Assembly: GCA_977030845.1 (NCBI GenBank)
Contig: OZ365113.1
Location: 13,888,001-13,952,000, forward strand
Reading direction: 5' to 3'
Source of the DNA: Fimbriosthenelais zetlandica
Lineage: Eukaryota
DNA: 64,000 nt
In this document: one piece after another, positions 1-64,000 of the stretch
How the letters are laid out: every line of letters starts with the position of its first letter
How positions within the stretch are numbered: position 1 is the first letter of the stretch
The notes under the pieces: generated by a model
Database searches by the model: none
What the model saw: only the letters and a program-made list of their open reading frames with translations
Told to the model about the DNA's origin: nothing
Program-made: the position numbers and the translations under genes

Positions 1-3000
1 ACGCACCATCAGAACTTTGCATTTGCCCACTCTATACATGTACATGTTTTACGGACCATATCCCATAATATACAGCACATCGTCAGTGAAATAAACATGT
101 TCATAAGGTGTTAATCGTTATATAAGTGTTTGGTGTTCTATTGTCCTGTCACTTGTCTGCAGCAGAGATTGCAAGTACCCTGGACTAATTGCCTAATGAC
201 ATACATTTTATTACTTTTTCCGACTCAATCACCTTGAAAATGCTCCTCCATATGAGACATTCTAGAACGCATCATATGCCATCATGGCAGAGGGAAACCT
301 GACAAAGGAGAAGGTAAAACAGAGCACTGGAGTCAATTAGGCGAGCTGGGGCTGTCAGAGGGTGTTAGGGTATATGAGATAGTGAGATGTAATTATAGTC
401 ACTAGTGAGAAGTGGAGATGACTGGTAATTATCACATGTGAAGCCATAGGAAGAAGATGACAAAAATATCCCCGAGTGGTAGAAACTATGGTAGGACGAC
501 TTATCAGTGCTTACCAGTCCTGGAAACTAATGACAAGCGCCAAAGTGTCAAATATTTATTTTCTATAATTATGATGTATCATTCCACTTAATATAATATT
601 GCTTTAGTCCAACTGCGATATACCAAAAATAAGTGGCAATTTAATAATCCCTCCACAGAGGAGGAGGAACTATATTTTACGTTTGTGACAACCTCACTCG
701 GGGCTAATGCCCCTCGTGGGATAGATAAAACACCACACACATCATAATTCCACTCATATCTCACCCACTGTATACCCACTGGTAAAATGAAAATAAAATT
801 AAAGATAAATAATTGTGAAACGTATCAGAGTTTTGCTTAGAATGATATTCCAAATATAGTTTCAATTAACCTCATGCAGTTCATTTTACAGCAGTGCGTG
901 TATAAGACGTCTTGAAAATCTAAAAAACAGTAACTTTAATTTGGCTGACAAGAATAATTTTCGCAATGGGCATGCAATATGTAACTGGTATCATATTTCC
1001 ATGACATGTAAGAAGTTTTTGCTTTCATTTATGGGGAGGGCTGTGTCATTAAACTTTTGTTGTATACGATATGGTGAAGTGGTGCTGACTGGCGAGACAC
1101 AGTAGTATGATTCAGGGGGGTATTTAGTATGGCAGGAACAGTTAATGTCATGACATTCACAAACCTACTCTACTCCTGCTGACCTTTATCATTGTCATTA
1201 AGGGCAACTTTGAAAGGGAGTACGTTCCTCTTCTGAACGATGTACGGAGGCAGGTAAAGCTCTTACGAAAGGGAAAAACGCGAAGGAAGAAAAGAAAGGT
1301 ACTGTTTAAGACTAAAAGCATCTCTTTCACAATTGACAGAGGCTCATATATATCATTCTAAATGAAGATATGTTGCTAACATAAACTTTCTTCCACCTTG
1401 GATGTGCATTGATTTCTAATATTTACATGGGTGTGAGAATCGGAGAGGGAAGAGGACCTAATTGTATGCGTGAGTAAAAATGTCAAACGGTTAAAGCTAT
1501 CATGGCAGATTTTAGAACTGTTGACATTAGAACTGAACTGATGAATAAGGCACATTGTTATATTTTGATGCTCTAATATTCTGGCTAAAAATATATTGGA
1601 AGTGAACATGCTTCCTATTCCGCACTTATCCACTATGACCCTGATTTTCTCCAACTCCCTCTCAAAGGATTTCATTAGCCCTGATCACCAGATCTAGTCC
1701 CTCTATGCTAAAGCAGTTCAATGAACATACTGTACCCACAAGGGACTTAATCAGGCTTCAACCAGTTTTTCAATTAGGTTTGTTTGTCAATATCTCTTTG
1801 GAAAGAGGAGATGGGAAACCTTTCTGTGCAGGCAGATTGGTCGTTTGAAGGGTCAATTAGCCCGGCTAGAGGTCAGATAGGCATGAAATGATGCAGAGAA
1901 GGCACTTGACCAATAGAGGTGAGGTTAATGTTCAGATTGAGGGCAATGATGGGCCAGGTATTAAGTGTATACCGGTACTGATAAATATTTTGGAGTCCAA
2001 GAGATTAATGTACGTTTTAACGTTTTACTCCTTGAAATGAACATGACACTTTTATAAGTAATTAAGCAGACTAGAATTGTAAAAAGATCCAGAAATTCTA
2101 TATATAAGCGATTGGGAAAATCCCCAACTGGACCTGAAGTATATACCAAAGTTTTAGCCTTGCCTTGCGAATAGTTAGTTGCTGGATTAGGAGAGAGGTT
2201 GCAGGTCACATTACTCTATCAGCTATCTAATAGGCAGACAATTTGTACTTCGGCCAGAACAATTATCAAGAGCTTATCGAAGTAAATAGGACCTAACTTA
2301 CTGCTGGCGAGGATAAACCAGCAGTATAAGACAATCTTACCAAAGGATTATCAGTCTTTCATTAAACAGTGATTATTTCAATCAATTCTGAAGATATTAT
2401 TTAATGAAATATCTCCAAATATTGAAACATAATTCCATTTTACCCCATCTATTTCAACGATAATAGCTGCCTAATTGTATAGTTAAGTAAATGTTATATG
2501 TTGGATACTGCCTAAAGGCAAACATTTCCTTACGGAGAAAGGCATATTGGAATCACAGACGACTGCTGTGAGCAGTGAATCCCTTGGTTATCAAGACCGT
2601 TTTTAGCGGGACCTTCTTGAGTTCTGCCAGCACTCTTGATCCAAAATGGACATCCCCAGATAATGGTCTCCCCATTTATTTTTTCACACACGGCCCATAG
2701 TAAAACATGAGGGCAGCATCCCCTAAAAGTCTGGAATAAGTAATATATCACATCCGCCCATGGGAGGTCAGGAATGACTGGAGGATGCATTTGCTGCGGC
2801 AAACCAGATGCTCCAAGCAATCCTTTCATTGGTCCCTGTGGTATTATGGCATATGTCTTTACTTACATGCAAGCGCCGAGGTCCATTTCTTCATGTCTTT
2901 TAGCCTTGAAGTGGACAAGACACGATTCGTCCCAAAGAGGACATTCAGCTGGGATCTAGTCCAAGGAACAAATCAAAGTTCAGATGGAGAATTGGTGAAG

Positions 3001-4816
3001 AACCTTTAGAAACTTTTTTCAACGTCTGAGATATTACCAACTCACAAAAACCGTGCCACTGCTCCAAGTGTTGGCTTTTCTTGGTCAATAGCGTGTGGAC
3101 CATTTTCCCAAAAATAGAAGTATATAACCAAGTGTATGTACATTTCTGTTTTTGCTTGTGCAAACTCTTACCCATGTCAATAAATGGACCTAGCCCCAGC
3201 TTGTCAATAACAGCAGTGGGCCTGAGGAGAGCTAGACGAGCTGCAATCCATGAAAACATCTGGGTTGGATCTGTTGCTTTAAAGTGTATTGATTGCAATG
3301 AAGACAAATGTATTACACTTACAAAATGAATCAGTAGAATAAAATTAGATTGACGGCCATAGGTTGTTGCTATTTCATTGTCCTCCCACCAGTCATGGTA
3401 TTACTTACTGGTAGACTATTCATAATAGTCATGCTTCATTACGTTTATGAATACATGTATATGAGATAAAATACATATATCTAAAGTATATATATCTATA
3501 CTCTATAATATCATATATATATGCAGGCCTTGTGTGAACACCATTCATAGGTTAGTAAGGGATGTGGACTTGACAGGAAGAAAACAGGATGGAATCAGCT
3601 TCTGCCCACCAAACATCCATCACACCCTTGTGAATTGCTGGAGGAAGGATCTGGGTCCACCCAGGACTGTCCTGAGAACATCCGGAGAATGAGATCCATG
3701 TGTCTCAATAATGCCTCCAAGCCCAGGGCGCTGCAGGAAGCTCGGCCACCTCTCTGAGCAGCTCATCCGAGCCTCTAACTGCATTAAAGTTGCATCAAGT
3801 CACTGGTGGCTTGTCATGCTTTAATACATTGCAAGACTATCTGGTCATGGCAATGACTGCGGGCGATATATCATAGTGGGATATCATCGATATTGATTCA
3901 CATACATGGTTACAGAAGAGGGGAAGGTGCCTGATTGGTGAATGGATTACTAGCGGAAAAAATGGTCTGTTTTTATTTGGGCCCAGTGTTTTGGCATGAA
4001 CTGATCGCCCAACTACACGGAGGCATGCAGTGGTTTAATAAAAACTGATGCCAAATCATTTACAATATACACTGTACAATCTCTCTTAATATTAATTAAT
4101 TACATTGCTTCTCCAATAACACCTACAAGATCTTTTACTGTTCAACAATTCGGCTATGATTTTGACCTGTTTTTAACAGCTGTCATTAAAAGCAACTCTC
4201 GTCAATGACAGTATTGCCCTGATCACGTGGTAATGCCAGGGTCTCATTTGTCATGTTGACACTGGGTTCTGAATAAGGCGTCGAACCCAATATGACGTCT
4301 GAAATAACGTTATTCTTGACGTTAAATGAAGTGGCTTATATCATAACACGTCAGGAAATCAGAACGACGTGAGGTGTAGCGTGCACCAACGGGTCATCAA
4401 CTACAAGCTCTGCCTTTTGGGCCGAAAAAAAACTGTTTCTGATGACAGAGGTAACAAATCTAATCAGTTCAAATATAAAACTATTTTATAAGGTAATCAG
4501 AATAGGAATAGATGTATTGGATGAAATCATTGTTGAAGTCATGCAGAGAAAAGAACCTCAAGTTAAATACGGCTGGTGTCAGTATTAGTGTAGTAAGTGC
4601 AGTGGTCTTCCCAGTATTTTTCTTGGCCTCTTCCTGCCAGGCCGTCAAATGATGTATAGAAGTAACGTTGACATCTAACCCGGCTATCAATCAACCATCA
4701 ACAAGTTCAAAACATTCACTATACATTCAGGTTAATTGGCACATAGACGCCCTGGTATCCAACCTCAAACAAGAAGAAATTGGGCAGAAGTACTCACTAT
4801 GCACGGTGAAAGTAGT

Positions 4817-4871
4817 TTTGACACAAAATAAGCAAGGCAGATGAATTAGCGTTTGACACAAAATAAGCAAG
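4817..4871 (+). repeat. 20-bp direct repeat with 35-bp period
   Basis: TTTGACACAAAATAAGCAAG at 4817-4836 and 4852-4871. Confidence 0.85.
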
Positions 4872-5339
4872 ACTGAGGGGGAAATTGTGTTAACAGATGT
4901 GGCAGCAAGTTCTGATTCTTATACATGTTAAGCACGTACACGTATATATAATATATTGGGCTTTGGACCAAGTACTATTTGACAACCAGGGAAAAATATT
5001 GAATTCAGGTATATTTTCATTAGAATCTTTCCGCCTGTCCGCTTCTAATCGATGCCCTAACTCGGATCAGTCGGGATAGATTTGCCAATAATCTTATACA
5101 AAAGTCGGTCTTTGAAAAGGACAGCTCATTTTGATGAACCCAGCCACCCTGTAGTCCCTGAGGCTGGAGTAGGGAGTGGACTATGTGATAGATCATTGAT
5201 GAAATGTTGATGTTAGCTCTTGTGTATACAGCACATGCATACACATCATGCTCTCACTCTCCCCAACCACAAACATGAGTTGAAGAAGAGCTGCTCTGCC
5301 TATTTGGGTTTAGGGTGTATGAGCTTCAGGCTGGCCTTG

Positions 5340-5790
5340 GAACTGCAGATTGAAAGTCACGAGGGAGTTCCCAAAAAAGAGCTAGATTCCGTTCAATTTA
5401 CACTGAGATATAATTTATCAAGTACCCTTGCCATAAGATTGCCTCGAAAATCACATAACCACGAACGAAATATCACAGGATCATTGAAAGATATGATAAG
5501 ATGGCTACATCAGAGTCATGGGCACCTTCACCCTCTACAGAAATTTGAGGCAAGGCATTTACAGAAAACGTATTATGCCGACGATTCTGTCTCCTCCTAT
5601 TAAATTTAAAACTTTCACTGTTCCGATTTAAGACAATATGGGACTAAAAGCATTTCACTACAGGATATTATATGGAAAGATTGAGCGGAGGCATTTTCAT
5701 GAGATGCTGAATGTAGTGTCTGTTTTGTTCGCAAGGAGTCAAGAGCTCTTGGCTTACCATCTTTCAAAAGATAACTCCTTAAAAGAAATT
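5340..5790 (+). mobile_element. Possible decayed L1/Tx1-like retrotransposon fragment
   Basis: GVPK-like and YYADDS motifs, then LKAFHYRILYG and, after a frameshift, ECSVC, resembling the zf-RVT region; heavily degenerate. Confidence 0.35.
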
Positions 5791-8700
5791 CAGTTGCTAA
5801 TCTCCTCCCTTTCCTCGAATCTCCAGCCCTCTATTCAATCCTCCACTATTTTGCCAGGGTCTATTTTCAATTTAAAGACAAGGCACAGATTAGAGAATAT
5901 GGCCAGAATAAGAACCGACCCACAGATTTAAATGTCTCATTGTCTTCAACAATTTATCTTACATCGATACTTGGTGAAGTCCTTAGTCAATTGGTGGCAA
6001 ATTGCTTTATATAAAAACAATGTGAATGGAAGAATGGGAGATTCCTAGTGGTAAATACAAGACTACGCTTGTTGGCTTCTGAATGGTAATCTTCAGAGGC
6101 AGTCAAACGGATTTATTTGTGATAACAATCAGGAAGGAGAAATCTTACCTGCTTGACATCGTCCTTGATGATGATGATACAAGGAGCTGGTGCCTATTTA
6201 TTGTTAACACGGGGTTGCACCAATGACGATAATTGGTCTTTATTTTGGTTTTAATTAAAACTGTCACCAAAGATAAAATTTACATCCTTTTCGATTATAT
6301 ATTCAGGAAAGAAAAAAAGAATCAGATTACCGGGATTCTCATTCCACGCTTCTCTGGATGTCAGGTTGCATCATCCAGGATATCCTTGGTAAGTCTGAAA
6401 GAACTGTCAGAAAGATTGACCCATATTTTGTCTATGAAGAACTTGTAGGGATGGACTTACAGCGAAAAACTGAATGCTTAAACCAGAAAAAAAACGAGGC
6501 GTCGACTTGAGGTTAGCTAAAAAAAAATAGGTGATTACCTCAGCCATCAACCTGCTAGAGCTGGGCGACAGACAGGCTTGACACTGGGACCATCTCATCC
6601 TGTTGGGGGGACATCGTACGTCTTGTTGTGAGCCAGACTCTATGTGAGGTGTACTTGCCATGGTTTCACATTGACCGACAATACCCAGTACACCCATCGC
6701 TGAAGGTCATTTGTCAAGAGAAGGGCTCATCAAAATATGTATTAGTGCCTGTAAGGGAGCAGGTACCATGGGAACTGAAGCGGGGCAGGAGAACCTATTA
6801 TTCTATGTTAGAACCCGGTGTTGCACTTTGATATGGATTATAGTTCCCCACACACTCACCGCGATAAATGGGATAATTTAAAATGAAGGAGAAGATAAAA
6901 GACCATCTACCATTTCAGTTTTTGAATGGCTTCCCTTATGCATATATATACTGCACCTATTGGTACATATATACTCCAAACAACATATAAATCGATGTTT
7001 ATTCATGGAGTTGGTCAAAATGAGGGATGTTAGTGTGGCGCAAGGTAAAATAGCCAGACGGGACATGTATTAGGGACTCGGAATAGAGTAAATCCCCTGC
7101 AGACTGTGGGCAAGTAGGTATGAAAACATTCAGATAAGCAAGGGGGCAAAATGCTTAGAAGGCAGCCTTCTGTGTTGGGTTAAGCATGACTAGACTATAC
7201 ATATGTGTGGCAGTCCTCAGGCCCCAAAGGCATTGCATCGTTGGGCATTATATCATAACCTTTTCAATATAGAGATGATTGAGTCCATAATATATTGCCG
7301 ACCAAATCAGATTGCTAGATCTCAGAGTAGTCATCAAACAGGGCGTTAAGGGAGATGGATAAAGAAAGCCAGTTATACACACAGGACAGTTATGTTCCAT
7401 AGAACTCCTTTCTCAGGTCTGCCCCTGTGTGGATGTTCATGAGGACAATGAACTTCCTATGTGCATATTGATGCTTTGACAGACGATATGCTTCCTAGAC
7501 TGATATATTACATATCTATATATGAATTCATGTAATGTATCTCTTCCTGTGCAAGTCTCTCATCACATAGACATGCTGTGAGTGGCAAAGTAACACAATC
7601 CCTAATGATAAGCCCAAGTAAGATTTGAGGCTGTAACTGCAGTCGGACCGAGAGACCAACATTTTCCCAGAGACCTGATTGAGCATGAGAGCATGTCAGT
7701 AATATGGAGGCCGAGCTAATAATCTCACTAATGGATAAGGTTTGTCAGATATAATATGGATGAGACTAGTTAGATCAACATGATTATTGAGGGCTCTCCT
7801 GGTCTCCACACGATAAGGCACCACTGGTGAAAAGCATGGAAAAACAGAACCAAGTAGAGAGGTATTTTGTCATTCCAGTGTTCTACTTATCAAAGGAGTG
7901 TTGTTGGTCTTATCAAAGAAGTCCTCTTGCTACAGATCAGCATGGTCTGAAGAGGGACAGGTGTTTGTCACACAGGCTTTGATCCATTGAAATTTGTTGA
8001 AACAAAGCTTGGATTTCTGTCTAAAATAAAGTAAGATCAACAGAGGACATCCAATGCATTGGTTATCAAGGCATTGTGTCAGAAAGCTTTTTCAGTCCGG
8101 TTTCCTTCCTCTTTCGTAGTTTTCATGTCTTCAAGCTTAAGTTGCAGGAGCTTAAAGGTGACTCAAAAATGTTCTTTTATACTTTTATCCATGAAAATCC
8201 GAATGCCCACATATGAAACATGCTTTAATCAATGGAAAACCTTTTTATCTCCAAATAAGGAATTCAAGCAGCGAAGATTGGCTGTGAAATGGTGGAGGAT
8301 AAAGTTCTTTGGATAAGCTTTGGCCTGAAGTTTTAAAGTTCATCTATACTGCCAAAATAGGTGATGAATTAAATCAGATTCTAGTAAAAGGAAAGTACAG
8401 CTTCAGTCCGAGTATATATATTTTGAGAGTGCACTGTATGCATGAGAGTGTAGATCAAGCATGTCTTGTCCAGCGTGTGATTTAGGAGTAACACAGTGAA
8501 GAAGGACGAGACCTTGCTTGAGGGGCTGCTGACCCACTGTACAATAAAGATGAGGGCCCTGGTTGGAATACAGACTAGGGTGGAATACACAGAGGATGTA
8601 TGGCTATCAACCAGCCCATCCTGTATTGATGAAAGTGTGGGCCTATGTATGAAAAGCATTTGCAGTGAACGTGGACCAATGATTTGGAAGACGTCGGCTA

Positions 8701-11700
8701 CGCAGGGCTCAGGGCTCAGTGCTAAATAAAGGTAACTGGTCTGAAGAGCTTGTGTGTATTAATCATAATCTCAAAATGTTTATTGACCTGATTAACGTTC
8801 TCTGGTGGATAGTTAACTCAAGCTGAAGCACCACGCCACGGTGATCTGTTGGTTCTGCTCCATTATCAGATTAGAAAATGATAAAGGGATAAAAGGGAGA
8901 TAGATCGATGGATACTTCAACAATACATGTCTGGCAAGCCATTATAAACCGGGCTTCAAGTCCTTGTTGTACAGAATCTGATCCACATGATCAAACTTCC
9001 ATATTGTCGTGAAAGGTGTTCAGAGAATTTGTAAAGTGTAAAAATAGATTTCAAAGTACAACTTTGCAGGGTAAATAATTTGCAGCTCAATGGACCCGAC
9101 ACTTACATAGTAGTGTTTGTAAGTGGGAGTTCAGTGGAGCCCACCTTTGACTGAGTGAATGCTGTGTTGGACACCTAATACATTAGACTTTGCTCGTGGC
9201 TAAGTGGGGATTGGTGTCCCTGTGAGCCACCCCTGACCTCCTCCCATCCCATCTTCACCATCTTTAATTCACACAGACAATTAATCCACTCACTATAAGG
9301 GTGTGCTATATCAAGTAAAAGCGGACTTTGTCAAGTATAGGATTGTCTTTGTGATCTCACCTCTGGCCGGAATAGTCACCCGCTTAGCTTATTGTAAATC
9401 TTGACTTTTACCCCAACTCATATTTCAAAATGCATTAGCCGGAAGAAAGTGGATTTATATGCAATGTTTGTAAGGCATTACTTTCCCCTGAGACCCTCTG
9501 CAACCCTCTAGCTTATTCATTCTTAGAAAACAAAATCAAAGGCTCATTTAGGTCATATATCCTAAAGCCATGCACCGCTTCGTTTCCTTCATTCTCCGTG
9601 GATTTGAGTAATGGGATCCCCTACCGGCATTATTTGAAGTAATCTAATTATTTATCTTGCTCGGTGCTCAAGTGTACATCTCTTCATACCAAGTATACGT
9701 ATCTCCCCTATATGTATTTTTAAGCTGAAGAGATTAGCAATGAGACTAAGTTCAAGAAATGTAACATTTTAAGGAAAGATGATAGGCTGATATAGACCTC
9801 GGGACAGTCATCAGGGAACTATATACCTCTCAGCTTTGATCCAATCAATCTGCATGGTGTCTCTGTGTCAGCTGTTCACTTAGTGGGATTCTTTACTGTG
9901 AATCTCTCACTCACACCCATCTGACATTTCAGACCACTGCTTCTTGTACTTGTTCCTGTTTTTTTTTCTCTTCTCCATTCTTCCACATTTTTAACAATTT
10001 AAAAGTTTCCCCCATTATAGCATCGGTTAATGTCTTCTATTTTTTCCACTCGATCTCTCTGTATGAAGTAGCAATTTGCAATGACAAGGCTTTCACCTCT
10101 CTCACCCAGCCTGAACAGACCTCACATTACAGAGAGAGATTTTAAAGTGAGTAATAATATGTTAAAAGGCCATTTGTCTAGACCTTACGAAAGGAGTTCT
10201 CAGCACGTCTATTGTTCCTTTCTAACAAAGCACTTTTTTCATCCACTCCTATTTTGCTGTGATAAACCTATGAAGGACAGCTTTGAGAGGAGGGGTAATA
10301 TCTGAATATCATGATGGTTGCAAATTATGGACTGGATTTTGAATCAATGAATCAATGGGCGGGATATGGTATTTTGTCATTCATGATTCTGGGTGCAGTA
10401 TCGCATATCCAACTTTAAGGCTCCTAGTTCACTTCCCTAAGCTCTCAATGCTACTATAATTATATGATCTTTGAAGATATCTATAGTATTATGATGGTGA
10501 TATTTTCCTTATGGTAACAGTTGCAATCCTGAATCAATGCTAATTAAATTATTATTATTTGAACAATTTTAAGTCTCACAGATCAACGTCTCCTTTTATA
10601 AATCACAACGACAATTTACAACACTTAAAAGCCATTATTAAAAGCCAAATCGGACATGTTCTTTGTCACTAATCAGTGCAGATTTCACTAGTGATTTCCG
10701 CAAACAATATATAATATGGGCTGATTACCGTGTCACGGGTGTGATAACAGGCCATATTAAGATATTTAGAAACGAATTTAATTTTCAAGTCATGTCTTCT
10801 CTTTATGTGAAGCTCGTGAAAGACATTATAACGCAATGACTTATAACGCAATGAAATTATGTCTCTGCATGATATCTTGTCTCCAGGAGTCAGATCTGGG
10901 TAAAAAAAAATCAAAGGAGTATGTTTTCCCCGTGTACTGCCCTTAGAGGTTTCTAGCAGGAAGTGCTGTGCTCTCGGCTGTAGATATAGATAAACCGGCT
11001 AAAATCACTTTGTTTTTTTATCATTTTTGCATCTCTCCCACAAGACTCTGGTCTTTATGCCCGAGGGCATGTTTTTCATATATATGCTCTTGCGTATTTG
11101 CTCCATAAGCAAAACTGTGATTCGATCAAGGGCCTGAGCTGTGTGTTTAGGAAGCCAGGGCAGTTACCCAGCGAGGACAGGGTAGGAACAGATTTTATTT
11201 GACTTATTTTGTTCGTATCTGTCCTGTACATGTATTTTATGTCTACTACATATAATTAACGTTGGATATTTTAATGATCAAACTTTGGATATTCAATAAC
11301 TAATTTAGCGCATGAGAATTGGTTACATTGTTTACAAAATATGACATTAATTATGATAGACTGTTCACCTTATAGAGACCACATCATGCATATTTAACAG
11401 CTCAGGCAGAGGATGAACGACATTAATTAGGACATGCATGTCTGAAAATCATTCATGTACCTCCTAATGAGCCAAAGACTTATCACTTCTTGCAAATAAT
11501 TAATGATAAAAAAGTTCATTATTCACATTATGTGGCAACATTAGTGGCCCACTGGTTTGTTCCAGCTTAACTTTGGACGACCCGGTCTCAACCATAATAA
11601 ATTGCCAATCAGAATGCCTGGGTAACCGACTACTGCCATAGCGATGGCAATAGAAGCAAAGTCGCTATAAATATTTCCATGAAAGACGTTGTGCTATAGA

Positions 11701-12598
11701 AACTAATCTTCCTCTCTCATACAATGTCATGCCAAGATATATGGCATGCCACTTTTTCTTATATCAGAGCCATTTTATCACCCAGGTGGTATTGCAATTT
11801 GGTTCATAGTATTCGATAGATAATAGCCTATAAGCTTAAGCCATACCTCCAACACTGCTGAAGTCAAAACTGTGTCAATAAACCATGGGATATCACATAT
11901 TAGATTCCTCAGTATGGTTAGAACTCTGAGAACAAATCAATTATGGATCTGTTTGGGTAGAGGTTTACAGTTAACTGGAGGTAAATCATGTGTGGAGATG
12001 AGATATTGTCTCCTCTCAATGGGTAACATGGAGCCTCACAGTCGATCGGTACTAAGACCAGAGGATGAATGAACTATTGAATGGAAGCTGCCTATAAATC
12101 TTAAAGAAGGCGTTGGAGAGTCTTCCAGAGTGCATCACACTCTTCTCTATCATCGGTTAGATTTATAGCGACTGACATGTATTTCAGAGGTATAGGGTAA
12201 CACTGCATCTAAAAGGGTACGACCTTGAAAGGGGTGAATGTATGAGTGAATGGATAATGATTTGACGCCATGCCGACTAGTAAGTCTATATTCCACTTAG
12301 AAATTAACCATTCACCATAAAATACATCTGTGAGATTAACAGTGCGAACGAAGACTATCGAGTCAAAATTCATGGCCGCTCTACCAGAAAAAAAGTTCCT
12401 TCGAAGGAAGAAATGGGTCTGAAAGGTATATGGACAAAATAACGTCCATACCATGCAGAGGAATGGCTTTCTAGCCTGAGAACATTGAGTAAATTACCTT
12501 TGATGACTTAGGTTTGTGGCAGTTACATCTATGAGGCATTGGGTTCTGAAGCACGTGAAAGTGCAGGTCAGTGATGGGGGTCCTGAGGGGTGTCCGTT

Positions 12599-12616
12599 GG
12601 GGGGGGGGGGGGGGGG
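12599..12616 (+). repeat. Poly-G tract (18 nt)
   Basis: Uninterrupted G run preceded by GGGGG and GGGG tracts. Confidence 0.9.
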
Positions 12617-15600
12617 CTGGAGCAGCATTTCGATTCTTCAATAAGGGTACTGTGAAAGATTTTCAATCATTCACCACTACTCTGGACACGTGGACAGACA
12701 TACTTAATACAGCTGGCTTCAAGAAAAGAATAAAATCAAATCAAGCATAGATGTTTTAGCAAGTTTTGCAGTGGTAGGGAGTGCCTCCCTGCTAGCTGCT
12801 TCCGTTCAGATATAGTGAAGCCGTCACATTACAGTGTCTGATCATATGCTTCAAAAGACAGAAGCATTGTGGTCCATCACTCAAAACAGGCCTTCCGGGA
12901 GGGATAGGGCTCCTCAGAGTCCAACTTATTGCCCTGCGAGGCCATTCTGAGGGCACTAGAGGGGCCTCATCTGGTGTCATCTTTACTGCTTCTAACGCCA
13001 GACCATGACCCTGGCTTCTTTGTTCATTTGGCTTTAGCAAGAATCACTGCTGATCTGACTTATTTTGATGCATCCAAACAGGATCCCAATTGGATTTATT
13101 GGACAATTCATATATAGACCCCTAATATTAAATTTCTTTCTGAACCGAGCAATGTTAGTAATAACAAATGTTAATTTAGAAGTCTACCATACTTTGGCAA
13201 ACATGCAGGACATGCAACTGAAGAAATGGACACCTGAGTCAAATGGGGCGTCACAATGAATTCTTAAACAAACATTTCTGTCTTGGCAAGGATTCTAATC
13301 ACTGTTGAACAAGTCTATACAACAAATATAATTTTCAAATGGCTTCATCTTTCATTTGGCTTTTGAGCAAATTAATATTTGCCTCAGAAGAGAATTGGTT
13401 CTATATAGGCTATTGCCGGACAGAGCTCGAGGAAAATCCCATCCTGGGAGAGTGAGAAGTCTGGATATTAGCATGTAATTACTGGAAAGATTGGGGACGA
13501 TGAGAAGAATCGATGGAGACAGAAGTCTGGAGGGGTGTCTTTTTTGTCTCTATGTGGTGTATTTGGCAGAAGAAGAGGACGAAGATGATGTAGGATTTGG
13601 ATGCAGGGGAGAGTGAGGAGGAGGAAGGATGCTGGACGCTGGAGAGATTTTGTCTTGGATATGAGACGGCAGAGATTGTTCTTGACACATGCCTCTTCCT
13701 TGATGTATATATAGCTTTTCACTTCTCTGTGAATTTGCTGCATTCCCTCTTCTTTCATGTAGCTCTCCTTTTCCTCTTCAATCCTCCCTTTCTACCCTTC
13801 TTCCAGTATACCATCTTTTATTCTCAACCCTTCTCCCATTATCCTATTCTGCTCTTTCTATCTTGAAAGCCACTTTGGTTGCACCTTCATTCGCCTCCCT
13901 TTTCCCTATCCTACTCCATTCCATTGAAACCTCAAATTCTTCCCTCTCATGGACTCCCCTCATCCTCCTCTCTCTGGTATGCTGATTGGTGTGGTGAACC
14001 ATGAAGAATCTGCATGGATCCATCATTTTGTTCTCACTCAGGGACCTAGCTGATTCATTTAGATGTATCTGATGCCAACTTCCCAAAGTCTAGAAGTGGC
14101 AAGTCGTCTCCAAGTTAATTTGATAAGGCTGGATAGTATTTTTTACATTCGATTTTTTTCTATGTATGGAATCTCTTTTACCTGTAGGAATCAGAAAATA
14201 AAATCCAGAAATCCCTTTCGTATAAAAATAGAATACAGGCTTAGCTTCATAGTATAGTCTCTTAGGATGACATATAAGATACTTTATATTCAGGGACAGG
14301 GTTCTATAAATCTCATGTTATAGGATTAAAGGGATTCTAGCAGAAAATGTATATGGTTGAAGTTGTCACCTCGAGGCATCTGCTTTATTTCCTGGCTCCA
14401 ATGGATTCAGGCATGTCAGGTTATCAACTTAAAAAGTATATGGCAGGCAGCAGTAGACACTGTGGGCCGACTGTGGCCAGTGAAGTACCACCTCAAATAT
14501 AGCTACTCAAGTTCAACTGACCTGCTCTCACGCCAAGTCGCCAATCGACTGACTGAACTCGCCAAGAAGACAAAGCTCAGGTGAAAGTTCATACCCTGTG
14601 TTCAATCAAAAAAAGATAACTGCCAGTATTTTGATAAGATATACTCACTTTGATCTGGATGAAAAGGGCTGGCACCAGTGCCTGAGCAGACAGAGCTGAC
14701 TGTACCGACTATGCAGGGTACAAATGTTCTCTTTGGTCATCAATAAGCCTACCATAGGGTTCACACCGAGGGGACCATGCACCTTCAGGCAGTGCCAGAC
14801 TGCTGAGGATACCATTATAAATTTGACCAGGAGACACGACAGAAATCTCCCATAGATACACATGCATTTTATCTGATCTGCTGCAGATCCCACCAGAGCA
14901 GACTAAAGTCAGTCCTGAGCAGGCTGACCTCAGACACATATTATGATGAGAGAACATCCGAAAAGCCACATTGGATCTCAGCTTTACTGTTAGATGTTGG
15001 AGATACATATATATGTGCTTTCTTGCGGATGCTGATCTGTTATGGCCTTCCCAAAAGGTCAAATTAGGTGATATTGTTAGAATTAAGAAATATTAATTAA
15101 ACCTTGTATACTTCAAACACCATGACATTTAAACAGAACTTACCCAAATGGATTTGACATTCACACAATCCATTACAATTTTAATGCAAATCCACATTAA
15201 GTTAAGCTATTTATTATGTCATTTTGAAGAGCCAAGAAGAATTATTGCATGTTCGTATTTATAAACATACAGTCCAGATTCTCTGCGACATTCATAATTG
15301 GAACACAACTAAAAGACATGTTAATACCCCCAAGAATCTCCCGATTGCGTAATGTGATCACTTAGTATGGGAGGAGCCGTCCTAGGCTGCTGTAAAATTA
15401 AATAAAATAAGTTGTAACTCCCAATATTCTATTATCTAATATCCGACAACGTAAGACTGGCTTGTCAGAGTATGTACAGAATCGCATTTTTTGATGTATT
15501 TCATATGCCCTGATATCTGTTGATTCTCTCCTCACTCTTCATTATATCTCACACATGTATGTGCGTGCCATTTGTCATTTTAATATGACAGAATAATCAT

Positions 15601-15973
15601 GGCCCATGATCACTTATTACACCAATAATGTATTGCTCAACCCCTCACTGTGGCAGTTCCTGCACCAAGGACATGCTGATAAACATTATTGGAGCTTTAC
15701 CAGCGGTGTGTTGATTGGTAATTTGTGGGTTTATGTGAATCACTCTCAGTGTAATCTTCAGGGCTGTAGTTAGCCCATGCACCCTAGAAGCTGCCTGCTT
15801 AATAAAGCACACTGGCCAATACACTACATCTCCTGTCTCCCTATTCTAATTGTAAGCTGCAATAGGTGATGTCAATTATACTAGGTTTGGGATGTACACG
15901 TTAAAATAAAGCAGACATTTCAAGGTTCTGTAATTGCTGGATATAACAGCCATAGCATTACTTATGTTATAAT

Positions 15974-16046
15974 CAGGAGCCCATTTCAAAAGAAAAATTA
16001 GCTATAGACTTAGCATTGCTAATTTTTCTTTTGAAATAGGGCCCTG
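15974..16046. mobile_element. Tiny MITE-like hairpin (terminal inverted repeats, 15-nt spacer)
   Basis: Perfect 20-bp inverted repeat ATTTCAAAAGAAAAATTAGC (15983-16002 and 16018-16037), extending to 26/29 bp with CAGG...CCTG ends; no clear TSD. Confidence 0.65.
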
Positions 16047-16779
16047 GTAGTCTTAAGTTCACAGAATCCCAAGTATTTCAGAGTGGATATCAGTTGAATT
16101 CAAGGGCATAAATGTATAACGTTAGATTGCGCATATTGGTGATGTATGTCATAGAAATATTATGACTTAATAGACTGGCATAAACTAGTGGGAGATGATA
16201 ATGGATGTTTAAAGGTTGTCTTCTTATGGTCAATTCTAGACGTAAAATTCAAGTCCCGGATCAACATATCACTCATCATGTCTGTGATAATGAGACATGA
16301 GGATCAATATTCTACCAGGTGAGTTCCATTCCATACCCCGACTCTCTGCCTTTTCCTCGGTCAAAAATGATGTGCGCTTTCAAATGTGGAGATTATAATC
16401 CACATGAACACATTGTTCGAGCTTCTAAATAATACTGTGTATTTTTCCTTGTCACTGTAAACAAAGGTATATGTGGCAGTATTTAGAGGTGTAGGTCATA
16501 TCAGGCGTGCTAATGATATAGCTCACCACCAATCTTCCTATAGGCCTGCAGTATAAGGAATTTGGGTAAGGGGAGACATGCAGCAGCTGCGTCACTATCC
16601 CATACTACACATCGAGCATATCTATAGATGACCTTAGGTTCATTTCCACAACTCATTTATATGGACCTACATTTCTATCTGACATTATTTACATCAAAAT
16701 ATAATGTTTGAGCATTACATCCCTGATATAATGATATGCTTTATGTACATAAAGTCAATGAGAGTTGCCATTACAATAT

Positions 16780-17500
16780 TATAAGTTCTGAATAGCAATA
16801 TAAGTAGGAATCAATATCATAGAATTTCCGGGAACAAGTGCAGGGGGATTCAGGACTGTATCCTCAAAGTAGTTCAGATATTTGTTCACGTCTGAATATG
16901 GACAAAAAGGGAAGGAATATTGTGACATGAATGGAGGCATTGGTTCTCTGGAGCGTTCTACCCCAGATAACCGCCGGATTGTATTATAAAAGGCGATAAG
17001 CCCAGGGTGACTAGATATTAGCTTCATGTGTCGTCAGAGACTGGCAAACAAAATCAACAAGAATATCTTCTTCTGACTCTCACATTACTGCAGTATTTAT
17101 GACTGGGAACATATTTGAAAAAACTGTATCATGGGTCAAACCTCCAATATTCTCAGACATAAATGGTCTAATGACACTGTGAGTGAGGAAATGTATTGGG
17201 TGACAAGTTGGTTTCGACATGGGAAATGTTAGAGCAAGTCAGCAACAGCAATTGTATGCCTCCCAGGTGATATGAGAGTGCACCGATGATTGGTCAATCA
17301 TCTTAACTCTCAAAATACCAGCCGCATTGACCACACATTTCTGGCTACTTTTAGAAGAAGGCACATTCGTATTTCTCAGGCTTCCACGGACAAAACCGAA
17401 GATCCTGTTTGGAGGGACGAGATAAATTCACCAGAAGGGAGTTTTCCCCAGGCATAGGACCCAAGGTGAAGTTATGGATTATGATTACCTTTGAACTGTC
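16780..17500 (-). mobile_element. Possible ancient CR1-like LINE remnant
   Basis: NRIFGFVRGSLRN resembles ANRTLGFLRRNL; downstream IAFYNTI and QYSFPF resemble the C-terminal YKI and YSFFP motifs; multiple frameshifts. Confidence 0.3.
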
Positions 17501-20500
17501 AACCACTGGTCATGATGGGACCATATGTAGCAGTCGTGAAAATTGGATCAATTCACCTATATTTTAGCAAGACATAATACAATTTAAACCTAAAGACTTT
17601 TGCCCCGATTTACCAATATTAAGATCCATCACTTCCCTTACATGATTAGAAGGGAAATGAATGAATGTCTGACGATACAGCACAAGACAAAGCAGCTGTG
17701 AATGGAGTCCACAGTAGATATAGCAATTAAGGTAAAATGTATAAGGCATATTCTCCCCATCTGACCCCTGGATGCAATTACATAACACATGTATATAGAT
17801 GGACGTCTTACTCTTAGTCGGGCAGCTGCAAATATCCTGTTTAAATATTCAACATTAAGGGATGCTTTTCCTATCAGGGACGTGTGTCCTGGAATGGCAT
17901 CACCTTCATCAGTTCAGGAAATTGAGTTCACATATGAAAGTAAATCACCCCAATATCCCGCTGCCTAAATTAGGTTAATGACAGTTTTAAATGGACATTT
18001 AACTTTTAAGCGGAAAGATAGCGGACAGGTAATTTGACATAAAGAAAGGGAACTAAAACAAGCAAATTAGTGAAGAAGCAGTTGAATATAGAAAGAGACA
18101 TTTGGATGCCAGCCTTTCACACGGACATTAGAATCAGATATCAAGCATCAGTGAGCAAAAAATACAGTAGGATAAATACATACAAAAAGTGTTATGAATA
18201 TAGAGGCAGTCTGACCCCCTGAGGGCAACTAAAGCTGTAGAAGAAAGGAGAGGAGAGTGGGTACCACTATCAGACAAAGAACATTTTACTGCATTTGATG
18301 TTTGTTCAGCTAAAAGAAGAGACATCTTTCGACATTTGTCAATAGCGACATTGCCACAAGGACCTTAGACTTTGTTGTCCTATTCCTAACTGAGTTACCG
18401 ATCTAGCAATCCTCACCCATCACTTTAAAACACACTGTGATGAAAAGAAAGGCATTGAACTTCAGTACCAATCTAACTGGTAATTTACTTCAGCCCTCAG
18501 GCTCCTGTCAATAATAAGATAAATGACTTGTATGCGCTGAAAGAGCCTCTCCTCTATCCAAAAAAAATAGTCATCGCAGAAGAAAACTACATTCTCGTTC
18601 TTAGTCTAATCAATTGAGATATATCCGTCTTCCTGGTAAGTCTAAATACTAGAATGATCAGTGATGGATGCGATGGATTCTAGAAAAATGCATTTATTAT
18701 ATTTCTGACTCAGCCGTTTAGTCATATCGAGCATAAATCTTCAATTATGTCTGTAGTAGTCTATATCATGAGTTCTCCATCTTTCGGACTTGGCCCTTGG
18801 GTCCCATAGCATTGATTTTTCATAGAGGCTATTGTCTTTATGGCTCTCTACTAGCGGCTGATTTATATTCGTATTTCATATAGCCCTAGGCCTTGTGTAT
18901 TTCTATATCAAAGATCACTTTGCAAGACACGTAGTACTGCATGAACCACGAATCTCTAGCGAATACCTGCAAGGTTCTAATAATTAAGCAATCATGACGA
19001 TACATCAATTAATAGTGACGGTTAGAAACAAGTCTTTCTTATCCATGATACATAAGATTGCATGTGCATTGCCTTGTGGGTAGGCTATTTCAATTAGGTG
19101 CAGTTTATCCGTTGCTCTGGCCAAGAAACCTGTCCCACTTGGACATCGATTGCATGAGGCTCAATCAACAAGTAATTAGGACTAAAGTATAATCCTTTGC
19201 AAGTAGTCTCTGTTCCTGAGCCTGGTAACTGCTATATTTCAGTGGGACTGACCGACTCACCCTCGCGAACTTCTATATACTCTTGCCTTTTCCACTTGAA
19301 AATCTTTCTATTTTGAAAATTTGTCTATAGTGTACAATATGCCTTATTTTATGTTGTGCATTTTATGTTGAAAATATAGTATCAGGTATAGAAGAGATAC
19401 GACGTTTTAAATGATGGTTAAGTACGTCAATTCAAGGTTAATATATAAATGGGTTCACGAAGAAGCTGGACAGGAGGAAACATTGTAATGGAACACAAAT
19501 ATTAATCATTTCATTCATTTACACGCCCTCTAGCTGCTGACTTTATCTATAAATAATGTATCCCTCATGCTGGGTCTTATTGGTTTAGGACAGGCGGCTC
19601 TCTCCACTATTGGCAATGTATCCCCTGGAGGCCAGACAATACTTTTGTTCTTCATTCTTCACAAAACCACCAAAGACAGCAAAGAACTTCATCAATGTTC
19701 GCTTCAAGCACCAACCGGATGAAGCGACTCGCATGTGATAAAGTTAGCGACGTAGAAAAATGATGTGGGTGGCAAGGTTATAGTTGCTTAGCTACTTTGA
19801 AGCTGATAAAAAAACGAACTTCGCAAGAATCTTTACAAATCAAGGCATAAAAGTGGCACTGCAGAGGATATAAAAAGGGAGATCAGAAGGGAAGAGTATT
19901 GGAAAGCTAAATGAATTCAGCAGTACATGTATATTCTGCAGGCTGTAAATCATTAAGGAAAAGTAGAAATTATGTCTTATTATGTTGAAGCATAAACTTA
20001 TAAGTAAACTGTAGGCCAACATATCCTACTTCATGATTAAGACCATTCTCTCACGATTAAGAACAACCGTGGTCTGGTCAGATGGAAAACCCCAGTATAG
20101 CATCCACTCGGCTGATATCACGGTTCTCCAGTTCTTATGAATATGTTTGCTTGACACTCGGGACAAAGTGCGAACTGCCAGCTGACCCCTCACTGGCATT
20201 TGATCTGCCAATCACCGGCCACTGTGCTGAGAGATGTGAAATGTACAGAGGTATTAGTCTGAGCCAGGGTAGGAGACTATGTCCTCTGTCCATACTGTCC
20301 ACCAGAGATGAGCTCATGGGTGGAGGACATTCCAAAGTATCCTGGATACAGCCAGTAGGGTTTTACTGAAGACAAAGCTCATTCAGCACATCTCAGAAAA
20401 ACACTTCCAATGATGGTAATTTAAATTAAACCCTGAGGAGATCGACACAAGTGAAAAATTAAAGGAGCAGAATGTGCACAGGGAATGTTAGAAACTGGAA

Positions 20501-22531
20501 ATGTTCTATACTTTGAAAAGGAGCAGTTCTAACATATTACAGGATGTTTTTGCAAGGCACAACAGATGATCATGTTACAGGCATGTGAAATGTGTTGGTA
20601 TATATATCTATTAAAAAAGAATCAAAGAACATGGCTTCACTTTTGATTTAGTTGACATATCTTTGGTGGGCCAAAGGGCAATTTCAGAGGGCATTTCAGA
20701 CCAAAGCCAATCTAAAAGGCTATCTCGAGGGGGACAAGGTACAGGCCTTATTGATTTGGAATTCACCATCACAGAACAAAAATAAGAGGATGACTGGGAA
20801 GCAGACATCCCCAATAGCACGACAGACAAACAACCAGATATGAGATATTCACACGCGGTATAGATTAAAGTAATGAATAGAAGCATAATACATTTGTAAA
20901 AGGTTGCCTTAGCAATCTTGTAATCGAAGTTATTAAAGAAAGAAGGCATAATTTCTCGTTTCATCTGTATGTCATACCAACTTTCCTTAAAATCCCATGT
21001 TCTTGACAGACGATGCATGGGTGAAAGGTTTTGACAAATCACAACATTAAAACTAAGCAGATCTGAACCCAACAGTGTAGCGGGAGTCAGTGGAGATTGC
21101 TCTCTCCAAAAAGAAGAAATTCGACTTGAGATGGCGACATATTTGATCTGTCAAATGGCGGTCTGCTAGGTCCTTTTTGTAGAAATATAGGAGAAGGGAA
21201 GGGAAAGGCCTGAGGGAGGGATGCTCAGGTTGCCTTTAACGAGACGCAAAGATGGGCTGTAGTTCTTGCGGGTGGGTGGATCTTGAGGTGAGCGGATTAA
21301 GGAAGTTTCCCAAACGGCAGAGAGCAGAAGAGAGGCTTTGTAGATGTTTAAACAGAGTAAAATGTGGTGTAAACTCTACTAAATCCTTTAAAAGGGTGTG
21401 AAGCAAAGCCGCGAGGAAGATGGGGGAAGGGAGTCGTTTTGTAAAGGGACAGTTGTAAATTGTGATATATATGTATCATAAATCTTTAAATAAAGATTAG
21501 TATATTCTGTGCATTAGTGACAACTTGACTGGATTGGGGGATGCAGAGCGCAAGAGAGGTGGGTCCCAATGAATAAGCACAAATAATTATTTCTCTTTGG
21601 TCACTGCTTTGGATGTAGCTGAACTCATTTCAAGATCCCATTAAACAAAATGAGATAACCCCTCTTTATTTAAACGTTATGAGAGTTTTTCAGATCCCGG
21701 GAGCAAAAAGGGTTTGGTGGCTAGCTTTGTGGCAATATTGATTTCTTGACGAAGAAGCAGATTGCATTTCTTTTGCTAGGCTGCGGAGATTAAACGAGCA
21801 AGGCAAATACATACCATTCCCAGCACATAGTCAAGACGTGTTTGATAGGAAAAAATCAATGAGTGTTGTCCTCTACTGGAAAAGCTTAAGACTTATATAA
21901 AAGAAGCTATAGATGGGCCACTGTCAGGTTTCTCGCAGTAATTATGTTCTTGAACATTTTAATTCCCCACACTGAAATTCAATGTGATTAAGCGCTTTGA
22001 AAAATGGACGCTTGCCTATCCTGTGTATGTCGACAGCCTACCAGGCAGACAGATTTCGGCCCGAATTTCTCATCCAATGATCTAATCCTAACAGGCGAAC
22101 ATTGTTCTGCTGTGATCTTTAATTAATAGTTTTCTTTATATATAACAATTTCCCAACCTTGGTAATACACAAGGACATGAGATAACTTCAGGAAGTTCAT
22201 GAACAGTCTTTTGCTGGAAGTCTCAGGACCTTCTTTAGCACATGCATATATAAATACACTTCTGCGTTTTACACATCAAGTTATATGGATCGCTGATATT
22301 TTGCTAGATTACACATTTAGCAAACTTTAATTTGGAATCCATTCATGATCTCACCTTTCAGGATACAAAAAACCGGCTTTTAATAGTCATCGATAGGCAC
22401 AATTTAAGGGGAGAGGATACTAGAGGCATGTGGGATGAAGTTGGGTCATCAGACAGTGTTGGAAGGTCCGTACTTCTTACAAAGAGTAACAGCGGCCAGC
22501 TAATTCACGCTGTGCTCCCTTTACCGAGCCA

Positions 22532-22569
22532 CCAATGACGCCAACCAATGACGCCAACCAATGACCGCC
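22532..22569 (+). repeat. 13-bp tandem repeat, about 3 units, each with a CCAAT box
   Basis: CCAATGACGCCAA CCAATGACGCCAA CCAATGACCGCC. Confidence 0.85.
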
Positions 22570-22987
22570 TTTAGACACACAAAAGATTTATGACAGTGTC
22601 TCAGGGCATAAGTCAAGTTCCTCAATGCTCCACATTTCCTGCCAATGTACCATGAAATTCCCACATCATTGCCTTCATCATTTCTCCCAATATTGGACGT
22701 GCCAGCCCACAACACAGGTTCCACCCTCTTCATGGCAATTGGCCGAAGCAGCGGATTGTGAGGAGCACATGACCAGCATTCTTGTTACGCTATATTTCAT
22801 ACCAAAAACTTCTGCAGGGGCAACAGGGCTATTGGGCTGAGAACATATATGGCATGTAAAAACGCTATAGACTGTATTAGGCCTATAATATATTGTTGGA
22901 ATAAAGGTAATTGCTTGATTCAAAAAGGAAGGCGCGAAAAATGAGAAGTTTGACGTAGGCGGAACCATCAGCACCAATTAAAGGGAC

Positions 22988-23118
22988 CAGGGGCCTGTTT
23001 CAGCGTAACAATTTCCCATAGACTTAGCATTGGTAATAGTTCATCTGAAACATACCATGCATATCATGCATGGGAAATCTGCGAACCAATATCCATTAAA
23101 TTACAAAGCTGGAAACAC
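22988..23118. mobile_element. Second, longer degenerate member of the same MITE-like family
   Basis: Starts CAGGGGCCTGTTTCA (13/15 to the hairpin terminus), shares the identical 15-mer ATAGACTTAGCATTG (23018-23032 vs 16004-16018), ends with a degenerate GCTGGAAAC inverted end. Confidence 0.5.
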
Positions 23119-26100
23119 AAGTAAGTGGTCTAAGGTAAGAGCTAGTAATGGAGAGCTCTCATGGACATCTATCAAAGAACTGTGGCTATGAACAATAGTG
23201 GGGGAAGGCAAATACACTGAGCACTGTATATGCCAGTATCCTCTGTTATTGCATTCATGCCTCATGCATCACATATACCAGATGATGGTAGTACTGTCGG
23301 GAACACAACCCAACACACCCAGAGCTTTATAGATGAAAATGATTCTAGATATTAAAAGAAGATGCCATGGCAATATCTGGCAATAGCCATAAACTTCAAG
23401 CAACACTATCCACAATCTGACACAATCCAACTTCTTTTGGTCCCCAAATATGGGACTCTATTGACAAAGCAATATCTCGTTGCTACGTGTGCAGTGTTGT
23501 ATTTGAAGGTGGCTACTGACAGGATTTTATCTGGTCAAGTTCTCAACAAAAGGGCTCAAGGGTCTAACAGATTTTGTTCTAGTATTTTTTTTTAATTCTA
23601 CAGTCAACAAGGAAGGAAGTTGATCTCAAAACGCCATTGGTATATATCCAGTAGACAGTGGGACCCTGATAGTCGTTTAGTATGTATTGCCATATATTGT
23701 ATAGAGTCTTTTCAGTCTCTCCTCTTTACCCAGTAGGCCGGGATGGCCCATTGTCATGCTCAGGCCATCCGCATAAGTCTTAGACTGGGCGACTCACATG
23801 TCTTCAATGAGGCGCTCGATGTCTCAGGTCCTCAGTCCAATCTACCTCTGCAAAGCCAACAAAAATAAGACGGCCCTGACACATTAAGTCTAACAGAGGC
23901 CTGGTATAATAGGATCTTAAACAGGTATAAGCCAGGGACGCCAGCTTGATCAGGGGTCAAATGAAGTAATCCCAACCTTTACAATTCACAAGGTCAAAGG
24001 ATAGGATTTAATCAATCAGGGCAATGGATAGGTCTTGTACATGCACTCTATAACCATTGAAAGATAAATTTGCTAATGGTCATATTCGTGAACAGATGAG
24101 ATGTAAAAACAATTCCCCGGAGCCTTGCTGGAGCATACATAACGTCATTTGGCTTAGTCGTGATGAAAAGGTCCCAAGGTAACGCACTGGCCCTTAGGGT
24201 GGACTTGCTGACCAATGGAGGGCCACCCGTGGTGACATAAGCGCATCACTTGTAATGTCCCCTGATGGTTAAATGGGGCCAGGATTTATGTAACTTCTAT
24301 CCTGGCCCCTGCAGGCTGCTCTGAGCCGTTCAGCTTAGAACCCACCGACAGCTCTATATTCACACCAATGCATACATAGTCTAGCTCAGCACCTTATGAT
24401 TTTCTGGAGGCCCCAAGCCTCCTTCACTATTCGGAATCATCAGGTATGTGGGTAGATAGATAGATATTCCCCGCATGGAATCTCTAGATAATCAATTTCG
24501 ATATTTTTCTGCCCAATGGACTTTCACGGAGATAAGACCCCCTATATAATACACCTACATAACTTCCTTATATATAAGGTTGAAATTTTCCGCTAGGTAC
24601 CTAATATTTCACAGATGCAGCGAGACTGGCAGGTATATGTGCGGCATGCCTGTTTAGAAGCATACTAAATTCCAACCATCCTTGTCAATATTCTCAATGC
24701 AACGGTGCATCTTTCACACCCAAGGAATGGCAGTTTGACATATGTAGGCCTCTGCCTGTACACTGTTCCACCCTTGCACAGCTGTCTTGGATCCAACATT
24801 CACCAAAGAGGTGTGGTTTGACCGAACAGATAACAAGTTTTGTCACGTTCCCCTATCACGCAAACACAAATGTGGCTGACGTCATCAAAAGATGTACATG
24901 TATGTACCCGGATTCTCATCTTGGTGGGGCTGTCATCAGGGTAAGGGACACCGATGGTAAAATTAAGTATTTGAAAAGCGGGAGGAAAAATGACAAGATT
25001 GGAAGTATAGACAACGGGCATAATGGATGATATAAAGAGCAAGAGGTTGAAGAACTTTGAACTTTTCAATTGTCTAGACTGATTAGACAATAGAGAACAG
25101 TACGCTCAATATAGAGTCTGTGGATCAGACACGATGGAAAAGGTTACCACAATGCAAATTGCCCAGGGATTAAATCGGATTGATGGATTCGTTCCAGAGT
25201 GTGTTTACCCTCTTAGACTGTGATTTTTTTCCAGGATGTATAATATACTACATCAATCTGAGGATACATATATACAATATTTCCAGCAGAAAACCTCAAC
25301 TTTGTAATGAAAACCTCCCTTCTTCCTGCATATACGTGTAGATTTACATTGAGTATGGCGCCTGGTGAAAGCAGGTGCAGCTGAACATAAAGGCTAGCCA
25401 CTTAGACAGCTTCTCGTCCATTGTCAGCAGGAATTAAGCCGGGATTTCAGGCTTCATTTTCTGACTACATCAAAGGTTTACTTTTGAAAAGGATTACATA
25501 TCATGGTAATGGAATCCTCTTATGTCTCGGCTCGATGGAGAAAAGATTTATAATGGATGTTGATAAACGTGAAATACTGATTTCAGAATGGTTCCATTTT
25601 ACGTCTCGCCCACTGTATAATAGGATTCAGGCTCCAGTCTTTCTCGGGACAATACTGTTCATCATACAAATAGAAATCTAAATAGTAATGCCACATTTGT
25701 ATGAGTATTATAACAAGATTGTATACATCCCTTTCTAACTATTATGAATACATACTGCAGCAAATGTTAGATAAATAAATGTTTTCTGCATGTGTTATTC
25801 TCCTGATAATTATTACATTAAAACTGTCACTATACACCACACCGAAATAAATTGAAATAAAATGCCTGAATGTCATTATGGTTTCATTGTAACTTTTCAA
25901 GTGTAATTCCCCTCCATCGGGTTGGATTTTGCCAATGCTTTTTACAGAAAATTTGTGATTTGTTTTCTCCTGAGAACCAAAAGAGACCCCATCAATTACC
26001 CCTTGTGTAATCAACCCCTATCATTACTGTCCTCTCCCATGCCTTTAAAAGAATTCACTGACAGGTCGTGAATGCTGTTCGCTGAGGCGCCAACTGAAGG

Positions 26101-26382
26101 CACTGAAAAAGCTTTCCTTTCCAGTCAAGGCAATATTCACTTAAAAAGGTCCACAGGGACCACTTCTCCTTTTTGCCAACACCACTAGCGCATAATAGAA
26201 ATATATCTGGGCGAGATTCAATATGAATACAAATGTATATTTTTATTTCCAAAATGAAGTTATATAAAAGTGAATTCCAATGAAAAAGGGACTGCCGTGG
26301 GCGTCATATAAATGAAGAAGGCAATTTGCTCTGCCGGGAAACATATGGTATTTTAGTTTCCAATTAAAGTTCTTCCAATTAA

Positions 26383-27592
26383 ACGACTCAATCGTTTTTG
26401 CCAAAAGTAAAATTAAATTCTAAAATTTCTATGTACGCTGATGATACAGCTTTTGTAATTTTGGGTAAAGAGATAGACTGCTTAGCAAGGAAAATGCAGT
26501 TAGATATCAATGCTTTTCAACTCTGGTGTACGAATAATGGTCTTAAAATCAACTATAAAAAAACCATATTTCAAGTTTGCGGCACAGTACATTGTTTAAA
26601 TAAGCTTAATGACATTCCAAACCTATACTGTGGTGGTCACCAGATTACGCACAAGAAAGTTGTTAAATATCTTGGTGTGAATTTGGATAATAATTTATGT
26701 ATGAACGCTAACATCACACAAACTTTGAATAATTATTATTCAAGACTTGGTCTTTATGTGAAGCGCAGACATTTAATGAACTACGATACAGCTAAATTAA
26801 TTTTAAAAAGTTATATCCTTCCTGTAATTGAAACAAATAATATATTTAACTTTTCTGCAAATGAATTAGATGTCAAGCGTATTGACGTGGCCTTTAATAG
26901 ATCTTTGCGCTATTGTACACTCATGAATAATTACACCCCAGTTGAAACTTTATTTGATGCTGTTAAATTACAAAGACTGAATATTAGGCGTATGATAAGG
27001 CTACTATGTATTATGTTCCATTACCGTACTGATAGGTCACTACTGAAACACTCAACAATTAATGTTAGAATTTTTGATGGACCAATTTTTAATATAGAAC
27101 GATTTAAATCCACAAAATTTAAGAAAAATATTTGGTATATAGGCAGAGTAAATTGGAATAAATTACCTGCTAATATACGATTAATAGATGATTATGACCT
27201 TTTTAAATGCCGGTTAAAAGTACATTTTTCTAATGATTGAGCCTTTGGTTAGGACTTATTATTACTGCTGTAGATTTGAATTTTTTTTGTAAATTGTTTG
27301 TCTGACCTTTTTATTTTTCAAGACTTTAAGTGTGTTACAGCAGGTGTTTAAGTGTTAATAATGCAGAGATTAGTGGTTTTTATAGTCGCTGTTTTTTTTT
27401 GTTTTTTTTTTTGTTATGTTTTTAATGTGTTAGTTATTCGTATAATCAAATATAATTGTAATTTCTTTTGTATCAATTAATCAATGTATTGTATTACAAA
27501 TTTGTTAATTATATAACTATCCTGTATATTGTAAATATTGTAAACTAGGACTGCCTGAAAATACACCGTAAGGTGGAATTGGTTCAAATAAA
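26383..27592 (+). mobile_element. 5'-truncated non-LTR retrotransposon (CR1/L2-group LINE): RT C-terminal part, T-rich 3' UTR, terminal stem-loop and AATAAA
   Basis: Uninterrupted ORF 26398-27240 with MYADDT, KYLGV and C-terminal WNKLPANIR...FKCRLK; 3' UTR with T tracts at 27392-27412; AATAAA at 27587-27592. Left boundary approximate. Confidence 0.9.
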
Positions 27593-28713
27593 AGTGTCCA
27601 CAAAACTCCAAAAAAAATCCCACAATTCATACCATCGATGATGGGTCATAATTAACATGTACAGTGAGCCTCACACTTGTATGTGTCCTCGTATTAGGAA
27701 CATATAACATATAATGCAATTAACACGTTTCCTACACTTTAGGAAGGGCCGTGGTGTCTGGCTTTGAGGCAATGATGAAAGACACTGGCGGGCACTGTAA
27801 TTTGAACCCCGAGAGGTCATCTTGGCCATTTTCTGACTGAAATCATAATGTCCAATGACAGTTCGTCTTAATAAAGGATTCAGATGACCGACCTAGAGGC
27901 CCACAGTGTCAGGAAAAGTTGCTGGGCGATAGAAAAAAGGTAATTTCTTCTTTCATGACAAGAAATGGCAATGAGAGAAAGGGCAATTCAAGTAAATGTT
28001 TTGAATGTGGTCTCGTAGTCAACAGGGCATATGGTTACATCTATAGTCAGTCTAAAAGTGTGTGAGGAGGCAGGTTCTGCACAGTAGATGTTCTCTCAGA
28101 AATAAAGATGACTTCCAAGTGCCCGTCAAACTGAATTATAGGATATGATCCCGATTCATTATACTCCACAGTCCTACTTCGATTATAAATCAATCGGTAC
28201 TATATATTGATCATTTTGCTCCCACTCTTCCTCCGTTTGTTGAACCAGGCCCATAGTTACTGTACATCCCTCAGGTTCCGCCATATTAAAAACCTGAATG
28301 GGGAAATCATAAAGATAACTGCTTAAGGCAGATGTCGGCATTCACATATCAAAACATTGTTCTCTGGTCTCCATCCACTGGGAACGTAATCATAATGAAA
28401 GGAAGTTTTATTTTACAGTTATCGCAGTGTGAGGGGATCAGTATGTTCAGTGAAACACTTTGGAACAGATATGACTCCAAGGTCTGTTACAGACTTTATG
28501 ACTGCCCCGACACAGGTTAATATAGACGGCACATGCTGATATGCTAGCTATGGTGGTGATATTAACTTACACTTAAGTATAATCACAATCAATGAAATAC
28601 ATTTGCCTAAGATGTCCATATCTAATGCAGAATAGAGCTGTAACCAAGGCAGATTACAGTATGCAGCTTCGCATCATGAAGGGATGCATTTTGTGGTTTC
28701 AAGCTCACATGCA

Positions 28714-29064
28714 TAGTGGCGCTAAAGTGTCACCGTTATGTTTCTGATCCCTCATTGAGAAACCTGATGCATTGTTATGCAATGAGGGGAATGTACATAC
28801 TGTTTTGTACAATCATGTGTGAGTTACAACATGCTTGAATTGGGTGATAGATAACCTATGCATGCACCGTGCGGGGTAGAAAAGAATTTTTCGCCAGTTC
28901 TCCACACTGTCAAATGCCTTAGAAAGGTCCGTCCCCTTACCCGGCCCCTTACAGTCGACAGTCTCCATGGTGTCTGTCCTAATTATACTGCTTGTAAATG
29001 AACTTAATGTGGCCTTGAGGTTAGTGTAGAGTGGGTCAGAGCTAACGTAGAAGAATTCCTCCTG
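28714..29064 (-). mobile_element. Degenerate reverse-transcriptase remnant (non-LTR type)
   Basis: DLSKAFDSV at 28929-28903, preceded by QEEF (QxGF-like); GDTLAPL at about 28734-28714 resembles QGDxLSP; interrupted by stops. Confidence 0.5.
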
Positions 29065-32000
29065 ATCAGGTTATACATATTCATAACATGTAGAGCGTCA
29101 TTGTCTTATGGGGAATCCAACCTTGTTACCTCGAGCTGAGGACAAGTCTTGCCATTCACGCAGAAAACCTTTAAATCAGGTTGTTACTAAAAGAATACCA
29201 GACTACTGTATTCTTTCCTGTCCACACATTTAAACATGAAGTGTCTCCCCAGCTACAGCTTCAGGATGTGCAATTAATAATTATTGATTTGAATAGCTTT
29301 TATCAATTATAATACGAGTGATTATTTCTTGTATATTGAGTTATATTGATCATTTCGTCTATAGAGGAAGTCCTGCATTAATAGCAAGCAGAAAAAGTAA
29401 ATAACATTCTACACATCACCCAATTATATTGACATTTTCATTATTTATAAAGATCCAATCTACAACACTACATTAAGGTAGGTTAAAGCCTGACATTCCA
29501 TTGAAAAAGACATACCTTACTGATTGGACTACACTTCCATGCATACTAATTTCCCACCCATAGAAGGTGAGGTAAAGCCATGCATATTCATAAGCTGTCA
29601 CTACGTTTATAGTTAGATGGGTTGGCCTCATAGCTTTTGGAATGGAGTCTCAAAATCATCTGTGCAACGTACTAGTTTCATATACCTTTTCCTTCTTATT
29701 TTATTGCGGTAAAGGAAAGGCAAATAGAAAAGCTTCCATTGAAATTAATACAGTCTTGCATATGATTATAGCCTAAACAGAAGCTATAATAAAATGGGAA
29801 TCTATGTTAATCCATTCATATGCAGTGTAACTTCTCGGCATAAGATGTGTATAGCTACCAAAGCAGAAAATCTCACAAGGGTGATTTATTTTTATATTGA
29901 GCATATTTGATAATTCTGTCAGCAATGGCCGAATCACGACCTCCATTTTGATCATGTAAGACCAGGGTATAGATCTGATGTCAACAAGCCCTCGTTATTC
30001 TGTCAACTGTCAGTTTTAAATATAGAAGCTTGACAGTACCGAGGGCAGTTGACAGGGCATCTTGTGTACACATCAGAGTAGACAAAGTGCTGTCAGTTCC
30101 AGTGACAATCAACCTGTAGCAATTGTCATAGGAGTTAATTCAGGGAATCGTGTACCCTTGGCTTTATATCGATATTTTAGCCCTATAATATAATACTTCC
30201 TGACACACAGTGTCATATATCACACATTCCTTACACGCCATTCTTTATATATTGAGATGACTAATTCGTGGCGGTAAATTTGTATTTCGGGCCAGAGCAA
30301 ATGCTTCCACGATTAAACATTTATAAACATCCAGAGTAAGCATTGTTCTGTACACCTTCATGTCAGCAGCAGACACTGAGTCTGGTCTCAGCCATTCTCC
30401 CATGTTTACAGGAGCTTTGACACTGACACCTCTGTCAACTCTATTCCTTGCTCGTGTCAGTTACTCACTGCCTCTAACTGTCAGACCAGCTTCAAGTTAA
30501 TGTAAATCTGTAAATCCTCCTCTTGCTTTCTTTCAGTGCAATGGCTGAGGTTTGCCGAGCATTGATTGGCTTTCTTTGGAGGATTTTTCATCACATTCTT
30601 CTTTTTCTAAGTCAACAAGGGGTGCTTCTAAAGTCAGGCAGCTGTAATGATTATTTCTCGGAATACTTTTTGCCAACAATGATGTAAGTGAGGCCATTTT
30701 AAATATTTGCTCTCGGCGGGTACAGACAGAATTAGATATATAACAGCACTGATGATACTGATCATCACTTTTAAAGTTTTGATCTGGAGTCGAGATCTGT
30801 TTGTATAATTAAAAATACTTTGTCCCATAATGTTCGGATGACCATCAAGGAGTGAAAAACAAATTATAGGGTCGTAAATCTGTCCATCTAAATAAGATGA
30901 ATATGTATGATAATGTACTATCAAAATTAATATCTGAGTTAACTGACAAGAAACCTGTTTATGTAATAGTAATGTATGTAAGCCTTCATCGATTACTCAT
31001 TTATCCATGCCATGAGGCGTCCAGCCAGACCCCAGCTTGTTCCTCCAGCAGCGCTCTCGGGCCAGCAGGTCATCAGATGGATAACAGATACGGATAAAAT
31101 CGGTAAGCAGGCCGATCAATATCAGCTATGATATGCTATAAATATGCTATGCATTTTGTGTATGCTATGTAAATCATCATTCTCTGAGCTCAGGGGTCAC
31201 TTGCCAGTCACCTAGGGACTGGTAAATGGTAATTTAATTGGGGCCAGGATTCTCAGTCAGATTTTCCTGATAGCCGTTTGCCACATGACCACAATGACCT
31301 CAACAAATTTGAGATTAGAGGCTACATAATTATCAAACATGTATCTATAAATAACATAGCATGATCTGGCACAATAGGTAAAATCAGAACAATGTGGATA
31401 GCATCCTGGAATTATTTCCAACTAATGTAAATATTCCACACGACTGGGCATTAAATTTACAATGGTGTGCCTCATCGGACAGACCTGGGACATTTACCCA
31501 TTGCTTCGACTGGTGGGACAGTTAAGATTCCTCCTGGAAACCACTTTAAGTTAGCCCCACCTGCGCCAGAGCTGAATTGAAGTGCATTCAAGCACCAACA
31601 GAGAGCTGCTCTGAGCACCTCCTATTCAATAGGCCATGCACAAGGACTGGGTCTGCTCATGAGCTGAGAAAATCCAAAATCTGCAACTTGTCTTGGAACT
31701 TTCTGGTTAAGCCAAGAGAGACGGTTTTTAGGTTCTGTATTACTTCATAATATCAACAAGAGCCTTTATGACATGAACATCAGGATACTTCAAACAAAGG
31801 GGACGTAATGAAGAATGAAAGAGTAATGCGCCCATATTTCCAGCACTTTAAATGAAGCCGACTCAATGGCATTTTCTGAACACATTTGATAAAATTATGT
31901 TCTTGTTTTCCATTTCTTTCCAGAACACATCATGGAAAATGCTCTAATTTCAGACAGGTTGCGTGTAACATTGCCGGAGACTGAATCATGTGCACCTCCT

Positions 32001-32841
32001 CATGGTCCATTCCCGACTAATCAAACATAGGCGCTTACAGCAAAATAGATGTTCAATTGATCGGAACTTTCCCCCCTTTTATTTTCTTCTCCAACGGCTC
32101 GGAAAGAATTATGGGCATCGCCTCGATGCCATTCAAAATATGAGGGATCTCGTACACTGTAAAAAAACATATATGGGTTATAAAAGAAGAGATTTCGAAG
32201 AGTTTCATCACAAAATCTCCCAATTATAATTATACCATGAAGATCGGAAATAATGATATTAAAACACATGTAGATGAGTACTGCATGCTGCATATAGATT
32301 ATGACGATTATAGTCTGGCATGGGGAATATACTTTTTGAATCCACACAGTGACAGGCAGGTTACTGTATGCTGGATGTAGCTGTTCACATAAAGCCTTGC
32401 CACTCAGCATCGAGGACATGTTCACCTTTTCCCCCATGCATCTCTTCATGATTTTAGGTACGAGAAGAGTGCATTAGGTTTGTATGGTTAAGTTTGGTTT
32501 TTCGGAGTGTGCTGCACATCTAATGTTGGTTCAGCAGCAGTCTAGATGCCATACAGTTCGTGATTCGCTGTACAGAAGCGTAAAATCCCAGCATAAAAAA
32601 AATGGTAGATTTGGTGTGAGCTATACATAGCGGATGCCAAATCTGTATTCAACAATAGGCCCTATATCCGCGATTTGTGACAATGAAATGCTCATGGATA
32701 AACATTATTACAACTCTCTGCACAAACCTGATAAAAATGGAAGGGGCATCAACAAACTTTAACTATTTTGATGCCAGAAAGGATGGACATCGGAAGTATA
32801 ATGCTAGAAAGTAAGTAATAAACAAGGAGGGAAGTTTTTAC

Positions 32842-33684
32842 CTGAACTCTTGAACTTGAAATGCTTGAGTGCTTCTTGGAACCTGACGACACCCCATTTG
32901 CCTTACCAGGAGTCGAAGTGATGGAGTTTTCGAATAGAATCCTTGCGATCAACCCATACAAGACACAAGTCAAAATGAGAGGAAACACATAGAATATGAA
33001 CAAGTCCGCCATGTAATATGTCAAATAGGACTTCCTCTCAAGTTTGAATGTACATTCCTCGATGGTTAAATTTCCCATATAGATCCTTCTCTTGGTGGTG
33101 GTGAGGAGAAGCCATGGTATACAGTAGCACATGCCAAAAATCCAGAGGACACAGATGATTCTCTTGGCTCGTTTCACAGTACACATAGTCTGGGCTTTCA
33201 TCGGATGGCAGATGGCAATGTAGCGCTCAATTGTAAATGCTGTGATGCTCAAAGAAGATGTGTTCACTCCAAGATACTGAAAGAAAACCATGAGTGAACA
33301 GCCTAACCAGCCTATAACACACTGGTCAATGATGATGAAAAGTTCCCAAATGGTGGGCAACGTTGCTGATATAAGAACCAGGATGTCAGCTATGGCTAAA
33401 GACACAAGGTAGCAATTGGTTGTGGTGTGCATACTCTTTGTTCTTGCCACCACGATCACTACCATCATGTTCCCACCAAGCCCTACCACAAAAATGAGAG
33501 TGACAAATAATGCCCCAACAGCCCTGTAGGCAGGGGAGTAATATTTAGGTTCGGGAAGGCTGGTGCCATTTGTCATATTATTATAGGAATCATAAGTGTT
33601 GTTAAAGTATTCTGAAAAATTAGAAGCCATTGTGACTATATTGTTCATTCCATAGGGACCTATAGTTGTACTGTCATGTATCAT
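32842..33684 (-). CDS. TRHR: Thyrotropin-releasing hormone receptor-like class A GPCR, first coding exon (N-terminus to ICL3, TM1-TM5)
   Basis: First in-frame ATG at 33684 (the track's TTG start lies downstream of an in-frame TAA). N-glycosylation sequons, GN in TM1, TNCYLVSLAIAD in TM2, YLGVNTSSLSITAFTIERYIAICHPMKAQTMCT in TM3/ICL2 (TRHR-like), TM5 DLFIFYVFPL. Ends SSSRVQ at phase-0 donor GTAAAA. Orthology is inferred from remembered motifs, not a search. Confidence 0.88.
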
Positions 33685-34408
33685 GGTAAGGGATGAGGCT
33701 CCACCTGTCTGTGTTGAAGCCACATCCAATGGGAATAATTCAATGAAGTCAGGGTCTATAGACAGGTATTATGCCACAGTGAAGAGTGGTAATTGTATCA
33801 TCCACTGTGTTGAACTTCTCAACAGGGCTCAGGTGCCAGTGATGTATCGTTCTTGTGAAACGACAGTTCTGTATCTGTCTAAATGGTGCAAATCAATCAA
33901 TGAAACTGCTTCTGACAAGGCTATTTGCAGACTAGCAAATTCAATTGATTCAATTTGTCACATTCTATTGTCAGATTTAGCACTTAGTTGGGGTATGTGT
34001 GCAGGGGAACAGGCCGTACAACAAAGTGTGAATGTGGCCAGGTCAAGGCAAACAAGTGTTGGCAGCTGTGGTTGTATAAGTGTCAACTCAGTGGTAATCC
34101 ATAATAGGAGATGTATTTGGTGTTTGCCCTGGTGGCCTTGTGGAAATACATTAATCAATTAACCACTATTGTGCGTTTAACTAATTGCACACATATTTGG
34201 AATTTTCGGTATTTGTCTGTCCAACTTCCCTCCAGGGTCCTTGGCCTCGTAGTGTCTTTATGAGCTTCTCTTCTGAGTATTTTTTATTGGTTTTACTTGA
34301 TATATATTCCGAGAAATTTGTTTTTTTCGCAATTCTCATAAACTGATTTGCTTGGCAGAAGTTGGTAGAGCAATGACTGCAGCGACAACACAAAGCATCA
34401 CCTGTTAC
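33685..34408 (-). other. TRHR: Putative 5' UTR portion of the TRHR-like exon, with upstream splice acceptor
   Basis: Strong acceptor TTTTTCTCTTTTTTTCAG ends at 34409 on the minus strand; no in-frame coding continuation upstream of 33684. Confidence 0.5.
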
Positions 34409-37400
34409 CTGAAAAAAAGAGAAAAATATTAGATGTTAATAATTACATGGCAGAATTGCAATTGTAAATGTTAGTTTTATAATAATTTCCCAAGTTACGT
34501 TATTTCGATACACTTATCATCACTTATATTACATACATACATTTACATACGTTTATGTCAAAATAGACTCTTCCATCATGTAGCTTAATCCAATGTCAAA
34601 AGACTGAAATGATCTTATGTAACCATTGATTGTAATTGACATTGAAGTGGACTACATGACATGATTGGAATTAGTAATGAAACATGTTTACCAACACATT
34701 TAATCAGTATTAAACTCCTCGAGAATTAATCAATGTAGATTGATAATATTTTAGAAAGCAACGGTAACTTTCCCTTTGATCAGGGAGTGATCGTGTTGGA
34801 GCGATTACGGCAATTTGTTAGTCAAATTATATAAGGGATTCGGAAGTATACTAAGTCTTCATGTATCTTATAACGGATATTTGGTCGACGGTTTTACTCA
34901 GAATAACCGTAATTATCAAGACAGGCATTAATTTTATAATTATAAAGGAGGATGTGTCCCAACAGGAATGAGATCCTTAATGAAGTAATTAAAAATGTTG
35001 TAACTCTAGAATAACCATCAGTAATTTCAAAACCATGCTGCTTTTCGAATTGCCACTGAAGTTGCCAGTAGATAATTAAATCAACGTAATTTTGGGCATC
35101 TGGTAGGGATAAAGTTCCATAATTCAATCTTTGAAGGAAGAACAATCTATGGATATTGTTACAGAAGAACTTAAAACACAAGGTTATGCTTATGGGACAG
35201 GCAAAAGAAACTTAATTTTATTTCAGCTTTCCAAACAGTATTGGCAAGATGGCCTAAAAGAAACTACTTTGACAACAAAAGGCCATTTGTTCATCTTTTC
35301 AAGTTAAATCCTCCTGTACCAGAAGAATTAACATCACTATATCCTCTTGACAGGAAGCAGTCAATACTTTTGGGAGCAGTCAACTCTTCTAAAGTTAATT
35401 ATATAGTCACGTGGGCGATAATCAATAACTTTGGTCCACTTTGGTTCATGTAGGTCCATCTTGCTTTAGTTATCTGTTGAAAAGTGTACTAGCACCTAAC
35501 AAAATTGTAAGAAGCATAAATTTTACCTATGACTCTTATCTTAATTCACAAGTGACGTCCCATATTTTTGTCCGTCAATCAAATCTAAACGTTACCTGAA
35601 ATAGACCAATGCTTACCAAACAGTCAGAGCTGACTTGTAACTCTGCGTGAACTAATCCATTGAAAAATACCTGGATCAACTACATGGTTTCTACCCATTT
35701 CCCTCAGGTGCATGGCTTTCAGTTGACATGGTGAAAATAACACCTCCAGGAGTGACAGGATTGAGCGGTGAATTAGTGTCAGTAATAATCCCATCTTCTT
35801 CCATGATATATTTACAGTCCCATCAAAGCAATGATAAATTGATAGGTAAAGCCTCTCAAGTAGATAAGATAGCGCCGTACTAATATAATGAACATTTCCC
35901 TCCAGACTAATTCAATTTGCTCAGAGCTACTCGCTACTGAAGTGGTCCTTGGTTATTTATTCCGAGAAAAAACGTATATGTATAGTGCCCCATATGCACA
36001 TAGAGAATTATACATACATTACATAAGTGCATACATGTACTGGGGGAGGGCTGTATTGTATCTTTCGGTAATAAATGTGCATCAGAGTATCGATCTGCAT
36101 ATTATGCCAAGGGATGTGCACCATGGCGCAGAGTCCATCCTTCTAACTCGTGACATGCACAAGATCCTACGCCGAGGGCATTCTTTTATTATGATAAATT
36201 ATATATATGGATCATAGTTTAATAGAAGAAAATGAGAAGGGGAAACTTTAGGGTCCGTTCGTGGCAACGTGATTAATACTATTTTCCCCGGACACAATTA
36301 GAAAATAAAAAACTGGCAAATAGCAACAAAAATGTATTTAATTTGCATCTCGACTTCCTCACGCCTAATAGAAACTAAAGCGGTCCCCATTTACATGCAA
36401 TTATTCTAATATTGTGTCGGCCTTCAGATAGGCCTAACGTAGAAACCCTCCTTCGCAGCTGGTGGAACAGTATTTACTCTGGATCATTGCTCACACATGG
36501 CTTGCTTTGCTTGATCTCTAAGGAAATTAACACAGAATCGCAAGTTACACATAGCCATGGACGGAGAGCGGCTGCCTTGATTCTACTCTGTTTGATTTCT
36601 TGTGTGCCTTAAGGCACACAACTCCCTCTCAGATCTTCCTGCCCTATAGGGTCACCGCTCCCTATACCCATGGTTGTAAAGGCCATGCAGCAACAATAAT
36701 TGTTTTGTTTCCTTTTATTGCTGAATCATGTTGAACCTATTCTCAATTTTCTTTTACTCAGATGATTGAGCAATATGAAGCTATTTCGTTAAAAGGAGGT
36801 CCATATGCCTACTTGATATTATAATAGAGCAATCAGCAATTGCCATTATAAAATGGAAACACGTTTTCCAAGCTAATAAACGTTATGTTTGGTCGCCCTT
36901 TTCAGTCGTCAATTGGCGCCATATTAGTTTTGTTTTTGGGAGGGGGACAGGGCTAATATTTACAGAACAATGTGAATTCACCGTGAAAGCCTCATTTCCT
37001 CGAGTCAAAGAGAAAAAAACTCGGAATGCTAATCGGAGAATTGTGAGTGAGTTTTTGGAAATTTGATTATCTTATTGTGGCAATCAGATCAAGTCAACAA
37101 GTCACTGCAAATCCATCTGAGGAAAAACAAATTTCTTCAAATTATGTATGAACAAAGATCCATTAGAAGAGTCATGCAACGTGAGTCCGAAACTTTAGGC
37201 CTACTTGAAACTGTTTTATTTTTTAAAGGCGCGGTGGGGGATATCAATTCGTACCTCCTCCATCTACTTAACTGAAAGTCCATACAAATACTCGTACACA
37301 TGTAGAAGATGGATGGACAGGGTTCAAAACAGCCTCCTGATGTATGCAGGTTTGTGATAGGTTATCACGACGTCTACAGTGACGAGCCCTATGATTGGTT

Positions 37401-39335
37401 CTAGTGATGATAAACTCACCATTCTCCACTCTTTCAGCAGGGCACTCACACGACTGTAAAATTAGATTCTACAATGAACTGGGTCTCCTAAAGTATTTTC
37501 CTGGATATGCCGATGTTACCAGAACCACAATTTATTTATGTCTTGGGCCTAAGCCTGAGAGGAGCTATCAGCCTTTTTTGAGACCCCAACCAGCCACGTC
37601 CTCTATCTAACAGACTACTTAACAAACTAAAAAAATCCTACTGAGTCACTCACTCAGTCTCTTGAGCTTTCACCTCCGAATCACAAGAAACTACATTGAA
37701 GGAAAAACTTTGAAGGAAAAGAAACTTCCCCCGACACTTTCTTTTTTCATCTCAGCAGAATAGGCCTACTATTATACAATGCACTGAAGTGTTTCTGAGA
37801 CTTCCAATCAGGGGAAAACCTTATAATTATATTTTATGTATCCAGAATTTACACGCCAAATGGATGTTAAAGGTTCTCAACCCACCCCTAAAACAAGTAT
37901 ATCGTCCCACGCCCTCTGAAAGTATGGAACAATGTTATAAGGGTCTCTTAGAGGCATATGCGCTTTGAATAATTGAAGAGAAAGATGTATCCCCATTACA
38001 GGAAACACAAGGAAATACGTGTGGTAGTAAATACAGTATTATGTGTAGAAAATATATACAATTATACGTAATATAAGTACAGGATTCAATGGACCAATTC
38101 ACTCGTCTCTTTAGGTAGAAAAATATGCCCAAAAAGAGAAAGTTCTTTACCAAATCCAGGACCTTTTAGCCTACATGCTTCCTTGCGACTTAAGGGTTAG
38201 GGAACCTTCAGAGGTCGGGCTTGATTTAGAAAAAATACAAAAACAGGAGTCACGTTCATACAATTAGAAGCAATGTCTCATTTCCTGTACAATTGTCCCT
38301 TGTTCATTTCTTTCCCGTTCTCCCCTCTTTCAACTGCGAGAAAAGCGCTCAAAATACTCACACTATAGGCATCTCGTCTGACGTCAATCCTCTGATGGCA
38401 AAACCAAAAGCCAATCCCGAGTTATTCAATCGAATTTTTCAATCGTCTCAACTTTTCTGTATTAATCCAAACGGTAATTTATAGTAATAAATGAAACCAG
38501 CTGGACGGAGAGAAAGTTGAGTGTCTCCTAATTGATGACTTGTTTTTAATCAGGATAAACCTGAACTCCTGTGGTAGGTTGATATTTGAGGTGTTGAACT
38601 GTGAAAAGTGGCCCTTATAGATGGTCAGTTATGAGAGAAGTGGGCAACAACTGGCAGCAGGTTGGAACCAGCGCTTGGACAGCTGGAGAAAGATGTGCAT
38701 ACAAGCCCTAGCTCCTCCTCACCCTCCTACTCATTCCCCACCTCATGTACAGGTCTCCCTTCGCCATCTCCCCCTCCTATAGTGGCGCCACCAACAACAA
38801 AAGCTGGAACTGATCAGTAGTCAGCTGATCGGATGGAACAGGAAGTGTGTGGAATTCTGGGTTGTTAAATCAACACTAGGGCTTTGAAAGGAAAATAAAC
38901 CAATGCAACCTACCTTTCTTAAGAAAAAATATTGAATCTAACCCGGGTTCATGGCAAATACTTTGGTTCTTGAAAACCTGTTTTATGCTGCCAATTTATG
39001 AGTCACCTCAGCCTTGGGAATTTCTAAATACCCTTAAAATATAGGCCTACTATTATATTATTTTGAAATAATTTAACCACACTTGACCAGAATGAAAAAT
39101 ACGCTTTTGGCATGTTTGTATATTCGAACATTGACCAATCAATTACAGGCAAATGAACCTTTTCTGAATGCTCTTTACATCCCAGGTTGCTTATATTGGC
39201 CTGGATTATGATATTTATGGCATTTTTAGGATGTTTCTAGGGAAACGAGCAATATTTTCATCATTTATATCCTATTTTATGACGATCACTAAACAGAACC
39301 AAGCATTTCACAATTACCAGATTCTATTTTATTTG

Positions 39336-39365
39336 AATTCCTATTGCCCCAATTCCTATTGTCCT
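39336..39365 (+). repeat. 15-bp tandem duplication
   Basis: AATTCCTATTGCCCC AATTCCTATTGTCCT. Confidence 0.75.
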
Positions 39366-42300
39366 ACCAATATTGAATTTGGGACCATGGCGAATGAATT
39401 TATTATCTGGGAAATATTCTCATGCCTCTATTATTCTTCTGAAATTTTCTATGTTTGGAAATCATGTACAATAAGGAAAGTTTTCCATTAAGCTAATTAT
39501 GGTAAAACTTTGCATGCAACAAAGAAATTCCATGAAAAGCATCCATTAATGTGTGCATTGTCAGGGCCCATTCATTCAGGTAAAAATGATATGTTAGCGC
39601 AGAGTGTTAAAAGAACTCTGCACATCATCCTTTCAAAAAGTCTGAGGCACAAAATCTCCTTAATTCTTCTTATAGTAATCGAGTTTGATATTAATCTCAT
39701 GGAAATGTTTATTAACAGGGATCGAGATATCCATAAATCAGTTCAGATAAATGTTGATCGTCGCCTAACTTGCTTCAGTCTAAAATTAAGACAGTTTAAA
39801 ACATTTATGTCTGATTGACAAATATTGCGTTCATCTTTAAATTTCCAGCCTGACTAAAGACCAGTGTAATAAGGATGACAGTTTGTCAAGTCACTTAATA
39901 ATGAAAGAGATGAAACTTGACCATTTTTATAGCATGGAGCGGTAGCTTGTATAAAACAGCCAGAATAAAGCTTACACCTCCCGGGATAGTCCCCCTGGCA
40001 TGGTGGGGTATTAGAAGCTGAGCTTCTTATAATGAAGCCCTTTGGACATTGGAGAGGGATTTGGTGAGATTAGCTTGCCGCCGAGTTGTGCTAATTACAA
40101 TTCTCAGTGGAGTATTCCTTCATTCTCTTTTGACTTTCCCTTCTGTTATATTGCTCTCCTTTGAACTGATTTTCATTCTCTAGTTTATACATGTATTCTC
40201 ATCACACACCCACACCCTCCACCCCCTCCACTACCTTGTACTCAAGTCAGGGGCGGATTAAACTTTTCTCTTCCTGGTTGACACACAGAGCTTAGCTAAT
40301 ACTGCAGCCTGACTGACAATGGGATAAAACACGACCAGCAAATAACATATATACATACAATACAGCATCCCTTGGGATGTGAGGTACTAATACAAAGAAA
40401 TGAAAAATAGTCGAAGGGATTAACTTCTTCCTAAAACATCAATCATTTTAAAAATAAGATCATTTCAAGTACATGTACTACCACACACAATTTCGGGATT
40501 TTTTTTGTCTTTTTGTGAACGATTATTGGACATTTTTAGCCCATTGAAATCATATTAGGGGCCTAATTCTTCAAGTAAAATATGACAGATTTAATCAAAT
40601 GACAAGTTGAAATTGTTATCAGGGGTATTTCCAACACTTGAGACTCTACTACAGGTTCACTAAGAATCTTAGCATAAAGAAATTAATTCTTGATAAGCCC
40701 AGGGGCAAAAAGGGCCAATTTTGATTAGCTACCACGGTGCCCGGATAAATGACAGACAAATCTATTTTTGTCTACACAATGTTTCGGTTGATGACTTCAT
40801 TATCTTATTTCTGCCGCGACATTGAATAATATGTCCAGTGATTGCAGCCTGAAGGCGAACAATCTGTCAATATTGAATGCATTTGCATATCATTCCCCTC
40901 TTCACTATTTCAGCACATGTACATGTATACTGTGTGATGCTTTGAGGACTGAAATATACTTGCAATGAAGGGCCAACGTTCTTTTTATGCTGACACTTTT
41001 TGCAGAACACAATTTGCGCACTTCGTGACCTAAATTAGGATTTACAATTACAAGTTAAGGGAACGAAATAATGTTCTAATCTTAATAGACAATGACTTGG
41101 TGTTTTTACATTGCAATAGGACCATATCTTAAGATCAATCGCCTTTTGTAATTACCAAATCATTTCTACACGAAGATATGAATGTGGATATGAATGATAA
41201 GTAGGCCTAGTCCGCAAGCATTCAGAGGTGTGAGTATTGCTGTTTCATGCTATCACGCAGGTAAGGGCTTGTTTCACAATAGATATGCTGCCAACAGATT
41301 ACGAAACGGGCCCCTGGGGGCCGTTAGTGATAACCACAGTGTAGCCCCGTTAGTAGGTATTATGATCTGTAGAGTTGACCGACAGGTGGGCCTATAATAT
41401 ATGATAATACATTATATGGTATCTGTCTGTCCTGAAATGACCAACTGAGTCCATATACTGAATAAACGAGGTTTCAGATAAAACCAGCCACTAACGTTTA
41501 CACCAGCCATCTCGTATTAAAAATCCACATTTATTACATGGGACTTTGCAATGTAATGGGAAGGCAGATCCCCCAGTAGTGATTTTAGCCCCCAGGACCA
41601 TAACTTTCACCTAGAAAGTTCGCCCTTGCATGGAACCGAAGTCAAAATCTGAATGAAATTAATCGATCCCAGATCCCACCCAATGGAGATAAGCTTTAAC
41701 ACGGAAGGAATAATGGAGGTGAATCGTGCAGTGGCATACAAGAAAAAACGATAAGCAGAGATGATCATACGATTCCCATTCTCTCCATCATAACTCCCTC
41801 TGCTTACTTGTCCTCAGGAACAGTTCCAAACCGGAAGTACCGCTCGTTATAGGAAACCAGAAACACACTGCATGTCTGAAAGAAATTATTCACTGCTGTT
41901 TGCGGTATGTGCATATTGCACCAAGGGGGGTAATATAGAGAGTGATATAGTTCTGTTCAATACCAATAGTTTCATTCAATTGGTTTTAGACCAAAAAAAA
42001 TCGGTTGGAGTCTGAAGCTAATGTTGCATGACAAGGGTGTCTATTTTTTAAGCTTCACTCCGTATACTCAGACTCAAGTAGCCATAGAGGTCCGGGGATA
42101 ATCACAGGGTACTAATGTAATAGAACCATTATTTGGTCAGTGCGAACAAGCTTTAAGGGAAGCATAAAATATCAGATACCCCTTGATAAATTCTATTAAT
42201 CTCACGGCTTCACAGATTAAGTGTTGACAGAGGGAATTCCCAATCGCAGCTTGCATGCATTCATTCCTATAACTCAGGCAAATGGACGTGATATGAAATA

Positions 42301-45300
42301 TTATAAGGAGGAGTACGCATAGAAGCTCGAGAGGGGAAATATTCTTTCAAAGGATTATTGGGGGTGAACCCTGATGGCCACAGGAATCGTTTGATTCCCA
42401 AAAGATATGCAGCCTCAAATTAGCGATTTCCATCATTACATGTATCTAAATATTATGTAAATATTAAGTAATCCATCCCGGTATCCTAATTATAGTATAC
42501 TAGAATAGGTTATATAATGACATGAATACTAATGCACCTGTGCCATTTGTAGCATTGTGCTACCAGTAAAGTCATTGAACCCGTCATTAAATCTCTCATT
42601 ATCTACGTAATGACACCGGGTGGTCAACATCATGTAAGGTGCACATTTCCATTTTTGTCTTGACTTCCATCACTTATATTTACTTGAATGCCCAGCATCC
42701 TCCACACGATCTAGGTCTGTTTCGTGGGGTGTACCCATAAATAACCTTCGTTTGCTTTTGCTCAGTATTCCAATCCTGCCTACATTGCTTCAATGATTAC
42801 TTTGGCTAAACAGTGTCCAATCCAAGACACCTTAGGACCCGGATCGGTGTGTGCTTGTACATAGGCATTTGGCGGTCTACTCGAACCATCTGAGCTTTAG
42901 ACTATTTGCTCAGGGGTTGGAAACCTTGTGCAGGTCGCTTGAGGTGAAGGGAGAGTAATGTGTTGTGGATGCACCAATGAGCAATTGGTATCTCACGGGA
43001 AGGAGTTTAGTAATATGACTCAGACTGGGCTCAATTTAAACTTGATACTTATAGTAAGTCTTACATCCTCTCTATGGCCACTGAATATTAAGTGTCATGG
43101 CTGCCAAAGATCCTGACCTCCCTTCTACAACTCAGAAGAAAATACTTTACGGTGGTGTTTGCTGACAAATCAGCAATGGTGTGGGCTACCCTATTACATG
43201 AGGTCTTGTATAATGTTTGTGGATGTTCTGTGATCTTGTCTTTAAATGTCTTGATTATAAGTGAGTCAACCATTTATATACCACCTTCGATCCTCACTTT
43301 CAGTATCTAGATTAACTGGCATTAACCCAGACAGAATAAGTTTTAAATTATTTCCCGAATTTCAGTCTCCCAAACCTGATGGCAATGTTCATCCAGTGTA
43401 TCCCGTTAGGACTTATTGGCAATCAATAGCAGCAATGACCTGTCACTTAAGCTCTCCTCTAGTCCACCCCCATAAACAAGGATGACTCTTTCTAAGCTTC
43501 TCTAGCCTCAATTATTGACATGAACAGCCAGCAGGGAGGTCTGGACACTGGACATCCCGCCCATTTATTGGTGCTTCAGAAAAGCAATCAAGAGGAACTT
43601 TCTATTTTATAACGTGTAAAATACAACATACGCGGCAATGTCGTAAAATGAACTTTACGACATACCAGGTGTCAGTTGCCGCCATCAAACACCTTAGTGT
43701 CACATGATAGTGTGGTAGATCAGCATCAGGTCTCAACTTATCATCGTTCACGAAATGAGGTCCGAAGCCCAGTAATAGTTTAAGGCCTTGGGTCCACTGG
43801 ACCATTTTTCTTGACTTCCGTCAGGAATTCTTGATGCACATCATGGGGAGGCATTTGGACCTTAGACGACAAAGATAACACCAGAGAAGGTTATACACTG
43901 TAGCCTACTGGGTCATCTTATGTTCTGAAGATCATACTCATCATTGTCCATGATATTTTGCACATACAAGTGGTTCTGCGATTCTTTTAGTTTAGTCCCT
44001 GGACTTATTAATTAATCAGAGCAATCCCATAAGATATATTAATGACACGAGGATGGGAATAATATACATGTATGTAAGAGCTAATATGGACCTCTTTTCT
44101 GAGATTTTGATGAACCAGCTCCAAAAATTACCTTTTTTGTCGGGTATGTGACACCTCTTCAGTAGATTAGTTAAAATATTCCACATAAGCTACATATAAA
44201 CTAAGACTGTCATAGAGATAGATATTAGAGTAATCCTCGAGACGCACATAGCTTGCTTATTCTGTTCTGGAAGACTTAAGCATTGCTCATCTGGTCTCAC
44301 TTCCTTCTGACACCAGATATCTGGCAGAGTTCTGGGCCAGATCTGATTTCTCATTTTAAAATCCTGTCACCACAACCTGCAGATATTGGAAGCGATTTCC
44401 AGCTGCACTGATTCCATTTGCTCGAGTGGCAAAGTCTCATTTTCTGGCAAGTACCCATATGAAGTGTGTGAGGTGGTGTGCCTTTGTGTGGGACAATGTG
44501 GGACAGGAGGAATTGCGCCAAAAGTCTTTTCCCCCCAAGAAATATGCAGAGGGAATTTCCATAATGGTATTGAAATGTTAGAATCCTGATATTAAATTAA
44601 GATAGATTTGTTTTATTATTTTTTCACATGGAATACAATTCCTATAATTCCCCTCGAATGAACTATGTACAATATTATCACATACCCACCAAATGGCAAT
44701 ACATTTCGAAAGCAAATATTGCCGTCAGTTGCATTGATGTTAATTCAAAAGAATTGCTCCATTGTCGGTATAGTGCACCGACCAGGCATGGGGGAGAGTA
44801 CAGGAACGAAAGAGTTAAGCCCTCACAATTGGTAAGTGTTCCTCTGGCAATAAAGGGCCCCATAGCAGGGATAATGTTGGTGAAAGCTGGTTGATTAGAC
44901 TGATTGTCCTCAGATAGCAGGGTGCTGCTTTACCCATTCTGTTGACTCCAATCAATGGGTGAATTGGCATAGAGAATGCGCCTCTTCTCTCACCAGACAT
45001 GTATTATTGCTAAGGCTGACCACTAAGAAATCTCATAGGCCTACTGGAACATTTCTGAAAGACATGTTTCGTGGTGCTCATGTCACGGCAAGATAGACTA
45101 GGATAATATAATTCAGGGTGACCAGAAAATAAGAGCAATGAGCTTATTCCTTGGTATATCATTTGTATGTGGATAGACGGATGGACATTATACATGTCAA
45201 ATAGCCATTGAGTAAATGCCCATTAACAAGAGCAATATATTATACCCATTCACATAAAATCTCACCATGGTTTCTAATAGTGAAGGATGACTTTGGAATA

Positions 45301-46321
45301 TTACTAGCTCGTCCATCACCCGGGATCCCATGACAGTTTGTCCTGTAGGTAGTCTAATGCCTATGTTTCTCTGGGTAGGGCCTGTAAAGAGAAAAAATGG
45401 AGTGCTCGCCTTGCCAACTCAGAGATGGCGAGGAGAGGGATGGGAGTGATGTATCACAGGTCGGTCAACGCTGATCCTATATTTACACAGATTAGATTGA
45501 TCAAAATGAGGACCCTTTACATCAAGTCTTGCTCTAGCCATGTGTCGCTTGGAGCTGGTCTCTGGCCTCTTTTTTCTCACACTAGATGCTATGGATGAGG
45601 GGCTGAGATAATGAAAGTGCAGGTACGGTTTACTTTTAAGTGTTTGCAAGGTCTATATCTTCAAACATTAACAGACATATATACATATCATATATATGAT
45701 TTATGGCCCATCAGCTTAAATGCAAACAAAATACCCAATCCAAGCACCTGCCACAATTCCTATAGGCCTATTATATATCTATTACATGTGGGATTCAGTT
45801 ATAAATGCTAGAATTCAAGTTGCATTCCTGAGATTTTAGAGAGACAATTTCTGTTATTTATACGTATTGTTTTAATTTGTTTTAAGGGCATTATTAATTC
45901 GAAGACCCAACCAGTAGATAGACAAAAAATATGAAATACCTGACTGCATCTAGGAATGATTATTGACTGGCATTTTTTTTTTATTGTGCATGGGGATATC
46001 ATGTCATCTGATCATTTTAGATATCATTGACATGATAATGCCTACTAGTTAGAATTAGTGAAGTCTCCCAAATGAGAGCTTTAATATGAACTCTTATAAA
46101 CATAAAATGAACATGGCTTGGCCGCTTACATTTACAGAGCTTCTGCATTTAACATTCATCATATATATGATGACAGTTATACTGTAATCACCTCTGCAGC
46201 TGCATCGCGTGAACATTGACGTTCACTTGCAATGCCAACTGGTCAAGGCAACCCACGGGAAAAGTCATACTCAAGGTGGAAGCATAATGGAAACCAACGT
46301 GTTTGACTGAAATAACAAGGT

Positions 46322-46510
46322 TATGGTACTCAGCAGCCTCATGAACTTCTGAAAGAAGGCTTCGATGAAAGGAATGGTGAAAGTGTTGGAATACGAAAGG
46401 ACTCAGTAATGGACCCTGACATGTGGACCTGCATGGATATTAAAGAAGCTTCGGTCCAGGCTAAATTTAGATCCTTTCACTGACAGAGAATGTATAAAGT
46501 GTTAGACTGC
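46322..46510 (+). mobile_element. Possible decayed L1/Tx1-like zf-RVT fragment
   Basis: DMWTCMDIKEASVQAKFRSFH* resembles the W..I.....S...KLR.FQ motif; short and stop-interrupted. Confidence 0.25.
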
Positions 46511-48807
46511 CTAATTGCCCATGATGTATATACTGAGAATACAGTGCGTGCAAAGCAACGTGCACACTGAATATTTTATGCTGTAATAGTCACATGTGAA
46601 CTTGAATAACAGGCGTCTACATCTCTTAGTGCACTCAGATATATTCGATATTCATATAATAGTTCCTCAGGATACATTGTATCCAAGGATCCAACAGAGG
46701 AATGGCCATATAAGTAGCTTTAAGGAAAGCTTATATGAACTGAGGTTTTTCGATATATGATGCTATACATAGGAAGGTACACGTTAATGATACCTTCATT
46801 TCAGATATGTAAGCAAGTGAATCTTTGCTTCGATTAAAAATATTTCTTGGTGTGTGGGTTTGTAGCTCGAGCTCTGCCTACCAATAGAGCGTCTGAAGTA
46901 GAAGATGGAGCTGATGACGACTGGAAATGCTCACTTCGTTAGACGTTTCCATTAGGTAGCGCCGGAAAGGGAAACTGGGGATTGGTTAGTGACAAGGCTG
47001 AAGTCTTAGCAGTGTGATATTACCACAGGATTCCCTACACCTCAAATTGTGGGGCAATCCTGTGGAAGGAAACCACTTACATTTAATGGCATTTGACAAG
47101 ATCCCGACATGAGTAGCCATGTACAAAGTTCATTATAGGAACTCAGGGATTTATTTTGGGATGCACAGAAACCAATGTTTCTATGTTTAACTAAGGACTG
47201 TAACTTTCATTTAATAGAGGCTTTAATTAATTTCCAGGTTAATGGATATAGACAGATCATTAACACCTGCATATTTTGCATCAATTAATGTCGACTACAA
47301 TAATGATTCTAGTGCATATTCGAGTCGTCCAAATACATGGACAGGTATCATTCATTATAGGTGGTCCTCTGAGAATTTGAGATTGGCCAATTGAAACCAG
47401 TAGATCAGGAGCAAACGTTGCCCTGGTGAGCATATAATACCTGAGAGGCTTTCTGCTACTATGTCCTATCATTCAGCTTTTTACTACCCTAACGCTTCCC
47501 AGCTGACACTTAAGACTGCTTTATAACTACCAGTGGATGCTTGGGGTTTCACACCGTGGTAAAAGCAGGGGATCCCACTAGTCTTAAAGCTATTCATTCT
47601 ATGATATATACAATCCGTATAGCCAATGGTATAGGTCGGTCGTTTGCAAAAGTGTGTACTATAGGAAGGACGTGAATAAAGGAAATGTTCCTATTTGTTG
47701 GATTTAGGGGTTAAAAAAGATTCATCGTGAAAATGAGATCAATACAGTTGTAAGTTAAATAATACCGAGTGTCTTCCAAATTATTAAGAAGTCCGCCCCT
47801 GCTCCTGAACATTATGGCAGCAAAATGATATAAGATAAGACTACTTGTACTATTACCTTTTGCCTTATGCATACATGTATTAAATCTATAATCTACAATA
47901 TAGGCCTAGATCATCAATACATTTTAAATAATAGGTATCTATTATTTTTGTCAATCCCATTTTCTATTTACGAAAGCCAAAGCCCGTATTGACATGAAAT
48001 AAATTAATTTTTACATTTTTATTCTGAAATTTAAAAAAATGGCCAGAAAAAAAACTCGAGCCCCCACCCCACCGTCCACCCGCCTCCTAATAAGGGATTA
48101 GATCCTGCATTTCACATCAACTTCTATTTGTAGGCCTACACACCAGATAGCACCATCCAGTAAATGCCTGGATGGCTCAGTGGAGAATCCTAGTGGTTGT
48201 TACTGCAAGCATGACGTACTGGTAAATATAAGGAAGGCAGAGATCAGCTGAAAGCACAATGCGAGATAAAGTGCATTGTTTTTGATGGGATGTTGGCAAT
48301 ATACAGTTTAACATTTCACAGATGCCTGCCTGTAACTGATCAATGCTCATTGAGAGCAACCTTTAGACCTTTAGACTTCAGACCTTGAACCACAACTCAA
48401 AACTCACTTCTCATCTTGCGTTGGTGTACGGGTTCAAACAGGTAGGCTTAAAATTATATATCCACAATCTTATTGCTTTATCTATCATTCATCACAAAAC
48501 CAGGATTAAATTGGTTTCCCTTCTATGGAGTATTTAACTGAATAGCAAGCTAGGCAATGTCATTATAATGTACGACACTGTCACAGTATATAGGTCCCTA
48601 TATATGGCAAGGAAACCTCTAGTCTAAATGTACACGCCCCCTTATTGGGTCAGTGATACACCATGTTGACAAGTGTATGGCCTACATTTAGATATGTAGG
48701 CCTATACATGCCCTACTTGGTAACAATGAGAGTGAAATATTTAACCGTATTGTAAATATTTTATGAAGCAGATCTTAATTAAGTTGTTTTACATCCTATT
48801 TTAGTGC

Positions 48808-48892
48808 ATGATGGCGCGAGTAGTTGAAATGACAGGCACAACTTGTGTCTTTTCCATTCCTTATCTTTCACTCTCAGAATTTGACCGGTCAG
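48808..48892 (+). CDS. Hotdog-fold acyl-thioesterase-like gene, coding exon 1
   Basis: ATG at 48808, MMARVVEMTGTTCVFSIPYLSLSEFDRS plus 1 nt, donor GTGAGA at 48893; phase 1 joins the next exon in frame (G|AT = Asp). Confidence 0.75.
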
Positions 48893-49035
48893 GTGAGATA
48901 TAATATTCCTTTCTTCCTCTCGATAAAATAATCTGTATCCACAGAAAATACTGATAAGGAGGTTTTCAAATTTTAAGACAATATATATACCAATTCTTAA
49001 ATTAAATATTAATATATGTTTTTCTATTGTACCAG

Positions 49036-49823
49036 ATCGGATATCTCTTTGGGGGTTGGCCCGCTTGTTTGAGGCAGGGAGAGTTCTGGCTTTCCGTAAG
49101 TCCTCTGTTTTTAACTATGACATTCTGAGGAAGGAATACTTCCAGGCCATGATCACTGGACGCTACACCATCTCACGGCAACTCTCCAAACAAAGTGCTG
49201 GCCTCAACTTTGGCGTGGAGCTCCTCCTGACTTTTGCCATAGTTGATATTGGTCGCAGCTCTGTGCACGTCTTCAGTGATATAAAAGAAGCTAAGTCAGG
49301 CACCAGCTTAGCCTGGCTTATCAACAAAATGGTCTACCTTGATCCTTCCATCAGGAAAGCCAAACCCTTGCCACAGTGGATAACCGAAAAATATCAGGCA
49401 GAAGTGAAGCAAAATGCCCTTGCTGTAGCTAAGATCATTGGACCTGGGGTGATACCACTGAAAGCTTCAGATCTCATTCAACCGATAGAAACGTTTGAAT
49501 ATAATATAAAAGTGGCACCCAGTGACACTGATAGTAATGGTCATACCAACAATTCCTCCTATATTCGATTCTGTATGGATGCAGCAACAATAGCTGTTAA
49601 GAAAGGTGCTCTGAAGGGTTTCTACGACGATATGGTTTTGTACAATGCTAAGTCTGTGGTAGTTTTTTATGCACATGAGACTCATAATGGTGATGACTTG
49701 GTTGTTAGACTTTGGAAAGAATTGGGGAAAGACCTTGAGGTTTGTTTCATACTACTGAGAAGAGGTAACAGAGTGTTTAACTGTAGAATATCGTTTTATC
49801 CCCTTGCCTCATCAAAATACTGA
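49036..49823 (+). CDS. Acyl-ACP/acyl-CoA thioesterase-like protein (double hotdog fold), coding exon 2; about 290 aa in total
   Basis: Acceptor TTCTATTGTACCAG; open frame to TGA at 49823; motif SDTDSNGHTNNSSYI resembles the FatA/FatB catalytic DxNxHVNNxxY, followed by FYAHE (compare YRRE). Confidence 0.85.
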
Positions 49824-49877
49824 ATCATGTATTTGATGATGTCGGTTACTCGAGAACGCTTTCTCGCTTGGATGTAG

Positions 49878-49883
49878 AATAAA
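49878..49883 (+). terminator. Probable polyadenylation signal of the thioesterase-like gene
   Basis: AATAAA about 55 nt after the stop codon, followed by T-rich sequence. Confidence 0.55.
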
Positions 49884-52800
49884 AGAACGACGACAAAATG
49901 TTCTTTACAAGTTTATTTTTGGGTTGTTGGTCACCACTCAACATTGGTAATTTGCACTAGTGCTACTCTTGCCTTCTAAGTTTTATCATCATAACCATAA
50001 ACTCATACTCTGCTGCACTTAATCCTAGACATATTCAACGGGTGAATGATATGTCCCTTTACTTGTTACAATGTATAGCTTCTACCAGTATTTTAACTTA
50101 TAATCATTTGATGATCGAACCTGGACCCTCAATAATAATTATTCTCAAAGGCTCAGTAAATTTAACTAAGCAATATCAACCTACAGATGCAATAGCTCCT
50201 TCCTTTGAAGACCCAACCCACATTTTTCTTCAGAACTACCAATACATACATCACTAGGCGCGTATATATGTACATGAACTGCATGCTCTGGTACGATTCT
50301 TTTAGCTCTGCTGCATATTGAAAAGGATATCAACTAATGGAGAATATTTTGATATAAAAGGTAAAATACAGGGATCCATCCATGACAAACTAGTAGATTG
50401 TCTCCTGACTAGATCAGTATTCGATTGAAATGCATTTGCATTCAACATAAAATAAGATAATTTTATGAAACATAACTTTCAATATTACGTCATGTCAACA
50501 CCGGTATAATGATTTGACTGCAGCTTGGATTTTTCTGTAAAGGATAATATTTAAATTAAATTTTCAAGGATTATATTCAATATAATGCAATATTGATAAC
50601 ATCTTATTCCTTCTAACGCCTTTAAATAAAGAGCAGCAGATGTCTGTAGCCATTGTTATAGTGAATCCCTCTCGGAGATTTTAAATTAAAATGGTTTAGT
50701 CTTACATTATGAACTACGGAACATATCATTTTTTTTTCATTTGTTCAATTGATAAATTCGTTCTTCCTCAAGTAATATTCTCATGAGGTATTCGCACAAT
50801 ATACAAGAATAATTTCTCTAAACGGATGTGAAAAATGTATAAAAATATGACGAATATCTACTTCAAATACACACAGCTCATTTTTTCTTTGAAGGAACGA
50901 GCAAGGAGAATTATACTTCAATATACTAAGTAGTGTGAGGGTAAGATTTCAAGCAGTGTGGCCTCACTCAAGATTTATCCCATTATCTGTTATTAAATCC
51001 GTTAAACACTTCAATGTAAAGTTCATAATTTTTGTAACATTTGTAACATACGATACCAATATGTATATGTCAAGCAGGAGGTATACATTCATAACCAAGT
51101 CAATGATTTTAGCCTTGTGTAGGTCTGTTAGACTTGTGTGTAGAAAAAAATCTCAAGTATTTCGGTGCTAAACTTGAAGGGAGTTTTACAAGTTATGACG
51201 TTTTCAGTTGACAAAGGACGCATGTACAAATTCTTGAACCAATAATCAATGTTTAGCTTTTTTATAAAAACAATATATTATTCCACGAGTCTCTATTCAG
51301 TGACAAATAGACAGAAACAAAGTCATTCTCAGGAAGGATAATTCCACAACAGTAATCCATAATAATGTATCCATTAGTTGTGGGCAAAGCGCGCAACATT
51401 GGAAAGAAATGTATATGTTGACATTATCAACACAGAAAACGTGATCTTCATACTTAAAAGGCAAGTTATTTTACATGTTTTTTTTCTTACAACACATAAC
51501 TAATTCTTTATCACAACGACCAGCTCCATTTCTCCTACAAGTAAACCCTTTAATAACACTATTTTCTACCCTCTCTGATTTGATGATTTAAACGTTTACA
51601 AGAATGAAAATGGATGGCAATAAAATTTAAAACATGGCTTCCTGTAAGGTCATTCTACTAACAGCTATTCATTGTTGTTTGTTGCCGTTTCTTAGAATGA
51701 TCAGGCTTCGAAGACATGGTTCTGAATGGTAACCAATAACGAACTGATGGAAACATATTCTCATTGTATCCAGCCAAGTAATGTACAAATTCTATTTCAG
51801 GGACAAGAAACTCCTATGGAATCAGAAAGAATACTAAGATTATATATTATACGTCTTTAAGAATGGAAGTCTGGAATTAGAAATGTCACCATACAGCAGT
51901 TCTGAGCTAAAACAGTCCAATGAACGCGTTAAAATCACAAAAAGATCATTGTGGATGGAAGTAACTTAATTTTTCCAAGAAGCCTTAGTAGGTACAACTC
52001 AGGTCTTCCTCAAATGGATGACCTTGAATACTTTAGAATTCATGATAACGTACATGAACATCACTTGAATTTAACTATTATTTCTAGTTAGTACATATAT
52101 AATTAATGAAAACTAAAACTACAAATGTATTATATGATCAGAAAACAATGAAAGTGTTTCACTTAGTTTCACATATATCCGTCTTAAGTACATGCTCAAC
52201 AGTTACACACCTTCGTTTCAAATTTCCTCTTATAGACATACAAATTATGAGATCAAGTTACAATTCTCACTCTTTTCCATCGGAAATCATTTTAAAAATT
52301 GTCGTTGTAAGAGGAAAGCTACGGAGCCAGTAATACATGTACCTTCAGATGTGAATCTATGATTTCTTTGCAAATTATTTTGTATTTACAGCAAAGTGAA
52401 GAACATATTCTTTTAAAATGTCGCTATTAATATGTATTTGGTTGTCATCTATCAACTTATCATTTTTTTTACATTTATATATATACACAGTAAACAAGAG
52501 TTTGAAAGCTGATAACCAGTATCATTAAAATTTACACGATGATTGTTGTGTATTTCACATTTTACTATGTTACTTTGGTCTGTGGCATTTTGATCAATGA
52601 AGCAATGGACAGATGAATGTGATGGTTAGTTGTAAATTTCAAGATGAAAAACTTGTTCTTCAATGTTGGATAAAATAAGCAACAGGACAGAGATTCAATC
52701 GTGAAGAAGAAACAAGTAGTTGATTGGTCGGGTCATCTTTCACCTTGCCCAGATCCCTGTGCTGGGGTGATGATAGCATATAAGACAGAAGCATGCTCCT

Positions 52801-53421
52801 TCAGCTGCATGGCTGCATGCACTGTCGATTTGAGAAAATATCCTGGAAACATTGCTGTACTTATTGATACAGTCTTGCTGGTCATCTCGGAGAGTGCAAA
52901 AATGAGGTGAGTTAGTCTCAGTGAATAACTCTACTGTTACGATAAACATACACTGTACCCTGTATATTGGGTACAGTGTCAATAAACCCACTTGGACTGA
53001 AGCTGCCTTTTTCAAGCTAGCACACAGTAACTCTGTAATATATGATATACTTTTATCAGTCAAACAATTCATGGCAATAATGGCTGTCAAGTCCTTCATT
53101 CAATCAGACCTTTCATAAGTCTGATATATTCAATTTGTCTACGGATTTATATACATCTATGTTGATTCTGTAATTAGCATCCTTGTATAATAAGTTCATA
53201 CAAATATATCTGAATCTTTCTTCAACCTCCTTGGAAGGCTATCATTGAGTGTGCCTGGTTGTGCGACTCGGCAAGTCCTCATGGAACCCAGGTCTGTATT
53301 GACCTTGCCTGAGGTCATTAGGTCGTCTATATAATGCCCCCCTAATTAACCATGTTTCCAACACAGCAATGAGGGATTTAGTCTCTATTAACGTGGCAGT
53401 CAGTACGTCAATATTAGACCT

Positions 53422-54160
53422 TTAATTTTCACAGGGAGTGGAATGTTCAGGTTGTTCATCCCCCACCAAACCTTGACTCGAGTTATCATAAACCTGTGGC
53501 TCAACCCCTGGGGACGTCTGGCGATATACAGGGGAATCTTCTGAGGTGGTTGGCATGATGACATGGGGAGTAACCGGCTCACACGGCTCAGGGTTCTCCA
53601 CCATAATATTATGTTGAGACGACGTGGGAGATGAAGGAGGCTGATGATGATGTGGATTGAGCTCTTGGTCCTGGAAGCTATTCTTCATATGTCTGAGGAC
53701 AGCTTCTTGAGCTGCCTGTTGTTTGTGTTGTTCTTCTAAACCTTCATAAGAGCTGTTGTTGGTTTTCACCACTGCGGCTTGTTCCCTTAAAATGGAATCG
53801 TCAGCCTGTAGATCCTGCTGCATTTGCTCCTCCAGCTGTTCTTCACGTTGTCTCCTCATGGCCTCCTCCTCCTCCTCCTCCCCCTCCTCGTGGTCTGGGG
53901 GGAGGAGGTGAGGAGGAGTGTGTTGGTGAGGTATTTGCTCCCTCCTCACATGGTTCTCACGTCGAGGCTCCTCGCTGAGCTGGCTTCCAGCTGTGTCGTG
54001 GTCGTGATGAACGCTTTGCATGACAGCCATTTGCTCCATCTTGGACTGCAGGCCACTATTTGCTGAGACAGAAGGCTCCCTCGTTTCTCTCAATTCAGAT
54101 TCCTGTTGTTGAAACTCTTGCTCCAACTTTTCCATCTTGGTTTGGAAAGTTGGCTGGTCG
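53422..54160 (-). CDS. FoxP: FoxP last coding exon (Q/E/H/P-rich low-complexity tail), ends in TAA
   Basis: Acceptor TGTTTCAG just upstream (AG at 54162-54161); phase-compatible with the preceding exon (AA|C = Asn); open for 246 codons including the stop at 53422; contains the 237-aa ORF of the track. Confidence 0.85.
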
Positions 54161-54288
54161 CTGAAACAATGTCAAGAGCTGGTGAATGGTAGACTCAACC
54201 GAAAAAATTGAACTAGGCTCTGAGGTTTATTAATTATAAATCACTTGAATAAAGTTTGCCACGAGACAGAATGGAGTAGAAAACTCAC

Positions 54289-54455
54289 TTGCTGAGGTCT
54301 TCTGGCTCATGGTCTCGTTGGTGGTTGAGGTCGTTAGGTTGGAGGTTATTCCGGCTACCGCCAGAGACAGACAGGTCCTCGGCATATTCAGCCTCAACCT
54401 CCATAGGCAGGGATACAGGGTTGAGCATAGGTAGGTTACTCTCAGCTAGGGCCGC
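54289..54455 (-). CDS. FoxP: FoxP C-terminal exon, phase 0/2
   Basis: 167 nt, acceptor CTGCAG, donor GTGAGT; AALAESNLPMLNPVSLPMEVEAEYAEDLSV...HEPEDLS. With the previous exon it gives LNASLRAALAESNLPML, matching the FOXP1/2 motif LNASLQAALAESSLPLL. Confidence 0.92.
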
Positions 54456-54726
54456 CTGCAGATTTATTTGTATTTTGATGTATATTTAGTGCACATAATC
54501 GGAACAGTGGTCGGTCTTCCTTGTGTACAAAAGTGTACAATGTATTGAATTATATTCTTGACAAGATTAAAGAAATTTTAACCACATCCAAAAGGGAATA
54601 TTCTCCAAAAGGGGAATCTTATAAATCATGTCTTACAGGTATCTACGCCTTGTTAGCATGGTTTGGTACACTCTATTAAATGATATTCTGACACTGTGTT
54701 TAAACATTGACACATTGATGACTCAC

Positions 54727-54805
54727 CCGTAGGCTGGCATTGAGAGACTCTCCGTAGAAAGAGCTACTCTGATGAACTGAGGCGCTATTCTTCAGCTGAA
54801 GGTTC
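54727..54805 (-). CDS. FoxP: FoxP post-forkhead exon, phase 2/0
   Basis: 79 nt, acceptor TGTCTAG, donor GTGAGT; NLQLKNSASVHQSSSFYGESLNASLR. Phase matches both exon A and exon B. Confidence 0.9.
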
Positions 54806-56827
54806 CTAGACACAACGTACATGTGTTTAGCAAAGAATATCAAATGATGAAATCTCAGTATTAAATGCCCACAATGTCGACATGAAGGAATTTTTCTTTC
54901 ACTTGACATATAATTTAATAAATCAATGCGTCAATAAATTTTATCAAAGTGCACGAACAATAGTTTTTGACTTACTGATGTAAATTATTTCCAGATTTTT
55001 TCAGAAGTTTTTTTAATACAATGTTGTTGTTTTGATTAATTTCTATCTGTAGGTCATAATAACGGTAAAGGTGGTACTTTCACATGCACCACCATCTGGA
55101 TAAGAGACTAAATGTCCATCATCCATTAAGACTGTGTATTGTAATGTTCATTCAGTGTGAAATAATGTTTTAAAATAGTTCACATGTAATAAATTGTCAG
55201 ATTAGTCAGAAATAAATGCGTATGAAGGAATATCCAAAGGAAACAATACCCAAATACTCAAACAAAATAGACAGTAAGACAGTGGATGTATTTCCAAATA
55301 AATTTTCCAACAGAATCCATGCTTTTCCAGCATCAATTTTGGCATATAATTAAGACTCCAGTTTGGAATCTTGACAAACTGAAAACAGTGTGAAAGGAGG
55401 AAATGAGTCAGAAAAAATAATCATAAAAATAAAGAGAACAGATACAAGATTTATGAGCCATCCTTTGAGGGCAAGTGATGAAAGCATCGACTCACTGCAC
55501 TGCCAACATTAATTATCAGAATTGGCATAATTTTGTAAAATGCGTGGTTGGCTCATAATGAAATCGAGTTGCGTATTCAGAAGGGGAGAAAGAGAAAAAA
55601 TATACCATAAAGCAAGTTTACAACAAATAAAATGAATTGCTGAGGGACAATGGTGCATGTCACCTCAAGGTAAAGGGATGAGGATGCAAAGAGAAACTTA
55701 CTCCCTTCTTTTAACTATCACATCTTAACGGGAGTACGCATGATGCTCAAGATTATTTGTCTGGCTTTCACTACTGAATTTAACAAAATTAACCAAATAT
55801 GGTTCCTAATTGAAAATAACACTGCACAAAATAAGAACAGAAAGGGGAAGGTTCTACGGAGGAGGTGGGGAGGGTGGAAGATCTCTGGGTATCAATGCAT
55901 GCCAAACAGGGAGGTAATTAATTCCAACTGGGTTCATAAAAGCCATAAGGGTGTTATCTCTGTAAATTCTAAAACCTGTCTCTTAAAGAAACGTTCACAG
56001 AGGTTATGTAAAACATAGGCCTATAACTGCTTGGCTGCAGATCTCGTGCTGTTATAGTCTGTCTGCTGGTCTATATAGGTCATGACATATCTATGGTACT
56101 CAGGTACTGTAGACTGAGCATGCAGCTTTCTACAGGTTCATTGTATGTGGTGGAATCTTTCTATATTAACTAACGACCATTATCCTATGATTCTGGTACT
56201 AATTATTCAAACAGTCCAATCCCACAACAGAGGAAGCAGGTTTCCTTTAGAAACAACCACCAGATGGCCAGGACTTGATGTTTTCGGTCATCCCCACACG
56301 GTGGAGGGAGTGTAGCTTTTCAGGACTGGAGCTTTGGTAAAGGGACGGAGGGAGTTAGTTAGGTGGGTCTCAATAAATTAATTTTCTCAGGGTGTCTATA
56401 TCGTTGGATCAGACCCTTGGCTTCACCACTACACAACATTTGGTATATAAATAATACAATTTTAACTGTGAAAATTATAAAAGTACTACCTCGAACATGT
56501 CTGAAATTGTCTTTAAAAACTTTTTCGACCTAAAAATATTGCTCTCTCTCTTTCAAATGGAATTATCACAAACCAATAATGTTGACAGAATTCCACAATT
56601 GAAAGAGTAATGCACAAAATTAACATATTTCTTTCAGCTCACTCCAACTAATTAATGCAGTATTTCAGATGCGTTTCCAATTGTGGTATGGTGAGAACCA
56701 AGTGTGGAGGGAGGAGGGAGAGAGTGTTAGGGATGATTTCTACTGTATGTTTCACCTGCTGTATATAGACATTGTAGAAGAGTATCTACAGATAAGAGAC
56801 GCAGGCGAGGGAGAGAAAGAACCTTAC

Positions 56828-56979
56828 TGTGCAGTGTCATTGTCATACTTTCGTGGACGGCCGCGCGTCAAATGTCTCCGCCTTACAAACTCTAAGTCAT
56901 CCACCATCCAAAACGATCCAAAATCATCCTCATACCTCACAAAACATTTATGTAGGGACAAATTGGTGCGTATAGCATT
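56828..56979 (-). CDS. FoxP: FoxP forkhead second-half exon B (alternative NAIRT type), phase 0/2
   Basis: 152 nt after a long polypyrimidine tract ending CGCACAG, donor GTAAGG; translates [50 protein letters not shown](Q), the motif type of the insect alternative FoxP exon and vertebrate FOXP1 exon 18b. Confidence 0.95.
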
Positions 56980-57469
56980 CTGTGCGAGTGAGAGAAAGAG
57001 GGAGAGAAAAAAGAAGGGAATAAAAAATAGATCCAAAAACCAGAGTCGAGGCAGCACAGGTACAGTGGTACAATATGTAGAGTTGTGAAGAAGAAAAAAC
57101 CCACCACTCCAAACAGAAATAAGACTTCATTATTTCTCTTCATTTCCAGCAACAGCATTCATTTCTTTACGTCTTAGCTTAATTCATTTGAAGCTCATAA
57201 CTAAAATAGGGAGGCCTTGGAAACAAAGCAAATCCATATGAAAAAGTCCCCATCTATCAAACCATTGTTTTCCGATTGTCTCAGTCTCAAATATGAATCC
57301 CAAAGTGCAATAGAAAACAAGAAGAATGAAGCCGAGTCTGAAGAAGGAGTGGTGGAGGATGTTATAAGTAGACATGTATGTAAAAGACGAGAGGTCACAC
57401 ATCGGCAGGAGGAAGTGGTGGTCGAGTGGGTCACACCAGGGTTCTTTGCTTGCTTGTTTGTGTTTGTTA

Positions 57470-57625
<156 letters not shown>

Positions 57626-59996
57626 CTAACCAGACGGAACACAACATGGCAGAAGGGAAAAAAACAAGAGGGCATGCTTTAATATACCTGACTGCAGGGA
57701 CAGAATCATATACATGTAGTTTTTCAATACCCAGCACAAAACTGGATTTTGACAATTATACCATTTACCGGTAAATGAATCCTGTAGTCAAGAAAATGTC
57801 ATATACAACACCCCTGAACTTGTACTAGGAGAAGAATTTATATCTTTCGAGTCTATCACCGAATCGTTCATATTGGCAACGAAACACATTTAAGTATTTG
57901 TTTGCACCCATTTCCTTAAAGACTTACAATGCTGTGTTCAAGAGTTTGTGAAAGGAAATGTTATTGTGTATAACATTTATGAACTCTGGTAGCACGAGTT
58001 GCAGGGGTTATCCGCATAAGAAAACATAGTTTCTCTTATATATGTCTACTTCTCAAAATAATAAGAATAAGATCATTCTATTACTAATCACTACATTAGC
58101 TTGTTTAATGATAATGCTGTAAATTAAATATACGTTTAAATATTGGGATGCACTTTGATATCTCACTGAAAGAGAATATAGCTATCTATAGTCATTTTTA
58201 TCTTCCCATAAGTTGTTAACACACCCAATACCAATTCTCAGAAATGAACGGGAAAAATATTAAAATATGATAACATGAAAAGACCTCTTTTAAATTTCAA
58301 AAGATCTTCATGGAATATAATCATACATGTACAACAAAGACTAATATAGAAAAGAGTCTGATACAATATATACAAATGGAGTTTTTTAATCTTTGCATCT
58401 TGGTCTACTTTTTTTGACTGGGTTGGTATGGCTGGGGAGGCTTTAGACAGGTCTAGCATGTTGTCATGCATGTGTTGTTTGTTTGGAGTTAATGTCTGTT
58501 CCCGGACTTTTTGCATTTTATGTTTTTGTATAAACACTTTCCTTGAGTTGATCACGTGATTGCTTTGGCATCGACAAGTGCAAAAAGTGACAGTGTTTAT
58601 GGATGAGGCGGACACGAAAGGTAAAAATACTGAGGCATTTTTAAATTATCATTATCTATTTTTTGATATTTTTCTTGTAAACTTCAAGCAAAAAGGCCAA
58701 TTTTTATTTGGTAAGCAGCCTTCCATTTCGATTTGTGCAATCTTTGAGTCATATTTGTGGGACAATGCAATGAAATTTAGGGAAAATACAAGACACAAAT
58801 TTAATAATTATTGATCTAGTGGTACAACCAAAAGGAAGCATATATTAGAAGGCAGTTCATAGTTATTATGAATTACTTTGCCTCCTTTCAAGATTATGTA
58901 CGTCAATTCTTTATAAAGAATCTTAGGGCCCTCCAATGCCTTACAAAATGGCAGCTCCCAGGTTGTGGAGAGCTCTGTATATTATGGGCCAGGCATGTTT
59001 AGATACCAACAAACAACAACAAGATTAAACATAGCTGTTCTCTCTAGTGTGCACAGCCCCGATAACGCCAGCCATATTGTTTAGTGGAAAAAAAGACAAA
59101 CATTTCATATCAAGAGAGAAAAGACAGATTAAAAAAAAACGGAGAGCGTAGACAAACACCACTAAATTAGGCTGGTGCAAACTTTGGACTACATGTATAT
59201 ACATTGGGACGTGATTCCAGAATGTTGAAGGTTTCACTCCACGAAGAACATTTTAGATTTAAAATGGATCCAATGTTTTTATCAGACAGAAGATTTTGAT
59301 AATTGGGAAATGTTGAGAAAAACTGGGAAAAGCAAAAAACGAAAATATATTTCAGATGGGGGGAGTTATTTCATAAATTGGTGTAGAAGGCATTTCGTGT
59401 TGTAGAGAAATAATATACAGCCTCAAGGCAAACAACTGTTACCAGCGTCAGTCCATTAAACAACACGATGAGTAAACATACATTAATTATACATTATTTA
59501 TAGAATTCATCCTAATAAATAATAGAGTAAGCTCGGTGGAGAAGACAGCAAGGGGAAAGAGAGAGAGTTATAACTTAGAAGATAACTCTCAGAAGCAGTC
59601 TGCAGCTTGCAAGAAGCATGGAATTAGAACTAATAGAATTAGATATGCCCAAGCAAAATAGAAATAAATTTGTCAAGTTGAAACAAAGTAAAAACAAACG
59701 TTAGTATTTGGACTACTAGTCACTCATAGCCTATGTAGTCAATTGACTGTGAAGAAAACTATGTTAAGCAATAAAAAAGTAAGTAAACCAAGTAAACCCA
59801 ATATGAACGTTAAGCATCACTATATTGAAGAGCAAGACAAATTTTGAATTTAGCCTGCACAAAAATAGCTACTATTGCAGTAGTAGAATTTTTGGCACTT
59901 CTAATTTGGAGATATGTGACATGACGGAAAAGTGGAGTATCATCTTCAAAGTTCAAACTGACTTAAAGTTGTCCTCAAAAACATGAATATGACTAC

Positions 59997-60084
59997 CTTT
60001 CATGAGGCTTCATTTTGTTGAAAGTAGAGGATTATTAAAAACCACTGGTAGATTTCGTTGACGTTGGAGAGATTCTATAATAGC
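59997..60084 (-). pseudogene. FoxP: Decayed tandem duplicate of the FoxP forkhead first-half exon (pseudo-exon or poison-exon candidate)
   Basis: 88 nt between acceptor TTTTTTCTGAACAG and donor GTAGTC. Aligns to the intact exon as AIIES-[11-nt deletion]-NEIYQWF-LIIL-YF-QQNEAS*K, with a further 3-nt deletion and TGG>TGA. Read in frame from the acceptor it gives AIIESLQRQRNLPVVFNNPLLSTK* (stop at 60012-60010). Confidence 0.85.
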
Positions 60085-60378
60085 CTGTTCAGAAAAAATA
60101 TATAGCAAAGAAAGTATACTAAGCATAAAGAAGAAGTACCAACTGACTACATTAACCGAGCAGTGACTATAACTGTGTCGACCATTCATGGGCATCCTAA
60201 ATATACAGGTAAAAGAAGATTAAGAATTATTGGCCGAATTCGCCAGTGAGAATTTGGTAATTAGGATGTCCATAAGGAAGCCACAGTGAGAAGCAAAGTG
60301 AGGAGGCGGATTAGGGAAGTGGGTGAGAAGCGACATAACAACAGAGTTAGCGAACAACAATCAGGACATTCTCTATAC

Positions 60379-60480
60379 CTTCCACGTGGCCTGGTTTTTC
60401 CTGAAGAAAGCAAATGTGTTCTGGAACCACTGGTAAATTTCGTTTAATGTTAGCTGTTTCTCGGGTGACTCGATGATGGC
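60379..60480 (-). CDS. FoxP: FoxP forkhead domain, first-half exon (intact copy), phase 0/0
   Basis: 102 nt between acceptor TTTCTAG and donor GTATAG; translates [34 protein letters not shown], matching the FoxP forkhead segment (human FOXP2 has WFTRTFAYFRRNAATWK). Confidence 0.97.
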
Positions 60481-61371
60481 CTAGAAACATTCAAGTAAGA
60501 CACAATTAATATTGCACCTACAAAAAGTGATGAGACCAATGCAATATATCACCTCACAATGAGAAAGCAGACAAATATATCAAGGAAAAGATATTCGACT
60601 GTAAAAAGGAACCAAATGAGGCATATTTCCAGCCAGAATTACACCCGGCAAATTTCACCAAAATGGAAACATTAATGAAGAGTGTGTGTAATGATCCAGG
60701 TTATTTGCACAGGGTAATTGAAGGGATCTCGTGTCTGGAAAAAAGTGTCACCAGATCTAGAGGGGACAAGACCCAAGGAAGACAAGAGAGAGATAAATGG
60801 AGGTTTCCATAACAAGTCCAAACTTATAAAGGGAGTTTTTCCATTACCATATATCGAGGAAGCTAAATCATCCACATCACATTTAATACAAATCTCACGC
60901 TGCCATTACTGCATGTGGCCAGCTAGGACTTGGCTTTTCTCCCCAAAACAAATTGACAGGGGGTAAAAAAGAGGTTACAATCAAGTTGCCATTCACTTCC
61001 AGCCATCCATCTCAGAGAGGGCCAAGAACCAGAGTAAATAGCAGTTTGGGCCTGGGGGTAGGGGCGCAGGAGGAGGATAGGATGGGGGTGGGGTGGGGGC
61101 TGATGTTGGCCTCGCGCTTGGCTTATTTCAGACTTTGCCTTGGTCTCCTGCCGCCTTGGCTATCATGTACCAGTTATATCTGGCGACCCTGAAACTGATG
61201 GGGAGGACCTCTCCACCAGATACTGTGGCCAAGGCCCCCGCTCAAAGAAAACATTGGCCAATTTTCCAGGGGAAAGAGAGTGAGCTTTGGGCTCGTGTGA
61301 GGGCGGTCACCATGGAAAAATTAATCAACTCCGGAGGGCTGGAGGAGAGAAAGAGGGAGGGGGAAAGATGG

Positions 61372-61385
61372 GTTGCTATGGTAAC
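61372..61385. promoter_or_regulatory. RFX X-box candidate in a FoxP intron
   Basis: GTTGCTATGGTAAC fits the GTHNYY-AT-RRNAAC consensus. Confidence 0.4.
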
Positions 61386-62916
61386 CATGGTTTACATTTG
61401 TGCTTGGCTGTGTTTGATATCAATTTCAGTAAACTCAGGAGGCGGTAACAATTAGTCTGTGCGATCAACAGACTTGCTTCTGGGGCCGTCCCCGTCAAAC
61501 AAACGGGGCTGGGAGGGGTCGAGGGCCTGTATTTGTCTATGTTGAGGCCAGTGGCGTGGCAAAACGGGAGGTTGCCTTTATCAAAACTGACCAGAGCCAC
61601 CAGCAGGGCCTGGGTACATATTTGTGGAAGGCCTTGGTGCATATAACAGCAGTGAGAGGAGTTGGACAGTCAACATTGGTCAACAGCCATCCAGTTTGAC
61701 CAGCCCGATGGACTGTCCATCAAGATGAACCAACATTAGAAAAGAAGAGAGAGAAAGAGGGAGAAAGTGAGTGGGAGAGGTAAAAAGGGGGCTGGAGACT
61801 CCTGAGTGACCAGTGGTCAACTGCGCATGGGAGAGGAGCCACTCTATGGAAGGCGGACTGTATGGATACCTGGCCCATCCTCCAGGCCTCTAGATAATGG
61901 AGGGCACATAGGAGAGTAGAGAGACGGGCTGAGTGACTCCTGGTCCAAACGGTGCCCATTAAACTGCTGCCATGTATTAATGTGGGCAGAAAAATGGTAT
62001 TGACATCTAGGCTGGCAAAGTGAATGTTTGATGAAACTTGACTGATAAATTCTCCACCGCGCAATACCACTTAGACTGAATATATGGAATGCACAGGCAA
62101 ACTTATGACTAGACATTTAAGAATACCCAACTTCAAGGAACTTCAGAACTTCTCTCCAGTTGGCCATCCAAATTGTCTATGTATATAATATACGAACAAT
62201 ACATAATTATTTAACTAATCTGACGTTACCTAATTATCAACCTGCAATGTAGACTACATATAATAGATGGAAAACATATCTATTTATTAATCTTTCCACA
62301 TCCACTACTAGACCTTTAATTATATAACATGGTATAGTTTGCTGCAGTATATTTACCGTTGCTTTACTTTCTTTTTGACACATATTTTCCACCCAGTGTT
62401 TTTCAATCAATATGTTTGTGTATTTGAGGCGGGGGGTGTATGGAGTGTGTGATGAGTTGAGGTTGTCAGGGCCAGCAGGACCTGTCATTGGAGGAGGAGG
62501 ACCTAATCCTGGTCACATGACCTTCATTTTCAGGCCCTGTCCTCACCATCTGCTGCCACCAACAACAAAAGTAAAAAAACACCCTCCTCCACGCCCTCTC
62601 TACTTCTGTCCAGCTCACATGCTGACCACTCGAGCGCCTCCAACACGAGACAATACAAACCCAACCCTCGCCTTGCATCACCTTACACAGTACACACAAA
62701 AACACTGGACTTGCCAAAGACTTTCCATGGCTTCATATTAATCATCAGGCTTCAGTTATATGATTACTCCACTTAACCATATTAGATTTTTAAACAATTA
62801 GTTTAGGCCTTGGCAATATTATATTGAAACTATCAATGAAACATATGCTTTAGACTTGACATGGTCTTTCAAAAAAATATCATGAGGGCGGTATCTCGTC
62901 TAACACCCCATCATGG

Positions 62917-62998
62917 GGGTCAAATCTGGGTCAGCAATAACACCGAGGTCAGCCAGGTCATACCAAGGTCACTTATAATCCGCAAGGCCGCGGGGTCA
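62917..62998 (+). promoter_or_regulatory. Cluster of six co-oriented RGGTCA nuclear-receptor half-sites (DR5, DR3, DR5) in a FoxP intron
   Basis: GGGTCA 62917, GGGTCA 62928, AGGTCA 62946, AGGTCA 62955, AGGTCA 62966 (within CCAAGGTCA), GGGTCA 62993. The motifs are certain; function is inferred. Confidence 0.55.
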
Positions 62999-64000
62999 GG
63001 CCGGGCCAGTTATAAAGGCCTAGGTCTGGTCGCTCCCATCGCACGATTCAGTCGCTATTTGTTGTCCATCAAAACAGAGCATCGCACGAACTTCAAGCTT
63101 ATCACCATGGGAGAAAACTATAGAGGGGTGGGGGGAAGGGAGGGTGCGTGTGGGGTCGAGGGTTCAATCCTTGGGAGACAATAGCAAGGAATTAAATACC
63201 CGGTATTGTACCAGGTTACAAAGCCGGCTACAAGAGTAGACGTCAAGGTGGGAGGAAGGGAAGGGACTTCTTTTTATGTGGACGACGTTGACATGGACAT
63301 GTAGAACGACATAACGTCACGGCCCAGCATGACACCATGTCAACAGGGAAGGCTGCCACGGAGAGCCATGCTGATCTATGGTGCTTGGGAGATAAATATT
63401 GCATCGTCATCAGAAATTTATCCCCGCTGTCAACCAAGTGTTTACCCCGCATCGCCAGGACTAGAGGAGTGTCTGATTTTTGGTATTGTTTTCCAACTGT
63501 GAAGCATTTGGTAATACCAACCTTCCCTCCTACCTGTTCTGTAATTGTTTTCAATTCATACTCAGCATATTCTTAAATATCAATTTCACCCAATAGTCCC
63601 ATATAGTTGACAAGCCCATCTGTTATCAGGGAATGACTTCACCATATTTTATATACATTTGATCTGGTATCCCAGAGGAAAACCATTCTATTTTTTTGCC
63701 AAATACAAAATTAATTAGAAATTTCACCTAAAGATCCCAGAGGACTACCAGGCCTGTCTAATCCCTTTTGTGACGGAACAAAGGGATCAACAGCTTAATC
63801 GTATAGATGGGTTAAAACACTTTTCTAATATCCTAAAAATGGAGAGAAATATTTGCTAAAGTACTTAAAGAGATCAGTAAACGAGTGTTCTTCAATCTGT
63901 TCTCCCATCACTTGCTGACTCAAACCAAACCAATATCGCCTACTCAGAGGGCCATTGTAATTCACATTTTGGATTTAATTTACCCACATATAATATGGAT

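What the first reader, a model, noticed from the sequence alone, without database searches (positions are those of the whole stretch)
59997..60480. Duplicated first-half forkhead exon in FoxP: a decayed twin 294 nt downstream of the intact exon
Seen: an 88-nt element at 60084-59997 with a good acceptor and GT donor at positions equivalent to the intact 102-nt exon. The first five codons differ only at synonymous third positions (gcc/gct, atc/att, atc/ata, gag/gaa, tca/tct), and NEIYQWF is conserved with two more synonymous changes. It carries an 11-nt deletion, a 3-nt deletion and TGG>TGA. It keeps YF as in FOXP1/2/4 and insect FoxP, while the intact copy reads FAFFRKNQ. Inference: it evolved for a long time as a functional alternative exon and died recently. 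With exons A and B this would have given a 2x2 combinatorial forkhead domain; I am not aware of a described alternative cassette for the first half of the FoxP domain. If still spliced in, it introduces a premature stop and could act as an NMD poison exon or yield a DNA-binding-dead dimerising isoform.
Basis: partly seen in the sequence, partly recalled or inferred. Interest (0 to 1): 0.88.

Follow-up and report, generated by a model that had tools for sequence, protein, structure and literature searches.

The report
Dead twin of FoxP forkhead exon
An annelid FoxP gene carries the broken remnant of a second copy of the exon for the first half of its DNA-binding domain, and the same second copy is intact and under selection in other annelid-type DNA, so this supposedly constant half of the domain once had, and elsewhere still has, two versions.

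Summary
A minus-strand FoxP gene has an intact 102-nt exon (60480-60379) and, 294 nt downstream, an 88-nt copy (60084-59997). The copy has AG/GT at the equivalent positions, a net loss of 14 nt and TGG>TGA.

A profile built only from other species' exons hits it end to end (E 1.4e-6; next hit E 1.5).

Three metagenome contigs with the annelid-type exon (L012-L014) carry an intact 102-nt second copy with canonical splice sites. Between them it shows dN/dS 0.01-0.02 at dS about 1.

On a tree the window's decayed copy is sister to these intact copies (93/73). It shares their Y25, TTT26 and E30 and a C opening codon 28.

L008 also has a broken second copy, with a different lesion. Capitella, Owenia, Lamellibrachia, L006 and about 35 loci with the related FFRKNL-type exon have none.

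An unidentified marine animal (L001) has an independent intact pair.

The exon encodes the H2-hinge segment that governs FoxP domain swapping. Copy 2 replaces the hinge Ala with Lys.

No RNA data were available, so exclusive splicing and poison-exon use are untested. I found no paper describing this cassette. The scan noted exons A/B on this window, but not this element elsewhere.

The parts
60379..60480 (-). Intact first-half forkhead exon (copy 1), 102 nt, phase 0. It encodes the end of H1, H2 and the hinge ([34 protein letters not shown]).
   Evidence: It is 74-94% identical to exon 1 of Capitella, Owenia, Lamellibrachia, L006, L007 and L008.
60085..60378 (-). 294-nt intron between copy 1 and the decayed copy. 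It ends in a pyrimidine-rich tract followed by CAG.
   Evidence: Copy 1's flanking intron (100 nt either side) matches nothing beside the decayed copy, and the FoxP introns match none of the fetched loci.
59997..60084 (-). Decayed copy 2 (pseudoexon), 88 nt. It reads AIIES, then an 11-nt deletion, then NEIYQWF, then a net 3-nt loss, then LYFQQNEAS*K. The phase-0 stop is at 60012-60010. TGG>TGA is at 60002-60000.
59995..59996 (-). GT donor of the decayed copy (AAG|gtagtc), at the position equivalent to copy 1's donor (AAG|gtatag).
57503..57625 (-). Second-half forkhead exon A ([41 protein letters not shown]), intact.
56828..56979 (-). Second-half forkhead exon B ([46 protein letters not shown]...), intact. 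This is the known alternative partner of exon A.
   Evidence: described in Santos et al. 2011.

Best explanation
The 88-nt element is a pseudoexon. It is the dead remnant of a second, tandemly duplicated copy of the FoxP exon that encodes the end of helix H1, helix H2 and the hinge of the forkhead domain.

The duplication is old. For most of the time since, copy 2 was kept as a coding exon, most likely spliced as an alternative to copy 1. That would give forkhead domains that differ in the H2-hinge segment, which controls domain-swapped dimerisation.

In this lineage copy 2 was then disabled by deletions totalling 14 nt, a nonsense change and loss of conserved helix-2 residues. Copy 1 is now the only functional first half. 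If the pseudoexon is still recognised by the spliceosome, the transcript stops prematurely.

Shown: homology, the lesions, intact selected counterparts elsewhere, and grouping with them. Inferred: past alternative splicing, its effect on the hinge, and present silence.
For: 1. Homology beyond chance and exact boundary agreement. A profile built without window sequences hits 60084-59997 at E 1.4e-6.

2. Age and past constraint.
- Differences from copy 1 are 0/0/7 (of 12 sites at each codon position) in AIIES+NEIYQWF, and 6/6/10 of 14 each in the tail.
- Codon position 3 against positions 1-2 gives Fisher p 4e-4. The heterogeneity 0/24 against 12/28 gives p 1.6e-4.
- Third positions are as diverged as between orthologous exons of different annelids.
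- No flanking intron similarity remains.

3. Intact counterparts.
- L012, L013 and L014 each have the annelid-type copy 1, then 529-675 nt downstream a 102-nt copy 2 reading AIIESANRQLTLN(E/D)IYQWFQ(R/W)TFKYFEHNELTWK, with ag|..|gt.
- L012 against L013/L014 copy 2 gives dS about 1.0, dN 0.012-0.024 and dN/dS 0.01-0.02.

4. Orthology.
- In the ML tree the decayed copy is sister to the three intact copy 2 exons (UFBoot 93, SH-aLRT 73).
- Forcing it to group with the window's own copy 1 costs 9.4 lnL (p-AU 0.09).
- It shares with them TAC (Y) at codon 25, TTT at 26, C at the first base of codon 28 and GAR (E) at 30. All annelid-type copy 1 exons have TTY(F)/TTC/AAR, and CAR or CTN at codon 30.
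- A profile of copy 2 alone matches the 3' two-thirds of the element.

5. Lesions.
Against: - No RNA evidence of any kind, so neither past alternative use nor present silence is shown.
- The exon is only 102 nt, so tree support is moderate and a recent local duplication is not formally rejected (p-AU 0.09).
- The species behind L012-L014 and L008 are unidentified. All fetched relatives are distant, with saturated synonymous sites and unalignable introns.
- Capitella, Owenia, Lamellibrachia, L006, L007 (2 kb downstream) and about 35 FFRKNL-type loci (about 20 of them spanning the whole exon 1-exon A intron) show no second copy. An old origin therefore requires repeated loss.
- The splice signals of the pseudoexon look as good as those of copy 1, which leaves room for continued use.
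Confidence: 0.78

Rival explanations
1. The broken exon is still in use as a poison exon. It is spliced in under some conditions, introduces a premature stop (phase-0 TGA at 60012-60010), and either lowers FoxP output through nonsense-mediated decay or yields a truncated protein with zinc finger and zipper but no DNA-binding domain.
For: AG after a strong pyrimidine tract and a GT donor are kept at the homologous positions, and look no weaker than those of copy 1. Any inclusion gives a stop well upstream of later exon junctions.
Against: The retained splice signals are equally expected from a fairly short neutral phase. The broken copy in L008 has a different lesion, a 4-nt deletion at codons 14-15. 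No cross-species conservation of the broken form is seen, unlike typical conserved poison exons. There are no RNA data.
Confidence: 0.14
2. It is a lineage-specific duplicate that never functioned. A segment containing the exon was copied and has simply decayed, and the resemblance to copy 2 of other contigs is convergent.
For: The duplicate is absent from most sampled annelids. A tree joining the decayed copy to the window's own copy 1 is not formally rejected (p-AU 0.09).
Against: There are no changes at 24 first and second codon positions, while 7 of 12 third positions changed. Under neutrality from birth, with that synonymous distance, this is very unlikely. The best tree places it with the intact copy 2 exons. 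It shares Y25, TTT26, the C opening codon 28 and E30 with them. No flank similarity is left.
Confidence: 0.05
3. It is an assembly artefact. The exon is really intact and the indels and stop are sequencing errors.
For: The net 3-nt loss lies next to a T5 run, where long-read assemblies can miscount bases.
Against: An 11-nt deletion, a substitution creating TGA and several non-conservative codon changes in helix 2 are not typical assembly errors. L008 shows that broken copies occur elsewhere.
Confidence: 0.02
4. The similarity is due to chance.
For: None beyond the short length of the element.
Against: (E 1.4e-6 with an independent profile, exact boundaries, same strand, correct intron, AG/GT in register).
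Confidence: 0.01

Closest known systems
Alternative second-half forkhead exons of FoxP (Drosophila FoxP isoforms A/B; the FOXP1 counterpart), Santos et al. 2011, PMC3002244
   Same: Same gene and same domain. Both arise by tandem duplication of a forkhead-coding exon and give alternative domain halves. Both members of that known pair (exons A and B) are present and intact in this window.
   Different: That pair replaces the recognition-helix half and is bilaterian-wide. The paper treats the first-half exon as constant. Here the duplicated exon is the first half (H1 end, H2, hinge). It is seen in only some annelid-type sequences, and in this genome it is dead.
Mutually exclusive exons born by tandem exon duplication in general (Kondrashov and Koonin 2001, cited in PMC3002244; survey in PMC8373072)
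   Same: In L012-L014 and L001 the exons are adjacent and homologous, have the same length (102 nt) and phase, each has its own splice sites, and both are under purifying selection.
   Different: Exclusive use is not shown. Because 102 is a multiple of three, including both exons would not break the frame, so exclusivity would need another mechanism. In the window one member is a pseudoexon.
FoxP hinge and three-dimensional domain swapping (Pro-to-Ala at domain position 39; review PMC8508939)
   Same: The hinge alanine is codon 24 of this exon (TF-A-FF in copy 1), so the exon carries the residues said to enable domain-swapped dimers.
   Different: The natural copy 2 has Lys at this position in L012-L014 (TFKYF), Ala in L008 and Leu in the window's relic. 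The effect on swapping is inferred, not measured.
Poison exons coupled to nonsense-mediated decay (own knowledge)
   Same: Inclusion would introduce a premature stop.
   Different: Such exons are usually conserved as such across species. Here the broken state differs between the two lineages that have it, and no RNA evidence exists.

Membership tests
FoxP gene (forkhead box P) | FoxP-type forkhead domain split over exons at conserved positions (…LIRQ | AI..ATWK | [13 protein letters not shown]…) | tested here: met
   Exon 1 and exons A/B match annotated FoxP proteins (PF00250 plus PF16159) of Capitella, Owenia, Lamellibrachia, molluscs and arthropods at 74-100%.
FoxP gene (forkhead box P) | Zinc finger and leucine zipper (FOXP-CC) upstream of the forkhead domain | not testable with these tools
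   The upstream exons, including RPPFTYASLIRQ, lie beyond the window's end at 64000.
Decayed duplicated exon (pseudoexon) | Homology to a neighbouring exon beyond chance, on the same strand and in the same intron context | tested here: met
Decayed duplicated exon (pseudoexon) | Lesions that exclude a functional reading | tested here: met
   14 nt lost (length 88, which is 1 mod 3), TGA in both relevant frames, and the KQLTL core deleted.
Decayed duplicated exon (pseudoexon) | An intact orthologous exon in other species | tested here: met
   L012-L014 copy 2 is intact and selected. It groups with the relic at 93/73. Support is moderate because only 102 sites are available.
Decayed duplicated exon (pseudoexon) | Absence from mature mRNA | not testable with these tools
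   No RNA data.
Mutually exclusive exon pair | Two adjacent homologous exons of equal length and phase, both open and both with splice sites | tested here: not met
   In the window copy 2 is 88 nt and carries stops. The feature is met in L012-L014 and L001.
Mutually exclusive exon pair | Transcripts carry one exon or the other, never both | not testable with these tools
   No transcript-derived protein with copy 2 was among the 346 proteins fetched (grep).
NMD poison exon | Premature stop on inclusion | tested here: met
   TGA at 60012-60010 in phase 0.
NMD poison exon | Conservation of the stop-bearing exon across species | tested here: not met
   L008's broken copy has a different lesion. 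Other annelids have no copy or an intact one.
NMD poison exon | Regulated inclusion, with the transcript stabilised when NMD is blocked | not testable with these tools
   No RNA data.

The most novel reading that the evidence does not exclude
The duplication predates the annelid radiation. Copy 2 keeps the ancestral spiralian state (Y25, E30 and a C opening codon 28, as in mollusc FAYFRRNEATWK). The 'constant' annelid exon (FAFFRKNQ/L) is then the derived paralogue. Early annelids would have had a 2x2 modular forkhead domain: two hinge/H2 versions times two recognition-helix versions. The first-half choice was lost repeatedly, and this genome shows a lineage caught after the loss. An independent intact pair in another marine animal (L001) would make first-half switching a recurrent solution.
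Probability: 0.3. Interest if true: 0.72.

Novelty: new variant of a known kind. Interest (0 to 1): 0.58.

Why it matters
FoxP proteins are the Fox factors that dimerise by domain swapping, and the swap depends on the hinge encoded by this exon. Until now only the other half of the domain, the recognition helix, was known to be switched by alternative exons. The first half was treated as constant.

A naturally selected second version of the hinge half (Ala to Lys at the hinge, RK to EH next to it) would let one gene tune dimerisation or DNA bridging independently of sequence recognition. It would also give structural biologists natural variants to test.

The window's relic, the second broken copy in L008, the intact copies and the many lineages without a copy together show birth, maintenance and repeated death of an alternative exon within one phylum. 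For this genome's annotation, the element should be marked as a pseudoexon and not included in gene models.

Tried and rejected
- Searching the long C-terminal ORF (54171-53425) for close relatives found nothing.
- tblastn of 261 FoxP proteins against the window gave only forkhead exon hits, so the species could not be placed from the fast-evolving tail.
- Capitella, Owenia, Lamellibrachia, L006 and L007 were fetched in the hope of finding an intact copy. None has one, and none has alignable introns.
- A second protein search restricted to the exon region returned few annelids.
- The ant isoform P0262 is not on record as a gene product. The Armadillidium gene is too long to fetch.
- Words naming candidate annelid genera are absent from the scan's notes.
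- I considered that third-position skew alone could come from constraint on copy 1 only. I rejected this as sufficient, because the skew exceeds the expected factor of two and because 0/24 against 12/28 is heterogeneous.
- Chance similarity and a repeat or transposon origin were rejected, because there are no other copies in the window.

Full report
**What is there**

The window holds the 3' part of a FoxP gene on the minus strand.
[quoted passage not shown] It is 102 nt and reads [34 protein letters not shown].
- The two known alternative second-half exons follow. Exon A is 57625-57503 (NAVRH...) and exon B is 56979-56828 (NAIRT...). Both are intact.
- The upstream exon ending in LIRQ lies beyond the window.

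- There is an AG acceptor after a pyrimidine-rich tract, and a GT donor.
- The five opening codons (AIIES) differ from the intact exon only at synonymous third positions.
- NEIYQWF is kept, with two synonymous changes.
- There is an 11-nt gap within codons 6-12 and a net 3-nt loss in codons 20-24.
- The tail is LYFQQNEAS*K, with TGA for TGG.
- Read in the exon's phase, it stops at 60012-60010.

**Is it more than chance?**

Yes.
- It is the second-best tblastn hit of the exon peptide in 64 kb (E 0.001).
- It is the best non-self nucleotide match, and none of 3000 shuffles reaches its score.
- An nhmmer profile built from 28 exon sequences of other organisms, with no window sequence, matches exactly 60084-59997 over profile positions 1-102. 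The E-value is 1.4e-6, and the next hit in the window has E 1.5.

**What organism**

The window's genome looks annelid.
- The constitutive exon carries [12 protein letters not shown]. Capitella teleta, Owenia fusiformis and Lamellibrachia satsuma share this. Molluscs read FAYFRRNEATWK and arthropods F(C/A)YFRRNAATWK.
- Downstream exons (…YGESLNASLR, AALAESNLPMLNP) also match annelid FoxP.
- Earlier notes of the scan also call this genome annelid.
- So FAFFRKN is not a peculiarity of this gene. It is the general annelid state.

**Relatives without a second copy**

I fetched FoxP loci of Capitella (L003), Owenia (L004), Lamellibrachia (L005), an unnamed annelid-type contig (L006) and L007.
- In the first four, the exon 1-exon A intron is 209-706 nt and holds no second copy. 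L007 has none within 2 kb downstream.
- No intron sequence aligns with the window, so all of these are distant relatives.
- About 35 metagenome loci with the related FFRKNL-type exon show a single copy; about 20 of them span the whole exon 1-exon A intron. I presume, from memory only, that they come from oligochaete hosts.

**Relatives with a second copy**

A scan of metagenome contigs with an alignment of the exon (A1) returned 80 loci.
- Three of them carry the annelid-type copy 1 ([34 protein letters not shown]). They are L012 (JAAUXW010246445.1), L013 and L014 (both from assembly JAAUYA).
- In each, 529-675 nt downstream, there is a second, intact 102-nt exon. It reads AIIESANRQLTLN(E/D)IYQWFQ(R/W)TFKYFEHNELTWK and is flanked by ag| and |gt.
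- Between L012 and L013/L014 this copy 2 shows dS of about 1.0 and dN of 0.012-0.024, so dN/dS is 0.01-0.02. Third positions against positions 1-2 give Fisher p 5e-5. It is therefore a coding exon under strong purifying selection.
- About 400 nt of intron upstream of copy 2 is also alignable between these contigs.
- A fourth contig, L008, has the copy 1 most like the window's (94%, tied with L006). It has a second copy 365 nt downstream that reads GIIESPNGQLALN, then has a 4-nt deletion, then YQWFQNNYAY, up to the contig end. It is therefore also broken, by a different lesion.

**Is the window's relic the same exon?**

- In an ML tree of 31 exon sequences (102 sites), the relic is sister to the three intact copy 2 exons (UFBoot 93, SH-aLRT 73). 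This group, a mollusc-type exon and L008 copy 2 sit apart from a clade of 13 of the 15 annelid-type copy 1 exons (93/87); the window's own copy 1 and Owenia's are left unresolved.
- Forcing the relic to join the window's own copy 1 costs 9.4 log-likelihood units (p-AU 0.09).
- A private duplication in the L012-L014 lineage is rejected (p 0.029).
- A duplication inside annelids is not rejected (p 0.29).
- The relic shares with the intact copy 2 exons, and with the mollusc-type exon, TAC (Y) at codon 25, TTT at 26, C at the first base of codon 28 and GAR (E) at codon 30. All annelid-type copy 1 exons have F at 25, TTC at 26, AAR at 28, and CAR or CTN at 30.
- A profile of copy 2 alone matches the relic's 3' two-thirds. 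A profile of annelid copy 1 alone matches its 5' part.
- With so few sites this is moderate evidence, not proof.

**Internal evidence for a long coding life**

- Against copy 1, the relic shows no differences at first or second codon positions and 7 at third positions, out of 12 sites each, in AIIES+NEIYQWF. In the tail it shows 6/6/10 of 14.
- The third-position divergence equals that between orthologous exons of different annelids.
- Constraint on copy 1 alone could explain at most about a two-fold skew. The observed skew is larger (Fisher p 4e-4).
- The clustering of replacement changes (0/24 against 12/28, p 1.6e-4) does not fit uniform neutral decay since birth.
- Zero changes at 24 constrained sites caps the neutral phase at roughly 0.1 substitutions per site. 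So 'recently dead' holds only relative to a saturated duplication age.

**Mechanism**

- Established knowledge: FoxP forkhead domains form domain-swapped dimers, largely thanks to an alanine that replaces a conserved proline in the hinge between H2 and H4 (Pro39Ala; review PMC8508939).
- That alanine is codon 24 of this exon (TF-A-FF).
- The intact copy 2 has Lys there. It also has Y for F at codon 25, EH for RK, and E and L for Q and A further on.
- Inference: where copy 2 is alive, choosing it over copy 1 changes the hinge and helix 2, and so the dimerisation or DNA-bridging behaviour. It leaves the recognition helix to exons A/B.
- In this genome only copy 1 can give a working domain.
- The relic's splice signals look as good as those of copy 1. 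Occasional inclusion, leading to a premature stop, cannot be excluded, and no RNA data were available.

**Comparison with what is known**

- Santos et al. 2011 described tandem duplication and alternative use of the second-half exon across Bilateria, and drew the first-half exon as constant.
- A later survey of tandem exon duplications lists FOXP1 only for that event.
- The Owenia Fox gene paper and a 2025 FoxP evolution paper do not mention a first-half alternative.
- Full-text searches found no description.
- This is therefore a new variant of a known kind. It is a second site of exon duplication in the same domain, seen alive, dying and dead.

**Other duplications of the same exon**

- A Tara Oceans contig (L001) has two intact 102-nt copies 118 nt apart, each with ag|..|gt. 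The two are sisters in the tree (95/87), with pN 0.19 and pS 0.95. This is an independent event in an unidentified AT-rich animal.
- L002 has a partial tandem duplicate.
- An ant protein model and an isopod protein model carry in-frame inserts that repeat the exon's 3' end.

**Verdict**

The element in this window is a dead relic. The wider finding it led to, a selected first-half alternative exon in some annelid-type genomes, is the interesting part and needs RNA and taxon identification.

Noticed in passing
L001:649-969 (ENA ERZ976220, Tara Oceans marine metagenome contig k127_709289): Two intact tandem 102-nt first-half forkhead exons ([34 protein letters not shown] and [34 protein letters not shown]) lie 118 nt apart, each with ag|..|gt. 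They are sisters in the tree, so this is an independent duplication in an unidentified AT-rich (31% GC) animal.
   Followed up: partly
L008:1595-1665 (Ga0256913_10102881): A second copy of the exon lies 365 nt downstream of copy 1, with an apparent 4-nt deletion at codons 14-15. It is cut off by the contig end. The intron before it holds a tandem repeat of about 100 nt, present twice.
   Followed up: partly
L002:173-355 (ENA ERZ23498939 scaffold_918108): A recent partial tandem duplication covers the intron's 3' end plus the first ~51 nt of the annelid-type exon (AIVGSTDRQLTLYEIYN..., then the full exon).
   Followed up: no
P0262 (Odontomachus brunneus isoform X22) and P0272 (Armadillidium vulgare): Both protein models carry in-frame inserts between the two forkhead halves that repeat the end of the first-half exon (EESRNVGRGTFCYFRRNTATWK; NSYPNFRRNGASWK). 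This suggests partial duplicates in the same intron in arthropods. The DNA could not be fetched.
   Followed up: partly
P0151 (Panonychus citri, 1266 aa): This protein model has three FoxP-type forkhead domains. It is probably tandem FoxP gene copies fused in annotation.
   Followed up: no
L012:2555-2967 against L013:858-1214 and L014:769-1124: About 400 nt of intron just upstream of the intact copy 2 is alignable at ~70% between contigs, although synonymous sites in copy 2 are near saturation. It is possibly a conserved splicing-control region.
   Followed up: no
window 56825-56850 (minus strand): The exon B reading frame runs straight into TAA at 56827-56825. The candidate donors (after 56849 or 56828) would leave the exon at 131 or 152 nt, neither a multiple of three, unlike exon A (123 nt). 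Exon B may therefore end the coding sequence of its isoform.
   Followed up: no
L005 and L006, downstream of exon A: No exon B was detected by tblastn within 4.3 kb (Lamellibrachia) and 9.6 kb (L006) downstream of exon A. Capitella, Owenia and the window do have it.
   Followed up: no
window 26398-27240 (+) and 32749-33729 (-): There is a long ORF that may be a retroelement fragment, and a 326-aa ORF that looks like a seven-transmembrane receptor exon. Both readings are by eye only and were not searched.
   Followed up: no
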